Assembly (NCBI GenBank): GCA_963667145.1
Contig: OY762943.1
Location: 49,576 to 113,575 of the forward strand
From: Candidatus Cloacimonadota bacterium
GTDB taxonomy: Bacteria > Cloacimonadota > Cloacimonadia > G963667145
Length of the DNA stretch: 64,000 bases
Reading direction: 5' to 3'
The first letter of the stretch is position 1. Each line of letters begins with the position of its first letter. The notes under the pieces were generated by a model that was not told the DNA's origin, did no database searches, and saw only the letters and a list, made by a program, of their open reading frames with translations. This document shows, in pieces, positions 1 to 64,000 of the stretch. The translations under genes were made by a program, and so were the position numbers.

Positions 1-1079
1 GCCCCGTTCTTCATAGTTTCGCTGTTGATTTTCATGGTTGCCAGCATCGGAGTTAGTGTTAAAAGGCAGCCTTTCAGCGTATCCACAGTGTCGAAAAATC
101 CTTCCTTATCTTCTTGCATATCTTTGTTATACGCAAGTGGTAGAGACTTTAGAGTTGCAAGAATGCCAATCAGATTTCCGTAAACTCGCCCAGTTTTCCC
201 CCGTATCAATTCGGCAACATCGGGATTTTTTTTCTGAGGCATAATGCTTGAGCCAGTGGAATAGGCATCGTCAAGCGTGACGAAAGAGAACTCATCGCTA
301 GACCACAGAATGATTTCCTCGCACAATCTCGAAAAGTGCATCATCAAAATGGAAGCTGTGGCGTGAAATTCCACGATGTGGTCTCTGTCGCTCACTCCGT
401 CCAGCGAATTGTGCGTAATGTCGGCAAAATTCAGCTCATCAGCGACCATGTGTCTATTCAAGGGGAAAGTGGTGGTAGCCAGTGCTCCCGATCCAAGAGG
501 AGAGGAATCAGTTCGTTTGATGCAGTCGGAAAATCTCTCGAAGTCGCGTTTGAACATGAAAAAATATGCCATTATGTGGTGAGCAAAAGTTATTGGTTGA
601 GCTTTTTGCAGATGCGTGTATCCTGGCATGATGGTATTCAAATTGTTCTCAGCAAGTAACAAAATTGTCTTTTGCAGGTCAATAAGCAGATTTTGGATGA
701 CATTGACTTCTCTTTTCAGGTACAGCTTTATATCCAGAGCAATTTGGTCGTTGCGAGATCTTCCTGTATGGAGCTTTTTGCCGACTTCGCCAACTTTCTT
801 CGTGAGCAAAGTCTCGATATTCATATGGATGTCTTCCGCTGCTGGGTCGAATTCGATTTGTCCGCTTTCGATTTCTGATTTCAGCTCTTCCAATCCCTTG
901 ACAAGCGTGTCAGCCTCTTCAGTGGTGATGATGTTTTGCGAGCCAAGCATCCGAGCATGAGCAATAGAGCCTTGTATATCTTCGCGAAAAAGTCTCTGGT
1001 CGAAGCTGATAGAAGAATGAAAATCCTCGACCAATTTATCCGTATTTTTTTGAAATCTGCCACCCCAAAGTTTACTCAT
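1..1079 (-). CDS. argH: argininosuccinate lyase (3' end runs off the window)
   Basis: Manual minus-strand translation from ATG at 1079: [18 protein letters not shown], and the signature [12 protein letters not shown] near 250-200. No stop before the window edge, so it is absent from the ORF track. Confidence 0.96.
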
Positions 1080-1216
1080 TTTTACCTCGTTCTAATTGAT
1101 AATTTTAATGATAAGTCACTGAAAATAGCCAGGAGTGTCAAGCAAGAAATAAATAGTAGGGGAAATTACTTGTCAAAAATAGAAAGATTTTATGTCTAAT
1201 GGTGAAAGGAAAATCT

Positions 1217-2209
1217 ATGGGTAAAAAAATTCTTATTACAGGTATTACTGGTTTTGTGGGGAGGCATACTGCAAGAGCCATTTTGAGGGCAGGATTGTAT
1301 GATGTAACTGCTATAGTACGACCAAACACTGATTCTGAGAGATTGGAAGAGTTTGTGGGGAAAATTGAAATTGTTGAGATTGACTTGTGTGATTTGATTA
1401 AGTTGCAAAGCTATTTGGGAACAGTTAAGTTTGACGTTATTTTGCATATTGGGGCACTTTTAAGGCAAAGAAAATTTTTTAAACAACAATATATTGATGC
1501 TAATGTAAATGCAACAGAACTATTGGCTAAAAATGCTTTGAAAAATAATTCAAAATTTATTTTCTGTTCAACAGTAAGTATTTATGGGACTGTTCCCAAA
1601 AATGTTCCTGCTGACAGGAAAAGTGAAATGGTAGAAGATACCATTTATAGCATGACAAAAATTGAAGCTGAAAAGCGATTGAAATTGCTTATTGGGCAAG
1701 GTTTGAATTGTAATATAGTTAGACCGAGCATAATCTATGGCAAGGGAGATGAAAATGGGTTCCCAAATATTTTAGTCAAACTTGTTTCTAAGCGAATATT
1801 ATTTTTCCCTCGAAAACCAGTTAGGTTTCATTTAACGAATATAAATCTATTGGTAGAGGTATTCCTGAAAATTCTTGAAGAAAGCTTTTGGGATTGTTTT
1901 GACGACATAGTAGTAGATGACGAACCTGTTTTGTTAGATGATTTAGCAAATTTTATTAGTATGAATTTGGGCAAAGGGAAATATGGTAAATGGCATAAAT
2001 TACCGAATTTTGTTTTTGATTTAGTTTTATTTGTTTTGAAAATTTTTGGTCTAAATGAAATGGAATCAAAAATCAGTTTTCTGAGTAAAGACTGGTATTA
2101 TAAAAGTGATGTCAAAATGAATTTAGGAATTGAAACGCAATTTTGTACTATTCCACAAATTTTACCAGTAGTGAAAGAGTCTTGCAATAGTTGGGGTGTG
2201 AATGGATAG
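1217..2209 (+). CDS. NAD-dependent epimerase/dehydratase (extended SDR)
   Basis: ILITGITGFVG Rossmann motif and YSMTK (YxxxK). ATG 1217 follows an AAAGGA RBS. Confidence 0.88.
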   Translation: MGKKILITGITGFVGRHTARAILRAGLYDVTAIVRPNTDSERLEEFVGKIEIVEIDLCDLIKLQSYLGTVKFDVILHIGALLRQRKFFKQQYIDANVNATELLAKNALKNNSKFIFCSTVSIYGTVPKNVPADRKSEMVEDTIYSMTKIEAEKRLKLLIGQGLNCNIVRPSIIYGKGDENGFPNILVKLVSKRILFFPRKPVRFHLTNINLLVEVFLKILEESFWDCFDDIVVDDEPVLLDDLANFISMNLGKGKYGKWHKLPNFVFDLVLFVLKIFGLNEMESKISFLSKDWYYKSDVKMNLGIETQFCTIPQILPVVKESCNSWGVNG

Positions 2210-2615
2210 AGTTATTGAATTACCTTTGGATAAAAAGTATGAGTGCGAAATTTTTGGTTTGGGTGAAATCTTTGAGATTGTTTCTATAGAGAATTTGCGT
2301 AAAAAATTGAAAAAACAGTACAGAGTAGGTGTGCTTTTTTTACATTCTAACAAAGACCATTCTGGCAGAGGCTTGAGTCTTGAGGAGTTGTGCGAAGAAG
2401 CAAAAAAGAGAGATTACACAGTTGTACAATCGGGCTTCGCCGATGCTCCACCTTGGAAGTCTAGCCCTGCCAGTGAAGTGACTGATAAGAAAAAAATACC
2501 GTTTTCTGTTCCGATTTCCTATTTTTTATTTAGTATTTGGATTCCGCTTATGGAGAGGTTTTATAGAAAAAAAGACATTGCTCATGTTGTTTATTGTTTT
2601 GGGCAGAAGAAGTAG
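2202..2615 (+). CDS. hypothetical protein
   Basis: 137-aa ORF overlapping the epimerase stop by 8 nt, with similar AT-rich composition. No family recognised. Confidence 0.6.
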   Translation: MDRVIELPLDKKYECEIFGLGEIFEIVSIENLRKKLKKQYRVGVLFLHSNKDHSGRGLSLEELCEEAKKRDYTVVQSGFADAPPWKSSPASEVTDKKKIPFSVPISYFLFSIWIPLMERFYRKKDIAHVVYCFGQKK

Positions 2616-2626
2616 CTTATAATTGG

Positions 2627-3232
2627 CTATTGAGTAATTTCCACTATTCCCACTTGATTTCTAATCTTTACTATATTTTGATTTTCTAATCTCGACAATG
2701 GATAAAGCACATAGCCAGCCCCATTTGTTTTTAGGCATCTTTTGATAGTTGAAAACACATCTTCCTGATTGCATTCTATTTCGAATCGTGCAATTTGTTT
2801 GCCTTTGTCTTTTGGCATTTTGCCTGAATTTTGGGGATAGAAAGGTGGATTGCAGATTACGAGGTCAAATTTTTCGATGTAAGTTCTCAAATCTTCATGA
2901 AAAAAATCGACTTCCAATCCACAGATTTTTGAGTTGTAGTTTGCGAGTTGCACGAGATTTTCTTGGATGTCTATTCCTATTATCTGCCAGTTTGGTCTGG
3001 AGAGTTTTAGCATAAAGCTCAATACTCCACAACCACAGCCAATGTCCAAAACCTTCAAGCAATCTTGAGGATGATTTTCCAGCACCGTTTCTACTAAAAA
3101 ATTTCCATCACTGGAGATAGCTTGTTCGGACGGAGATTGGTAGATGATTTTTTTGTTCGGCAGAGAGATTTTTTTTAAATTAGCAGAATTTATAAAATTG
3201 TTGTTTTCCAATTGAGTTACAAATTTATCCAA
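2627..3232 (-). CDS. SAM-dependent methyltransferase, tRNA1(Val) m6A37 (TrmN/YfiC)-like
   Basis: LDIGCGCG motif I and NPPFY motif IV; overlaps the hisH end. Confidence 0.75.
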   Translation of the reverse strand: MDKFVTQLENNNFINSANLKKISLPNKKIIYQSPSEQAISSDGNFLVETVLENHPQDCLKVLDIGCGCGVLSFMLKLSRPNWQIIGIDIQENLVQLANYNSKICGLEVDFFHEDLRTYIEKFDLVICNPPFYPQNSGKMPKDKGKQIARFEIECNQEDVFSTIKRCLKTNGAGYVLYPLSRLENQNIVKIRNQVGIVEITQ

Positions 3233-3813
3233 TTTCTTAATAGTTGCAATCCCATTTCTCCGCTTTTTTCGGGATGAAATTGGGTTCCAAACACATTCCC
3301 TCGTTGCAAGATAGCACCAAAATTTACATCGTATGTGCAGGTCGCCAAGATGTCTTTTTCGGTTTTTGCATTTGGGTAGAAGCTGTGAACGAAGTAGAAA
3401 TCGCTGTCATTTGGAATACTTGCAAATAATGGATGCTTCTTTTCATAGTGGACTTGATTCCAGCCCATTTGGGGAACACGCTGACAGGTAAATTTTTCGC
3501 AATTTCCTTGGAAAAACCCAAATCCTTCCGATGATGGTGCTTCGGAGCTACTTTCCATAAGGAGTTGAAGTCCGACGCATATTCCCAAGAAAGGTTTATC
3601 TTGTTTAATCCATTCCAGAAGCTCGGAGTAGCAGCCTGAGTTTTGCAGTTTGGTGGACGCTTGTCCGAAATGTCCGACGCCAGGCAAGATAATTTTGTCG
3701 GCTTTTTTTAGTTCGTTTGGCGAATTGGTTATCACATATTTTGCATCGAGATAACTAAGAGCGTTCTTTACCGAATGCAGATTTCCGGCTCCGTAGTCGA
3801 TGATGGCTATCAT
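3217..3813 (-). CDS. hisH: imidazole glycerol phosphate synthase glutaminase subunit
   Basis: IAIIDYGAGN, LPGVGHF, GICVGLQ (catalytic Cys), FHPEKSG. Start placed at ATG 3813. Confidence 0.95.
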   Translation of the reverse strand: MIAIIDYGAGNLHSVKNALSYLDAKYVITNSPNELKKADKIILPGVGHFGQASTKLQNSGCYSELLEWIKQDKPFLGICVGLQLLMESSSEAPSSEGFGFFQGNCEKFTCQRVPQMGWNQVHYEKKHPLFASIPNDSDFYFVHSFYPNAKTEKDILATCTYDVNFGAILQRGNVFGTQFHPEKSGEMGLQLLRNWINL

Positions 3814-4664
3814 AAGCTCTCCTTGTCGTTTTTCATCAGGATGTACGAGCCAATGTCCAATCCGATGTGATTTGCGATGACTTGGCACTTTGCTTTGAGG
3901 AAGAAATAAATCGGCAAATTTGTGTCGGAGAGCGCTTCATAATTGCCTTGCCCTTTGCTGATGATGAGGTCGGCATTTTCCAAATTTTCTCTAAATTCTG
4001 TTGAACACATTTTTGGAACAGTTCCAGGAATTTTAGCACCTGAGCTGACGACAGTAGCAACTTCATCAATTCCGATTTTTTTTGCCCAATCCACTGTGAT
4101 GTCGTTGATAACAGGAATTTCTCGAGTGGCGTAAGTCACTGGTTTGTCTATTTGTTCGATAAATATTTTGTCAAAAACACCTTCGGCTGTGTTGTCTCCG
4201 AGATAGATGATAGATTTAGCTTTTTGAATATCTTGTTTGAAATTTTTGAAGTCGTCTATGGCGAATTTGGCGGAGATTACGTTTTTGATTTCGCTTTCCA
4301 AATCGAATTCCAAGCAAGCTCCCAAATCTATCACATTTCCTGCGATTGCCAGCCTTGTAGCTGTGAAAAGTTTGTCGTTTGAGTTGTCTAAAATCTCGTG
4401 TATTTTGGGCAACAAACTCTGAGCTTTGGCAACGTTTGCTTGTTTGATTTCGGCATAAGGGTCTTCGTTTTTCAAGTAATCTTTCAGATTGGAATGGATG
4501 AAGTGAGCGATTTCTGGCGAAGTGGAATCCATGTCGATTTTTGCAAAAAGAGAGCCAGTGAAATCGACAATCTTTTTCTGTGTCTGTTCGTCCAAGTTCG
4601 ACAATCTGGCAAGGTGCAGAGTTTGTTTCAAAAAGCAAGGAAAACAGTCCAAATAGGCTTTCAT
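3810..4664 (-). CDS. damage-control phosphatase, DUF89/ARMT1 family
   Basis: N-terminal CFPC, AIAGNVIDLG, GDN..E, NDIT, SKGQGNYE and LKAKC motifs. Confidence 0.88.
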   Translation of the reverse strand: MKAYLDCFPCFLKQTLHLARLSNLDEQTQKKIVDFTGSLFAKIDMDSTSPEIAHFIHSNLKDYLKNEDPYAEIKQANVAKAQSLLPKIHEILDNSNDKLFTATRLAIAGNVIDLGACLEFDLESEIKNVISAKFAIDDFKNFKQDIQKAKSIIYLGDNTAEGVFDKIFIEQIDKPVTYATREIPVINDITVDWAKKIGIDEVATVVSSGAKIPGTVPKMCSTEFRENLENADLIISKGQGNYEALSDTNLPIYFFLKAKCQVIANHIGLDIGSYILMKNDKESL

Positions 4665-5251
4665 ATGCTTCCTTTTGTGGAAGGAATTTTATCGGTGGCT
4701 CTGGGCAGATAGTTGCAGGCAAAACGGAGAGATTTTGCTAAGGCTTTGAAACACGCTTCCAATTTGTGATGGTCGCTACGACCGTAAGGCATTCTGATTA
4801 CAAGATTTGCAGGAATATTTTGTGCAAAACTCTCAAAAAAGTCAGGCATCAAGTCCAAATCGAGTTCTCCGCAGAATTGTCGCTCAAATTTGCAATCGTA
4901 TTGTAAATAGGCTCGTCCGCCCAAATCCACAGCGACCACGGCGAGAGCTTCATCCATGGGATATACGAAATATCCGCTTCTTTCGATGCCTTTTTTGTCG
5001 CCGAGAGCTTGGCAAAACGCTTGTCCCAAAACGATTCCCAAATCTTCCACAAGGTGATGTTGGTCAACGTGCAGGTCGCCTTTAGCCTTGATTTCCAAGT
5101 CGAAGAGACCGTGCTTTGCAAGACCTTCCAACATGTGGTCGAGAAATCCGATTCCAGTGCCGATTTGTGCGGTTCCTTCGCCGTCAATGTTCAAGATTAT
5201 TTCGATTTCGGTCTCGTTGGTCTTTCGTGAGATAGTGGATGTTCTTGCCAT
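4661..5251 (-). CDS. hisB: imidazoleglycerol-phosphate dehydratase (monofunctional)
   Basis: RKTNET, FLDHML, DQHHLVED, PMDEA, DHHKLEA metal-binding motifs. Confidence 0.96.
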   Translation of the reverse strand: MARTSTISRKTNETEIEIILNIDGEGTAQIGTGIGFLDHMLEGLAKHGLFDLEIKAKGDLHVDQHHLVEDLGIVLGQAFCQALGDKKGIERSGYFVYPMDEALAVVAVDLGGRAYLQYDCKFERQFCGELDLDLMPDFFESFAQNIPANLVIRMPYGRSDHHKLEACFKALAKSLRFACNYLPRATDKIPSTKGSI

Positions 5252-5261
5252 TTTCGTGCCT

Positions 5262-6923
5262 CTATCCTAAGATTAAATCTGTTATTTCAGTAATGTCGCT
5301 AATGTAGTAGTCGGTTTTTGGATGCTCCATCAGGCTGATATTTGTGCAGTTAGCGTCAAGCGAAGAGAGAACATCGTCGATGGTGTCGCCGACATAAACT
5401 ACCAGTTCTGCACCGCTTTTTTCTTTGATAAGGTTTATTCCGTATCCGCTTGGTTTGGATTTTTCGCCTGTGTCTTCTTGACCGATTGTCCACGAGAAAA
5501 GGTCTTTCACACCGAAAAAATCGAGGGCGTATTCTATGTCTTTGTTCGGTCTGCCAGAGAAAATAGCCAGTGGAACAGTTTCTTTTATTTTCTGCAAATC
5601 GCCAATCGGAAGAAGCCATTTTTCCGATTTCTTGTTGTCGCTATAGTATGCCTCGAATTTGTCTATAAGCTCTTGCTTGTCGATAGTGATGTTTCGTTTT
5701 TGCAGGGCGTATTCGGTCAAATCCCAATCACAATTGTAGCCACCCAACTTGCGAATTTCGTTGATTTCGTCCGTGGTGATTTCTTCGCCTGAGTAGTGAG
5801 CGACCGTGTCTTTGATGGACTTTATATAGGACAAATCGACGTCGATGAGTGTCCCATCCATGTCAAAAACAAGCAGTTTGTTCTCCCAGAGTTTTTTGAA
5901 TTCGGTGCGGAATATTGCATTTTCTTCGGGAGTTCCCATAGAAATTCGCAAGTAGTTTTTCAGCATTGGGTTGCTTCCCTGATGACGCACCATTATCCCT
6001 TTTGAGTACAGCGAAGAAAAAACTTCTTTGCTCCAAATTCCTGTTTTTACAAGGATAAAATTGGTTTCGCTTGGCAAATATTTTATATTTAAAGAATCAA
6101 AAAAATGTTCGAGTTTGCGTTTTTCCTCTTTGACGGTAGCCAAAATGTGTTGGAAGTGGTTTTGGTCGAGCAAAGCTATTTGAGCCGCTTTTAGCGAAAA
6201 ATGGTTAACTCGGAAGGGCAGTGTAACTTTTCTCAATTGGTTCATAGTTTTTGGGTTAGCCGTGGCAAAGCCAATTCGATGTCCAGCGAGAGCGTAAGCT
6301 TTGGAAAAAGTTCTTAGGACGATAATATTTTCGTGAGTCAAAACTAAGTCCCAAAGTTCCTCGCGGGAAAAATGTACATACGCTTCATCCAGCACCAATA
6401 GTGTGTCGGGGGCATTGGTCAAAATTTTCTCGACTGTTTCCCTGCCAAGCATATCTCCAGTTGGATTGTTTGGATTTACGAGGATAATCATTTTAGGATT
6501 GGTTTTAGCTTTTTCCAAAAATTCCTCTGTGGGGAAATTCAAATCTTTGTCGTAGCAGACTTTGTCCGCAATTGCTCCTTTGATTTGTAGCAATAGGTAA
6601 TAGACGGAAAAGGTCGGGAAAGGAATGAGCACTCTGTCGCCCTCTGAGATAAAGGCCTCCAAGATTAGTGTGATTGCTTCGTTGGAACCGTTGCAAACCA
6701 AAAAATATTCGGGGTCAATTTTGTAATAATCAGCTAAACTCTCGATTAAAGAATCTTCCTGAGGGTAAATGCAGGACAAGGTCGAGTCGAATTTGAGGTC
6801 TTTGAGCTTCGGTGTAGGAGGCAGATTGACTTCGTTGAAGTCTAAGCGAATTTTGTCAATTCTATCCGAAGGTGGAGCTTGATATTGTGCGACTTTGTCC
6901 AAAATCGGTTTCGCTTTTATCAT
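5262..6923 (-). CDS. hisC: histidinol-phosphate aminotransferase fused to a C-terminal HAD-family phosphatase
   Basis: Residues ~1-345: NPNNPTG, DEAY, RTFSKAYALAGHRIG. Residues ~350-553: FDMDGTLID, SGR, KSKP, VGDTIDD. One uninterrupted frame. Confidence 0.9.
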   Translation of the reverse strand: MIKAKPILDKVAQYQAPPSDRIDKIRLDFNEVNLPPTPKLKDLKFDSTLSCIYPQEDSLIESLADYYKIDPEYFLVCNGSNEAITLILEAFISEGDRVLIPFPTFSVYYLLLQIKGAIADKVCYDKDLNFPTEEFLEKAKTNPKMIILVNPNNPTGDMLGRETVEKILTNAPDTLLVLDEAYVHFSREELWDLVLTHENIIVLRTFSKAYALAGHRIGFATANPKTMNQLRKVTLPFRVNHFSLKAAQIALLDQNHFQHILATVKEEKRKLEHFFDSLNIKYLPSETNFILVKTGIWSKEVFSSLYSKGIMVRHQGSNPMLKNYLRISMGTPEENAIFRTEFKKLWENKLLVFDMDGTLIDVDLSYIKSIKDTVAHYSGEEITTDEINEIRKLGGYNCDWDLTEYALQKRNITIDKQELIDKFEAYYSDNKKSEKWLLPIGDLQKIKETVPLAIFSGRPNKDIEYALDFFGVKDLFSWTIGQEDTGEKSKPSGYGINLIKEKSGAELVVYVGDTIDDVLSSLDANCTNISLMEHPKTDYYISDITEITDLILG

Positions 6924-7777
6924 AAGATTACCTTGCTCAAATTATATTCCAAGATGTCGCAAGCTCCCCATTTTTTCAGCTTTGGCAATAAATCGGGGAC
7001 GTCTTTGGTGTCCAAAGTGATTTTTACGGCATAGCCAGCGTCTCTTGCCAGTGGCATCACTGTAGGCGATTTGAGGCACGGAAGTCTATCGATAATCTCT
7101 TTTTTGTCGTTGGGAATGTTCATCTCTATCATCGATTTGTTTCTTCCCAAAAGAATTGCCTCAAAAAGCATTTTCATCTCCATAATCTTTTCGTGCTTCC
7201 ATGGGTCGTCCAAAGCTGAATTTGATGCCACGAAGTTGGTGGCTGATTGTACCAGAGTGCCGACTATTTTTAAGTTGTTGTCTCTTAGGGTGTTACCTGT
7301 AGAGGTGTTGTCGATAATCATATCTGCGTCTTCGGGCGGATACACTTCTGTTGCTCCGTGCACCGTCAGAAATTTGTAGTTGAAGCCTTGTTTATCCAGC
7401 CAATCGGTGGCAATCTTTTTGTATTCGGAAACTACGATGATTTCTCTATTTTTTAGCTCCTCAAGCGAATAGTTTTCTGGAATGGCAGCCACTATTTTCA
7501 CGGGGTTAAGTCCCAAAGGCAAAATGGTGGTGATTTGGTCGGAAACTTCCGATTCCATTATCCAGTCTTCGCCACTAAATCCGATGTCGTGTCTGCCAAA
7601 AGCCAAAAGGTTGGCGATATTGCGAGGTTTCATGATTTTCACGATGAGGTCGTCTTTATTTGTTGCCGGACGCAAACCTCTGCCACTGAGGGTCAGGCTA
7701 ATTCCTGCTTCAGCCAGCAAATCTTTTACTTGATCAAAAATTCTTCCTTTCGGCAAAACTAAGTTTATTTTTTTCAT
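6920..7777 (-). CDS. hisG: ATP phosphoribosyltransferase, long form
   Basis: LVLPKGR, GATEV, DMIIDNTSTGNTLRDN, and a C-terminal regulatory domain. Confidence 0.94.
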   Translation of the reverse strand: MKKINLVLPKGRIFDQVKDLLAEAGISLTLSGRGLRPATNKDDLIVKIMKPRNIANLLAFGRHDIGFSGEDWIMESEVSDQITTILPLGLNPVKIVAAIPENYSLEELKNREIIVVSEYKKIATDWLDKQGFNYKFLTVHGATEVYPPEDADMIIDNTSTGNTLRDNNLKIVGTLVQSATNFVASNSALDDPWKHEKIMEMKMLFEAILLGRNKSMIEMNIPNDKKEIIDRLPCLKSPTVMPLARDAGYAVKITLDTKDVPDLLPKLKKWGACDILEYNLSKVIL

Positions 7778-7787
7778 TTTCTTCCTT

Positions 7788-8114
7788 CTATTTGGCTAAA
7801 ATTTCTTCTATTTCTTTGATGGTCTTTAGAATATTTTTTTTTAATGTAGCTCGCTCAAAATCGATTTTAACTTCATCTCTTTTGTCTTGGCTATTCAACA
7901 CTTTTTTTGCTCCCTTGATGGTATAACCTTGGGTGTGAAGCATATACTTGATTTTTTCAAGCAGTTTTATCTCTTTTTTGCTGTATTGACGCTTTCTTCC
8001 CGAGAGTTTACTTGGAGAGAGTTGCTTGAATTCGTTTTCCCAATATCGAACGGTGTAATCTGGCAATTTCAAAAGATTACAGACTTCTCCAATCGAATAA
8101 TATGTCTTTTCCAT
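7788..8114 (-). CDS. MerR-family HTH transcriptional regulator
   Basis: YYSIGEV...TVRYWENEF...RQYS...GYTIKGAK. Start placed at ATG 8114. Confidence 0.88.
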   Translation of the reverse strand: MEKTYYSIGEVCNLLKLPDYTVRYWENEFKQLSPSKLSGRKRQYSKKEIKLLEKIKYMLHTQGYTIKGAKKVLNSQDKRDEVKIDFERATLKKNILKTIKEIEEILAK

Positions 8115-8261
8115 ACTACGGTGAACGAAACAGGGAGGTACTATGTTGTAAAGTGTAAATTCCAAAATTTTTGGTTGACAGCACACGAAGACAAATGAGA
8201 TTAAAATTGTTTTTTATGGATTGTTTTGTTTGTCTGAAAGATTGGCGATAGAGGTTGTTTT

Positions 8262-9035
8262 ATGAAGAAAATAAGTTTTTTAATTTTTATTTTAACTTTG
8301 TGTGTTGGCTCACTTTGGAGTTTTGAGTTCGTGAGGGTAAAAGGTACTACTTTTACTAGAGGAGACAGTGAAGGAGATGATGATATAGTACCAAAGCACG
8401 AAGTTTTTGTTAGGAGTTTTTATATTTCAAAATATGAAGTTACTCAAAAAGAATGGAATAGAGTTATGAAATATAATAATTCTCCAATCAAGGGCGATAA
8501 TTATCCTGTTTGCAATGTTTCTTGGTGGGATGCTGTTACATTCTGTAATAAATTGAGTATTAAAGAGGGCTTGAAACCCTGTTATGATTTATATAAAGGT
8601 GAAATGATTAAATGTAATTATGAAGCTTCTGGTTATAGATTGCCTTCAGAGGCTGAGTGGGAGTTGGCAGCTATCGGAGGAAGTGATAAAAACCGTAAAA
8701 ATTTTTCTGGAAGTGATGATATAGAAAAGGTGGCTTGGACGAATGATTCATTACCTCATCCTGTGGGAACAAAAAAAGCGAATGAACTTGGTATTTTTGA
8801 TATGAGTGGTAATGTTTCTGAGTGGTGCAACGATTGGTATGATAAGAGTTATTATAAACTTGCGGTTCTCAAAAATGAAAATCCCACGGGTTCTAATTAT
8901 GGGTATTATAGAGTAATTAGAGGTGGAAGCTATAAGGAATTACAGAGTTATGCAAGTCCTTCTTTTAGGAGTTTTAACAGACCTAAGAAACGTCTTGAAG
9001 CAAAAGGCTTTAGAGTTGTTAGGTCTTTTTTATAG
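8262..9035 (+). CDS. secreted FGE-sulfatase (SUMF1)-fold protein
   Basis: Signal peptide; YEVTQ, PVCNVSWWDA, RLPSEAEWE, DMSGNVSEW, RGGS and GFRVVR motifs. Confidence 0.88.
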   Translation: MKKISFLIFILTLCVGSLWSFEFVRVKGTTFTRGDSEGDDDIVPKHEVFVRSFYISKYEVTQKEWNRVMKYNNSPIKGDNYPVCNVSWWDAVTFCNKLSIKEGLKPCYDLYKGEMIKCNYEASGYRLPSEAEWELAAIGGSDKNRKNFSGSDDIEKVAWTNDSLPHPVGTKKANELGIFDMSGNVSEWCNDWYDKSYYKLAVLKNENPTGSNYGYYRVIRGGSYKELQSYASPSFRSFNRPKKRLEAKGFRVVRSFL

Positions 9036-10340
9036 TTGATGAAAATATTAGAAAGATATTTGCTTAGAGAATCTCTCAAACCATTTATTGGTGCTTTGGG
9101 AGTTTTTACGTCGTTGTTTTTGATAGATATGATTATCAGCAAGCTGAGTCTTATCATTCAAAAGAAGCTCTCTTTCATGACAGTGGTTAGTCTGTTCGGA
9201 TATAGTTTGCCTGCTATGGTGGCACTCACTATTCCCATGGCGATACTATTCGCTTCTATTATGACTTTCGGGAAGTTGTCGATTGACAACGAATTAACAG
9301 CGATAAAATCTTGTGGTGTCAGCATATATCGGTTGATGAGACCGTTGTATCTTTTGGTTATTTTGTTTTCGTGTTTTATGTTGTATTTCAATCACATTGT
9401 TTTGCCCGATAGCAACTATCTTTCCAGAGATTTGCTTCTGCATATAGCGTATCGAAATCCTATCAGCAATATCAAAACGGGTGTGTTCAATAAAAATCAA
9501 AACATTTCCGATTTGGTGATTTTCGCTGGAGGCAAAGAAGACAAATATTTGTTGGATGTGCTTATTTATAACAAGGGTCAACGGGAGACTTTTCAGATAG
9601 TTAGTGCGAAATACGGTGAGATTGATTTGGCTAATAACGGAAACGATATGGTTGCCAGACTTTATGATGGAGAAATCCACGAGAAGAGCATCAAAAATCC
9701 TGGCGATTATCGAGTTGTTAAGTTCAAAAAATTCAATTTCAATATTTTCGGTGGAGCCAATCAGGGTGACTTGCGACATACACTTGGCGATAGAGAAATG
9801 AACACCAAGATTATGTTGAACAGAATTAAGGAGAACGAAAAAATCATTCATGTGGCGGATTCTTTGCGACAAATCCATGACGACAGATTGCAGACGATGG
9901 AGAAGGGCGAAAAGTACAATTCCGTGACCAGCCTGATGCTTCAGGAATCTAACAAAATGAAGCGTTACCAAGAGTACAACTATGCCTATTGGGTAGAAAT
10001 CCACAAGAAAAACGCTTTGGCTTTTGCTTGCATCATTTTTCTCTTTTTGGGAGTTCCAGTTGGACTGATGGCCAAAACTAGCGGAGTTGGAGCGGCTTTC
10101 GGATTTAGCATGGTAGTTTTTGTGTCTTATCATTCTATGTTGCTGGGTGGAGAAGAGTTAGCCGACAGAGGGTTTATAGCTCCTTGGCTTGCTATGTGGC
10201 TCGCTAATATTGTGCTTGTGATATTGGGGACGTTCCTTACTTGGAAGTCTCGCCACGACACCAACGCTTTCGATTCGGTTAGATTTAAGGTGCGGATGTA
10301 TTTCAAAAAGGTATTTAAAGCTAAAAAGGAATTGAGTTGA
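9036..10340 (+). CDS. lptF: LPS export ABC transporter permease LptF
   Basis: LptF/G architecture: 3 TM, periplasmic domain, 3 TM; DNELTAIKSCGVS motif; tandem with a paralog. Confidence 0.85.
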   Translation: MMKILERYLLRESLKPFIGALGVFTSLFLIDMIISKLSLIIQKKLSFMTVVSLFGYSLPAMVALTIPMAILFASIMTFGKLSIDNELTAIKSCGVSIYRLMRPLYLLVILFSCFMLYFNHIVLPDSNYLSRDLLLHIAYRNPISNIKTGVFNKNQNISDLVIFAGGKEDKYLLDVLIYNKGQRETFQIVSAKYGEIDLANNGNDMVARLYDGEIHEKSIKNPGDYRVVKFKKFNFNIFGGANQGDLRHTLGDREMNTKIMLNRIKENEKIIHVADSLRQIHDDRLQTMEKGEKYNSVTSLMLQESNKMKRYQEYNYAYWVEIHKKNALAFACIIFLFLGVPVGLMAKTSGVGAAFGFSMVVFVSYHSMLLGGEELADRGFIAPWLAMWLANIVLVILGTFLTWKSRHDTNAFDSVRFKVRMYFKKVFKAKKELS

Positions 10341-11431
10341 TTAAGATTTTAGACCGCTATATATTGGGTTCTTACATCAAAAATTTTGTGTTGATTAGTT
10401 TGTCGTTTTCCGTGCTTTTTGTGGTAATCAGCATTTTTGACAGGCTTACCAGATTTCTAAAATATGGTGCTTCACTATCAGATTCTCTGGCGTATTTTAT
10501 GTACAATATGCCCTATCTTTTTGTTCTTACCTCTCCAGTTGCCGTTTTGCTGTCCAGTTTGTTCCTGATGAATAAACTTTCCAAATACAACGAATCTATA
10601 GCTGTTAGAGCTTCGGGAAGAAGCATCGTTCGGATGGTGATGCCTATTTTTATTTTCGGAATTTTTTACAGTTTTTTTGTGATGTGGATCGGAGAGTATG
10701 TTCTGCCAAAAGCTATTCAACTGCGAGAGCATACCTACATCGTCAAAATCCGTGGTGAGAAGATGGAAGACATCAAGCGGAGAGCCAACATAAATTACAA
10801 AGGCAATAACAATCTTTTTTTCAACATCGGGTTTTTCGATGGATATAGCAAGAAGTTGTATAATATTGACATTGTGCAGTTTGACCCCGAGACGGGCGGT
10901 TTGGTGCAGACTATTGCGTCACATTCTGCCAGATGGGATGGCGAAAAGTGGCTTTTTGACCATTGCTATGTTCGGGAATTTGAAGATGGGATGCCCACGG
11001 AAATTGAATTGTTCGAGAAAGATAAGGTCATTCCGATAGTAGATGTGAAGCCGATAGATTTTGTCAAATCTTCCAAAGATCCTTTGGCGATGAGCTATTT
11101 TGAGCTTAAGGAGTACATTGCTCGTCAGGAAAAGGTGGGAGAGAAGTGTCTGAAGGAGCGAGTTGATTTGGCCACGAAATTGGCTTTTCCTTTTGCAAAT
11201 TTGATTATTCTGTTCTTCAGCGTGCCGATGGCTTCAGCTTCTGTTCGCAGTAGGACTCGAAGTGTTGTTTTTTTGGTTGGATTGGTAGTCTGTTTTGTTT
11301 TCCTTGCGGCGTTGCGTGTCAGCCAGAATTTGGGATATTCTGGAATTTTGTCGCCGTTTTTCGCTGCGTGGTCACCCAATATTCTTTTTACTATTTTGGG
11401 ACTTGTATTTTCCTCCAGAGCAGAGGTTTAG
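10337..11431 (+). CDS. lptG: LPS export ABC transporter permease LptG
   Basis: KILDRYI start, NESIAVRASG, FFAAWSPN; overlaps lptF by 4 nt. Confidence 0.85.
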   Translation: MIKILDRYILGSYIKNFVLISLSFSVLFVVISIFDRLTRFLKYGASLSDSLAYFMYNMPYLFVLTSPVAVLLSSLFLMNKLSKYNESIAVRASGRSIVRMVMPIFIFGIFYSFFVMWIGEYVLPKAIQLREHTYIVKIRGEKMEDIKRRANINYKGNNNLFFNIGFFDGYSKKLYNIDIVQFDPETGGLVQTIASHSARWDGEKWLFDHCYVREFEDGMPTEIELFEKDKVIPIVDVKPIDFVKSSKDPLAMSYFELKEYIARQEKVGEKCLKERVDLATKLAFPFANLIILFFSVPMASASVRSRTRSVVFLVGLVVCFVFLAALRVSQNLGYSGILSPFFAAWSPNILFTILGLVFSSRAEV

Positions 11432-11432
11432 A

Positions 11433-12347
11433 CTAAATAAATAGATTTTCCAGAATAGAATAGATTTCTTGCAGGTCTGTGCTGAGATTGATTTTTTCTC
11501 GTGCTTCCGCACTTTTTTTGATGCCCTTGGTGTATTTTGCTATGTGAGACCGCATCATGACAATGCCTTTGGTTTCGCCGTAGTGTTCGATAGATAACGT
11601 ATAATGACGCTTTATAGTGTCGATTTTCTCTTGATTTGTGGGAGTTTCTGTGGAGAAAATCCAAGGATTGCCGATAGCCCCTCTTCCAATCATAACACTG
11701 TCACAAGCAGTTGCCTTTTTCATTTTTTCTATGTCATCTTTTTCAAAAATGTCACCGTTCCCGATAACTGGAATTGTGGCTTTATTTTTCAAGATTTTGA
11801 TGTGCTCCCAATTGCTCATTCCAGAAAACATTTGGTTTCTCGTGCGTGGGTGCAAGATTAGAGCGTCCGCTCCAGATTTTTGCATAAGTATGCCAAAATC
11901 CAAGTAGTTGATAGTGGAGAAGCCCGAGCGGAATTTGACAATTAGAGGAACATCTTCGGGCAAGGCGAGTTTGCAGGCTTCAACGATTTTAGAAGCCAAT
12001 TCTGGTGTATCCATCAGGGCTGAGCCAGCACCAGTTTTTATCACTTTTTTAACGGGGCAACCCATATTTAGGCAGAGGAAATCCATTTTTGGCAAGATGG
12101 AAATAGCTTTTTGGAAATGGGCAGGAACACTGCCGAAGAGTTGGATTCCGATTGGCGATTCGACCTCAGAGGTTTGAGCATAGGGCAAACTGGTTTTCGG
12201 ATTGTAGGTTAATCCCGCAGCACTTACCATCTCGGTGGTGAGTACATTCACACCGTTTTCTTTGGCGACAATTCTGTATGGGTAGTCCGTAAATCCCGCC
12301 AACGGAGCCAACCAAGTGGTGTTCTTACAAAGTTCGTCAATATGCAT
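11433..12347 (-). CDS. dusB: tRNA-dihydrouridine synthase
   Basis: LAPLAGFTD, QLFGS, NMGCP, HPRTR, IGNGD, MIGRGAIGNPW. Confidence 0.92.
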   Translation of the reverse strand: MHIDELCKNTTWLAPLAGFTDYPYRIVAKENGVNVLTTEMVSAAGLTYNPKTSLPYAQTSEVESPIGIQLFGSVPAHFQKAISILPKMDFLCLNMGCPVKKVIKTGAGSALMDTPELASKIVEACKLALPEDVPLIVKFRSGFSTINYLDFGILMQKSGADALILHPRTRNQMFSGMSNWEHIKILKNKATIPVIGNGDIFEKDDIEKMKKATACDSVMIGRGAIGNPWIFSTETPTNQEKIDTIKRHYTLSIEHYGETKGIVMMRSHIAKYTKGIKKSAEAREKINLSTDLQEIYSILENLFI

Positions 12348-12366
12348 TTTTGTAGAGATGAAGTCG

Positions 12367-12738
12367 TTATTTTTTTTGAGATATCTTGAATGTTATAAAG
12401 AGGTATAACTCATAGATATACAAAGAGATTAGAGGCAAAATCAAGCCAACACCGAAAATCAGTATTTCTATTTTAATGTATTTGGCGACGAAATAGCAAT
12501 AGAGCACCAATATCAAAAATCTGCCTCCGAATCCCAAGACAATGCTTTTTTTTATGTTTGTTGCTGGAGACAGGGCAAGCATTGTGCTGATAGCCATCGA
12601 AATTAGAAAAAATAAGCCACCGATTAAGCCCAAAAATAAGCTTAATCTAGATGGCAAAACAAGACTTGGGCAAGCGAGAACAACGCTCAGCAAACAAACT
12701 TTTCCCAGATACAGCAGATGTTTTTTATTTGATGGCAT
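12367..12738 (-). CDS. small 4-TM membrane protein (possibly AtpI-like)
   Basis: 123 aa with four hydrophobic segments; overlaps the bactofilin end. The family call is tentative. Confidence 0.6.
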   Translation of the reverse strand: MPSNKKHLLYLGKVCLLSVVLACPSLVLPSRLSLFLGLIGGLFFLISMAISTMLALSPATNIKKSIVLGFGGRFLILVLYCYFVAKYIKIEILIFGVGLILPLISLYIYELYLFITFKISQKK

Positions 12739-13078
12739 TCTGTCCCATGGTGCAGTTGCCGTTGAGGATTGCTCCCGGCTCTACTATCAGGGTTACAGCT
12801 TTTATATCTCCAGTGATTTTGGCACTTTTTTTGACTTCGATAGTGTTCTTGGCGGTGATTCCACCGTTGATGATGCCAGCGATGATGCAATTGCTACAGT
12901 CCAAATTTCCGTCAATTTTCCCACTGGTGGTCACGGAGATTAGAGATTTGCAGGTGATATTTCCCACAAGGTCACCATCGACTTTTATGCCGTTTTCGCA
13001 ACTTACGTCTCCAGTGATTTTCAAATCTTTTCCGATGATAGAGGACACTTCCACTTCTCTATTTTTTTCTTTAATCAT
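12725..13078 (-). CDS. bactofilin (polymer-forming cytoskeletal protein)
   Basis: SSIIGKDLKITGDV...VDG...G.I.G.I.A...V.GDI.A..L.VEPGA.LNGNCTM beta-helix pattern. Confidence 0.92.
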   Translation of the reverse strand: MIKEKNREVEVSSIIGKDLKITGDVSCENGIKVDGDLVGNITCKSLISVTTSGKIDGNLDCSNCIIAGIINGGITAKNTIEVKKSAKITGDIKAVTLIVEPGAILNGNCTMGQNAIK

Positions 13079-13082
13079 GTGC

Positions 13083-13745
13083 TTACTCTCCTTTAAAATT
13101 CTTTATAAAATCTTTTGGATTTTGGTTAATGTCGCTTTGTTGGATTTCGTAGTGCAGGTGTGGATTGGTGCTATATCCCGAATTTCCCACCGAGCCTATG
13201 GTTTGCCCTTTCTTCACAAAAGTTTCCACGTTTACGCAGATAGAGTCCAAATGAGCATAGACTGTTTTGAAGCCGTTGAGATGGTTGATAATAATGGTTT
13301 TCCCGAAATATGTATCCGCTTCAGCTTTTTCCACAACTCCCGATGCTCCCGCAAAAACGGAAGTTCCGAGTTTGCCCGCAAAATCAAGAGCTTTATGTTT
13401 CTCGTTGAAATCTCTGCTTGTTTTATAAGGTTTGGCAACAGGCAAAAAATCGGGATAAAAATTTTCTGGTGCACTCAGTTTACTACCATTTTTTTTGTTA
13501 GCATGAGGCTCTTCGGCTATATATTTTTCTAGCGAAAGTCGCAACTTTTCTAACTTTAGATTGTTGTTTAATTTGTTGTCCTGAAGTAGATTTTGACGAT
13601 AAGAGTCTAATTGTTTGGTCAAAATCTCGATTTGGGCTTTGCTCTCATCCAATTTATTCAGAAGGAGGTAGCAAGAAATCAGGCTTCCCAAGAAAAAAAT
13701 GGAAAGCAAGGAAAACAGTAAGATGCTAAAGTGCTTATTTCTCAT
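13083..13745 (-). CDS. membrane-anchored M23-family metallopeptidase
   Basis: N-terminal TM and coiled coil; HKALD (HxxxD) and GYSTNPHLHYE (HxH). Confidence 0.9.
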   Translation of the reverse strand: MRNKHFSILLFSLLSIFFLGSLISCYLLLNKLDESKAQIEILTKQLDSYRQNLLQDNKLNNNLKLEKLRLSLEKYIAEEPHANKKNGSKLSAPENFYPDFLPVAKPYKTSRDFNEKHKALDFAGKLGTSVFAGASGVVEKAEADTYFGKTIIINHLNGFKTVYAHLDSICVNVETFVKKGQTIGSVGNSGYSTNPHLHYEIQQSDINQNPKDFIKNFKGE

Positions 13746-14598
13746 TGCTTAACAGTTTTAGAAGTTCTTCCTTTTGTGATTTTGACTGATAAGAGAAAAT
13801 TATTTTGCCTCTGCTTCCGGTTCCTTTGATTTTCACCTGAGCGTTGTAGATGCTTTTCAGAGATTCCTCAGCAACGGAAAAATCCAATTGAGCGTTCTTA
13901 TTTTTTACGACAGTGGCGGAAGATTTCACCAAAGTTTCACTGGCTCTAACTGAGAGTTCTTTTTGAGCGATGGTGGCAGCCAGAGCTTCTCTTTGTTCAG
14001 GTTCGGCTTGCATTATCACCTTTGCGTGTCCCGTGCTGATTTTTCCTTGAAGCAACAATTTTTTGATGGAATCTTGCAACGAGAGCAATCTCAAGAAGTT
14101 GGAAATGGTTGTGCGGTCTTTGCCCATTGCAGTGGCGATTTCGCCGTGTGTATAGTTGAACTCCTCTTGGAGCCTTTTGTAGCTGGCGGCTTCTTCTATC
14201 GGGTTCAGATTTTCTCTTTGAACGTTTTCGATAATAGCCAGTTGGAGCATCTGCTGATTGGTGGCTTGCCTTACCACCACTGGCACTGTTTTGAGGTTAG
14301 CCAATTTAGCTGCTTGAAGCCTTCTTTCTCCAGCGATTAGCTCATAATGCCCACCATCTTGCTCGGTGACGATAAGAGGCTGAATAATGCCATTTTCGAT
14401 AATGGAGTCACGCAACTCTTCCAATTTATCTTGGTCAAAATGCCTTCTGGGTTGATAGCGATTTGGGAAAACTAAATTGATGTTTGCTTCGTTTACTGTT
14501 GCGTCTTCCGAAGCGGATGAACTTTCTCTGTCTGCAGATTTGAAATCTACGGGCTTAATCAGAGCTTCTAAGCCTCTTCCCAGTTTCTTTTTGCTCAT
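13735..14598 (-). CDS. parB: chromosome partitioning protein ParB/Spo0J
   Basis: LGRGLEAL, NRYQPR, IAGERR, ENVQRENL, HTH. Confidence 0.95.
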   Translation of the reverse strand: MSKKKLGRGLEALIKPVDFKSADRESSSASEDATVNEANINLVFPNRYQPRRHFDQDKLEELRDSIIENGIIQPLIVTEQDGGHYELIAGERRLQAAKLANLKTVPVVVRQATNQQMLQLAIIENVQRENLNPIEEAASYKRLQEEFNYTHGEIATAMGKDRTTISNFLRLLSLQDSIKKLLLQGKISTGHAKVIMQAEPEQREALAATIAQKELSVRASETLVKSSATVVKNKNAQLDFSVAEESLKSIYNAQVKIKGTGSRGKIIFSYQSKSQKEELLKLLSNEK

Positions 14599-15350
14599 CT
14601 CTCGACCACCTCTTTCACCAAGCTTAAGTAATCTTGAGCACCTTTGGAAGTGATGGCATAGTCAAAAATGGTTTGTCCAAAACTTGGGGATTCGCTGAGT
14701 TTCACATTTCTAGCAATATAGGTTTTGAAGACTATGTCTCCAAAGAAACTTTTTACATCCTCTTCAACTTGTTGGCAGAGGTTCAGTCTTTTGTCGTACA
14801 TGGTGAGCAAAACGCCCAATATTTCCAAATCTTTGTTCAGATTATTTTTTATCAGATTAACCGTGTTCAGCAGTTGGCTTACACCTTCCAAAGCATAGTA
14901 TTCACACTGGATTGGCAAAAGGACGTGCGTGCTGGCTGTCAGAGCGTTGATGGTGAGCAAACCCAAGGACGGAGGACAATCGATGATGATGTATTCGTAA
15001 TTGTCCAAGATGGGAGCCAAAGCGTTTTTCAGCTTCTGTTCGCGTGCATACTCTTTCACCAACTCAATCTCTGCACCTGTGAGGTTAATGTCAGCCGGTA
15101 TCACATCGAGCTTTTTGTAGTTCGACTTCACGATGCAAGACTTAATGTTTTTCTCACCGATGAGCATCTTGTAAACTTGGCTGTTAACTTTGTTTTTGTT
15201 TATTCCTATTCCAGAAGTGGAGTTCCCTTGCGGGTCTAAATCTATAAGCAAAGTTTTCTTTTCGTAAACGCCCAAAGCTGCAGACAAATTCACAGAGGTT
15301 GTTGTTTTGCCTACGCCACCTTTTTGATTGACGACCGATACTACTTTCAT
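14595..15350 (-). CDS. parA: chromosome partitioning ATPase ParA/Soj
   Basis: NQKGGVGKTTT, DLDPQGN, DCPPSLG, QCEYYALEG. Confidence 0.96.
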   Translation of the reverse strand: MKVVSVVNQKGGVGKTTTSVNLSAALGVYEKKTLLIDLDPQGNSTSGIGINKNKVNSQVYKMLIGEKNIKSCIVKSNYKKLDVIPADINLTGAEIELVKEYAREQKLKNALAPILDNYEYIIIDCPPSLGLLTINALTASTHVLLPIQCEYYALEGVSQLLNTVNLIKNNLNKDLEILGVLLTMYDKRLNLCQQVEEDVKSFFGDIVFKTYIARNVKLSESPSFGQTIFDYAITSKGAQDYLSLVKEVVER

Positions 15351-15542
15351 AACAGTCCTTTATTCATTTTTTGGTTAATATTTTGTCGGTTGACGCAGTA
15401 GTCAAGTTGTTTTTTAGGCTCTATTATCCCATCAGCCAATTTTGTTCCTTTCATTTTTTTATGGTGTAAAAAAATTGACATAATTTTTGCTTGATTATGA
15501 ATTTGTATGTTGGATAAAAAAATTTATAAGGAGATTTGGAGG

Positions 15543-16916
15543 ATGGAAAAAGAAAATTTGGATTTGGTTTTTAGGTTAGAAGACAAGCCTAAACCAGCGA
15601 CTGCTTTATTGGCAGCTATTCAACACCTTTTGGCAATTTTTGTGGGAATTATTACACCCACGATTGTGATTGGTGGAGTACTTGGATTGGGTGCGGAGAT
15701 TCCCTATTTAATAGGAATGTCTTTGATAATTTCAGGAGTTGCAACATTTATTCAAGTGAGAAAATTCGGTCCAGTTGGTTCAGGATTGCTGAGTATTCAG
15801 GGAACAAGCTTTGCTTTCTTGGGTCCGATTTTGGGCATTGGATTTGCCGTAAAAGGAGGTGGTGGAAGTGTGGAAATGATTTTGGCAACGGTTTTTACTG
15901 CTTGTTTTTTCGGTTCTTTTATCGAGATGATAGCCAGCAGATATATCCACAGATTGAAAAAAATCATTACGCCTTTGGTTTCGGGAATTGTGGTGATGCT
16001 TATTGGTCTTAGCTTGATTAAGGTTGGTCTTACCGATATGGGCGGAGGTCAGTATGTTAAAACCAATTTCCCAGACAAGTTCGGTTCTTGGGAAAATCTC
16101 GGTTTGGCATTTTTGACTCTTGCTGTTGTGATTTTTTTCAATAGAAGCAAAAAGCCTATACTCAGAATGTCCTCAATATGCATCGGTTTGGCAGTTGGTT
16201 ATATTGTTGCTGTTTTCACAGTAGGAGTAAATTTTGCTCCTATCGCGAAATTGCCTCTTATTAACGTGCCAATTCCTTTCAAGTATGGATTTAATTTTGA
16301 CTTTTCAGCTTTATTGACTGTCGCTTTCCTGTTTGTTATCACTATGATAGAGTCAACGGGCGACCTCACCGCTACCAGCATGGTTTCGGGTGAGCCAGTG
16401 GAAGGAGAGGTCTATTTCAAAAGGATTGAAGGTGGAGTTCTCGGAGATGGGGTCAACTCAGCTTTGGCTGCTGTTTTCAACACTTTTCCCAACACGACTT
16501 TCAGCCAAAATAACGGTGTTATTCAAATGACGGGAATGGCTTCCCGCCACGTGGGAAAATATCTTGCGGTAATCTTGGTTTTCTTGGGACTATTCCCTGT
16601 TATTGGCGGAATTTTGCAAGTGATGCCAAAGCCTGTTCTTGGTGGTGCTACCATTACTATGTTCGGAACAGTTGCCGCTTCTGGTGTGAAGATTATCACC
16701 AATCATAAATTGGACAGAAGGGGAATAACCATTTTGGCTCTTTCTCTCGGACTTGGCTTGGGTGTACAATTTGTACCTGAAATTGTTTCGCATTTTTCTA
16801 TGATACCCAAGAGCATTTTTGGTTCGCCTATTACAACTGGTGGTTTGACAGCTATTGTTTTGAATATTATTTTGCCACGCATTGACACTAATAAAGATGA
16901 ATGTGGATGTGATTAG
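15543..16916 (+). CDS. NCS2-family nucleobase permease, xanthine/uric-acid type
   Basis: QHLLA in TM1 and the NAT signature TFSQNNGVIQMTG (Q-N pair typical of xanthine transporters). ATG 15543 follows GGAGG. Confidence 0.9.
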   Translation: MEKENLDLVFRLEDKPKPATALLAAIQHLLAIFVGIITPTIVIGGVLGLGAEIPYLIGMSLIISGVATFIQVRKFGPVGSGLLSIQGTSFAFLGPILGIGFAVKGGGGSVEMILATVFTACFFGSFIEMIASRYIHRLKKIITPLVSGIVVMLIGLSLIKVGLTDMGGGQYVKTNFPDKFGSWENLGLAFLTLAVVIFFNRSKKPILRMSSICIGLAVGYIVAVFTVGVNFAPIAKLPLINVPIPFKYGFNFDFSALLTVAFLFVITMIESTGDLTATSMVSGEPVEGEVYFKRIEGGVLGDGVNSALAAVFNTFPNTTFSQNNGVIQMTGMASRHVGKYLAVILVFLGLFPVIGGILQVMPKPVLGGATITMFGTVAASGVKIITNHKLDRRGITILALSLGLGLGVQFVPEIVSHFSMIPKSIFGSPITTGGLTAIVLNIILPRIDTNKDECGCD

Positions 16917-16930
16917 TTTTAGATAATTTG

Positions 16931-16958
16931 AAAGGCAATCGATTTTCGGTTGCCTTTT
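16931..16958. terminator. probable bidirectional intrinsic terminator (permease / tRNA-Val)
   Basis: AAAGGCAATCGA-ttt-TCGGTTGCCTTTT hairpin between convergent genes. Confidence 0.75.
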
Positions 16959-16974
16959 GTTTTTGGGGAAATAA

Positions 16975-17051
<77 letters not shown>

Positions 17052-17098
17052 ATCGATTTGCAATTTGTTGGATGTGCGTAGTGGTTGTCAATGTTATT

Positions 17099-17343
17099 GT
17101 TACCTTTCTTTTTTTTGTGATAAAAAAAAGAAAGAGTAACGCCAAAGAAAAAAAATCAAAATCCTAAGCCTCGCCTCTAAAATATTTAACTCCTTCGTAT
17201 TATTGTAGGCTCAACCTGTGAAGTCAGATTAGAAATTCTGCAAGAGACGACAGGTATCGCACAATAATTGACTTCAGTCGTTTTCTATTTTCACGAGGCT
17301 CGACTTGATGGATTTGTAGCCACCTCGCCCCGAGCGAAGCACT
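17099..17343. repeat. structured dispersed repeat, element A copy 1
   Basis: Core 17156-17343 matches 38130-38313 in direct orientation: 6 substitutions in ~165 aligned nt, one variable loop and one 5-nt indel. Terminal hairpin at 17099-17140. Confidence 0.9.
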
Positions 17344-17365
17344 CTTTGGGTTGAGTTGGGTTTGA

Positions 17366-17561
17366 CTTTTGGCATAATTTAGCTAAACAACAAAGTATTA
17401 TTAGAGAAGTGCAAAACAAATTTTAGATTAGCAGGTAATAGTCGTTCACTCGGAGATGTCTCTACTCAGAGTTAGCAAAACTGCATCTCACGACCCTGTT
17501 TTAGCGATTTTATGACAAAAGGAGGTTTTTTGGTTCGTTTTTTTTCGGCAAAAAAATGAAC
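17366..17561. repeat. structured element B (same architecture as A, opposite orientation)
   Basis: Nested stems 17366-77/17510-21, 17382-87/17500-05, 17441-45/17490-94, 17453-58/17484-89. Terminal hairpin GTTCG-T8-CGGC-A7-TGAAC. Single copy in the window. Confidence 0.55.
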
Positions 17562-17632
17562 ATCGAAAATAGATACCCGTTTTTCAAGCACAAGAGTACT
17601 AAGAAACTGATTAACGTTGTGCTTGATAGACT

Positions 17633-17721
17633 ACGGGCATGAGGATTAGAGGTGCAGGAATCCCAAGCATACCTCATTCTCGTTTTCTTTCTTTTCTCAT
17701 TCCCGCAAAAGCGGGAATCCA
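17633..17721. repeat. REP/dRS3-like palindromic repeat cluster
   Basis: ATTCCCGC-AAAA-GCGGGAAT at 17699-17718; 17633-17682 is an inverted homolog of 38340-38389. Confidence 0.75.
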
Positions 17722-17844
17722 TGGGAATAGGATAAAGATAATTGCATAATTCTAAGATGAACAAACAAATATCTTGACCTCTCTTCCACATAAATTCTTA
17801 TGACATAAATTAAATTTCAGCAGAAAAGTGGGGTGATGATACTT

Positions 17845-18054
17845 ATGCCTTTGGTTGTTGCAAAAAACAAAGAGCCATTTGAAGTTTTACTTCGTAAGTT
17901 TAAGAAGAAGTGCGAAATAGCTGGTGTTTTGTCGGACATCAAAAAAAACCAACGCTACGAAAAGCCTTCTGCCAAAAAACGTCGCGAAGTTAACGCAGTG
18001 AAAAGGAAACTTTTCAACAAGCAACGCAAGTTGACGCGTTTGAGAGGTTATTAG
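17845..18054 (+). CDS. rpsU: 30S ribosomal protein S21
   Basis: EPFEVLLRKFKKKCEIAGVLSDIKKNQRYEKPS. Confidence 0.92.
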   Translation: MPLVVAKNKEPFEVLLRKFKKKCEIAGVLSDIKKNQRYEKPSAKKRREVNAVKRKLFNKQRKLTRLRGY

Positions 18055-18125
18055 ATTTAGTTTTAAATTGGTGGGCAGTGTCGTTTTTTGTTTCGTTGTG
18101 AGCAATTCGGCATTGCCTTTTTTGT

Positions 18126-18599
18126 ATGAATATTCTTGATACTATATTTTTGATATTGTCTTTTGCTTTGGCGGTGTACGGCTTCATCAAAGGGTTTCTT
18201 TGCTTTCTTACCAAAATTGCTGCCATCGTCATCACGTTTGCGTTGTGCTATATTTTTGGTGATTATTCCACCAATCTGATTATCGTGCAGTTGGGTTTGT
18301 CCGCCACTGTCGCCAAAATTCTTTCGTATGTTATTTTTTTTCTGATAGTTGTGATTTTGCTCAAGGTCTTCAGCGTTTACATTCACAAGATGATTAACTT
18401 TTTGGAAATCGGAGTTTACAATCGGTTTCTCGGTTCTATTTTTATGATTTTGCTGTTTTTGATAGTTGTCGTTATGGGATTTGTGGCTTTGAGGATATTT
18501 TTTGACTACAACCTTCTGCTAAATCCGACTGTCGCATCTTCCAAGATTATTCAGTTTCTGTTTGGGATTGTGCAACGGGTTTATCCTGGAATTATGTAA
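18126..18599 (+). CDS. cvpA: CvpA-family membrane protein
   Basis: MNILD...YGFIKGF...NRFLG pattern, 4 TM. Confidence 0.8.
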   Translation: MNILDTIFLILSFALAVYGFIKGFLCFLTKIAAIVITFALCYIFGDYSTNLIIVQLGLSATVAKILSYVIFFLIVVILLKVFSVYIHKMINFLEIGVYNRFLGSIFMILLFLIVVVMGFVALRIFFDYNLLLNPTVASSKIIQFLFGIVQRVYPGIM

Positions 18600-18600
18600 A

Positions 18601-19293
18601 ATGAAAAAGCTGATATACGCTTTGGACGATGAAGCCGATATTTTGGCTTTGATAGAAGCGAGTTTGCAAGACCAAAATCTGCAAGTTCAGACTTTTACTA
18701 ATTGTAGCGATTTTGAAGACGCTGTCATTCAGCAACTTCCCGATTTGGTGATTTTGGATTTGATGTTGCCTGGGAAAGATGGATTTGAGATTTGCAAAGA
18801 TTTGAAGAAGGCGTATTCCAAAATTCCTGTGTTGATGCTCACCGCCAGAGGAGACATAACTGACAAGGTGTTGGGCTTGGAACTCGGAGCAGACGACTAT
18901 TTGACGAAGCCTTTTCATCCCAAGGAACTTTTGGCTCGAGTTCGTGCGGCTTTGCGTCGTTCGTCGTTTGAGGCAGAATTGATTGAGAGGGAAGTTGACA
19001 AAGTTGAGCGGAGAGTTGGCAGTTCGCTTGTCATCAAATTCGACACGCATCAGGTCTTGGAATTTGGCAAAGAAATCAGTTTGACTTTTGCTGAGTTTTC
19101 TATTTTGGATTTGCTCTCCGAAAAGCCGAATATTGTCTTTTCCCGAGAAAAAATTTTGGATTTCGTTTGGGGACAAGATAAGATAGTGACTGACCGCAGT
19201 GTTGATGTGCATGTCACCAAGTTGCGAAATAAGTTAAAATCGGTGAAAATTAGTAGTGTGCGTTCGGTTGGCTACAAACTGGAGATATTGTGA
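18601..19293 (+). CDS. OmpR/PhoB-family response regulator
   Basis: LDDE, ILDLMLPGKDG, MLTA, GADDYLTKPF, winged-helix RSVDVHV. Confidence 0.93.
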   Translation: MKKLIYALDDEADILALIEASLQDQNLQVQTFTNCSDFEDAVIQQLPDLVILDLMLPGKDGFEICKDLKKAYSKIPVLMLTARGDITDKVLGLELGADDYLTKPFHPKELLARVRAALRRSSFEAELIEREVDKVERRVGSSLVIKFDTHQVLEFGKEISLTFAEFSILDLLSEKPNIVFSREKILDFVWGQDKIVTDRSVDVHVTKLRNKLKSVKISSVRSVGYKLEIL

Positions 19294-20453
19294 TTTGGAT
19301 TTTGTCGATTGGTGCATTGGTTTTGTTGGGGTGTTGTTTCTATTTCAAGCAGAGTTATTTGGCGTTGTTTGAGGAAGTTAGACGCTTGGCTTTGCATGGT
19401 AAGGTGAGCGAAAAAGCTGTTGGCAAAGAGTGGTCGGTTTATTTGCAGGACTTGAAGGAGCAAAAGAACCAGAATAAACGTCTGGCAATTCAAGAAAAAG
19501 ACGAGCTGAAGGGGATGATGCAGTTTTTGCAAACTCCTGTGTGGATGCAAGATAACGATGGAATGATTATTCGAGGAAATCAGGCGTTTCAGGAAATATT
19601 GAAGAAGAAATTCGAGCCAGATTTTTATTGGAACTTGATAGATTTCCCAGAGTTGTTCAGCTTTGTGGACGGCTTTGATGGGAAAAAGAACAATACTTCC
19701 AATTTGCATCTGGGCGATTCGTATTACATTGCCAGTGGTTCGTTGCTTCCATCGGGTGGCAAAGTGTTTATTTTGCAAGATATTACGGAATTGTCTGAAT
19801 TGCAGACGCTCAAAAAAGATCTCTTGATAAATATTTCTCACGAGCTTAAAACTCCGTTGACGACGATTAGCGGATTTTTGGAGCTTTTGCCTGCCGAAAA
19901 CGACAAGGTGCTAACAATTCTGAAGCGAAACGCAGAGCGATTGCGGTTGCTTGTGGACGATATTTTGCAACTATCCACCATAGAATCTTTGAGTTCGTTT
20001 GAGTTGGAGAAAATCGATTTGGTGCAAGTGGTGGAAGAGAGCAAATTGCTTTTTTCTGAGAAAAAGGTGCCGATTGAAACCAGCTTTTTTGCTGACAAAG
20101 TGGAGGTTTTTGCTGACCCATTCAGACTTCAGCAGGTTGTGGTTAACCTCCTGAGTAACGCTGTGAAGTACACATCCGACGGCAAAATAACCGTGAAGAT
20201 TGAGAAGATTGAAAACGGTTGTGAATTGAAGATAGTCGATACGGGAATTGGGATTTCCAAGGAGAACTTGCCGAAGATTTTTCAGAGATTTTTTGTTGGA
20301 GACAGCTCACGTTCCAAGTCTTTGGACAACACGGGTTTGGGCTTGGCGATTGTGAAGAACATAGTGGAAAAGCACGGATGGAAAATTGCTGTGGAGAGTG
20401 AGTTGGGAGTTGGCACGGAAGTGAAAATCAGGATTGCGGATAAATCTAACTGA
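19290..20453 (+). CDS. sensor histidine kinase (PhoR-like)
   Basis: SHELKTPL H-box, NLLSNAVKY, DTGIGI, GLGLAIVK; N-terminal TM; GTG start overlaps the regulator stop. Confidence 0.92.
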   Translation: MIWILSIGALVLLGCCFYFKQSYLALFEEVRRLALHGKVSEKAVGKEWSVYLQDLKEQKNQNKRLAIQEKDELKGMMQFLQTPVWMQDNDGMIIRGNQAFQEILKKKFEPDFYWNLIDFPELFSFVDGFDGKKNNTSNLHLGDSYYIASGSLLPSGGKVFILQDITELSELQTLKKDLLINISHELKTPLTTISGFLELLPAENDKVLTILKRNAERLRLLVDDILQLSTIESLSSFELEKIDLVQVVEESKLLFSEKKVPIETSFFADKVEVFADPFRLQQVVVNLLSNAVKYTSDGKITVKIEKIENGCELKIVDTGIGISKENLPKIFQRFFVGDSSRSKSLDNTGLGLAIVKNIVEKHGWKIAVESELGVGTEVKIRIADKSN

Positions 20454-20454
20454 G

Positions 20455-20919
20455 ATGAAAATTGAAGATTATTTGCCACTAATTTTAAAGGTGATTAAGC
20501 CTTATTCAAACAACGATAAGCACTTGGAAGAGGACTTGATACAAGAGGGTTTTTTGGGGATTATTGAGGCGAAAAATCACTACGATGCACAAAAAGGGAC
20601 GAAGTTCAGCTCGTATGCGTATTATTGGATACGAAAGAGGATTTTGGCTTATCTCGGCAAGGAGATTGAGCAAGGTGTTGGCGAAAATAATTTTCCCTTT
20701 TTGGAAGACGTCGCGGATGTAGAATGCAATTTTGATGAGGAAAAAATGCAACTTAATTTGCCTGAAAATATGCCAGATGAGGAGAGAAAAATTTTGGATT
20801 TGGTGTTTGTGGGGAATAAGTCTCTGCACGAAGTGGCGGAAGTTTTGGGCTATTCACGGGAAAGAGTTAGGCGATTGAAATCGAAAGCCCTCAGGAGACT
20901 GCGAGTTATCAACAAATGA
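20455..20919 (+). CDS. compact sigma-70-family sigma factor (regions 2 and 4 only)
   Basis: DLIQEGFLG...YDAQKGTKFSSYAYYWIR (region 2) and SLHEVAEVLGYSRERVRRLKSKAL (region 4.2). Confidence 0.85.
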   Translation: MKIEDYLPLILKVIKPYSNNDKHLEEDLIQEGFLGIIEAKNHYDAQKGTKFSSYAYYWIRKRILAYLGKEIEQGVGENNFPFLEDVADVECNFDEEKMQLNLPENMPDEERKILDLVFVGNKSLHEVAEVLGYSRERVRRLKSKALRRLRVINK

Positions 20920-20998
20920 AGCTGATTGCGATAAAAATAAATTGACAAGCTGTAGCTTCAAAATTTTCTGAAAAAGCAAAGTTAATTTCATGTACTTT

Positions 20999-21074
20999 GG
21001 GGCATTAGCTCAGTTGGTAGAGCACTACACTGGCAGTGTAGGGGTCAGCGGTTCAAGTCCGCTATGCTCCACCA
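20999..21074 (+). tRNA. tRNA-Ala(GGC)
   Basis: GGGGCAT/ATGCTCC acceptor stem with G3:U70, CTACA-CTGGCAG-TGTAG anticodon arm, GTTCAAG, CCA. Confidence 0.96.
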
Positions 21075-21083
21075 TTTTTTTAT

Positions 21084-21118
21084 AAAGCGTTTATCTACAT
21101 AAGATGAACGCTTTTTTT
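21084..21118 (+). terminator. intrinsic terminator after tRNA-Ala
   Basis: AAAGCGTTTATCT-acata-AGATGAACGCTTTTTTT. Confidence 0.75.
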
Positions 21119-21185
21119 CTTGACTTCATTGTCTTTATCTCTTTTATGCCTATTAGGTATGTTATTTTGATTTAGGAGAACTTAG

Positions 21186-22199
21186 ATGTTGAAAACGGTT
21201 TTTTCCAGTGATAACGCTTCTGGTGTTGATTTGCGAATTATCAGAGAGTTGAAGAAATGTAGTAGCAAATATCATGTGCCGTATGGTCATGAGGAATCGG
21301 TTACCGATGAGTTGTTTAGCGAATTTTTGGAACAAGATGTCAAGGCGTATTTTGTGTACAATGGCACGGCAGCAAATGTCTTGGGAATTACTTATGGTTT
21401 GCGTAGTCATCAGGCGGTAGTTTGTGCGGATACTGGACACATAAATGTGGACGAGTGTGGTGCTTTGGAGAAGATTTCGGGAAGCAAAATTTTGTATGTG
21501 CCTTCCGATGATGGCAAAATTTGTCCGCAGGATGTGGAAGCTTTTTTGTGGCAAGTGGGGAGTTATCATCGAGTTCAGCCGAAGGTGATTTACATAACTC
21601 AATCCACAGAACTTGGTGGGCTTTATTCACTGGAGGAGATTAGGGAATTAGCCGATTTCGCTCATGCTCACGAGATGTATTTGTATTTGGACGGAGCGAG
21701 AATTGCCAACGCTTTGGTCGCTTTGGATTGCTCTGCCAAGGAGCTTTTGGTGGATACTGGAGTGGATATATGCAGTTTCGGTGGCACTAAAAACGGTTTG
21801 ATGTTTGGGGAAGCTGTGATTTTCCTGAACACATATTTGGCGAAAGATTTCGATTTCTATCGCAAGCAAAATATGCAGTTGCATTCCAAACACGAGTATA
21901 TCTATCGTCAGTATGAGGCGTACGTCAATGATGGTATTTACTTGGAGAATGCGAAAAAGGCCAACGAGATGGCTACTTATTTGGAGAAGGAACTGCGTGG
22001 ATGGGTGGAACTGGAGCGTCCCGTGGAGACGAATATGCTTTTTCTTAGATTGAATGAAGCTCAGATTGATGCTTTTTGCAAGGAGTACGACAGCAGGGTA
22101 TTTGGGCTGAAAAATGGTGTGTTGCGTTTAGTGACTTCTTTTATGACGGACAAGCGTGAGATTTTTGAGTTGGCAGATGTTATTAAGAGGGCGAAGTAG
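21186..22199 (+). CDS. ltaE: low-specificity L-threonine aldolase
   Basis: FSSDNAS, NGTAAN, LYLDGARIANA, SFGGTKNG (PLP lysine). Confidence 0.88.
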   Translation: MLKTVFSSDNASGVDLRIIRELKKCSSKYHVPYGHEESVTDELFSEFLEQDVKAYFVYNGTAANVLGITYGLRSHQAVVCADTGHINVDECGALEKISGSKILYVPSDDGKICPQDVEAFLWQVGSYHRVQPKVIYITQSTELGGLYSLEEIRELADFAHAHEMYLYLDGARIANALVALDCSAKELLVDTGVDICSFGGTKNGLMFGEAVIFLNTYLAKDFDFYRKQNMQLHSKHEYIYRQYEAYVNDGIYLENAKKANEMATYLEKELRGWVELERPVETNMLFLRLNEAQIDAFCKEYDSRVFGLKNGVLRLVTSFMTDKREIFELADVIKRAK

Positions 22200-23462
22200 A
22201 TGATTAAAATTATTGGAAGCAGGGAGTTACCCGCTAATTTTTTTGCTCCTTTGGATTATAGCGGAGAGGATGCAGTTTTAGAGATTTTGGACGATGTCAA
22301 ATCCTATGGCGATAGAGCTATCAGGAAATATTCCCAGAAATTTGACGGAGTTGATTTAGATAAGTTTTTAATATCAAGTTCGGAGATAAGCAACGCTTAT
22401 TCGTTTTTGTCGAGCGAGCAGATAGAGGCGATTGAGTATTCTAAAAATAATTTGGAGAAATTTGCCAAGGCTCAGCTTGAGCAGTCCAAAAATTTTGAAC
22501 TGGAGACGGATAAAGGAGTTTGGTGTGGGCAGAGAGTTGTCCCTATTGAGAATGTGTGTGTGTACGCTCCTGGTGGCAATTTTCCTTTGCCATCTTCCGT
22601 GTTGATGGGCGTTGTTCCTGCCAAGGTGGCTGGTTGCAAGCGAATTGTGGTTTCTTCGCCTCCGTGTTTCCGAGGCTCTGTGCATCCTGCTGTGTTGGTT
22701 GCTGCGGACATTGCAGGGGCTGACGAGGTTTACGCTGTGGGAGGTGTGCAGGCGATAGGTGGATTTGCTTTTGGTTCGGAGAGTTTGCCTCGGGTCGATT
22801 TGATAGTTGGTCCTGGGAATAAATATGTTACGTTAGCCAAAAAAGCTGTGTATGGTGTAGTCGGCATCGACTTCATTGCAGGTCCATCGGAAGTGATGAT
22901 TATTGCTGACAAGGTTGCCAATCCTGAGTATATAGCGGCGGATATGTTGGCACAGGCTGAGCACGATGTCAACGCCAGTGCCTATTTGCTGACGGATGAC
23001 GATTATCTTGCGAAGAGTGTGAGTGTGGAGTTGGAAAAGCAGTTGAACAATTTGACAACACGAGATATAGCCAACCAATCTATTGAGAACAACAGTTATA
23101 TCGTTGTTTGCGAAGATTTGCAAGAGGCTGTGTCTATTTCCAATCGCAAAGCTCCAGAGCATTTGGAGTTGCAGACTGTTTGCAATAACGTCTTGTTGCC
23201 TCAGCTGACCAATTATGGATCGCTGTTCATCGGAGAGCAGTCTGTGGAGGCTTTGGGCGATTATTCTGCGGGAGTAAATCACACTTTGCCGACAGGTTTG
23301 TCTGCACGTTACACAGCCGGTTTGTCGGTGAACAATTTCATCAAAAAACAAACGACTTTGAGAGTGGAGGGAGCGAAAAAGGTTACGGAAGTTGCGGGAG
23401 TTTTTGCCAAGATGGAAGGCTTGGATGCTCATAGCAAATCTGCATTGAAGAGACTAGAATAG
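22200..23462 (+). CDS. hisD: histidinol dehydrogenase
   Basis: [45 protein letters not shown]. Confidence 0.95.
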
Positions 23463-23500
23463 TTTTGAATATAGAAGATTAACGAAAAAGGAGGAGTGAT

Positions 23501-25204
23501 ATGACTACTTTAATAGTAATTATTAGTCTGTTGCTTTACGTGTTGCTGTACAAGTCGTACGGCGGTAAACTGACAAAGATGGTGCAAGCGAACGATGATA
23601 ACGAAACTCCAGCTGTTCGTTTGCGGGACGATGTGGATTATGTGCCTGCCAGACCAACTGTGCTCTTTGGACACCATTTTGCTTCCATAGCGGGAGCTGC
23701 CCCGATTATTGGCCCAGTACTTGCTTTAGCTTGGGGTTGGGTACCTGCAATTTTATGGATTTGGTTTGGGAATATTCTCATTGGAGCTGTGCATGATTAT
23801 CTATCGGTGATGGCTTCTGTGCGTTATGATGGGAAGTCTGTCCAGTTTGTGGCTGCTGACGTGATCGGAGTAAGAACCAGTAAGATTTTTTATTGGTTGG
23901 TTCTTTTCATGATTATTTTGGTGATTTCCGCTTTCGGAGCTGTGGTTGGCGGAATGTATGTGGGGCAGCCTGCTGTGGCTTCTTCATATGTGCTCAAATT
24001 GGTTGCTGCTCTCATTTTGGGATATTTGATGTATAGCGTCAAAATGGATTTTCGCCTTGCAACTGCGATTGGTATTGTGCTTCTAATTTTTGCCATTATC
24101 GGTGGAACTTGGATGCCAATCAAACTTGGTTGGGGAACTTGGATGATAATTATTGGCGTGTATATTGTGGTGGCGTCTTCCGTGCCAGTGAATATCTTGC
24201 TGCAACCTCGAGATTATCTCAATTCTTGGCTTCTGTATTTTGGATTGGCGATAGGTCTTATCGCTGCTGTATTCAGTTTCCACGGATTTACCGCTCCTGC
24301 TTTTACTTCGTTTGCTCCTATTATTTCTGGTGGTAAGCCAACTCCATTTTGGCCAGCTATTGTGTTGATAATTGCTTGTGGTTCTTTGTCTGGATTTCAT
24401 GCATTGGTTGGCTCGGGAACTACTTCTAAGCAAGTGAGCAAAGAAAGCGATGTCAAGATTATCGGCTATGGTTCTATGCTCACTGAAGGATTCTTGTCCA
24501 CAATAGTGCTGATTTCGATTGCCGGATTCTCTTTTGGGATTTTGCAAGATGCAGGTACAGGGCTTACTCTGGATAATTGGGGAATGAAATACACAGGGGC
24601 TATGATGAGCAATTTTCCCAAAGCGGCTATGTTCGTTGAGTCTTATGCGAAAATGGTTGGAAGCACTTTCCTCAGCTTCATCCCTGTGAAATTCGTAAAA
24701 GTGATTGCAGGAATGTGGGTGGCTTCTTTCGCCATGACCACGCTTGATACTACTAACCGTTTGGGAAGATACGCTATTTGCGAAGTTTGTGCACCGCTCA
24801 AAGGCAAATCTGACAATTTGCATGCTTTCCTCACCAACAAATGGGTTGCTTCTACGATTCCTGCTTTGGTAGGTATGCTTTTGGCTTATACCAAGAGTTT
24901 CACGATTTTGTGGCCTTCGTTCAGCACGGCAAATCAGCTTTTGGCTTCTATCGTTATGTTTACCAGTGCAGCTTGGTTGTCCAAAAGGCTTAAAGTTAAG
25001 AATTTAAATATGGTTTTGATACCTGCTTATCTTCTGTGGATTACAGTGACCGCCGCAATTTTGTGGTTCAGTTTCGTGGTACTCCCTGGAACTATTGCCA
25101 CTAAACCTGTGACAGGTTACACGGTGATGTGTATCGAAATCACAATGATAATCCTTAACTTTATCTTCATCTACGATTTCCTCAAAACCAGGAAAGAAGC
25201 GTAA
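23501..25204 (+). CDS. cstA: carbon starvation protein A (CstA/BtsT-family transporter)
   Basis: TPAVRLRDDVDYVP, FGHHFASIAGAAPIIGP, QPRDYLN, IACGSLSGFHAL, LWPSFSTANQLLA. Confidence 0.93.
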   Translation: MTTLIVIISLLLYVLLYKSYGGKLTKMVQANDDNETPAVRLRDDVDYVPARPTVLFGHHFASIAGAAPIIGPVLALAWGWVPAILWIWFGNILIGAVHDYLSVMASVRYDGKSVQFVAADVIGVRTSKIFYWLVLFMIILVISAFGAVVGGMYVGQPAVASSYVLKLVAALILGYLMYSVKMDFRLATAIGIVLLIFAIIGGTWMPIKLGWGTWMIIIGVYIVVASSVPVNILLQPRDYLNSWLLYFGLAIGLIAAVFSFHGFTAPAFTSFAPIISGGKPTPFWPAIVLIIACGSLSGFHALVGSGTTSKQVSKESDVKIIGYGSMLTEGFLSTIVLISIAGFSFGILQDAGTGLTLDNWGMKYTGAMMSNFPKAAMFVESYAKMVGSTFLSFIPVKFVKVIAGMWVASFAMTTLDTTNRLGRYAICEVCAPLKGKSDNLHAFLTNKWVASTIPALVGMLLAYTKSFTILWPSFSTANQLLASIVMFTSAAWLSKRLKVKNLNMVLIPAYLLWITVTAAILWFSFVVLPGTIATKPVTGYTVMCIEITMIILNFIFIYDFLKTRKEA

Positions 25205-25216
25205 TTTTAAAAATTA

Positions 25217-25495
25217 ATGTCATTTTTGAAGCTTGATTTTTGGAAAAGGGCATGGGAGACCTTTGAGGCTATTCATCGAGGTAGAGCAGTGGAATCACTG
25301 CAAAATGAGTTGAATGAATTGGAAAACGTGTTTTGTCTGCTATCGATGAGTTGCTTGGTGGGGTTTCCTATGCCCATGTTTTATCATAGTTTGGAGTACT
25401 TACCCGATTTGCAAAAAGAGTTGGAAATGTTTTATCTAAAAGCGGAGCGTTCGGACGATATGTTGGCGACTATCGCTGCTATGAGTGAATTGTGA
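25217..25495 (+). CDS. small CstA-associated protein (resembles cory-CC-star-type proteins)
   Basis: 92 aa, ELENVFCLL..LVGFPMP...SLEYLP; lies between cstA and an ArsA-like ATPase, and its stop overlaps the next start. Confidence 0.75.
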   Translation: MSFLKLDFWKRAWETFEAIHRGRAVESLQNELNELENVFCLLSMSCLVGFPMPMFYHSLEYLPDLQKELEMFYLKAERSDDMLATIAAMSEL

Positions 25496-26385
25496 GACTG
25501 GCGTTCTTTTTGGGAAAAGGCGGAGTAGGGAAATCCACATGTTCTTCGGCTTTGGCTTATCAGTTGGCTACAAAAGGAGAAAAAACTTTATTAGCCTCTT
25601 TTGACCCTGCACATAATTTGGGAGACATTTTCGGTTTGAGATTGTCTGGCAAGATAAAGGGATTTTGTCCTCATCTGGATTTGTTGGAAATAGATTTGCA
25701 GAAAGCGACCGAGAATTACATAGCCAAAACCAAAGAACTGATTAAGCAGGTTTATTCGTACAACACGGCTTATAATGCGGATGGATATTTCAATCTTTTT
25801 CGCTATTTGCCCGGCATTCAAGAATATGCGTCCATCACGGCTTTGCTTGATTTGGTGCAGGAGCAGAAGGGGAATTACGACAACATAATTTTTGATACTC
25901 CTCCCACAGGTCTTACTTTGCGGGTGTTAGCGTTGCCGATGATTTCGATAAAGTGGCTAATGCAACTGAAGAGTTTGCGGGAGAAGATTTTGGACAAAAG
26001 GCATACGATAGCATCTATCAATGACCGCGAAAACAAATTACGTTGTCAGCAAGCGATGAAGACCGACAAAGTGTTGTCCAAAATTTGTCGAATGCTCAGA
26101 TGCTATCAAGAGTTTGACGACTTGTTGAAAAGCAATGAAGCTAAGTGTGGAATTGTTGTGAACCCCGACTTTTTGTCGTTACGCGAATCAGTACGAATAA
26201 AAGATGGATTGAGAGAGATTGGAATTAAGAGCAAGTTTTTGGTAATCAACAAGGTTACAGATGAAGTTCGTGATGCCGTGAAGGAAGCAAAAAAATCTTT
26301 GAACGATGATAACACAATTGATATTGAGATTTGCTGTAATTCATATTCGTACAAATTGAGCGACGATTTAACCAAAATTTTTTGA
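25492..26385 (+). CDS. ArsA/Get3 (TRC40)-family ATPase, single NBD
   Basis: GKGGVGKST, SFDPAHNLGD, LPGIQEY, FDTPPTG.TLR.L.LP, LVINKV. Confidence 0.9.
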   Translation: MRLAFFLGKGGVGKSTCSSALAYQLATKGEKTLLASFDPAHNLGDIFGLRLSGKIKGFCPHLDLLEIDLQKATENYIAKTKELIKQVYSYNTAYNADGYFNLFRYLPGIQEYASITALLDLVQEQKGNYDNIIFDTPPTGLTLRVLALPMISIKWLMQLKSLREKILDKRHTIASINDRENKLRCQQAMKTDKVLSKICRMLRCYQEFDDLLKSNEAKCGIVVNPDFLSLRESVRIKDGLREIGIKSKFLVINKVTDEVRDAVKEAKKSLNDDNTIDIEICCNSYSYKLSDDLTKIF

Positions 26386-26402
26386 GGAGAAAAGAGATTA
26401 TT

Positions 26403-27023
26403 ATGGAGCAAAACCCTTATTTTTATTTGTTCACAGCTTTGACGATAGCGTTGGCTTTCAGCTATTTTGTGGGTGCAAGGCGAAACAAAAAAATTTCCAG
26501 AGTTATTTTTAGAAATTTAGAAGATATTCTCAAGCCGAGCAAAAAAACTTACACCAACATTGGTGGTTTGATTGGCTATAATTTCGATTACGCCAAGATG
26601 AAGGCGAAGAAGATTTCCCGTGTAAATGGTGTTTTGACTTTGATTCCCAGACAGTCGCCTCTATATTTGCCGATTGCCAAACTTCTTGGAAGAAAAGACA
26701 AGCTGTACATAACCATTTTTGTAACGAATGTGGGCTTGAAACATACGTGGCACATCGTACACAACAAATGCAAAGAGCGTATTGACGTGGCAAATTTGCA
26801 GTGTGATAAGCTCAATTCAGGTGGTCAATCTGTGAATTTATTTCATCAAGAAGGCGACGAATGTGTAGCTATCAAAAAATTCATTGCAAATAACAGTTTG
26901 AAGCATTTGCGTCATTTGGCATATCATCCCGAGGACAAGTGCTTTTCTATGTTGTTGAAGCCAGGGAATATTTCCGAGGAGTTTGAGAAAATTTACGGCT
27001 TCATCAACTCGCTGATTAGTTAG
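26403..27023 (+). CDS. single-TM hypothetical protein with CCDC47/DUF1682-like motifs
   Basis: N-terminal TM followed by YFVGARRNKKI, LTLIPRQ and KDKLYITIFV. The ORF is well supported; the family call was made by eye. Confidence 0.65.
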   Translation: MEQNPYFYLFTALTIALAFSYFVGARRNKKISRVIFRNLEDILKPSKKTYTNIGGLIGYNFDYAKMKAKKISRVNGVLTLIPRQSPLYLPIAKLLGRKDKLYITIFVTNVGLKHTWHIVHNKCKERIDVANLQCDKLNSGGQSVNLFHQEGDECVAIKKFIANNSLKHLRHLAYHPEDKCFSMLLKPGNISEEFEKIYGFINSLIS

Positions 27024-27140
27024 ATTTTTAGTCTATTTGATAGATTATTCGTTTTTAGTGCAAATTCTGCATTATTTGGAAAAAGATTTTGACAAACAAC
27101 CACACAAAAAAAGTATCGCAAAAATTGTAAAGGACTGTTT

Positions 27141-28511
27141 ATGAGCAAATTGATGGTGAGCGTGTCGGGGATGCGTGGAATCTATGGTAAAGATCTTTTA
27201 CCGGAAAATGTTGTTAAAGTTGCTGCTAAATTCGGACTGAACCAAGGTGGTGGCAGAATTGTGGTGGGGAGAGACAGTCGAACTACTGGAATGGCGATGC
27301 TACACAGTGTCAAAGCTGGACTTTTGAGCGTTGGTTGCACGGTGGTGGATATTGGTGTTGTTCCCACTCCAACGGCTCTACTCAAGGTGGAACATTCTGA
27401 CGCCAACGGTGGAATAGTTATCACAGCCAGTCACAATCCGTCGCAGTGGAACGCTATGAAATTCGTGGATAGCAACGGCTTGTTTTTGTATCCTGATAAA
27501 GCCCAAAAATTCATCGCTTCCTTGGACGAACCTTTGGAGTATTCCGCGTGGAATAAAATGGGTTCGGAAGAGGTTGACGAGAACGCTGTGGAAGAGCATT
27601 TGGAGAAAATCTTAAACCTTTCGTTTCTCAATGTAGATTTGATTCGAGAGAAAAGATTTAGAGTGGCTTTGGACGCGGTGAACGGTGCAGGTGGAGAGAT
27701 TTGCTTGGAGCTGTTGAGCAGACTTGGCTGTGTGGTGGAGAGTATCAATACCGAAGCTACTGGAGTGTTTGCTCACGAGCCAGAGCCTCTCAATAAAAAT
27801 CTCAAGCAGTTGTGTGAGTTGGTGAAAGCCACTGGCGTTGATGTCGGCTTTGCCACTGACCCTGATGTGGATAGATTGGCTATCGTGGATGAAACTGGCG
27901 AATGCATTGGCGAAGAGAAGAGCTTGTTGCTGAGTGAAGATTTCATTTTGTCTCAAACCTCTGGAGATATTGTTACCAATTTGTCGTCTTCTATGGGCAG
28001 TGACGATTTGGCTGCAAAATATGGTGTTAATATTCATCGCGAGAAAGTCGGAGAAATCAACGTTGGGAGCAAGATGAAAGAGATTGGGGCTGTGGTTGGT
28101 GGTGAAGGCAACGGCGGTGTTATTTGCTCGGAGCTACACTACACCCGTGATGCTATTGTGGGAATTGCCATCGTCCTCAATTATATGGCTTCTTCTGGCA
28201 AGAAAATGTCGGAACTGAGTGCTGAGTTGCCAACATACTATTTTGCCAAAAAGAAAGTTGAGACCGAGTTTGAGAAATTGGACAAGGTGATGGAATTAGC
28301 GGAAAATTTAGGCAAAGATGATAATTTTTGGGAAGGCGAAACCAAAGAGTTGGACACACGCGACGGAATAAAAATTTGTGGTGATAAAAAGTGGGTTCAT
28401 ATTCGCAAGAGTGGCACAGAGCCGATAGTCAGAGTTTATGTTGAGGCGGAGACCGAGGCAAAAGCCAAAAAGATTTGCAACGAAGTTTGCACGACAATAA
28501 CAAAGTTTTAG
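27141..28511 (+). CDS. glmM: phosphohexomutase (GlmM / PMM-PGM family)
   Basis: SVSGMRG, GRDSR, ITASHNP (phospho-Ser), DPDVDR, GGEGNGG. Confidence 0.85.
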   Translation: MSKLMVSVSGMRGIYGKDLLPENVVKVAAKFGLNQGGGRIVVGRDSRTTGMAMLHSVKAGLLSVGCTVVDIGVVPTPTALLKVEHSDANGGIVITASHNPSQWNAMKFVDSNGLFLYPDKAQKFIASLDEPLEYSAWNKMGSEEVDENAVEEHLEKILNLSFLNVDLIREKRFRVALDAVNGAGGEICLELLSRLGCVVESINTEATGVFAHEPEPLNKNLKQLCELVKATGVDVGFATDPDVDRLAIVDETGECIGEEKSLLLSEDFILSQTSGDIVTNLSSSMGSDDLAAKYGVNIHREKVGEINVGSKMKEIGAVVGGEGNGGVICSELHYTRDAIVGIAIVLNYMASSGKKMSELSAELPTYYFAKKKVETEFEKLDKVMELAENLGKDDNFWEGETKELDTRDGIKICGDKKWVHIRKSGTEPIVRVYVEAETEAKAKKICNEVCTTITKF

Positions 28512-28535
28512 AAAAATTTATCTTAAGAGTAGGAA

Positions 28536-30581
28536 ATGGATTTTTTATTTGAAATAGGAACCGAAGAGATACCGGCAGGCTATATAGCCAGTGCTGTTGA
28601 CCAGTTTGTGAAGTTTTTTCAAAAAGGGCTGAATGAAGCTGAATTGTCTTTTGACGAGTTGGAAGTTTTTGATACTCCAAGAAGAATGGCGATTTTGCTC
28701 AGAGGCTTGCCCGAAGGTCAGCAAGACAAAGTGGTGGAGAAAATCGGTCCTAAAGTCGAGATTGCCTATGCGGAAGATGGCAAAAGTTTGTCCAACGCAG
28801 GTATGGGATTTTTGCGTAGTAGCGGATGCGACGAATCGCAGATTTTCATAGTTGAGGGGAAAAAGGGCAAAAACGTTGCCGTGAAGTTTGAGCAGAAAGG
28901 GAAAAAGACGAGCGAGATTTTGTCTCAACTTTGCACCGATTGTGTTTCTGGCTTCAACTATCCCAAGTCGATGAAGTGGGGAAGTGAGAGTTTTATGTTT
29001 GCCAGACCCGTTCGTTGGTTGGTGGCTTTGCTGGACAAAAAGGTTGTGGACGTAGAAATTGCAGGTGTCAAATCTGGCAAAATCACATTTTCTCATCGGG
29101 AATTTGGGGGAAAGCACGAGTTGAGTACTCCCAGCGATTATGAAGCTACTTTGTTGAGTGGGAGAGTTATTGCCGATAGAAAAAAGAGATTTGAGAATAT
29201 TTTGCAACAGTTTGCAGAGTTGGATTTGGAAGTGGTTGAGGACAACAAGCTGATGAATTTGGTTTGCGACATCGTTGAATATCCTGTGGTTATGGTGGGC
29301 GAGTTTGACGAAAAGTTTTTGGAGTTGCCAGAGAAGATTATCATCACCACACTGTGCGAGCATCAAAAGTGCTTTGCAACTCGCAAGAGCGGGAAGCTGA
29401 CGAACAGATTTGTGTTTGTTTCCAATGGCAAAAAAGAGAATAGTGAGCTTATCATTGTGGGCAATCAGAAAGTGGCTAAAGCTCGACTTTCCGATGCGAA
29501 GTTCTTTTACACGGAAGACACCAAAAAGCCGTTGTTGGACTATTATCAAGATTTGGAGCAGGTCACTTTTCAGCAAGATTTGGGGTCGCTTTTGTCCAAA
29601 GTGCAACGAGTAGAAAAGATTTGTTCGTATTTAGCGGGAAAATTGAATTTCAAAAATGCGAAAGATTTGCATTTGGCAGCACAACTATCCAAGTGTGATT
29701 TGGTGACGACCATGTTGGGCGAGAAGGAGTTCACTAAGTTGCAAGGCTATATGGGGCATCAATACGCTTTGGCTACGGGAGTTGATGCGGAAGTGGCTTT
29801 GGCGATAGAGGAGCATTATTTGCCTAAAGGCTTAGGTGGAAATTTGCCAACCACGGATTTGGGAGCTATTTTGGCGATAGCCGACAAGATAGACACGATT
29901 TGCGGAATTGTGGGAATTGGAATGTTGCCCACTGGTTCTGCTGACCCATTTGCCCTAAGGAGAGCAGCAACGGGGATTTGCAGGATTGTTTTGGACAGGG
30001 AATTTGATTTTGATTTGGCTATGTTGGTTGCGGAGAGTTTTGCTCTTCAGCCCGATTGTGTGGATAAGAAGCATATCGATTTTGTGGTGGACTATTTGAT
30101 GCAAAGAGTGAAGTATGTTTTTGGGCAAAGCGATGTGAAGGACGATTTGCTTTCGGCGTTGCTTGGCGACCAATCGGCTTTGAATTTGACTGCTATTAGC
30201 AATAAAATTGCCGTGTTGCAACCGATGTTGAGCAGGGACGATTTCTTGCAATTGGTTTTGAGTTGCAAGAGAATCGACAACATTTTGGTGTCTGCTAAGC
30301 CAGATGGCGAAGTGAACGAAGCTCTTTTGGTGGAAGAGATGGAAAAGGAATTGTACAACTCTTTTAAAAATCTGAAGTTGAATGAGATTGACGATTTTGA
30401 ACAAAAGATAGCTGAACTGATTAAATTTAGCAGTGTGATAAATAAATTCTTTGATAAAATCATGGTGAATGCCGAGGACGAGAATATTAAGAAGAATAGA
30501 TGGAATTTGCTGGCGATGATAAGAGCGGAGATTAAGGGTGTGATGGATTTTGGCAAAATTGAAACGGGAGAGTTGAAATAA
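28536..30581 (+). CDS. glyS: glycine--tRNA ligase beta subunit
   Basis: LFEIGTEEIP, TPRR, MKWG, RPVRW, ARLSDAKFF, ELQG-like KLQGYMG, DPFALRR. Confidence 0.94.
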   Translation: MDFLFEIGTEEIPAGYIASAVDQFVKFFQKGLNEAELSFDELEVFDTPRRMAILLRGLPEGQQDKVVEKIGPKVEIAYAEDGKSLSNAGMGFLRSSGCDESQIFIVEGKKGKNVAVKFEQKGKKTSEILSQLCTDCVSGFNYPKSMKWGSESFMFARPVRWLVALLDKKVVDVEIAGVKSGKITFSHREFGGKHELSTPSDYEATLLSGRVIADRKKRFENILQQFAELDLEVVEDNKLMNLVCDIVEYPVVMVGEFDEKFLELPEKIIITTLCEHQKCFATRKSGKLTNRFVFVSNGKKENSELIIVGNQKVAKARLSDAKFFYTEDTKKPLLDYYQDLEQVTFQQDLGSLLSKVQRVEKICSYLAGKLNFKNAKDLHLAAQLSKCDLVTTMLGEKEFTKLQGYMGHQYALATGVDAEVALAIEEHYLPKGLGGNLPTTDLGAILAIADKIDTICGIVGIGMLPTGSADPFALRRAATGICRIVLDREFDFDLAMLVAESFALQPDCVDKKHIDFVVDYLMQRVKYVFGQSDVKDDLLSALLGDQSALNLTAISNKIAVLQPMLSRDDFLQLVLSCKRIDNILVSAKPDGEVNEALLVEEMEKELYNSFKNLKLNEIDDFEQKIAELIKFSSVINKFFDKIMVNAEDENIKKNRWNLLAMIRAEIKGVMDFGKIETGELK

Positions 30582-30590
30582 CTGAAGAAT

Positions 30591-30944
30591 ATGACTAAAG
30601 TATCAAAAAATTTACATTTGAGGTTGTTCGAGCTTTTTGGTAATCCGAATAAGAAATCGAAAAATAGTTACAGGATAATGAGTAGCGGTGAGCGGGAATT
30701 TTTTACTGGCTCAGCTCAGTCCTACTTGTTGGATTTGCTTTACAGCTCTTTTATCGATTCTGGCACTTTCGAGACTATCATGGAAGTTTCAGGTGGATTT
30801 TACCGATTTTACAAAGAGAAAATAGAGGTTGAAAATCTGAAAAAGATTGTTGAGTCTGTGGTTTTTTCGGGCGAAGAGAGTAGCACGGATGCGAATATCA
30901 GTCTTATGGACAAAATTTATCCCGAAGAAGACGAGGTTAATTAG
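30591..30944 (+). CDS. Smg/DUF494-like protein
   Basis: RIMSSGEREFF...YLL.L...FE.IME pattern, directly upstream of topA (the usual position). Confidence 0.6.
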   Translation: MTKVSKNLHLRLFELFGNPNKKSKNSYRIMSSGEREFFTGSAQSYLLDLLYSSFIDSGTFETIMEVSGGFYRFYKEKIEVENLKKIVESVVFSGEESSTDANISLMDKIYPEEDEVN

Positions 30945-33155
30945 ATGGCGAAAAATCTTTTGATAGTAGAGTCACCGGCTAAGAGCAAAACAATTTCCAA
31001 ATTTTTGGGGAGTAGTTTTCGGATTGAATCTTCCATGGGGCACATTCGTGATTTGCCCAAGAGCAAGCTGGGTGTGGATGTGGAGAACGATTTTGAGGTC
31101 AAATACACCAACGATAGGGGAAAAGCTAAGATTACCAAAAACCTCAGGGAAGCGGCGAAAGAGGCTAAAGAGATTTATTTGGCTGCCGACCCCGATAGAG
31201 AGGGAGAGGCGATTGCTTGGCATCTGACGGAGCTTCTGAAAAAAGAGATTAAGGATAAGCCTGTTTATCGGGTGATTTTCAACGAGATAACTCACAGTGC
31301 TGTGCAGAAAGCTGTGCAAAATCCAATGGATATAAATATGCATATGGTGAACTCTCAGCAGGCACGACGAGTTTTGGATAGATTGGTTGGGTATGGGATT
31401 TCGCCATTAATTTGGCGTGTTATTTATTATGGACTGTCTGCTGGCAGGGTGCAGTCGGTTGCTTTGCGGATTATTTGCGAACGAGAGGAACTGATTAACG
31501 CTTTTGTTTCGGAAGAGTATTGGGAAATTTTCGGCTTCTTTGGCAAGGGCAAGTTTTCGCCATTCAAAGCTAAATTGGTGCAAGTTGCAGGAGAAAAAGC
31601 GGATTTTGCCAACGAAAGTCAGGTTGAAGATTTATTGAGCAAAATTTCCGACAAGAGCGTAAAAATTTCCAACATTGTGGAGAGCGAGAGGCGGAATAAT
31701 CCTTTTCCTCCGTTCATCACGTCCACTTTGCAGAGGGCAGCGTCCACTTATTTGGGATTTTCCGCCAAACGCACGATGGCTATCGCTCAGAGGCTCTACG
31801 AAGGTGTGGACTTGAAGGCACAGAGCGTCGGTTTGATTACGTATATGCGTACCGATTCCGTTAGAATGTCCGAGCAGGCTGTGCAGTCGGCGAGAGAGTT
31901 CATTGTGGAGAAATTTGGGAAAAATTCACTTGAGGCGAAACCACGCCACTTCAAAGCAAAAAAGGGAGCACAAGATGCTCACGAGGCTATCAGACCGACG
32001 GACGTTACCAAAACTCCCGAGAGTATCAAAGATTTTTTAACTTCCGAGCAGTTCAAACTTTATGAGCTCATTTGGCAGAGGTTTGTGGCAACACAGATGA
32101 AACCTGCTGTACTGAAATCTAAGAAGGTTGAAATCGAAAAGGGCGATGCTTTGTTTGAGGCTCAGGGCAGCCATGTCGTTGACCCCGGATTTACTGTTTG
32201 CTATAGATTTACCAAATTGTCGCTGGGAGAGAATATCGATTCTGGCTATGCTGTCGGCGATGTAATGGATGTTGAGGAGATTGTGCCTGAGCAGAAGTTC
32301 ACCAATCCGCCTGCACGCTACACGGAGAGTTCGCTCATCAAGGAGTTGGAAAGCAATGGCATCGGCAGACCTTCCACGTATGCAAGTATTTTGTCCACCA
32401 TTCAGGACAGAGGCTATGTGGAGCTACAGGAGAAGAAATTTTACGCTTTGGAGCTGGGACTTGCAGTGAATAACTTTTTGGTAGGCAGTTTCGATTCTTT
32501 TTTCAACACGGAGTTCACTTCTGCTATGGAGAACGATTTGGACGAGATAAGCAATGGCAAGTTGGACTGGAAAAAATTCTTGCGGACTTATTATGATGCC
32601 ATGTGTGCCTTGATGAAGAAGGTGAATGTCACGAAAGCCAAAGCAAATTTGGTGAAGCCAACGAAAACTAAATGTCCCGAATGTGGCAAGAAGTTGGTTA
32701 TCAAGTGGGGACGTAACGGACAATTTTTGACGTGTAGCAACTATCCTTCCTGCAAATTCTCGGCTAATTTCAGCAAAGATTCCAAAGGGGAAATTGTCAT
32801 TGAGAAAGAGAAAGTGTTGGACGATGCTTGTCCTGAATGTGGGAGTAAATTGACTATCAAGAAAGGACGTTTTGGAGAATTTGTGGCTTGTACGGGTTAT
32901 CCTAAGTGTAAATTTTCCAAGCCGTTGACTTTGGGCGTGAAGTGCCCCGAATGTGGCGTTGGAGAGATTGCCCAGAAGATGAGCAAAAAGGGCATTTTTT
33001 ATGCGTGTACCCAATATCCCAAGTGCAAATTTGCCACGAGCTACAAGCCTGTTCCAGTTAATTGTCCTGAATGTGGGAATCACTACATGGAGATAAAAAC
33101 GAAAAAAGGTAAAGAAATAAAAATCTGTCCCAAGTGCGGACAAGAAATAATGTAA
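30945..33155 (+). CDS. topA: DNA topoisomerase I
   Basis: LLIVESPAK, GHIRDLP, DPDREGE, SAGRVQS, ITYMRTDS, C-terminal zinc ribbons. Confidence 0.97.
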   Translation: MAKNLLIVESPAKSKTISKFLGSSFRIESSMGHIRDLPKSKLGVDVENDFEVKYTNDRGKAKITKNLREAAKEAKEIYLAADPDREGEAIAWHLTELLKKEIKDKPVYRVIFNEITHSAVQKAVQNPMDINMHMVNSQQARRVLDRLVGYGISPLIWRVIYYGLSAGRVQSVALRIICEREELINAFVSEEYWEIFGFFGKGKFSPFKAKLVQVAGEKADFANESQVEDLLSKISDKSVKISNIVESERRNNPFPPFITSTLQRAASTYLGFSAKRTMAIAQRLYEGVDLKAQSVGLITYMRTDSVRMSEQAVQSAREFIVEKFGKNSLEAKPRHFKAKKGAQDAHEAIRPTDVTKTPESIKDFLTSEQFKLYELIWQRFVATQMKPAVLKSKKVEIEKGDALFEAQGSHVVDPGFTVCYRFTKLSLGENIDSGYAVGDVMDVEEIVPEQKFTNPPARYTESSLIKELESNGIGRPSTYASILSTIQDRGYVELQEKKFYALELGLAVNNFLVGSFDSFFNTEFTSAMENDLDEISNGKLDWKKFLRTYYDAMCALMKKVNVTKAKANLVKPTKTKCPECGKKLVIKWGRNGQFLTCSNYPSCKFSANFSKDSKGEIVIEKEKVLDDACPECGSKLTIKKGRFGEFVACTGYPKCKFSKPLTLGVKCPECGVGEIAQKMSKKGIFYACTQYPKCKFATSYKPVPVNCPECGNHYMEIKTKKGKEIKICPKCGQEIM

Positions 33156-33181
33156 AAAAATTTGTACAAGGAGAGCCACTT

Positions 33182-34909
33182 ATGTCTAGTAAATCGAGTT
33201 TGGAATTTTACGGTTCAATTAGTGAAATTTCGCCAGTAAGAGCAGTAGTTGAGACCCTATTGCACTCTAAAAGGGTAAGAAAAGTAACCGCTGCTGAAGC
33301 CTATGAGTTAGCTCGCAAACAATCCAGTGTAGATGAAACGGATTTGGAAATTTATGAAGGAACAGCCAAGCGGTTGGGACTTCCCAAAGGAGCAAAAGTT
33401 TTGGTGGACAACCACGGGAAAATCATCGGGAGAACTGCCAAAGCGAGAAGATTTTACGGTACTAGCTCTGCTACTGACAAAAAAAAGTTGGACGGAGACT
33501 TGAGAGAAGCCGTCTATCAGATGCAAAAGCAACCTCTGATAAAAGCAGATGCCATCATCGGGCTCGATAGCGATTTGATGATTAAAGCGACCTACATCAC
33601 TACCGAATCTGATGCCAACAACGTTTTCAACTGGCTTTGCAATTTCACGCCGTTTGAGTCTATGGCTAAGGAATACGCCGCCAGCAAAAAGTTGCCAATT
33701 CAGGATATTATCATTTTGGCTTTCAACGAGTGGTCAAACAGCGATCCGTTCTACGAAAACACAGGTGCTCCTCAGTTGGCTTTGGTTGACCAAAATCACA
33801 ACGTGATTGTGAACTTGGGTATGCGTTATTTTGGTGAGCGGAAAAAAGGCACTTTGACATTGGCTTGGACAAGCGGTATGCGTCTTGGAATGGCTGCCAG
33901 TCACGGTGGCATCAAGGAAATAGATTTCTCAGAATGCGGTGAGGATTACAAAAAATTGGGTAAAAGGGCGATAGCTTTTTACGGATTGTCTGGCACAGGA
34001 AAATCTTCGCACACCAACTCTGCCGACAACGGTGGCACAATGCCCAAAGGCTTCAAAAAAGTTGTGTTGCATGATGATGCTTTCCAAATCGACGTTGAAA
34101 ACAAAGTTTGTCGTGTTTGGGAGCCAAGTTTATTTGACAAAACCGATGCCAGAGATTTGGACAATTCAGAATGGAAATATCTGACCGCTGTGATGAACCA
34201 CGCTATGATTACCTACAAGGGGAAAGTCGTTCCTCTTGGCTTGGATGCTCGTCAGCAAAACGGACGTGCTTTGTTCGATCGCGATTTGCTTGGTAAGTGG
34301 GTGAATAGATGCGAATTTCCGAACTCCCTTGTTTGGCTGATGAAAGATACGATTTTGCCTCCAGTAATCAAAGTCACCGACAAATATCTCGGAGTTGCCA
34401 TGGGTGCTGCCCTTATGACCGAGAGAAACGCAGCCGAGAACGTGAAAGCCGAAGATTTGGGCAAATTGGTCTTCGTGCCTTATGCCAATCCTTTCAGAGT
34501 TTACGAGCTTCACAAAGATGTGGAGGCTTTCAAGAGAGTGATAGATAACGGTGCGGATTGCTTCGTTTTCAATTCGGCAGGATTTTGGAAAAGCTCAGCG
34601 GAAGATTTGGAGGACATTAAACTTCAAACCTCTTTGTCGTTGCAGACCGCTATTCTCACCGACGCTTTGGAATGGGAAGAGTGGGATGTGCTTCCTGGAG
34701 CGATGATACCGACTAAGGCTTCTATCGATAAGATTTTGCCAGGTTATTATGAGAAATATAACCCTGATACACGCGAGAATATGAAAGAGTATCATACTGT
34801 TATCAGGAGCAGATTCCGTCAGAGAATCGATTTCTTGGAAAGTTCTGATGTAGCCGATAAACCTGAGCTTTTGGATGAACTTATTGCGTCACTTAAGGTG
34901 AATTGTTAA
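33182..34909 (+). CDS. pckA: phosphoenolpyruvate carboxykinase (ATP-type family)
   Basis: YFGERKKG, GLSGTGKS P-loop and LHDD metal motif. ATG 33182 follows GGAG. Confidence 0.82.
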   Translation: MSSKSSLEFYGSISEISPVRAVVETLLHSKRVRKVTAAEAYELARKQSSVDETDLEIYEGTAKRLGLPKGAKVLVDNHGKIIGRTAKARRFYGTSSATDKKKLDGDLREAVYQMQKQPLIKADAIIGLDSDLMIKATYITTESDANNVFNWLCNFTPFESMAKEYAASKKLPIQDIIILAFNEWSNSDPFYENTGAPQLALVDQNHNVIVNLGMRYFGERKKGTLTLAWTSGMRLGMAASHGGIKEIDFSECGEDYKKLGKRAIAFYGLSGTGKSSHTNSADNGGTMPKGFKKVVLHDDAFQIDVENKVCRVWEPSLFDKTDARDLDNSEWKYLTAVMNHAMITYKGKVVPLGLDARQQNGRALFDRDLLGKWVNRCEFPNSLVWLMKDTILPPVIKVTDKYLGVAMGAALMTERNAAENVKAEDLGKLVFVPYANPFRVYELHKDVEAFKRVIDNGADCFVFNSAGFWKSSAEDLEDIKLQTSLSLQTAILTDALEWEEWDVLPGAMIPTKASIDKILPGYYEKYNPDTRENMKEYHTVIRSRFRQRIDFLESSDVADKPELLDELIASLKVNC

Positions 34910-34927
34910 TTAATAGTTGATTTAGTG

Positions 34928-34957
34928 AAAGGCGACTTTTTTTAAAGTCGCCTTTTT
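34928..34957 (+). terminator. intrinsic terminator
   Basis: AAAGGCGACTTT-tttt-AAAGTCGCCTTTTT. Confidence 0.8.
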
Positions 34958-35248
34958 ATATTTAGATGATAAAATGGATAACCATTTATACGGACAGATG
35001 GTGGAATTGTGTAGGTTAGCCCAAGTATTTTTCATCTTTGCAAACGTGAAAATCCACGTGGTAATAGGCATTATTTAGGTTCAAAAAAATAATCAAAAAT
35101 TATTTCTTGTCAAAATTTGGCTCGATCCCAAGAATGACAAACACAGTGTCCTGTGGTTTTTAATAAGAAAATAATCAAACAATAATGTAAATCTACTTTG
35201 TTATACGAGTAGTAACAAGGTGGCTTTTTATTTTTTAGGAGGTAGAAA

Positions 35249-37957
35249 ATGGATAAATTAGTGTATTCATTCGGCGATTCGCACGCTGATGGTGATGCCG
35301 GAATGAAAAATCTTTTGGGAGGCAAAGGTGCTAACGTTGCACAAATGTGCAAACTTGGTATTCCTGTACCACCGGGATTTACGATTACTACAGAGGTATG
35401 TAATTATTATACAAAAAATGACAATCAATATCCGCAAAACTTGGATAAAGAAGTCAAAGATGCTGTAGCCAAAATGGAAAACGAGATGAACTTGAAGTTT
35501 GGTGATGCTGCCAATCCTTTGCTTGTTTCCGTGCGTTCAGGAGCCAGAGTTTCCATGCCTGGTATGATGGACACGGTGCTTAATCTTGGCTTGAACGATG
35601 AGATTGTGCAAGGCTTGATAGCTAAGTCTGGCAACGAAAAATTTGCTTGGGACACCTATCGTCGCTTTATTCAAATGTATGCAGGTGTAGTGATGAGTGT
35701 GGAAGCTGCCAGCTGGGACGAGCACGACCCGTTTGAAGTGGAAATCGACAAGATAAAAGCAGAAAACGGTGTTCAAGACGATGTGGATTTGGATGCTTCG
35801 GCTTTGCAAAAACTTGTGGAGAAGTTCAAGCAAGTGGTGAAAGATAAAGCAGGCAGAGAGTTTCCGCAAGACCCATATGAGCAACTTTGGGGTGCTATCA
35901 ATGCTGTGTTTGGTTCTTGGAACAATCAAAGAGCCATCACTTATCGTAAATTGAACAAAATTCCTGAAGATTGGGGAACAGCTGTAAACGTGATGGCGAT
36001 GGTTTACGGAAATATGGGCGAAGATTGTGCAACTGGTGTTGCTTTCACCCGTGACCCTGCTACTGGAGAAAAGCACTTCTTTGGAGAATTTTTGATAAAC
36101 GCTCAGGGCGAAGATGTGGTTGCCGGAGTGAGAACTCCAGGACAAGTTACTCAAAAAGATTCTCAATCTTGGGCAAAAGAGCATGGAGTTAGCGAGGAAG
36201 AAAGACAAGCCAAGTATTTGTCGCTGGAAGAAAAAATGCCTAAGGCTTATGCTCATTTGGTGAAGGTGTACAAGAATTTGGAAAATCACTATAAAGATAT
36301 GCAGGATATCGAATTCACTATCCAGCAAAATAAACTTTTTATGTTGCAAACTCGTAATGGCAAAAGAACTGCGGCTGCGGCTCTGAAGATTGCCGTGGAT
36401 ATGGTTGACGAAGGTTTGATTGATGAAAAAACAGCTCTTTTGCGTGTAGATGCTGGTTCTCTCGACCAATTGTTGCATCCTAATTTTGATACCTCTGCCA
36501 AGAATAAGCCAATCGCTAAAGGTTTGGCTGCCTCTCCAGGAGCTGCTGTGGGAATGGCTGTGTTCAGTGCAGATGAAGCCGAAAAAAGAGCTAACGATGG
36601 TCAACAAGTTATTCTTGTCAGAGTGGAAACTTCTCCTGAGGACATCAACGGAATGGCTGCTGCTCAAGGGATTTTGACTTCTCGTGGTGGCAAAACTTCT
36701 CACGCTGCTGTGGTTGCTCGTGGTATGGGAAAATGCTGTGTGGCAGGTTGCGGAGAGTTGGCTATTGATTACAAAAAAAGGCTTTTTAGCGTAGGCGATG
36801 TTACCGTGAAAGAGGGCGAATGGCTTTCTTTGGACGGTTCTACGGGTGAGATTTTTGTTGGTCAGTTATCATTGGTTGAGCCGGAATTGAAGAGCGATTT
36901 CCACAAATTGATGGAGTGGGCAAGCAAGGTAAGCAAAATGCAGGTTCGCACCAATGCCGATACTCCTGCCGATGCTCAAAAAGCCAGAGAGTTTGGTGCA
37001 GTGGGAATTGGTTTGTGCAGAACGGAGCATATGTTTTTTGACCCACAAAGAATTAAGTCTATGCGTAAGATGATTTTGGCGAACAACACTGCCGAGCGTG
37101 AAGTTGCTTTGGCTGAGCTTTTGCCCTATCAAAGAGACGACTTCTACGGAATTTTGAAAGCTATGCAAGGGCTTCCTGTGACGATTAGACTTTTAGACCC
37201 ACCTTTGCACGAGTTTTTGCCGATGGACGACGAAAATCAAGGCGAACTTGCAAAGGAGCTTGGAATTAGTTTGGAGCAAATCAAAACTAAGGTGAACGCT
37301 TTGCACGAGGTTAACCCAATGCTTGGGCACAGAGGCTGTCGTTTGGGCATCACTTATCCCGAAATCACCAAAATGCAGGTGCGAGCCATTATGGAAGCTG
37401 CTTGCCAGTTGACCAAGGAAGGCGTGGATGTTCATCCTGAGATTATGATACCGCTGATTGGCAAGAGTGAGGAGTTTATCGACCAAAAGCAAGTTGCCAT
37501 GGAAGTGGTGGAGAAGGTTTTGCAGGAGACAGGACAATCTCCGAAATACGAAATTGGGACGATGATAGAGATTCCGAGAGCTGCTCTTACCGCTGATTTG
37601 ATTGCTAAAGATGCTGAGTTCTTCTCATTCGGAACAAACGACTTGACTCAAATGTGTTTCGGCTATTCCAGAGACGACATCGGAACTTTCTTGCCGGAAT
37701 ATTTGGACAAGAAAATCTTGAAAGTTGACCCATTCCAAAGCATTGACCAAGAAGGTGTTGGGCAACTCGTGAAGTATGGTGTGGAGAGAGGACGATCAGT
37801 AAAGCCTAATTTGTCTGTGGGAATTTGTGGTGAGCATGGTGGAGACCCTGATTCCGTGAAATTCTGCTACAAAGTTGGAATGAACTATGTGAGTTGTTCT
37901 CCATATAGAGTGCCGATTGCTCGTTTGGCGGCTGCACAAGCGTCGCTTGAGGATTAG
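35249..37957 (+). CDS. ppdK: pyruvate, phosphate dikinase
   Basis: LGGKGAN, SVRSGA, GGKTSHAAVVARG (phospho-His), GLCRTEHMF, FSFGTNDLTQ, GICGEHGG. Confidence 0.98.
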   Translation: MDKLVYSFGDSHADGDAGMKNLLGGKGANVAQMCKLGIPVPPGFTITTEVCNYYTKNDNQYPQNLDKEVKDAVAKMENEMNLKFGDAANPLLVSVRSGARVSMPGMMDTVLNLGLNDEIVQGLIAKSGNEKFAWDTYRRFIQMYAGVVMSVEAASWDEHDPFEVEIDKIKAENGVQDDVDLDASALQKLVEKFKQVVKDKAGREFPQDPYEQLWGAINAVFGSWNNQRAITYRKLNKIPEDWGTAVNVMAMVYGNMGEDCATGVAFTRDPATGEKHFFGEFLINAQGEDVVAGVRTPGQVTQKDSQSWAKEHGVSEEERQAKYLSLEEKMPKAYAHLVKVYKNLENHYKDMQDIEFTIQQNKLFMLQTRNGKRTAAAALKIAVDMVDEGLIDEKTALLRVDAGSLDQLLHPNFDTSAKNKPIAKGLAASPGAAVGMAVFSADEAEKRANDGQQVILVRVETSPEDINGMAAAQGILTSRGGKTSHAAVVARGMGKCCVAGCGELAIDYKKRLFSVGDVTVKEGEWLSLDGSTGEIFVGQLSLVEPELKSDFHKLMEWASKVSKMQVRTNADTPADAQKAREFGAVGIGLCRTEHMFFDPQRIKSMRKMILANNTAEREVALAELLPYQRDDFYGILKAMQGLPVTIRLLDPPLHEFLPMDDENQGELAKELGISLEQIKTKVNALHEVNPMLGHRGCRLGITYPEITKMQVRAIMEAACQLTKEGVDVHPEIMIPLIGKSEEFIDQKQVAMEVVEKVLQETGQSPKYEIGTMIEIPRAALTADLIAKDAEFFSFGTNDLTQMCFGYSRDDIGTFLPEYLDKKILKVDPFQSIDQEGVGQLVKYGVERGRSVKPNLSVGICGEHGGDPDSVKFCYKVGMNYVSCSPYRVPIARLAAAQASLED

Positions 37958-37976
37958 TAAAAAAGTATAATAAAAG

Positions 37977-38005
37977 AAAGTGAGCCTGAAAAGGCTCACT
38001 TTTTT
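37977..38005 (+). terminator. intrinsic terminator
   Basis: AAAGTGAGCCT-gaaa-AGGCTCACTTTTTT. Confidence 0.85.
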
Positions 38006-38084
38006 GTTTAGTAAGGATTTTTTACAATTTTCATTAGTAATTAGAATATTCTCTTACAGAGAGCCTCAATTTTACTTTTTTTAT

Positions 38085-38313
38085 GTTCTTTCCCTTTGAG
38101 TGACCAAAGCGAAAGAACCAAAGGTAAATTCAAAATCCTAAGCCTCGCCTCTAAAATATTCAACTCCTTCGCATTATTGTAAACTCAACCTGTGAAGTCC
38201 GAGAAGCAATTTGTTAGAGAGACGACAGGTATCGCACAATAATTGACTTCAGTCGTTTTCTATTTTCACGAGGCTCAACTTGAAGGATTTGTAGCCACCC
38301 CGAGCGAAGCACT
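38085..38313. repeat. structured dispersed repeat, element A copy 2
   Basis: Core 38130-38313 matches 17156-17343. Terminal hairpin GTTCTTTCCCTTTG-agtgac-CAAAGCGAAAGAAC. Confidence 0.9.
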
Positions 38314-38324
38314 TTTTGTGCTGT

Positions 38325-38403
38325 GGATTCCCGCTTCCGCGAGAATGAGGAGTGCTTAAACTTCTTGCTATTCTAATCCTCATGCCCGTGAAAGTGTGAA
38401 TCC
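38325..38403. repeat. inverted pair of REP/dRS3-like units
   Basis: GGATTCCCGCTTCCGCGAGAATGAG ... CTCATGCCCGTGAAAGTGTGAATCC; shares exact 18-nt and 11-nt blocks with 17633-17682. Confidence 0.75.
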
Positions 38404-38558
38404 ATTCTTTCTTCCTTTCCCCAAAATTATCACTTATCCATTTTCAATTATCAATTGCCTCTTGTTTTATTTCCTTGCCAAATTTTTAAGAATTACGATT
38501 TTGACTGTAACGAATTTAGTTCAACAGAAAGAAGTATAATTGTATATAGGAGAGAGAA

Positions 38559-40469
38559 ATGGGGCTTAGTATTGCACAGAAAATCATCAAAAATCATATT
38601 TTGCATGGAGAGGAAAAAATCGGGAATGAAGTCAGCTTGAGAATCGACCAAACGCTTACTCAGGATGCCACTGGCACGGTTGCGTATTTGCAGTTTGAGG
38701 CAATGGGAGTGAAGCGTGTAAAGACCGAATTGTCCGTTAGTTACGTTGACCACAACACCATTCAATCCGATTTCCGCAATGCTGATGATCATCGCTATTT
38801 GCAATCCATCGCCGCGAAATACGGTTTGCATTTTTCTCGTCCTGGCAACGGAATTTGTCATCAGGTGCATTTGGAAAGATTTGCTGTCCCTGGCAAAACT
38901 CTCATCGGTTCGGACTCGCACACGCCCACAGCTGGAGGAGTTGGTTCACTGGCTATGGGAGCAGGTGGATTGGACGTCGCCATGGCTATGGCTGGTGAAG
39001 GTTTCAACATCAAATATCCAAAAATCTTGGGAATCGAGCTTACAGGGAAATTGCCTGATTGGGTCAGTGCCAAAGACGTTATTTTGGAGGTACTTCGCAG
39101 GATTGACGTGAAAGGTGGAGTTGGCTACATCATCGAATATTTCGGCGATGGAGTGAAAACCCTGAGTGTCCCTGATAGAGCGACTATCACCAACATGGGC
39201 ACGGAAACTGGTTGCACCACTTCGATATTCCCGTCGGATGAAGAGACCAAGAATTTTTTGATCGCACAAGGTAGAGGCAATCAGTGGGTGGAATTGTTGC
39301 CTGACGCTGATGTTAGCTACGACAAGATAATCAAAATTGATTTGAGCGAGTTGGAGCCGTTGGCGGCTTGTCCGCATAGTCCGGGATTGGTTAAGCCTGT
39401 GTCGGAATTGGCAGGAATGCAGGTGCAACAGGTTGGCATTGGTTCGTGCACGAACTCGTCTCTTCGCGATATGTCGGTTGTGGCTGACGTGCTGAATGGC
39501 AAGAGCGTCAGTGATAAGTTGCATTTGATATTGAATCCTGGCAGTCGTCAGGTGCTTGACCATTTGATAGAGGACGGAAAATTCGCTTCGCTGGTGCGTA
39601 GTGGAGCGAGGATTATGGAAAACGCTTGTGGTGCGTGCATCGGCATGGGTGCTGCTCCGTCCAGTGGAGCTGTGAGCGTGCGGACTTACAACCGCAATTT
39701 TTTTGGCAGAAGCGGTACGAAAGACGCCGATGTTTATCTTGTTTCTCCTGAGACAGCTGTTGCCACGGCAATCAAAGGCGAATTTACCGACCCACGAACT
39801 CTGGAGATGCCTTGTCCGCAATTCATTTTGCCCGAGAAGTTTATGATAAACGACAATATGATTATTCCGCCTCAGTCGGGGGAGAATGTGGAAATTTTGC
39901 GAGGTCCGAATATTGTGAAGCTACCCGAATTTGCTCCGTTGGATAGTGAACTAACTGGCAAGGTGCTTCTGAAGTTGGAAGATAATATCACCACCGACCA
40001 CATCATGCCTGCTGGAGCAAAGATTTTGCCCTTGCGTTCCAATATTCCTGAAATTTCCAAGCATGTGTTTGAAGTGGTGGACGAAACTTTCTCCGCAAGA
40101 GCGTTGGCTGAAAACGGAGGATTTGTATTGGCAGGGGAAAATTATGGTCAAGGTTCCAGTCGTGAACATGCGGCTCTTGCACCTAAATATCTTGGAATAA
40201 AAGCTGTTATAACCAAGAGCTTTGCCAGAATCCATCTTGCAAATCTGATAAATTTCGGCATTGTTCCGCTCACTTTTGCCAATCCTGAAGACTATGATAA
40301 AGTCTCTTTAAACCAAGAAATTTCCGTGTTGATTGGCGACTTGAAAGACGAAAAAATTTATATGAAGGTCGGTGACAAGAAAATTGAGCTTCGTCACACA
40401 TTGTCGGATTTGGACGCCGAGATATTAAAAGCTGGAGGCAAATTGGCGTGGGTGAAAGCGAAAAAATAG
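38559..40469 (+). CDS. aconitate hydratase
   Basis: DHNT, GNGICHQVHLE, GSDSHT, IGSCTN, CGACIGMG ([4Fe-4S] ligands), GQGSSREHA. Confidence 0.92.
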   Translation: MGLSIAQKIIKNHILHGEEKIGNEVSLRIDQTLTQDATGTVAYLQFEAMGVKRVKTELSVSYVDHNTIQSDFRNADDHRYLQSIAAKYGLHFSRPGNGICHQVHLERFAVPGKTLIGSDSHTPTAGGVGSLAMGAGGLDVAMAMAGEGFNIKYPKILGIELTGKLPDWVSAKDVILEVLRRIDVKGGVGYIIEYFGDGVKTLSVPDRATITNMGTETGCTTSIFPSDEETKNFLIAQGRGNQWVELLPDADVSYDKIIKIDLSELEPLAACPHSPGLVKPVSELAGMQVQQVGIGSCTNSSLRDMSVVADVLNGKSVSDKLHLILNPGSRQVLDHLIEDGKFASLVRSGARIMENACGACIGMGAAPSSGAVSVRTYNRNFFGRSGTKDADVYLVSPETAVATAIKGEFTDPRTLEMPCPQFILPEKFMINDNMIIPPQSGENVEILRGPNIVKLPEFAPLDSELTGKVLLKLEDNITTDHIMPAGAKILPLRSNIPEISKHVFEVVDETFSARALAENGGFVLAGENYGQGSSREHAALAPKYLGIKAVITKSFARIHLANLINFGIVPLTFANPEDYDKVSLNQEISVLIGDLKDEKIYMKVGDKKIELRHTLSDLDAEILKAGGKLAWVKAKK

Positions 40470-40912
40470 CAAGAGAAGAGAGTCAATTAGCGGAAGTTCG
40501 CTTGCTAAATAAAATCCTGAGCGACCCAGAAGCCAGCAAAATTTACAAGATTTTGAAGGCGGATTTTCAGGTTATTTATTCGCATTCACAGAGTTTGATG
40601 GGTTTGACCACAATTTGCCTAACCATCACAGGATTTTCTGGACCAAGGATTGCATCTTCTGGAGATTTCTCTCGTTATAGCATTGTTCTGGGTTTGTTTT
40701 TCGTGATTTTGTCCGTAATAATTTTGCTCATGGGACCGATTTATCCCAAGTGGATGAGTAGCCTCAAGGAGTTTGACCTCAACAAAGCTTTCACGATTTA
40801 TTTCAAGCGTCGTGACTCCCGAACTCGCAAATATCGCTTGGCTTTGATTAGCTTGGTTTTGGGCTTAAGTTTTTACATGGCAAGTTTATTGGGCTATTTG
40901 TTGTCGCTATAA
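40448..40912 (+). CDS. hypothetical 3-TM membrane protein
   Basis: 154 aa, LTITGFSGPRIA segment, three hydrophobic helices; overlaps the aconitase end. Confidence 0.65.
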   Translation: MGESEKIAREESQLAEVRLLNKILSDPEASKIYKILKADFQVIYSHSQSLMGLTTICLTITGFSGPRIASSGDFSRYSIVLGLFFVILSVIILLMGPIYPKWMSSLKEFDLNKAFTIYFKRRDSRTRKYRLALISLVLGLSFYMASLLGYLLSL

Positions 40913-40952
40913 TTTTTAAGATTTTTAATTATTTTATAAAAGTAGGTTAAGG

Positions 40953-42230
40953 ATGAAAGATTTGATTTTGAGTCTTCTTAGGCAAGAGGTGAAGCCTGCT
41001 GTGGGTTGCACCGAACCAGTGGCGATAGCTTTGGCATCAGCGAAAGCGAGGGAATTTTGCAAATCGGGCGATTTTGAGCAGATAGAATTGATTTTGAGTG
41101 CTAATATCTTCAAAAATGGCTTGGCTGTGGGGATTCCCAAAACGACATTGCGGGGTTTGGAAGTTGCTGCTTTGGTAGGATTTTGGCATGGTGACGCCAG
41201 TGCGGGTTTGGAAGTGCTGCACAGTGTTGACGAGAGCAAGTTGACTAAGATTGACGACTATTTAGCGAAAGTGAAGGTTGCTATCGCCGATACGGACAAA
41301 AAGGTGTTCGTTCGAGTTCGGGTAAAAAGTAGCGACGGGATATTTCAAGCGACAATAGCTGATTTGCATGACAAATTTATCGATTATGGTGATGTCAAAA
41401 ACCTGACTGTGTTGGAGGAAGAAACAGCGATAAATGACGGAGAGTGTGATAAGTTCGCCAAAATTTTTGAGTTGGATGTTTACGATTTAATTCAAGAGGT
41501 GGAGAAAATTCCTGCTTCGGAGATTTTGTTCATGTTGGACGGAGCGAAGATGAACGAAGCTGTGGCGAAAATTGGTTTGTCGCGTCGCTATGGAATGGGC
41601 GTTGGATACACGATTAAGAAGTTGGTGGAAGAGGGCAGGATTGGCAATCACTTGCCGATGATGGCGTCTGAGCTTACCGCTGCGGCTGCTGATGTGCGAA
41701 TGTCGGGTGCGGATATTCCTGTGATGAGTTCCAACGGCAGTGGCAACAACGGTCTCACGGCAATTCTTCCGCTTGTGGCTTATGCCAAGATTTACAATCC
41801 TGACCCTGAGAAGTTGGCGAAAGCCGTGGCGATTTCGCATTTGGTCAATTTCTACATCAAAAACAGCATTGGCAGATTGTCGCCGATTTGCTCGTGCGGA
41901 GTCTCTGCTGGAGCGTCCAGTTCTGCTGGATTGGTGTGGCTTATGGGAGGAAACCGAGAGCAGATAGAAGGTGCGGTGAAAAATGTTTTTGGGAATGTAG
42001 CCGGAATGCTCTGCGATGGTGCGAAGAATGGCTGTTCACTCAAGCTATCCACTGCTGCCTATTTCTCCGTTGCCAGTGCTTTGTTCGCTTCCAAGGGAAC
42101 TATCATCAAAGCAGGAGACGGAATAATAGCTGAATCACTTAGGCAAACCATTCACAATCTCGGCAAAGTGAGTAATCGCGGTTTGTTCGCAGCCGACAGA
42201 GCTATGATAGATGTGATGCAAGAGAATTAA
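40953..42230 (+). CDS. L-cysteine desulfidase / serine dehydratase alpha-like (CdsB/YhaM family)
   Basis: VKPAVGCTEP, MSSNGSGNNG, SPICSCG, GMLCDGAKNGC. Confidence 0.88.
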   Translation: MKDLILSLLRQEVKPAVGCTEPVAIALASAKAREFCKSGDFEQIELILSANIFKNGLAVGIPKTTLRGLEVAALVGFWHGDASAGLEVLHSVDESKLTKIDDYLAKVKVAIADTDKKVFVRVRVKSSDGIFQATIADLHDKFIDYGDVKNLTVLEEETAINDGECDKFAKIFELDVYDLIQEVEKIPASEILFMLDGAKMNEAVAKIGLSRRYGMGVGYTIKKLVEEGRIGNHLPMMASELTAAAADVRMSGADIPVMSSNGSGNNGLTAILPLVAYAKIYNPDPEKLAKAVAISHLVNFYIKNSIGRLSPICSCGVSAGASSSAGLVWLMGGNREQIEGAVKNVFGNVAGMLCDGAKNGCSLKLSTAAYFSVASALFASKGTIIKAGDGIIAESLRQTIHNLGKVSNRGLFAADRAMIDVMQEN

Positions 42231-42251
42231 TTTTAAATTTAGGGAGGAAGA

Positions 42252-43547
42252 ATGAAAAATAAATTTCTAACGGTTTTGTTTTTAATTTGTGTTTTTTCTC
42301 TTTTTGCTGCTAAATCACCAAGTACTGGAGAGCTTTTGGAAAAAGGTGTTGATGCTTTAAATAATAAAAATTATGCAAAGGCTCGCCGTATGTTTGAGAA
42401 ATCTGAGAAGATGGACGAAACAACCAAATCGACAGCTTGTTTGGCTCTGACACACTATTGGGAAGGCAATTATAGCAAGGCTTTGGAATTGCTTGGCAAA
42501 ATTGGAGATGAGCGAAAGGGCTATCCCTCTGTAGTTTTGCTTGAGGCGAAGTGCAATTACTATCTTGGAGAATATCGTCAGAGTTTTCGTTTGCTCAAAT
42601 CTCTGCGGGAGCAGGACAGTTGTGATGTGGACGTGAACATTTATCTGGGTTCGCTGTATGAGAAGTCAGGTAGTTTGTCCAATGCTGTTAAAGAGTATAA
42701 AATTGCTGAAAAGAAGAAGGACGACCCTTTCCAAATCTATTATCGATTGGCAGTTTGTTATAGCACTCTGAGTGCATTTAGCAGTTCGTTGGAATACTAC
42801 AAAAAAGCTATTAAGTTGGAACCAGATTTTTTCCCTAGTTATTATGACTTGGGAATAACTTATTACAGAATGGGTGATTATGACAAATCTATTTCTACGG
42901 GAAAAAAGTCGTTGGCATTTGCCAAAAATGGGACGGACAGTCTGAACGCATATTATGTTATGTGCTTGTCTGCCACAGAGTCAAAAGATACTGTTTCCAC
43001 AGATAAATATTTAAAATTGGCAACTCAAGTAAAAACTCTTAGCACCACTCCTGATTACGGTTTTAGTCTTTTTGCTGAACAAATGGGCAAGGACGATATT
43101 GCGTTGCACTTTTTCAATAAACTCTTGCAGAGCGAAAATAAGAAGATACTAAAATACACTTATGAAGGCTTGGGATATTTGTACATGCGGAGGAAAAAGT
43201 ATAAAGAAGCTTTGAGATATTATAAAATTTTGGTTAATAATTTTGAGATAGAGGATAAGTCTTTGAAGCAAATTTATGTTAATATGGGTGCTTGCTATAA
43301 GCGAGATGAAGAGATGGAAGATGGGGTGAAATATACCAAGAAAGCCTTGAAGATTGACCCGGAATATTGTGAGGCTTTGTATAATCTTGCTTGTTATTAC
43401 TCTCTGAAAAAAGAGAAATCCAAGATGCTGAAATATCTGAAGAAAGCTATAAAAGTGAACGCGGAATTTGTTAAAGATTATGCAAAGTCGGACGAGGATT
43501 TTTATGAATACAGAGCAGACAAAGATTTTTTGAAGTTGATTAGGTAG
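42252..43547 (+). CDS. secreted TPR protein
   Basis: Signal peptide, ~10 TPR-like repeats, C-terminal ALYNLACYYSL...AKSDEDF domain. Confidence 0.85.
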   Translation: MKNKFLTVLFLICVFSLFAAKSPSTGELLEKGVDALNNKNYAKARRMFEKSEKMDETTKSTACLALTHYWEGNYSKALELLGKIGDERKGYPSVVLLEAKCNYYLGEYRQSFRLLKSLREQDSCDVDVNIYLGSLYEKSGSLSNAVKEYKIAEKKKDDPFQIYYRLAVCYSTLSAFSSSLEYYKKAIKLEPDFFPSYYDLGITYYRMGDYDKSISTGKKSLAFAKNGTDSLNAYYVMCLSATESKDTVSTDKYLKLATQVKTLSTTPDYGFSLFAEQMGKDDIALHFFNKLLQSENKKILKYTYEGLGYLYMRRKKYKEALRYYKILVNNFEIEDKSLKQIYVNMGACYKRDEEMEDGVKYTKKALKIDPEYCEALYNLACYYSLKKEKSKMLKYLKKAIKVNAEFVKDYAKSDEDFYEYRADKDFLKLIR

Positions 43548-43561
43548 AAATAGAAAAAATT

Positions 43562-43981
43562 ATGATGAAACCTTTGAGAATATTATTTTTTTGTTCATGT
43601 TGTTTGTTTTTTTTCGGTTGTAAATATTCACTTTCCGCAGAAAATGAGGAATACACTTTTACAGCTAAAATTTATTTTATCAATAAATCTAGTAGGACAG
43701 GCTATTTCTTTTTAAATAGTGATTATTTTTTATTATCGAGTGAAGCTGATGATATGAAGCGTGTAAAAGTTAGCAGTGGCGATTCTTTATTGACTATATT
43801 TACTTGGAGTAGTGAAATCGAAGGAGATTATTATCGGAATTTATATGTTTATTGCAAGTATATGAGTTGGGATAAATTGGACGATAAAGTTTGGATAAAA
43901 GCAGATGCTATTACAAAAATTTACGTAACAGACGTTATTTCCGCTGAAGGCTATGCAACACCTAAATATTTTGATGAATAA
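43562..43981 (+). CDS. putative lipoprotein
   Basis: Short N-terminus with LFFFGC lipobox-like end; AT-rich. Confidence 0.6.
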   Translation: MMKPLRILFFCSCCLFFFGCKYSLSAENEEYTFTAKIYFINKSSRTGYFFLNSDYFLLSSEADDMKRVKVSSGDSLLTIFTWSSEIEGDYYRNLYVYCKYMSWDKLDDKVWIKADAITKIYVTDVISAEGYATPKYFDE

Positions 43982-44945
43982 GATTGTAATTCTAATTTTT
44001 CTTTTTGTCTTTTCTCTGCTATTTGCTTCAGAGGTTGATTCTTTGGAATTTTTTCAAGAAATCAGTGATAGTTTGCATATTGAGAAAATTGGGGAAGAAG
44101 AGGATTTATTTACTAGCAAAAGAATCTATGTTAATTATTCTGGTTATGTATCTGTGCTACATGTCGCAGGTTGGGATGGTTTTTCAGGTTGGGATGTATT
44201 AGAGGATAATTTAACAGATCAGAGATCACGATTTGAGTTTGGCTATAATTTTGGACCTGAATGGTGGAAACATTTTTCTATTTCTTATAGTCCTAATGAA
44301 GATTTATTTTCTGATTTTATGGGAGGTGGAAAGAGTTCATCTATAGAAGTTTATTCATTGGAAATGATTTTTGGAAAAAGTATAAAATATTTGCCTGAAA
44401 TTGTATATTGTGAAGAGAATTTTAAGGCTACAGGAGTTGTAACAGAAGCAAATAGGTTGTATAAAAGAGGAAATCTTTTAGCGGTTGGAGAGACTTTTGA
44501 TGCAGGATTAAAATTTTCTTATTTGGCCGCAGTTTGGAGTTTTTGGAAGTTTTTCTATGTTGGTATTGGAGAATCCCTTTTTGAATTTACTGGTAATAGA
44601 CTTATTAATGTTGATGTTTTTTATATGACAAAACATTACTCGGTAGCAGAAAATTTTGATTACGAAGGAGGGGTAGTTTTATGTGGGTTTCGAAACGATT
44701 TTCATGTTACAAAATATTTAACTTTTCCTGTAAACCTTGGTTTCATTGCTTCTACTGGCGTAGGCATTTATTACAAAACAGGGTATGAAGTAGGGGTACA
44801 GTGTAATTTTTACAAAGATTGCTATGTTAAGTATTGGATAGGATCTTATACATGGGAAATAAGTTCTTTTGATTTTGATAGTGAAATTGTTGATACAGAT
44901 AAGGGTACTACAACAGGTTTGGAGTTTTCAATAGGAATATATTGA
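43974..44945 (+). CDS. putative outer-membrane beta-barrel protein
   Basis: Signal peptide, alternating aromatic/Gly strands, C-terminal GLEFSIGIY beta-signal-like end. Confidence 0.6.
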   Translation: MNKIVILIFLFVFSLLFASEVDSLEFFQEISDSLHIEKIGEEEDLFTSKRIYVNYSGYVSVLHVAGWDGFSGWDVLEDNLTDQRSRFEFGYNFGPEWWKHFSISYSPNEDLFSDFMGGGKSSSIEVYSLEMIFGKSIKYLPEIVYCEENFKATGVVTEANRLYKRGNLLAVGETFDAGLKFSYLAAVWSFWKFFYVGIGESLFEFTGNRLINVDVFYMTKHYSVAENFDYEGGVVLCGFRNDFHVTKYLTFPVNLGFIASTGVGIYYKTGYEVGVQCNFYKDCYVKYWIGSYTWEISSFDFDSEIVDTDKGTTTGLEFSIGIY

Positions 44946-45001
44946 CAATGAGTGATTTCCCAAGATTGTATTGATAAATTGATTTTAAGGAGCAAAGATA
45001 G

Positions 45002-46222
45002 ATGAACAAGATAATTATGGCAAATCCGATAGTGGAGATGGATGGTGACGAGATGACTCGTGTGGTTTGGCCTATGATAAAGGACATTCTGATTAAGCCG
45101 TATGTGGAGCTGAACACGGAGTATTACGATTTGCACATCAAAAATAGGGACAACACGGATGACGAGGTGACTTTTGCGTCTGCTGAGGCTGTGAAAAAGC
45201 ACAAGGTTGGGGTGAAGAATGCGACGATTACGCCGAATGCCGCCAGAGTGAAAGAGTACGATTTGAAAAAAATGTGGAAGAGTCCGAACGGAACTATTCG
45301 GGCGATTTTGGATGGCACAGTTTTCCGCAAGCCGATAATCGTGGGCAATGTGCGTCCGTCTGTTCGTAGCTGGAAAAAGCCGATAATCATTGGGCGTCAC
45401 GCTTATGGCGACGTTTATAAGAACGCTGAGATTTTCGTGAACAAGCCTGGTAAGGCTGAGGTTGTTTTCACGGATGATAAAGGTGTGGAGACTCGGGAAC
45501 TGATTGTAGAGTTCGATGGCAAATCCACTGGCGTTTTGCAAGGAATGCACAATCTGACCGCTTCCATCACTTCTTTCGCTATCAGCTGTTTTGAGTATGC
45601 AATAGACCAAAAAGTCGATTTGTGGTTTTCGGCAAAAGATACGATTTCCAAGACCTACGATCATCACTTTATGGATGTGTTCCAAGAGTTGTATGACGAA
45701 AAATATCGCGAGAAATTTTCTGCTTTGGGCATAGAATATCGCTACTCTTTGATAGACGGTGCGGTTGCCAAAGTGATGCAGTCCGAGGGCGGAGTGCTCT
45801 GGGCTTGCAAAAATTACGATGGCGATGTGATGAGCGATATGTTGGCGTCCGCCTACGGCTCTTTGGCGATGATGAGTTCGGTGTTGGTGTCGCCTCACGG
45901 ATATTTCCTTTATGACGCTGCTCACGGCACGGTGCAAGATTTGTACTATTTGTACCTGAAAGGTGCGGAGGTCTCCATCAATTCCACGGCACTCATCTAT
46001 GCGTGGAGTGGTGCTTTGGGCAAGCGTGGTCAGTTGGATGGCAACGATGAGTTGGTTGATTTTGCTCGGAAGCTGGAACAAGCTGTCGTGCAGACTATAG
46101 AAGAAGGTGTGATGACTGGCGAATTAGCTCCGTTTGCAGAATCTGATAATCTCAAAGTCGTGAATGGCAAAGAGTTTTTGGAAGAAATAGGGAAGAGATT
46201 GGCGAGTTTGATGAATGTCTGA
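45002..46222 (+). CDS. icd: isocitrate dehydrogenase, type II (IDH1-like), predicted NAD-preferring
   Basis: MDGDEMTR, KNATITP, WKSPNGTIR, GRHAYGD, NYDGDVMSD, AAHGTV. Asp-Leu at the coenzyme determinant. Confidence 0.93.
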   Translation: MNKIIMANPIVEMDGDEMTRVVWPMIKDILIKPYVELNTEYYDLHIKNRDNTDDEVTFASAEAVKKHKVGVKNATITPNAARVKEYDLKKMWKSPNGTIRAILDGTVFRKPIIVGNVRPSVRSWKKPIIIGRHAYGDVYKNAEIFVNKPGKAEVVFTDDKGVETRELIVEFDGKSTGVLQGMHNLTASITSFAISCFEYAIDQKVDLWFSAKDTISKTYDHHFMDVFQELYDEKYREKFSALGIEYRYSLIDGAVAKVMQSEGGVLWACKNYDGDVMSDMLASAYGSLAMMSSVLVSPHGYFLYDAAHGTVQDLYYLYLKGAEVSINSTALIYAWSGALGKRGQLDGNDELVDFARKLEQAVVQTIEEGVMTGELAPFAESDNLKVVNGKEFLEEIGKRLASLMNV

Positions 46223-47072
46223 TAAATTGTTCGAGTGCGTCCCCAATATTTCTGAGGGACGAGACGCTTCTGTGGTTGAGGCAATTGCCAAGGCGATAGC
46301 TGATGCAGGAGCAAATTTGTTGGACTATTCCGCGGATATTGACCACAATCGCTCTGTTTTCACGATATCAGGTACAGAGCAAACCATAAAGAACGCAGTT
46401 CGCAGGATGATGGCTTTGGCTATAGATTTGGTGGATATGCGAACTCACGAGGGTGTGCATCCGTGCGTGGGTGCGTTGGACGTGTTGCCGATAGTTCCAT
46501 TGCAAGGTGCGTCAATGTTGGATGCTATTCGATTGATTAGGGAACTTGGCGAGATTTTGTGGCGAGAGTTTGCGGTGCCTTCTGTGGTTTACGATTATTC
46601 TGAAAACAGAAATAGACTGGCGAGTTTCCGCAAAAGTGGTTTCTGTGGTTTGCAAGATGGTAGCTACGATTTTGGTGATAAAAAACATTTCACAGCTGGA
46701 GCAACTGCGATTTCCGCACGTGACTTTCTGATAGCCTACAATGTCAATTTGCTTGGTGGAGATTTGGTTTTAGCCAAAAAAATTGTCAAAGCTCTGCGAG
46801 AGAGCAGTGGGGGATTGGTTGGAGTTAAAGCGTTGGGAATCTATTTGCCTCGGCAGGACATTGTGCAGGTTTCTATGAATTTGACCGACTACAAACAGAC
46901 CTCGATGCGACAAGTTTACGATGCGATTTGTGAGATGATTGCAGGAAAAAATATCGTTCCTCAATCTGAAGTGATTGGCTTAATCCCAGAAGATGCTGTA
47001 ACAAAAGAGGATGTTGAAGTGTTGGGATTGCAGGGAGTTAAGAAGTTGAGTTTGACAGGGGAATTAGTTTAA
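46215..47072 (+). CDS. ftcD: glutamate formimidoyltransferase
   Basis: ECVPNISEGRD, DHNRSV, H.GVHPCVGALDV, LIAYNVNL, QVSMNL. Confidence 0.88.
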   Translation: MSDKLFECVPNISEGRDASVVEAIAKAIADAGANLLDYSADIDHNRSVFTISGTEQTIKNAVRRMMALAIDLVDMRTHEGVHPCVGALDVLPIVPLQGASMLDAIRLIRELGEILWREFAVPSVVYDYSENRNRLASFRKSGFCGLQDGSYDFGDKKHFTAGATAISARDFLIAYNVNLLGGDLVLAKKIVKALRESSGGLVGVKALGIYLPRQDIVQVSMNLTDYKQTSMRQVYDAICEMIAGKNIVPQSEVIGLIPEDAVTKEDVEVLGLQGVKKLSLTGELV

Positions 47073-48124
47073 ATTATTTTCCAATGCCCTGTTTTGTCGC
47101 TTCCTACTCGCTCAATTTTTCCGTCTTCCTTTAGTTTTCTTAATCTTCTTTTTGCTGTGCTTAAGCTTATTTGTAAATTTTCGCTTATTTCGGTTGCTGT
47201 TATTTTGTTGTTTAATGTTATTAACTGAAGTACAGTGTCATTTGCAGTATTTATTTTTGAATATACAGTGTCGGATTTTGGTTTTATAGTTTCATTTTGT
47301 GTGTTTACAGTGTCAAATTTGACATGCATTTTCCTGTTTTTAAGCAAATTATTTTCACCAAGCAATAAGTTTGAGAGAAATTCAATCAGAAATTTTTCAG
47401 TTTTGTGAATTTTTTTGGATAAATCCTCATAGTTAGCTCTCACAAGTGCATTGCGGAAATACCATGAATGTTTTTCAAACAAATCATTGTCTACATTTTT
47501 AAAACCGAGTTTACGAAGATATTTAATAAGAAAAATTGCTGTTGTTCGTGTGTTTCCTTCTCCAAAAATATGAATTTGCCACAAATTGCTGACGAAATAC
47601 GCAATGTGTTCGATAATCTCTTTTTGATTTAATCCTTTGTAGCTGAATTTTTTTTCTTGTTCAAAGTCGAATTCTAAAGTTGCTTTTAAACTTTCGGCAC
47701 TTGCATATAGAACGGTTTCCCCGTTCAATATCCATTCTTTTTTTGTAATATTGTAATCGCGAATTTTACCCGCGTAGCTGTAGATATCTTGGAATAGTCG
47801 TCTATGAATAGTTAGATATTCGATTGGAGAAAATGTGAAAGTCTGTTCACTCAAAATTTCAACAATTCGTGCAGAGACCTTGTCAGCTTCTTCTGTCCTA
47901 TCTTTGCCTTCTCTTACAAAACTTTTCTTGTAATAATTGTTTATCAGGTTTTTTACTTCATAAATGGTTATATTTCCTTCGATATTTTGCTTAGCTTTTT
48001 CTAGCAAATAAACTGAAGGTGTTAGCCCATCTACTTTTTGCAATCCGATAGCAGTTTTCCAAATCTTTGCTTTTTCCGCTTTGGTCGGCTCGCTTTGTCT
48101 GATATATTCGTCGAAATTATACAT
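47069..48124 (-). CDS. Fic-domain protein with N-terminal VbhA-like segment and C-terminal HTH
   Basis: HIFGEGNTRTT Fic-like motif, AIGLQKVDGLTPS N-terminal segment, C-terminal ISLSTAKRRL HTH. Confidence 0.85.
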   Translation of the reverse strand: MYNFDEYIRQSEPTKAEKAKIWKTAIGLQKVDGLTPSVYLLEKAKQNIEGNITIYEVKNLINNYYKKSFVREGKDRTEEADKVSARIVEILSEQTFTFSPIEYLTIHRRLFQDIYSYAGKIRDYNITKKEWILNGETVLYASAESLKATLEFDFEQEKKFSYKGLNQKEIIEHIAYFVSNLWQIHIFGEGNTRTTAIFLIKYLRKLGFKNVDNDLFEKHSWYFRNALVRANYEDLSKKIHKTEKFLIEFLSNLLLGENNLLKNRKMHVKFDTVNTQNETIKPKSDTVYSKINTANDTVLQLITLNNKITATEISENLQISLSTAKRRLRKLKEDGKIERVGSDKTGHWKII

Positions 48125-48790
48125 TTAATCTATCTCTGTTCCGCCCCACTCAACGACAACAAATCCTTCTCTTTTGAAATTTGTCAGTTTTTGTGGTTTA
48201 ATTTTCATCGGCTTTTCTAATGGCTTGTACACCATAAAAACGCGTAGGATGTTGTCAGGTTTTGGTTTTATCGATAGCTTGGCAAGATTTTCGTATTCTT
48301 CTCCTGCAAAATGGATTAAGTTGTATTCATTTTCTTGCATGAGGGGTAGCCAATACACTATAAACTCGTTGTATTCTTTGGGTTGCAATCCCAATTCGGT
48401 TAGCGATTTTTCCAAGAATTCCACCGTTTCACTGCCCTTCACCACAAATCCTTCTTCGATGTTCCATTCGTGGTCGGAGATGCTTTCCCAAAATAGATAC
48501 GAGTACTCCTTGCCGTCAGAGGTGTGGAGAGTGCCATCTGGCTCGGCGGTAACTTCCCAGCCATCATTGTATTCGGGATATGTGCAAAACAATTCTCCGT
48601 CGCAATTCAATTGAACCTTGATTTTTGTTTGAGCTTCTGGATAGAGATAAATGACTGGTTTTGCTACTCGTTGATCTCCTCTCATGCGAGGGCGGTTGCT
48701 ATCGTGATTTGTGTCAATTTCACTGAATGTTAGTAGAATTGTTGTAAGAATAACCAAAATAACGAGAACTAAAATTTTATTGGATTTCAA
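48125..48790 (-). CDS. conserved hypothetical protein (KPVIYLYP...VVEWGG type)
   Basis: N-terminal signal/anchor; KPVIYLYP, YLFWE, FIVYWLP, LRVFM and VVEWGG motifs; TTG start. Confidence 0.75.
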   Translation of the reverse strand: MKSNKILVLVILVILTTILLTFSEIDTNHDSNRPRMRGDQRVAKPVIYLYPEAQTKIKVQLNCDGELFCTYPEYNDGWEVTAEPDGTLHTSDGKEYSYLFWESISDHEWNIEEGFVVKGSETVEFLEKSLTELGLQPKEYNEFIVYWLPLMQENEYNLIHFAGEEYENLAKLSIKPKPDNILRVFMVYKPLEKPMKIKPQKLTNFKREGFVVVEWGGTEID

Positions 48791-48800
48791 ATTTTTTTTC

Positions 48801-49508
48801 CTACAAATTATCTTTAATTGAGTTTAAAAGTATCTCAACACCTTTTGAGACAGAGTATTCAATTAATTTAGTTGAACTTGAAGTCATAATATTTTTTAAG
48901 GTTTGAAAACTATATTTTCTAATTTTAGCCCAAATTTGGCATATTTTGTGGAATGTTTCAGCTTTAGTTAGTTTTCCTATGTTATCTTTTAAATTGCTTG
49001 AATCTTTTAGAATTTCAACAGTTTCATCAGATTGTTTTTCATTTTCTATAGTAGCTATGATTGAATTTATATGTTTCTCTATTGCTAGTTGTTGTTTGAA
49101 GTTATAAGGTTTAATATCTGCATCATTATCTAGAAGTTTAAGATTTTCGAAAAATTCATTTTGATATCCTTTAAGTATTGGGTCTTCATCGAAATAATCA
49201 GGTACTTTATCGTAATCTTCAATAATTTTTAACCAACTATCAAATTGTAGTTTTAAGTTTTCTATTGGAGCACTGAGAGTAGTATTTTCATTATTGAATG
49301 GGCTCATTGGTTTTTTAGATGCAATGTATGTTATTTTTGAAGCTTTGTATTCATATTTTGTTACTTCGAAATAGAAATCAGAATCAATATCTTTATCAAC
49401 AAAACTTAAGATGCAATCCTTTTTTTTACGAAATTTTATGAAATTAGATTTATTTTTGAGAAAAGGCTCTAATTCTATCAATACTTGTAATGGAATATTT
49501 TTTTTCAT
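48801..49508 (-). CDS. hypothetical protein, strongly AT-rich
   Basis: 235-aa open frame with AAGAAGAG-like RBS; no family recognised. Confidence 0.7.
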   Translation of the reverse strand: MKKNIPLQVLIELEPFLKNKSNFIKFRKKKDCILSFVDKDIDSDFYFEVTKYEYKASKITYIASKKPMSPFNNENTTLSAPIENLKLQFDSWLKIIEDYDKVPDYFDEDPILKGYQNEFFENLKLLDNDADIKPYNFKQQLAIEKHINSIIATIENEKQSDETVEILKDSSNLKDNIGKLTKAETFHKICQIWAKIRKYSFQTLKNIMTSSSTKLIEYSVSKGVEILLNSIKDNL

Positions 49509-49665
49509 GTAACTCTTCTTTTAAAGCTTTTACTTTATCAGAATTTTATACCTCATCTTGTCAACCAATTTTAACTTCCCACAACGCCAAACTCTAAATT
49601 TCTTGACTAACTGTCAAATTTACTTGTTTTTGACTGAAAATCAGGTTAAGAGGGTAGCGTAATTT

Positions 49666-50700
49666 ATGAACAAGAAAAGTGTTAGACGAAAAAAACTGTT
49701 GGATTGTCTCATTTGGGAGTATTACATCTGTCGTACTCCGTTGGCTTCCGGCACGATTTGTAGCAAATATTTCCCTGACATGAGTCCTGCCACCATTCGT
49801 AGCGACTTGGTGCATTTGGAGGATAAAGGCTATATTTATCAGCCACATACGTCCGCAGGTCGCATTCCCACGATTGCCGGTTATCGCGAATATGTTCGCC
49901 AAAACGAATTTTCCGATTTGTCTTTTGAGAAAGTGGACACGCTCAAGCGAATTGTGTGCGAGAATTTCCGAGATGCCACCACGATGTTGGACTACATTTT
50001 GCAGATTTTGGCAAGTTCTGTGGGGCAGTTGTGCTTCGTTGCCGAGCCTGAGATTAGCTACGAATATCTTCGCAATCTGAGTGTTTTCAAGATTTCTCCA
50101 GTCAAGCTCCTGTTCGTTGTCAGCCTCAGTTCTGGCTTGGACAAAACCATTTTCGTGAAGTGCGACTATCAAATAACCACTCAGCAGTTGAACGCTCTGA
50201 CTCGCTATGTAAATCAAAAATTCTCAGGGCTTCGGATTTACGACATTCAGACCAAGTATCTGCTGGATTCTGCCAACAATCAGGAGAATTCCCTGCTCAA
50301 TCTTTTTTTGCGGGAATTGTACAACGCTCTGAGTAAAATGGGTGGATATTTCTTGAATTTCGACGGAAATATCTCTTTCTTGGAACAGCCCGAGTTCGAC
50401 AGCAAAAACAACATTCTCAATTTTTTTGGAATGATGCGTCGTCAGGAGATTTTGGTCAAACTTATGCAGGAGAACGACCCGAATGATAAAGCGGGAATTA
50501 TTCTCGGGGATAGTTTGCCAGACAGTTCTTGGCGTGAGTTCGTTTTGATTTATGCCAAATACGATTTGTTTGGGATTCCGGGTTACCTCGGCACTCTCAG
50601 TCCGCTCCGCACCGACTATGCCAAAAATATTTCGTCGCTTGTGGGGATAGCTCGCACCATCACAGCCACCACTCGCGATATGGGGATTGTTCGCTATTAG
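49666..50700 (+). CDS. hrcA: heat-inducible transcription repressor HrcA
   Basis: SPATIRSDLVHLEDKGYIYQPHTSAGRIPT.GYR.YV winged helix; C-terminal GTLSPLRTDY. Confidence 0.88.
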   Translation: MNKKSVRRKKLLDCLIWEYYICRTPLASGTICSKYFPDMSPATIRSDLVHLEDKGYIYQPHTSAGRIPTIAGYREYVRQNEFSDLSFEKVDTLKRIVCENFRDATTMLDYILQILASSVGQLCFVAEPEISYEYLRNLSVFKISPVKLLFVVSLSSGLDKTIFVKCDYQITTQQLNALTRYVNQKFSGLRIYDIQTKYLLDSANNQENSLLNLFLRELYNALSKMGGYFLNFDGNISFLEQPEFDSKNNILNFFGMMRRQEILVKLMQENDPNDKAGIILGDSLPDSSWREFVLIYAKYDLFGIPGYLGTLSPLRTDYAKNISSLVGIARTITATTRDMGIVRY

Positions 50701-51731
50701 TTTTCTGTTAGCCTTGTAATATTTCCGCTTTCGTCAATTTGCAATCCACAGTTGGGTGCGTCTTCTTTGAGGAGCTTTTGCATATTTCGTATCGCTCTTT
50801 TTTTGGCATCTATCCGTGGAACTCCCCTTCCGTATTGCTTTATGGGAACAATTTTCCCGCTGGCAAACTCTCCTTGTGAGGTCAGTCGAAGCGAGAGTAT
50901 GGGAGCGATTCCGTTTGCACCTCGCAGGTTGAATCGCCCAAACGTGCAGAAGTTCCCAAGGCTGTAGATGATGAAGCGGTTTTTGTAGAGGTCGATGGTT
51001 CGGGGAACGTGCGGTCCATGCCCGAGAACGATGTCAGCTCCAGCATCAATAGCTTTGCGAGCGAACTCCCTCACATATCCTCTGTTTTCTCCGAGGAATA
51101 TTTCCGTGCTGTCAGGCGTGCGTTGGTAGTCTTTGCCTTCCGCTCCTCCGTGGAACGACACGATGACAATATCAGATTGCTTTTTCAAATTCTTTACGAC
51201 TTTTTCCAAAGTCTCGTAATCGTTGATGTAGAGTGTTCCTTTGTTGGGGGAGAATGCACAGAAGCCATATCTGACGCTATCTCTGACGATAGTTGCAGTT
51301 GGATAATTTTCGGTTCCTGCCACCGCAATTCCCAATGAATCCATCAAGAATTTGGTGGTCTCCACACCTTCGTTTCCGAAATCTTGTGAATGGTTGTTGG
51401 CGATGCTCATCAGGTCAAAACCCGCTTTTTGCAGCTCCACAGCGTAGAGGCACGGCATACGGAACAGATACGCTTTGCTACTGTCTCTCACGATTTTCAC
51501 AGGAGAAGCCGTGTCGCTGAAGCATCCTTCCAGATTTCCGAAAGTAACGTCTGCATTCTGCAAAATTGGGTGCAACGGTTGGAGAAGCTCCTCAACATTC
51601 TCAGGCAAATATTTTGCTTCTGGGAAAGAAGTTCCGAGCATTATATCTCCCACAGCAACGATGTTCATGATTTTTTCGTTTGCGTAGAGGGAAGCTGAGA
51701 TGAGTAGGCAACAGAGGATTATTTTTTTCAT
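50697..51731 (-). CDS. CapA-family (PGA_cap) metallophosphoesterase-like secreted protein
   Basis: GDIMLG, GNLE, ANNHSQDFG, SFHGG, GHGPHV, YSLGNF; signal peptide from ATG 51731. Confidence 0.85.
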   Translation of the reverse strand: MKKIILCCLLISASLYANEKIMNIVAVGDIMLGTSFPEAKYLPENVEELLQPLHPILQNADVTFGNLEGCFSDTASPVKIVRDSSKAYLFRMPCLYAVELQKAGFDLMSIANNHSQDFGNEGVETTKFLMDSLGIAVAGTENYPTATIVRDSVRYGFCAFSPNKGTLYINDYETLEKVVKNLKKQSDIVIVSFHGGAEGKDYQRTPDSTEIFLGENRGYVREFARKAIDAGADIVLGHGPHVPRTIDLYKNRFIIYSLGNFCTFGRFNLRGANGIAPILSLRLTSQGEFASGKIVPIKQYGRGVPRIDAKKRAIRNMQKLLKEDAPNCGLQIDESGNITRLTEN

Positions 51732-51821
51732 GCTCAATCCAAACCAAAAAAAAAGACTATCTGTCAATCGATTTGTGTTTGGCACAAAATTGACGATAGC
51801 CTTTAAAGGATCTATATGCAA

Positions 51822-53606
51822 TTAATTGATCATTTCTAATATTTCGGAACTCATTTTTACAAACTCTTGCAACTTCTTTGGTGAATAGTTGTTCTGCTTG
51901 ATGAGAGCCAAATCGTTGATGTATCTGCAAAGAAGCGAAATCTTGTCTTTGTCTGTCTTGGCGTTCATATTGCCCAACTTCTTTATCAGCTCGTTGTTGG
52001 AATTTATCACCAACTCATAGCCAGTAATAGACATCTTGTCTTCCTCTTGGTTCATCATGGAGTTCATCTCCATAAAGCGACGCATTTGCTCATCAAACAC
52101 AATCATCGCTGGAATATCTTTCATTTTCAGAGCTTGCACTTTCACGGTGATTTTTTTGTCGTCAAGTTGCTTTTCAAAAAGCTCTTTCAATTTGTCGGAA
52201 GCCCCTTTGCCTTTGTCGTCAATTTCCTCCACGGTGTCTTTGTCCACCATACTTTCAGCGACTTGTGCGTCCACTCTGGTAAAGCTCAAATTGTTGTCCG
52301 CCATTTCGTATTTTTGGTAGAGGTGATTGTCCAAAAGTTCGTCCGCCAAAACGACTTTGTTGCCTTCTTTGGTTAGAATTTCTATATACGGAGAGTTGGC
52401 GTCGGTTGTGTAATGCACCTTCTTTTTTTCTTCGGTTTGCTCGGCAATTAGTTCCGAAAGCGAAAGCCACTTTTTGTCAGTCGTTTGAAACAAAATAATC
52501 TCTTTGCAATTCTCAAAGAATTTCTCCTGAGTAAGCACACCGTATTTCACATATTTTTGAATGTCTTCCCAAATTTTTTCGTACTTCTTGCGGTCATCGT
52601 TAAAAAGTCGCTTCAGTTCATCACCGATTTTTTTGATGATATATCCAGTAATCTTTTGCACTTCTTTGTCGTGTTGCAAAAAGCTTCTGGAGACGTTCAG
52701 CGGAATATCAGGAATGTCGATGCCACCTTTGAGCAAGAGGAGAAATTCTGGTAAAAGCTCCTTCACGTTGTCGGCAACGAACACTCTATTGCAGAACAGT
52801 TTAACCATCCCCGTGTTACGCATGGCGTGAATATCCAGCTTGGGAAAGTACAAAATTCCTTTCAAATTGAACGGATAATCGATGTTCAAATGTATCCAAA
52901 ACAGAGGCTCTTGCCAATCGTGAAAGTACTCTTTATAAAACTCTTTGTACTCTTTTTCTTTCACTTCTTTTGGGTCTTTTTCCCACAGAGGCTCTTTTTG
53001 ATTGATGACTTTGTCCTCAAACTCAATCGGATAAGGCATAAATGTGCAGTATTTGTCCAAAATATCTTTGATTTTGTAGCTCTCGATGTAATCTTTGCTG
53101 TCGTTGTTCAGGTAGATGCTCACGGTAGTCCCAACGGTGGTACGGCTACCTTTGATCATTTTATATTCGGTTTCGCCTTCGCATTCCCAAGCGGCAGCTT
53201 CTGCACCCTCTTGGTAGGAAAGAGAATCAATGGTCACTTTGTCGGAAACCATGAAACTGGAATAAAATCCCAATCCGAAATGCCCAATGATGTCTTTGTT
53301 TTTGTATTTTTCCACAAAATCTTCTGCACCAGAAAAAGCTATTTGGTTGATGTATCTTTTTATCTCGTCAGCTGTCATTCCGATGCCAGTGTCTATCACC
53401 TTGATGCACTTATTGTCTTTGTCGATTTCTATTTTGACTTTCAGTTCCTTCTTACCAACTTTTTTGTCCATCGCCTCGCGTTTGGATAGGGCGTCAATCG
53501 CGTTGGCTATGATTTCTCTCAAAAAAATATCATGCTCGGAGTAGAGCCACTTTTTGATAATAGGAAAGATGTTTTCGGTATGAATAGATAATTTACCTTT
53601 TGCCAT
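51822..53606 (-). CDS. htpG: molecular chaperone HtpG (Hsp90)
   Basis: IFLREIIANA, DTGIGMT, IGHFGLGFYSSF, LKGILYFP, PLNVSRSFLQ. Confidence 0.96.
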   Translation of the reverse strand: MAKGKLSIHTENIFPIIKKWLYSEHDIFLREIIANAIDALSKREAMDKKVGKKELKVKIEIDKDNKCIKVIDTGIGMTADEIKRYINQIAFSGAEDFVEKYKNKDIIGHFGLGFYSSFMVSDKVTIDSLSYQEGAEAAAWECEGETEYKMIKGSRTTVGTTVSIYLNNDSKDYIESYKIKDILDKYCTFMPYPIEFEDKVINQKEPLWEKDPKEVKEKEYKEFYKEYFHDWQEPLFWIHLNIDYPFNLKGILYFPKLDIHAMRNTGMVKLFCNRVFVADNVKELLPEFLLLLKGGIDIPDIPLNVSRSFLQHDKEVQKITGYIIKKIGDELKRLFNDDRKKYEKIWEDIQKYVKYGVLTQEKFFENCKEIILFQTTDKKWLSLSELIAEQTEEKKKVHYTTDANSPYIEILTKEGNKVVLADELLDNHLYQKYEMADNNLSFTRVDAQVAESMVDKDTVEEIDDKGKGASDKLKELFEKQLDDKKITVKVQALKMKDIPAMIVFDEQMRRFMEMNSMMNQEEDKMSITGYELVINSNNELIKKLGNMNAKTDKDKISLLCRYINDLALIKQNNYSPKKLQEFVKMSSEILEMIN

Positions 53607-53682
53607 AATGTTTACTCCTTATTTAAAATTATTAGTAATCTTGAGACAAGATTTGGTAAGAGAAATTTTTGTCAAATTGTTT

Positions 53683-53709
53683 TTAGCAGTCCAATTTGTA
53701 GAGTGCCAA
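53683..53709. promoter_or_regulatory. CIRCE operator (HrcA site) upstream of htpG
   Basis: TTAGCAGTC-N9-GAGTGCCAA against consensus TTAGCACTC-N9-GAGTGCTAA (2 mismatches), next to a minus-strand TTGACA at 53675-53670. Confidence 0.85.
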
Positions 53710-53728
53710 AAAGGGAAAATAGAAACAA

Positions 53729-53768
53729 AAAAGCCACTCAAAAGTTCTTCAGAAAAAGAGTGGCTTTT
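53729..53768 (-). terminator. probable terminator of the Spy/CpxP-like gene
   Basis: AAAAGCCACTC...GAGTGGCTTTT inverted repeat just past the stop. Confidence 0.6.
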
Positions 53769-53783
53769 AACTCAACTATAAGG

Positions 53784-54212
53784 TTAAAGTTTTGCTTTTT
53801 GTTCCTTGGTCAACACGTTATAGCAATCTTGCATCATGTCGATTTTTAGTGCTTCTTTTTTGCCTCTTAGTTCGCTAATTTTTTTAACGTTACTTTTTGC
53901 TTTGGCAAAATCGTGCTTTTTCATGTTAACTCTTTTGTCGATTTTAACTTTTTGAATATCTGTATCAATCTCGAAAACTTGGTCACGATTTTTTTTGCGA
54001 ATAGCTTTCATCTTGTCTTTTTGTTCTTGGCTCAGATCTACATCGTCGAACATTGAGTATCCAGAACACATACCAGATTTTTTGTCCATCATTTGGTGAC
54101 CATCACGATTTCTACCATTGTTTTTATGTTTATTTCCATCTCCATCAGGTCCAAATGCGAAAGCAGAAGTTGCTATGCACAGAGCCATGAGTATAAATCC
54201 AAACTTTTTCAT
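53784..54212 (-). CDS. Spy/CpxP-family periplasmic protein
   Basis: Signal peptide, G/M/H-rich N-terminus, two LTxxQ motifs (LSQEQ, LTKEQ). Confidence 0.85.
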   Translation of the reverse strand: MKKFGFILMALCIATSAFAFGPDGDGNKHKNNGRNRDGHQMMDKKSGMCSGYSMFDDVDLSQEQKDKMKAIRKKNRDQVFEIDTDIQKVKIDKRVNMKKHDFAKAKSNVKKISELRGKKEALKIDMMQDCYNVLTKEQKAKL

Positions 54213-54236
54213 ATCTTTATTTCCTTTATTTTATTG

Positions 54237-54264
54237 TATACGCTTCTTTCTACTAGTAGTTTTA
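54237..54264 (-). promoter_or_regulatory. putative ECF-sigma promoter of the Spy/CpxP gene
   Basis: Minus strand TAAAAC-N16-CGTATA, 24 nt upstream of the ATG; matches the general ECF AAC/CGT pattern. Confidence 0.55.
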
Positions 54265-54294
54265 TTGTTATGAATAAGTAATTCAATTTCTAAA

Positions 54295-54477
54295 TTACTT
54301 GGTCTCACTTTTGTACTCTGGGCAATTCTCAAATCCGTTGTCTGTGCATGAGTAAGCACAACAAGATGAATTTCTTTTGCCATTTCTGTCGCAACTCCTC
54401 GTTCCACAATTTGATCCAAAAGCAAATGCAGAAACAAAGACAATGAGCATTAAAGCAGCAATTATAATACTTTTCAT
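54295..54477 (-). CDS. small secreted Cys-rich protein
   Basis: Strong GGAGG RBS, signal peptide ending SAFA-FG, 6 Cys in the ~40-aa mature part. Confidence 0.7.
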   Translation of the reverse strand: MKSIIIAALMLIVFVSAFAFGSNCGTRSCDRNGKRNSSCCAYSCTDNGFENCPEYKSETK

Positions 54478-54508
54478 TTTTCCTCCTTTCAAGGTAGCAA
54501 TTTCCTCT

Positions 54509-54859
54509 TTACTTTTTTTTATTTTGATAGTCTATCAAACATCTTACAAAGTTTTTTTCTCGTTTAACGGTTATTTTTATTAGTGAATCGCCTAAGATTA
54601 TCATCTCTTCTATTTTGGTATTATTGTCGAACATTCTGTCGGCAAGTTGCTCTCTAATCTTTCGATACTCTTTCATATCCCTGAGCAATTCCTCTCTGTT
54701 TTGCTCAAAAAATTCACGCATGACATCTTTTTTTGGAGGCTTCATTCTATGTGGAGGCTGCATAGGCATTCTTCCTCGACATTTGTAAGCTCCGATGATA
54801 AAAATAGCGTTAAAAATTAAGGAACAAACCAACAGCCCGTAAATCAGCCACTTTTTCAT
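54509..54859 (-). CDS. membrane-anchored periplasmic helical protein (periplasmic heavy-metal-sensor/CnrX-like)
   Basis: SL.FNA.F..G TM pattern, Pro/Met-rich linker, long helices; follows the anti-sigma gene. Confidence 0.6.
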   Translation of the reverse strand: MKKWLIYGLLVCSLIFNAIFIIGAYKCRGRMPMQPPHRMKPPKKDVMREFFEQNREELLRDMKEYRKIREQLADRMFDNNTKIEEMIILGDSLIKITVKREKNFVRCLIDYQNKKK

Positions 54860-55230
54860 AAGTTTTCCTCCAGATATGAGTACATGGAATTGTTGTCCAA
54901 ATTCAGCTCATTAGCGTAATCGTTGGAGAAGTAATGACCACCAAAGCTACCGACAATAGCGAACAAGATAAAGCAAGCTGCAATGGCGAATTTTTGCCAT
55001 AGGAGATAGCCGAAATCGTGCAACGAAGAAATGCGGGACAAGAAAGCTGTTTGTTCAAAAACAGGAGGTTCTGCGATGTTATATATACCGATGTTTTTTA
55101 TGTCATTGAGAAATTTCAGATTAGTTTGACATTCGGGACAGTTATTCAGATGAGTTGCGAATTTCTCACGCTGCTCTATGCTTAACTCATTGTCATAATA
55201 TTTATTTAGGTTATCACAAATCTTTTTCAT
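54856..55230 (-). CDS. zinc-binding anti-sigma factor (ZAS, zf-HC2)
   Basis: C..L..Y.DNEL......F..HLNNCPEC (HxxxCxxC) plus one TM. Confidence 0.85.
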   Translation of the reverse strand: MKKICDNLNKYYDNELSIEQREKFATHLNNCPECQTNLKFLNDIKNIGIYNIAEPPVFEQTAFLSRISSLHDFGYLLWQKFAIAACFILFAIVGSFGGHYFSNDYANELNLDNNSMYSYLEENL

Positions 55231-55243
55231 CTTGCTTACCTCC

Positions 55244-55801
55244 TTATTCGTTTTCCGTATCGATTTGTTCGTCGTTACATTCAGTAAGAGAACGCAAATA
55301 GCCGAATTCCCTCAAATTTTTTAGTTCTTCTCGCAAAAAGTTCCGCACTCTCGTCAAAACACTCTCCACAGCTTTTGAGGTTAATCCAGTGATGTCGGAA
55401 ATTTGTTTATAAGAAAACCCTTGGAAAGTTTTCAGCTCGAAAATGTCTCTGTCTTTTTGTTTGAGCTTGTCCAAAGCTTTATCGATTTGCATTCTCAGAT
55501 AGAGATTTCTGTCGCTGTGGTTGGGCTGAAATTGCAGTGTTTCTTTCAAATTTTGCTCTTTCTTATTCCGATTGCTATTGTCAATTATCATATGATAAGC
55601 AACTTTATAAAGGTAGCTTTTGGGAAATTCGAGCTTTTCAAATTCGGGATAAGTTTTGAGATAGGCGTTTTGCATAATGTCCAAACTTTTCTCGTTATCG
55701 CGTACTCTTTTCAGGATGTAGTTGTACAGCAGACCAGAAGTCTGAGTGTAAAACTTCTCAAACTTCATTTCGGTTCTTTTACTTACTTTATCTGCTGACA
55801 A
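55244..55801 (-). CDS. ECF sigma factor
   Basis: DIMQNAYLK, KSYLYKVAYH (region 2), FQGFSYKQISDI...VESVLTR (region 4); AAGGAG RBS before TTG. Confidence 0.88.
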   Translation of the reverse strand: MSADKVSKRTEMKFEKFYTQTSGLLYNYILKRVRDNEKSLDIMQNAYLKTYPEFEKLEFPKSYLYKVAYHMIIDNSNRNKKEQNLKETLQFQPNHSDRNLYLRMQIDKALDKLKQKDRDIFELKTFQGFSYKQISDITGLTSKAVESVLTRVRNFLREELKNLREFGYLRSLTECNDEQIDTENE

Positions 55802-56046
55802 TTCTTTCTCCTTATATGTGTAGAATAATTTGATTTATCAAAAGTTGTGTTGGAAATTCTGACAAACTAACTACGTCGAATTTATCAAAAATATTCTTAC
55901 TTGTAAAGCTAAAGAGTACAAAAATTGCAAATACCCTCACATTTTTCAAAATTAAGAGCGAAAGAAAATTGACAGTCAGGTATGAGGTATAAAAATTTGC
56001 CAACTTTGTGGATGAAAAATAGTGCACTAAATTGATGGAGGTAATA

Positions 56047-57672
56047 ATGAGTCGTTTTTGTGGTAACATTGTTGACCCTATAAAAAAGAAAGTTTTCCCT
56101 GGTGTTATTGAAGTTGAGAACGGTAGAATTGCTTCCATTATCGAAGAGGATGGCAAAGATTATGACAATTTTTTGCTACCTGGATTTGTAGATTCTCACA
56201 TTCATGTCGAATCTTCCATGCTGACTCCAGCTGAATTTGGCAGACTTTTGGTGCGATTTGGCACGGTTGCCACGGTTTCCGATTGTCACGAAATTGCCAA
56301 TGTAGCGGGGATTGACGGAGTAAAGTATATGTTGAGAGAAAGCCAAAAAACGCCTTTGAAGATTTTTTTTGGCATTCCTTCTTGTGTACCTGCCACGGAT
56401 TTCGATTCTTCGGGAGCCAATCTCGATGCGAACACATTGGAAGAGTTGATGAAGATGGATGAGCTTAAATATTTGGGCGAATTTATGGATTTCCCTGGCG
56501 TTATCAACATGACTCCCAAGGTGAAGGCTAAGTTGGATATGGCGAAGAAATATGGGAAATTGGTGGATGGGCATGCTCCCGAGCTTCGCGGAGACGACGC
56601 CAAAAAATACATCGATGCTGGCATCTCCACCGACCACGAATGTGTGACGATTGAGGAAGCTCTGGAGAAGATAGAGTATGGGATGAAGATTCAGATGCGA
56701 CAAGGCGTTGCGGTCAAAAATTTTGACGATTTAATTCCTATCGGTCATGACAATTTTGAGAATTGTATGTTTTGTTCCGACGATGTCCATCCTGATGTGT
56801 TGCTTCGCGGTCATATGAACTTGCTGGTGCAGAAAGCTGTGCGAAGAGGAATTGGGATTTTCAAGGTGTTGCAAATGGTGAGCGTTAACCCCGTGAAGCA
56901 CTACGGAATGGATGTTGGACTATTGCAGGTTGGTGATTCAGCGGACTTCATTGAGATGGAAGATTTGCAGTATTTCGATGTTCTGCGAACAGTGATAAAC
57001 GGCGAAGTTGTTTTTGAAAAAGGGCAAGAAATTTTGCAGTACAGAGAGCCTGAAATCATCAATAATTTTGTAGCTAAATGTCCAACGAATTTGGATGTGC
57101 CTTGCCAAGTGGGCAAAATTAACGTGATAGAATTGGTGGAAAATCAGGTTTTGACCAAGCGGATAGAAGTTGAGCCGAAAGTGGAAAGCGGGAAGGTGGT
57201 TTGTGATGTGGATAGAGATTTGCTGAAGATTGTCAATCTGAATCGCTATCAGGATAATGCGAAACCGGCGATAGCTTTTGTAAAGGGCTTTGGCTTGCAA
57301 AAAGGTGCTATTGCCAGTAGCGTGGCACACGATAGCCACAATATTTTGGCAGTTGGGACTAACGATGCCGATATTTTACGAGCGATGGAGATGATAACTG
57401 AAAACAAGGGTGGCATCGTTTTTGTGGATGGAGACACGGAGTTCATTTTGCCGTTGCCTGTGGGTGGCATCATGAGTAATTTGCCGTATTCGGAAGTTGC
57501 CAAAAGTTACAGAAAATTGGAAGAGCTTAGTCGAAATGCAGGTTCGCCTCTTTTTTCTTCGTATATGAGTTTGTCTTTCCTCACATTATTGGTCATTCCC
57601 GAAATAAAAATTAGCGATAAAGGATTGTTTGATTCGGTCAATTTCCGATTCATAGATTTGTATGCAAATTAA
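56047..57672 (+). CDS. ade: adenine deaminase
   Basis: PGFVDSHIHVESSML, DCHEIANV, DGHAP, TDHEC, SDD, SVAHDSHN, LSFLTLLVIPEIK. Confidence 0.93.
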   Translation: MSRFCGNIVDPIKKKVFPGVIEVENGRIASIIEEDGKDYDNFLLPGFVDSHIHVESSMLTPAEFGRLLVRFGTVATVSDCHEIANVAGIDGVKYMLRESQKTPLKIFFGIPSCVPATDFDSSGANLDANTLEELMKMDELKYLGEFMDFPGVINMTPKVKAKLDMAKKYGKLVDGHAPELRGDDAKKYIDAGISTDHECVTIEEALEKIEYGMKIQMRQGVAVKNFDDLIPIGHDNFENCMFCSDDVHPDVLLRGHMNLLVQKAVRRGIGIFKVLQMVSVNPVKHYGMDVGLLQVGDSADFIEMEDLQYFDVLRTVINGEVVFEKGQEILQYREPEIINNFVAKCPTNLDVPCQVGKINVIELVENQVLTKRIEVEPKVESGKVVCDVDRDLLKIVNLNRYQDNAKPAIAFVKGFGLQKGAIASSVAHDSHNILAVGTNDADILRAMEMITENKGGIVFVDGDTEFILPLPVGGIMSNLPYSEVAKSYRKLEELSRNAGSPLFSSYMSLSFLTLLVIPEIKISDKGLFDSVNFRFIDLYAN

Positions 57673-58873
57673 ATATAGTTGGTATAAGAATTTCGTCGCT
57701 AAGGTGCGACTTTTTTTCAAGGAACCGCAATGGCGATATTTCAACTTATTTCCTTTGGCATTAAGGGGTTATGTTTATAATAATTGCCAATTTCACGCCT
57801 CGGCTCTTACTCTATACACCATTTTTGGATTTGTTCCGATTTTGGCTCTGGCTTTCGGAGTAGCGAAAGGTTTTGGAGTGGAAAATTTTTTGCGTGAACA
57901 AATAATCGCTCAAGTGCCACAACAAGAGATTATCTTGCAAAAGTTTTTTGGTTTTGCCCAAAATCTCTTGGAAAGAACAAAAGGTGGCGTAATGATTGGT
58001 ATCGGTTTGGGGCTTTTGTTTTGGAGTTTGCTCTCCATACTTTGGCAAATCGAGAGCATTTTCAATCGGATTTGGGACGTGAAAAAATTTCGGAATCTAT
58101 CCAAAATGATAGCCGATTATTTTTCCGTGGTAGTCATCTTGCCAATTCTGCTTGCGACTTCCGCCAGTGCAACCATTTTTGTTAGTTCGCAACTGAGAAA
58201 AGTATCTGCTACTGGCTATCTTGGGGAAATTTTGGATTCTGCTCTTAGCGTACCCGTCAAGATTTTGCCGTATTTCATCATCTGGATTTTGTTTACATTT
58301 TTGTATCTATATATGCCAAATCGGAAGGTGAAATTCAAATACGCCGTGATTGCTGGAGTGATGGCTGGTTCGCTCTACCAAATTACGCAGTACATCTATT
58401 TGTGGCTGCAAATCGGGATTTCTTCCTACAACGCTATCTATGGTAGCTTTGCGGCGATACCTCTGTTTTTGATTTGGATTCGCACCAGTTGGATGATTAT
58501 TTTGTACGGAGCGGAGTTTTCTTTTGTGCTGGAAAATTACAACATCTACTACGGTGTCACCATTCAAACGAATATGAGCTTCAAGCAGACATTCAATCTG
58601 TCTTCCAAGATTGTCAGGCTAATCGGCAAAAATTTTAATTCGCTGGATTGTCATGTGGAATTGGGAGAGTTGTCCAAAAAATTGCGTTTGCAGAAAGCTC
58701 TTGTTTTGTCAGTATTGGAAAAGCTGATTTCTTTGGGAATCTTGGTCAAAATTGATTCCGACAAAAGTGGCGAATATCTATACACCTTGGCGATGCCTAT
58801 GGAGAAAATTACCAATGGGCTACTTTTGGAGAGACTTGCTTTATTCGGAGAAAACAAACAAATTACCGTTTAA
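57662..58873 (+). CDS. YihY/virulence factor BrkB-family membrane protein with C-terminal extension
   Basis: ASALTLYTIFGFVP, IESIFNRIW, LYLYMPN, YNAIYGSFAAIPLFLIW. Confidence 0.88.
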   Translation: MQIKYSWYKNFVAKVRLFFKEPQWRYFNLFPLALRGYVYNNCQFHASALTLYTIFGFVPILALAFGVAKGFGVENFLREQIIAQVPQQEIILQKFFGFAQNLLERTKGGVMIGIGLGLLFWSLLSILWQIESIFNRIWDVKKFRNLSKMIADYFSVVVILPILLATSASATIFVSSQLRKVSATGYLGEILDSALSVPVKILPYFIIWILFTFLYLYMPNRKVKFKYAVIAGVMAGSLYQITQYIYLWLQIGISSYNAIYGSFAAIPLFLIWIRTSWMIILYGAEFSFVLENYNIYYGVTIQTNMSFKQTFNLSSKIVRLIGKNFNSLDCHVELGELSKKLRLQKALVLSVLEKLISLGILVKIDSDKSGEYLYTLAMPMEKITNGLLLERLALFGENKQITV

Positions 58874-58973
58874 CGGTTAATTTTCTTTACAAAAAAGTAT
58901 CATTTTTGGATATTGGCACTCCTAATCTGAGAGGATTGTGTTCAAAATTCTAATTCAAAAAATTGAGGAATAA

Positions 58974-60716
58974 ATGGAAATTTACTCTAAGTATGTCAAA
59001 AAAATTGTTGCTCGTTGCAAAAGATATAAAGAAAGCTATATCACCTATAAGGACCTTTACGAAATTTTGCCCAATACACCTTTGTTTATTGATGCGGTCG
59101 ATGATATTGTTGAGGAATTGGCTGGCAGAGGAATTAAGACTGTTGATGAGACTCAAACGAAGGAAGCTGGTGAACAGGTTAAAGTAAAGGAAACTCAGAA
59201 GAAACGCAGGATTGAGCGATTTGATGATGCTGTGAAGATGTATCTGAAGGAGATTGGGAAGATACCTCTTTTGGATAAGCAAGGCGAAGTGGAGTTGTCC
59301 AAGAAAATCGAAGAAGGGCAAATCAAAATCAACAAGTTTATTTTTATTTCTGGTAGCACTCTCAAGGAGTTTCAGAATTTCAAAATTCGCTACACCGAAG
59401 GCAGAATTAAGTTGGAACAGATTTTGAAGTTGGATTTTGAGAGTTGGATGGACAAGGAGCGTACCGAGGAAACTTTTGAGGAATTTTCCAAGAATTTGGA
59501 TAAGATTGAAAAGAAATTCAAGGCTATCGGCGAGATGCTGGACAAGTACAAAAATGTTGAAGAGAAAGAGCAAAAGAAGATAGACAAGGAAATCGACAAG
59601 TTGCGTGTTCAAATTGTTGAAATTTATGAGACTATGAAGTTCAACAAAAAGATGATTTCCAGAGCAATTTATCGGATTAACTCTTTGGCAGAGAGGATTA
59701 TCGAGAGCAAGCAAACTATCAAAGAAATTGCCAAAGTTAAGACTTATACTGTAAACGAAATTTGTTCATACGGGCGTCAAGCTCAGAAATCTGAAGAAGA
59801 CCTCAAAGCAGTTGGCGAAGAAACTGGTGTTGATCCAGAAGTTTTTGTGGAAGTTTTGCGGAAGATAAAAAACGCTCGTCGCAAGATGAGACGTGTGGAG
59901 TTGGAAACGAAGCTCAAATCTTCCGAGATGTTGGATATTTTGGAAAAAATCAACAAGGGCGAGCATGTGAAGGAAATTTCCAAAAATAAGATGATTGAGG
60001 CGAACGTTAAGTTGGTGATTAGTATTGCCAAACGTTATAACAACAAGGGTTTGGATTTTTTGGATTTGATACAAGAGGGAAATCACGGATTGATGAACGC
60101 TGTGGAGAAGTACGATTATCGCAAGGGTTACAAGTTTTCCACTTATGCCACTTGGTGGATTAGGCAGTCCATCAGCCGAGCGATTGCCGACCAAGCGAAG
60201 ACGATTAGGATTCCAGTGCATATGATTGAGTTGATTAACAAGCTCAATCGGACGGAAAGGCGATTGGAGCAGAAGTTGGGTCGCAAGCCGTACATCAAGG
60301 AGATAGCCGAGGAGCTTGATTTGACGCCAGATAAGGTCAAGACGATAATGTCTTTCACTCCAGATACGGTTTCGTTGGATAAGCCTGTGGGGAACGACAG
60401 TAGCGAAGAGACGGTGTTGAGCGACTTTATTGAGGATATTAGCACGATAGCTCCCGAGAGAGTGGCTGAGCGGACGTTGCTGAAAAAGCAGATTGATGAG
60501 GTACTCAGAACTCTCACTCCAAGAGAGGAAAAAATTTTACGCTTGCGTTTTGGGATAGATGATGGTTATCATCGGACATTGGAAGAGGTTGGTAGCATCT
60601 TTAACGTTACCCGAGAGAGAATTCGTCAGATAGAGAACAAGGCTCTCATCAAATTGCGTCATCCCACACGAATACACCATTTGCAGAAGTTTATAGATAA
60701 TTACAACATTAAATAG
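58974..60716 (+). CDS. rpoD: primary RNA polymerase sigma factor RpoD
   Basis: [64 protein letters not shown]. Confidence 0.96.
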
Positions 60717-60725
60717 AATACATTT

Positions 60726-60750
60726 AAACCGCCGATAAGGCGGTTTTTTT
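60726..60750 (+). terminator. intrinsic terminator after rpoD
   Basis: AAACCGCC-gataa-GGCGGTTTTTTT. Confidence 0.85.
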
Positions 60751-60895
60751 ATGCACTGAAATGGCAAGGAATTTATATTTTGGACGACTATAACAAAAAC
60801 ACCTTGACCTTTTTTTAACGGAAACTAAGTTTCGGACAAATCAAGTTAGGATGCCGTCTGAATGTGAGCATTCTACGGAAGGAGTGAAACTAAAA

Positions 60896-62929
60896 ATGAA
60901 AGAAACTCGCAACTTTTTTTTGGTAGGAGCCCAAGGGTCGGGTAAAACGACATTTTGTGAACAAGTGCTTGCAGATGCAGGCGTTATAGGTAGAGCTGGC
61001 AAGGTGGAAGACGGCAATACGGTGATGGATTTTACTGCTCAGGAGATTGAGCAAAAGAGTTCTATAAATTTGTCTTTAGCTCAGTTCGAGTGGAAAGGGA
61101 CAAAGATAAATTTGATAGATACGCCCGGAAATCCCGATTTCGTTGGGGAGCAAATGGTTTCGACCAAAGCTGCGGAATCTGCGATTATTTTTGCTAACGC
61201 TACTGCTGGATTTCAGGCTGGATTGGAGCTTGCTATTGGGAAGCTCGAGGTTAAGCCAGAGATTTGCAAAGCGATAGTTATCAACAAGATGGATCAGAAA
61301 GATGCGAATTTTGACCACGTTTTGCAGGAAATTCGTGAGCATTCTAATCTTTCGCCTGCTCCAATTTGCATTCCCATCGGTCAAGGTGGAGATTTCCAAG
61401 GCGTGGTTCATCTGATTAAGCAGAAGGCTTATATTGATGGGAAAGAGGTGGAGATTCCCGCCGAGATGAAAGACAATGTTGCCACTGCGTTTGATGTTCT
61501 CAGCGAAGCTGTTGCACAGACTTCCGAAGAGATGTTGGATATTTATTTGGAAAAGGGCGAGTTAGACCAAAATCAGCTTTTGGAAGGCTTGAAATCGGGA
61601 ATCCGAGAAGGTCTCATCACTCCTGTATTTGCGTGTTCTTCGGTGGAAGACAAAGCTGTGCGAGTTACGATGGATTGCTTGATTAGGGAGCTTCCGTCTC
61701 CGCTGGACGACAACAAGATTAAGGTGTACAAAAACGGTGAGGAAACCGAAGTGGAAGCCAGTGAGACTGTACCTACTTTGGCTTATATCTTCAAGTCAGT
61801 TTCCGAGGGTTCCGTGGGAACTGTTTGCTACGTTAGAGTGATGTGTGGCACTTTGAAATCGGGCGACACTTTGTATGTCCCAGAGATAGGTAGTAAGGTG
61901 AAAATCGGCTCTATGTTTGTGACTGTGGGCAAAAAGCGGAAAGATGTTCAGGAGCTTGCAGCGGGGCAAGTGGGAGTTTTGGTGAAGTTGAAAGATTGCC
62001 AAAGTCTGAACACGCTCACTGCGGACAACAGCTTGATGGTTGTTCCTCCGAATTTGCCATCTCCGTATGTGTGGCGGACTATCCTTCCCGAATCTCAAGA
62101 GGATGAGAATAAACTCGGAGAAGTTTTGGAAAAGGTGCTTCAGGAAGACAAAACCGTGCATTTGGACTATAACGAAATGACAAGGCAGTCCGTTTTGTCT
62201 GGCATCAGCTTGACGCAACTAAACCTTATCAAAAAGAGGTTGGAAAGTTCGTATAACGTCAAATGTGATTTGCTCGAGCCTCGAGTTCCGTACATGGAGA
62301 CGATTAGCAAAAAATCTGAGAGCCACTATCGTCACAAAAAGCAGTCTGGTGGCAGAGGTCAGTTTGCCGAGGTGTATTTTAGGGTTTCGCCTATGCAGCG
62401 TGGAGAAGGCTTCAAGTTTATTTCGTCGATTGTTGGAGGGGTTATTCCCAAGGGATTTATTCCGGCTATCGAGAAAGGGCTGAAAGAGACCATCGCCAAG
62501 GGAATTGTAGCTGGCTATCCTGTTACGGACATCAGTGTGGAGGTTTACGACGGATCATATCACACAGTGGATTCGAGTGAGGCTGCCTTCAAGACAGCAG
62601 CATCGATGGCTCTCAAGGAGGGGTTTGTAGCTGCCAATCCAGTGATTTTGGAGCCTATTCACAATGTGGAAATCAATATTCCGAGCCAATATATGGGCGA
62701 TGTGATTAGCGATTTGTCTTCTCGCAGAGGTGTGGTGAACGGGATGAACCAGAAAGGGAAAAATCAGGTGATAGAGGCTTTGTTGCCACTATCTGAACTT
62801 TTCAGTTATTTCCCAACTCTCAAATCACTTACGCAGGGTAGAGGCAGATTTATCCAAAAGTTTTCTCATTATCAGATTTTGCAACCCGATTTGGCTCAAA
62901 AGCTAATGGAAGAGAAAGACAAAGAGTAA
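60896..62929 (+). CDS. elongation factor G paralog (EF-G2-like)
   Basis: GAQGSGKTT, DTPGNPDF, NKMD, HKKQSGGRGQF, DGSYHTVDSS, LEPI; all five EF-G domains present, switch regions divergent. Confidence 0.9.
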   Translation: MKETRNFFLVGAQGSGKTTFCEQVLADAGVIGRAGKVEDGNTVMDFTAQEIEQKSSINLSLAQFEWKGTKINLIDTPGNPDFVGEQMVSTKAAESAIIFANATAGFQAGLELAIGKLEVKPEICKAIVINKMDQKDANFDHVLQEIREHSNLSPAPICIPIGQGGDFQGVVHLIKQKAYIDGKEVEIPAEMKDNVATAFDVLSEAVAQTSEEMLDIYLEKGELDQNQLLEGLKSGIREGLITPVFACSSVEDKAVRVTMDCLIRELPSPLDDNKIKVYKNGEETEVEASETVPTLAYIFKSVSEGSVGTVCYVRVMCGTLKSGDTLYVPEIGSKVKIGSMFVTVGKKRKDVQELAAGQVGVLVKLKDCQSLNTLTADNSLMVVPPNLPSPYVWRTILPESQEDENKLGEVLEKVLQEDKTVHLDYNEMTRQSVLSGISLTQLNLIKKRLESSYNVKCDLLEPRVPYMETISKKSESHYRHKKQSGGRGQFAEVYFRVSPMQRGEGFKFISSIVGGVIPKGFIPAIEKGLKETIAKGIVAGYPVTDISVEVYDGSYHTVDSSEAAFKTAASMALKEGFVAANPVILEPIHNVEINIPSQYMGDVISDLSSRRGVVNGMNQKGKNQVIEALLPLSELFSYFPTLKSLTQGRGRFIQKFSHYQILQPDLAQKLMEEKDKE

Positions 62930-63065
62930 TATTTGAGCTGATTAAGTTTTAATTTTAGAGCCTCTTGAAGGTCGGTAGCTTTGTTATAAAAAGTATTTGA
63001 CATCAAGGGGCTTTCTTAAATTGTGGGGTTAATTTGATTGCTATGTGGCGTTGCTTGTATAGATA

Positions 63066-63151
63066 GCGAGAGTGGTGAAATTGGTAAACGCACTGGACTT
63101 AGAATCCAGCGAGCTACGCTCTTGAGGGTTCGAGTCCCTCCTCTCGCACCA
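63066..63151 (+). tRNA. tRNA-Leu(TAG)
   Basis: GCGAGAG/CTCTCGC acceptor stem, CTGGA-CTTAGAA-TCCAG anticodon arm, long variable arm, CCA. Confidence 0.96.
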
Positions 63152-63228
63152 TTTTCATTTCTCTTTGTTTTCTTGAGATGGAGAAATGATTTTTTTTATG
63201 ATTTTAGACTACAGGAGTAGGAGTTTTG

Positions 63229-64000
63229 ATGAATATTGAACTTAAAGAAATTAGTCAATGTAAGAGGGAAGTGACGGTTATTTTTCCGTCTGATTTGGTG
63301 AATGCGGAGTATCAAAAATCTTTGAAAAAATATTCCAAGATGGTGAATATCAAAGGTTTCAGAAAGGGTAAAGCACCTTTATCGATGATTAAGGAAAAAT
63401 ACGGCGAGTCGATTGCCATGCAATTTAAGGAAGATTTTGCTTCCGATCAATATAAAAATGTTGTGGATGAATTGGAGATTAAGCCTTTGACACCTGGGAA
63501 CATTGTGGATATTAGTGGCGAGGTTGATGCGGAATTGACAGTGAAATATTCGTATGAGGTCGCACCGAAAATCGAGAAAGTTGACTACGAAGGCGTGGAA
63601 ATGGTTTTCGAGGAGAAAAAAGTTGGAGCCACAGAAGTGAACAGCGAACTGGAAAACCTAAGATACAAATTGGCTCAATCTGTTGATATTGATGCTAATC
63701 CCAAAAAGGGCGACACCATTTATGCGGACATGAAGTTTGTGGAGAGCGGAAAAGAGTTCAAGAGGAATTTCATTTACGGTAGCACTCCTTATGGCAAGAA
63801 ATTTGAAGAAGATTTGAAAGGTGTGAAAGTTGGTGATGAGCTTGCTTCGCAAATGGACTATAGCAAAGAGAAAGATGGCTCTGACATGAAAGATGTGGAG
63901 CTGAAGATTACCGCTATCAAGAGATTGGAATTGCCAAAAATTGATGACGAGTTCGCTAAGGATGCTGGATTTGAAGATTTGAAATCTATGAAAGCTGACA
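63229..64000 (+). CDS. tig: trigger factor (3' end runs off the window)
   Basis: Manual translation MNIELKEISQCKRE...IKGFRKGKAP (signature); lies after tRNA-Leu, the usual synteny. Confidence 0.9.
   Translation, partial: MNIELKEISQCKREVTVIFPSDLVNAEYQKSLKKYSKMVNIKGFRKGKAPLSMIKEKYGESIAMQFKEDFASDQYKNVVDELEIKPLTPGNIVDISGEVDAELTVKYSYEVAPKIEKVDYEGVEMVFEEKKVGATEVNSELENLRYKLAQSVDIDANPKKGDTIYADMKFVESGKEFKRNFIYGSTPYGKKFEEDLKGVKVGDELASQMDYSKEKDGSDMKDVELKITAIKRLELPKIDDEFAKDAGFEDLKSMKAD

What the first reader, a model, noticed from the sequence alone, without database searches (positions are those of the whole stretch)
45002..46222. Type II (IDH1-like) isocitrate dehydrogenase with an NAD-type coenzyme signature
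Seen: AAHGTVQDLYY, with GAT TTG at 45938-45943, where NADP enzymes have AAHGTVTRHY (human R314/H315). Also VAKVMQS where NADP enzymes have AQAMKS (K260). Known: Arg-His binds the 2'-phosphate, and the few characterised NAD-specific type II IDHs (a Congregibacter enzyme and marine prasinophyte algal enzymes) have Asp plus a hydrophobic residue there. Inference: a rare NAD-specific type II IDH in a different bacterial lineage, which automated annotation would probably label NADP-dependent.
Basis: partly seen in the sequence, partly recalled or inferred. Interest (0 to 1): 0.58.

Follow-up and report, generated by a model that had tools for sequence, protein, structure and literature searches.

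The report
NADP-type isocitrate dehydrogenase switched to NAD
An uncultivated anaerobe (Cloacimonadota) has an otherwise ordinary "NADP-type" isocitrate dehydrogenase in which the residues that grip the extra phosphate of NADP are replaced by those of NAD-using enzymes; the same changes arose independently in at least two other lineages, so it probably makes NADH although databases would call it NADP-dependent.

Summary
ORF 45002-46222 (+) encodes a 406-aa type II isocitrate dehydrogenase (IDH) reading AAHGTVQDLYY, with GAT TTG at 45938-45943.

It is about 67% identical to solved bacterial NADP-IDHs. It differs from 261 NADP-type relatives at all six positions whose mutation converted Bifidobacterium longum IDH from NADP to NAD (human IDH1 numbering 253/257/260/314/315/327). 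Here these read G-K-Q-D-L-I instead of D-R-K/R-R/K-H-T/S. Asp-Leu is the pair found in the kinetically NAD-specific Congregibacter and Phaeodactylum enzymes. All substrate and metal ligands are intact, and dN/dS is about 0.04.

It is the only IDH in a 1.54-Mb Cloacimonadota genome. All six genomes of its genus have it with this signature, but none of 195 other Cloacimonadota searched, so it was probably acquired horizontally.

Four more Asp-Leu IDHs found in metagenomes sit elsewhere in the NADP clade. AU tests reject common origin, giving at least three independent switches. These also share changes at positions 247 and 312.

So this is not a member of the known "ancestral" NAD type II groups. 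It is a secondary NADP-to-NAD reversal inside the canonical clade. I found no description of this, and earlier notes of this scan show none on other DNA. Coenzyme preference is predicted, not measured.

The parts
45002..46222 (+). icd: 406-aa type II (IDH1-like) isocitrate dehydrogenase with an NAD-type coenzyme signature; the only IDH in the genome
   Evidence: PF00180 finds only this gene and leuB in the genome. No monomeric IDH and no type I IDH.
44987..44992 (+). Shine-Dalgarno-like AAGGAG, 9 nt before the ATG at 45002
   Evidence: Read directly from the sequence. The N-terminus aligns from residue 1 with homologues.
45938..45943 (+). Codons GAT TTG = Asp313-Leu314 (human IDH1 Arg314-His315), the first-layer coenzyme determinants
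   Evidence: ClIDH Asp487/Leu488 and PtIDH1 Asp324/Leu325 are kinetically NAD-specific.
45740..45781 (+). Codons 247-260 (strand plus helix contributed by the partner subunit): Arg247, Ser249, Gly253, Lys257 and Gln260 replace Phe, Thr, Asp, Arg and Lys/Arg of NADP-type relatives
   Evidence: The roles of 253, 257 and 260 in binding the 2'-phosphate or pairing with Arg314 are from PMC4813160.
45977..45979 (+). Codon 326 = Ile (human Thr327), a second-layer adenine-pocket position
   Evidence: T327A was needed for NAD activity in engineered BlIDH.
46215..47072 (+). ftcD-like glutamate formimidoyltransferase; its start overlaps the icd stop by 8 nt (ATGTCTGA)
   Evidence: The same overlap occurs in relative L003.
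38559..40469 (+). Aconitase, co-directional and 4.5 kb upstream: the preceding step of the oxidative TCA branch
   Evidence: The same order occurs in L003.

Best explanation
The gene encodes a catalytically competent homodimer-type (type II, IDH1-like) isocitrate dehydrogenase whose coenzyme pocket has been re-tuned from NADP+ to NAD+. [quoted passage not shown] Leu314 removes the His that binds the phosphate. Gln260 removes a phosphate-binding Lys/Arg from the partner subunit. Gly253 removes the Asp that pairs with Arg314 in NADP enzymes and would clash with the new Asp. Ile326, together with Arg247 and Ser249, repacks the adenine side of the pocket. An ancestor of this Cloacimonadota genus probably acquired the gene horizontally from an NADP-type donor. 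It now serves as the sole IDH of a citrate synthase, aconitase, IDH branch that supplies 2-oxoglutarate and glutamate and yields NADH. Shown here: the residue pattern, its conservation, its convergence in other lineages, and the gene's distribution. Inferred: the NAD+ preference, the atomic roles of the residues, and the physiological direction.
For: (1) Family and integrity. NF006156 scores 599 bits and TIGR00127 491 bits. The protein is about 67% identical over its full length to the solved NADP-IDHs 4aou and 2uxq. T77, S94, N96, R100, R109, R132, Y139, K212, D252, D275 and D279 are all present. dN 0.033 against dS 0.764 versus the closest species.
(2) Coenzyme positions. All six positions whose mutation (D253A/S257K/K260Q/R314D/H315I/T327A) changed B. 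longum IDH from a 567-fold NADP to a 4-fold NAD preference (PMC4813160) are changed here, to G/K/Q/D/L/I. Three are identical to the engineered residues and to OtIDH. The 261 NADP-type relatives are invariant in kind at these positions.
(3) The Asp-Leu pair. ClIDH has the same pair, shows no detectable NADP activity, and D487R/L488H reverses its specificity. PtIDH1 has it too. OlIDH has Asp-Met. The genome's own NAD-type LeuB has HGSAPDIAG.
(4) Unbiased scan. Clade-specific departures at otherwise invariant columns fall almost entirely in three segments that hold the six known coenzyme positions: 247-260, 303-314 and 324-326.
(5) Convergence. P0122, P0159, L101 and L100 carry D-L, a non-Asp residue at 253 and Ala at 327, and their closest relatives are NADP-type. 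The overlap of rare-residue columns has p of about 1e-5. With the trait columns removed, the tree needs 5 state changes. AU tests reject a single clade (delta lnL 111, p 0.00026; delta lnL 99, p 1e-4).
(6) Distribution. The gene is in 6 of 6 genomes of the genus and 0 of 195 other Cloacimonadota. It is the only IDH in the genome. Citrate synthase, aconitase and glutamate dehydrogenases are present. NAD kinase is present, so NADP is available and its disuse is specific to this enzyme.
Against: No enzyme assay exists. The engineered BlIDH sextuple mutant reached only a 4-fold NAD preference, so the signature does not guarantee strict specificity. Position 327 is a bulky Ile or Met here, not the Ala of the engineered enzyme and of the other four natural lineages. 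Two basic residues, Lys257 and the new Arg247, remain near the site and could in principle still bind a 2'-phosphate. The roles of positions 247, 249, 303, 305, 324 and 374 could not be checked structurally, because the AlphaFold model from a 12-row alignment was poor (pLDDT 66.6) and no dimer or ligand model was available. The donor of the transfer is unresolved (support below 95 around the clade).
Confidence: 0.78

Rival explanations
1. The enzyme has dual specificity or still prefers NADP+. The Asp-Leu change weakens NADP binding, but Lys257 and Arg247 from the partner subunit compensate.
For: BlIDH R314D alone stayed NADP-preferring (9.5-fold), and the sextuple mutant was only 4-fold NAD-preferring. 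Natural dual-specificity IDHs exist (UmIDH and MfIDH, titles). Arg247 is a new positive charge specific to this clade.
Against: All natural type II enzymes with Asp plus Leu or Met that have been assayed are NAD-specific. Four other lineages reach D-L without a basic residue at 247 (L, L, D, Q). All phosphate ligands named in the literature are lost.
Confidence: 0.15
2. The substitutions reflect relaxed selection or a new substrate or function after horizontal transfer, not a coenzyme change.
For: The clade has a long stem branch (0.32-0.34 substitutions per site) and a two-residue insertion (Ser175-Thr176) in the clasp region.
Against: dN/dS is about 0.04. All isocitrate and metal ligands are conserved. 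It is the sole IDH, next to aconitase, in a genome with citrate synthase. The changes sit in the three segments that hold the known coenzyme positions and recur in unrelated lineages.
Confidence: 0.04
3. It is a surviving member of the 'ancestral' NAD-specific type II groups (Congregibacter-like or algal OtIDH-like), not a reversal.
For: It shares the Asp-Leu pair and the K257/Q260 residues with those enzymes.
Against: The match to 6ixl (OtIDH) is E 1.5e-43 and to 6lkz E 5e-38, against 3e-174 to NADP enzymes. It lacks the 163-residue insertion of ClIDH. It is nested within a 38-row clade (SH-aLRT 99, 94) whose other members all carry the NADP signature, apart from two other D-L proteins, P0122 and P0159.
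Confidence: 0.03

Closest known systems
Bacterial type II NADP-IDHs with solved structures: Clostridium thermocellum (4aou), Desulfotalea psychrophila (2uxq), Thermotoga maritima (1zor)
   Same: About 400 aa, collinear over the full length, about 67% identity to 4aou and 2uxq, E 3e-174 to 6e-150. Same substrate and metal ligands, same family models.
   Different: They have Asp253, Arg257, Arg/Lys260, Arg314, His315 and Thr327. The window protein has Gly, Lys, Gln, Asp, Leu and Ile, plus clade-specific changes at 247, 249, 303, 305, 324 and 374.
Congregibacter litoralis KT71 NAD-IDH (ClIDH; PLoS One 2015, PMC4420465)
   Same: A bacterial type II IDH with Asp-Leu at the specificity site. NAD-specific by kinetics, and converted to NADP use by D487R/L488H.
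   Different: 580 aa, homohexamer, with a 163-residue insertion. Only 25-35% identical to typical type II IDHs and placed in a separate, presumed ancestral clade. The window protein is a typical 406-aa form inside the NADP clade.
Algal type II NAD-IDHs (Ostreococcus tauri/lucimarinus, Micromonas, Phaeodactylum PtIDH1; PDB 6ixl, 6lkz)
   Same: Asp-Met or Asp-Leu at 314/315. OtIDH has Ala279, Lys283 and Gln286 at positions 253, 257 and 260; the window protein shares Lys and Gln.
   Different: Distant in sequence (E 1.5e-43 and 5e-38). Eukaryotic, mitochondrial and allosteric, and PtIDH1 carries an EF-hand.
Engineered Bifidobacterium longum IDH D253A/S257K/K260Q/R314D/H315I/T327A (PMC4813160)
   Same: The same six positions are altered in a canonical type II NADP-IDH scaffold. 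K257, Q260 and D314 are identical.
   Different: It is a laboratory construct with only a 4-fold NAD preference. The natural proteins use Gly/Thr/Ala/Ser/Asn at 253, Leu at 315 and Ile/Met/Ala at 327, and add changes at 247 and, in 4 of 5 lineages, V312I.

Membership tests
Type II (IDH1/IDH2-like, homodimeric) isocitrate dehydrogenase | Scores above the curated cut-off of the family models | tested here: met
   NF006156 scores 599.2 bits (cut-off 335) and TIGR00127 491.2 bits (cut-off 397) over the full length. PF00180 scores 162.6 bits.
Type II (IDH1/IDH2-like, homodimeric) isocitrate dehydrogenase | Isocitrate and metal ligands (T77, S94, N96, R100, R109, R132, Y139, K212', D252', D275, D279) | tested here: met
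   All eleven are present in P0001 and invariant in the 12-row alignment.
Type II (IDH1/IDH2-like, homodimeric) isocitrate dehydrogenase | Homodimer with a type II clasp domain | not testable with these tools
   Collinear with the dimeric enzymes 4aou and 2uxq. There is a two-residue insertion in the clasp region. The monomer model was poor.
NADP-dependent type II IDH (EC 1.1.1.42), the name annotation would give | Arg314 and His315, plus Lys260' and Asp253', which bind the 2'-phosphate of NADP | tested here: not met
   The protein has D313/L314, Q260 and G253 instead. The 261 relatives have K/R, H, K/R and D. The roles of these residues are from PMC4813160.
NAD-specific type II IDH as a functional class (EC 1.1.1.41) | Asp plus Leu or Met at positions 314/315 | tested here: met
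   AAHGTVQDLYY. ClIDH has D487/L488, PtIDH1 D324/L325 and OlIDH D326/M327.
NAD-specific type II IDH as a functional class (EC 1.1.1.41) | Kinetic preference for NAD+ over NADP+ | not testable with these tools
   Needs purified enzyme.
Known NAD type II clades (ClIDH-like; OtIDH-like) | Phylogenetic membership and high identity to those enzymes (ClIDH relatives are 67-89% identical to ClIDH), and for the ClIDH group the 163-residue insertion | tested here: not met
   6ixl E 1.5e-43 and 6lkz E 5e-38, against NADP enzymes at E 1e-174. The length is 406 aa. The protein is nested among NADP-type sequences.

The most novel reading that the evidence does not exclude
Canonical type II NADP-IDHs have reverted to NAD+ in nature at least three times: in a Cloacimonadota genus, in a Deltaproteobacteria/Syntrophales-like lineage, and in a Clostridia-like lineage, with a further divergent lineage possible. 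Each time they used the residue set that protein engineers identified, plus two undescribed recurrent positions (247, and V312I). The Cloacimonadota enzyme is a strictly NAD-specific sole IDH acquired by horizontal transfer. This runs against the usual picture in which NAD use in IDH is only ancestral and NADP use derived.
Probability: 0.55. Interest if true: 0.62.

Novelty: new variant of a known kind. Interest (0 to 1): 0.55.

Why it matters
The IDH literature treats NAD use as the ancestral state and NADP use as a one-way adaptation, and it places all NAD-specific type II enzymes in separate "ancestral" clades. A natural, repeated NADP-to-NAD reversal inside the canonical clade would matter in four ways.

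- It would show that the switch runs in both directions in nature.
- It would supply natural solutions to a problem that engineering solved only weakly (4-fold preference). These include new candidate determinants at 247, 249 and 312, and the choice of residue at 253 and 327.
- It would flag a systematic annotation error, because the equivalog model names these proteins NADP-dependent.
- It would change redox bookkeeping in metabolic reconstructions of these anaerobes, whose only IDH would give NADH rather than NADPH.

Tried and rejected
- **Motif-region search.** A protein search restricted to residues 296-340 retrieved only 43 candidates. It still found P0122.
- **Metagenome pattern scan.** The scan for H-G-T-[VI]-Q-D-[LF]-Y-Y gave 4 loci. 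Two (L098, L099) are chance matches in unrelated frames, and two (L100, L101) are real IDHs.
- **NAD-IDH as a phylum trait.** Rejected. The only other IDHs found in 101 Cloacimonadota are type I enzymes with the NADP signature HGTAPKY...TYDLERQ.
- **Catabolic or reductive role.** A role linked to citrate lyase or histidine breakdown is not supported in this genome, which has no CitF and no urocanase. L100, however, sits beside citX and two aconitases.
- **Transhydrogenase.** PntB was not found.
- **Recent transfer.** GC content of icd (0.46-0.47) matches aconitase and other core genes, so there is no compositional trace of recent transfer.
- **Structure.** The AlphaFold2 model from the 12-row alignment was too poor (mean pLDDT 66.6) to map residues, so no fold search was run.
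- **Donor of the transfer.** Unresolved, because branches around the clade have support below 95.
- **Promoter and terminator scans.** Uninformative, at shuffle level.

Full report
**Observation.** The ORF at 45002-46222 (+) encodes 406 residues. A Shine-Dalgarno-like AAGGAG sits 9 nt upstream of the start. The peptide AAHGTVQDLYY is present, with GAT TTG at 45938-45943, and VAKVMQS lies at residues 254-260.

**What the protein is.** It matches Pfam Iso_dh. It also matches, over its full length and well above the curated cut-offs, the NCBIfam equivalogs NF006156 (599 bits, "NADP-dependent isocitrate dehydrogenase") and TIGR00127 (491 bits).
- The best solved relatives are the bacterial type II NADP-IDHs of Clostridium thermocellum (4aou, E 3e-174), Desulfotalea psychrophila (2uxq) and Thermotoga maritima (1zor), followed by human IDH1/IDH2.
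- The NAD-specific algal type II enzymes are far more distant (6ixl E 1.5e-43, 6lkz E 5e-38).
- The alignments are ungapped around the motif and put D-L opposite R-H.
- All eleven isocitrate and metal ligands are intact.
- Against the closest species, dN is 0.033 and dS 0.764, so the gene is under strong purifying selection.

**The coenzyme site.** The B. longum IDH paper (PMC4813160) names six positions that touch the 2'-phosphate of NADP directly or indirectly: 253, 257, 260, 314, 315 and 327.
- It shows that D253A/S257K/K260Q/R314D/H315I/T327A turns a 567-fold NADP preference into a 4-fold NAD preference.
- In P0001's own numbering these positions are 253, 257, 260, 313, 314 and 326, and they read G, K, Q, D, L, I.
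- In 261 full-length relatives with an NADP signature they read D (261), R (260), K/R (261), K/R (261), H (261) and T/S (261).
- I also scanned every column for residues carried by the clade but present in 2% or fewer of those relatives. This returned 26 columns. Those where the relatives are near-invariant are 224, 247, 249, 253, 257, 260, 303, 305, 313, 314, 324, 326 and 374. All but 224 and 374 lie in the three segments that hold the six known positions.
- Asp-Leu is the pair in ClIDH, which has no detectable NADP activity and is reversed by D487R/L488H. PtIDH1, an NAD-dependent enzyme, has it too. OlIDH has Asp-Met.
- The genome's own NAD-type LeuB reads HGSAPDIAG at the equivalent site.

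**Organism and distribution.** The window lies in a single-contig 1.54-Mb genome that is 98.65% complete.
- The only close species-level relative in the genome collection is a "Candidatus Cloacimonadota bacterium" MAG, in agreement with earlier notes on this genome.
- PF00180 finds only this gene and leuB. There is no monomeric IDH and no type I IDH, so this is the sole IDH.
- In a sample of 201 Cloacimonadota genomes, a type II IDH occurs in all 6 genomes of this genus and in none of the other 195. All six carry G-K-Q-D-L-I/M.
- Three other Cloacimonadota have a type I IDH with an NADP signature, encoded beside citrate synthase.
- Horizontal acquisition by the ancestor of the genus is therefore the simplest reading.
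- GC content gives no sign of recent transfer, and the donor is unresolved.

**Convergence.** A motif-region protein search and a metagenome pattern scan found four more Asp-Leu type II IDHs.

| Protein | Signature at the six positions | Closest relatives |
|---|---|---|
| P0122 | T-R-Q-D-L-A | NADP-signature proteins at 80-84% identity, named Deltaproteobacteria/Syntrophales by their sources; only 63% identical to P0001 |
| P0159 | A-K-H-D-L-A | Same group as P0122 |
| L101 | S-R-K-D-L-A | Clostridia-like NADP-IDHs at about 70% |
| L100 | N-K-R-D-L-A | About 56% identical to everything |

- With the trait columns removed, quick IQ-TREE trees place the Cloacimonadota clade (support 100) apart from the 24-row clade (support 100) that holds P0122 and P0159. 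L101 falls in a third clade (support 97). The Asp-Leu state needs five changes on the tree.
- AU tests reject all Asp-Leu rows as one clade (delta lnL 111, p 0.00026).
- AU tests also reject L101 + P0122 + P0159 as one clade (delta lnL 99, p 1e-4).
- I therefore count at least three origins.
- I chose both test groups after seeing the tree, which weakens the p-values somewhat. The identity figures say the same thing independently.
- Across the five lineages the recurrently changed columns are 247 (5 of 5), 253 (5 of 5), 327 (5 of 5), 312 V-to-I (4 of 5), 257, 260 and 249 (3 of 5 each), plus 314/315 by definition.
- The overlap of rare-residue columns between the Cloacimonadota clade and P0122 or P0159 has a hypergeometric p of about 1e-5.
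- Positions 247 and 312 are not in the engineered set. They are new candidate determinants.

**Mechanism (inferred).** Asp at 314 binds the ribose hydroxyls of NAD+ and repels the 2'-phosphate, and Leu removes the His ligand; both points follow the cited papers. Asp253' pairs with Arg314 in NADP enzymes. I infer that it would sit next to the new Asp, which would explain why it is lost in all five lineages. Gln or His at 260 removes a phosphate ligand. Position 327 repacks the adenine pocket, by analogy with V351A in E. coli IDH.

**Physiology (inferred).** The genome has citrate synthase, an aconitase 4.5 kb upstream in the window, two tandem glutamate dehydrogenases and an NAD kinase. It has no citrate lyase alpha subunit, no urocanase and no PntB. 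The likeliest role is the oxidative branch to 2-oxoglutarate and glutamate, yielding NADH.

**Caveats.**
- There are no kinetic data.
- The engineered precedent gave only weak NAD preference.
- Ile or Met at 327 differs from the Ala seen elsewhere.
- Lys257 and Arg247 leave dual specificity possible.
- The AlphaFold model was poor (pLDDT 66.6), so nothing was mapped in three dimensions.

**Comparison and novelty.** By function this looks like the known NAD-specific type II IDHs. By descent it is not one of them. It fails membership in the ClIDH-like and OtIDH-like clades and sits inside the canonical NADP clade.
- The papers I could search describe type II NAD-IDHs only as separate, presumed ancestral groups.
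- The Cloacimonadota genome surveys mention IDH only by presence or absence.
- Earlier notes of this scan record the acn...icd-ftcD cluster on this window (e1-5092894) and a ClIDH-like enzyme elsewhere, but no canonical-type Asp-Leu IDH.
- I rate it a new variant of a known kind, of moderate interest.

Noticed in passing
window 46215-47072 (+): The ftcD-like glutamate formimidoyltransferase (TIGR02024, 239 bits) overlaps the icd stop by 8 nt, and the same overlap occurs in relative L003. The genome has no urocanase, so its formimino substrate is unclear; formiminoglycine from purine breakdown is one possibility.
   Followed up: partly
G000:C1:267926-270276 (outside the window; loci L090, L091): Two tandem 455-aa glutamate dehydrogenase genes. 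They might differ in coenzyme use, which would matter for the fate of NADH from the IDH.
   Followed up: no
L100:1357-7472: In a 67.8-kb metagenome contig, a divergent Asp-Leu IDH (N-K-R-D-L-A) follows two aconitase-family paralogues (767 and 645 aa) and faces a citX gene (citrate lyase holo-ACP synthesis). This hints at a catabolic citrate/isocitrate context for that lineage.
   Followed up: partly
P0277 (406 aa, 59% identical to P0001): This representative of a 50%-identity cluster has Asp at position 314 but keeps His315 (signature D-K-R-D-H-S). It could be an intermediate or dual-specificity state.
   Followed up: no
window 45524-45529 (codons 175-176): A two-residue insertion (Ser-Thr) in the clasp region is present in all six proteins of the genus and absent from all 261 relatives.
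   Followed up: no
L095, L096, L097 (other Cloacimonadota genomes G065, G082, G049): The few other Cloacimonadota with an IDH have a type I NADP-signature enzyme 3-4 kb from a full-length citrate synthase on the same contig. This is a different solution for the same pathway branch.
   Followed up: partly
window 43953-44945 (+) and 47069-48124 (-): The icd-ftcD pair (GC 0.46-0.47) is flanked by low-GC genes (0.30-0.32). One is a 330-aa protein with a hydrophobic N-terminus and no Pfam match. The other is a Fic-domain protein fused to a winged-helix HTH.
   Followed up: no
window 40448-42230 (+): Between aconitase and icd lie a 154-aa protein with no Pfam match, whose gene overlaps the end of the aconitase gene, and an SDH_alpha-family protein (serine dehydratase or cysteine desulfidase-like). 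This order is conserved in L003.
   Followed up: no
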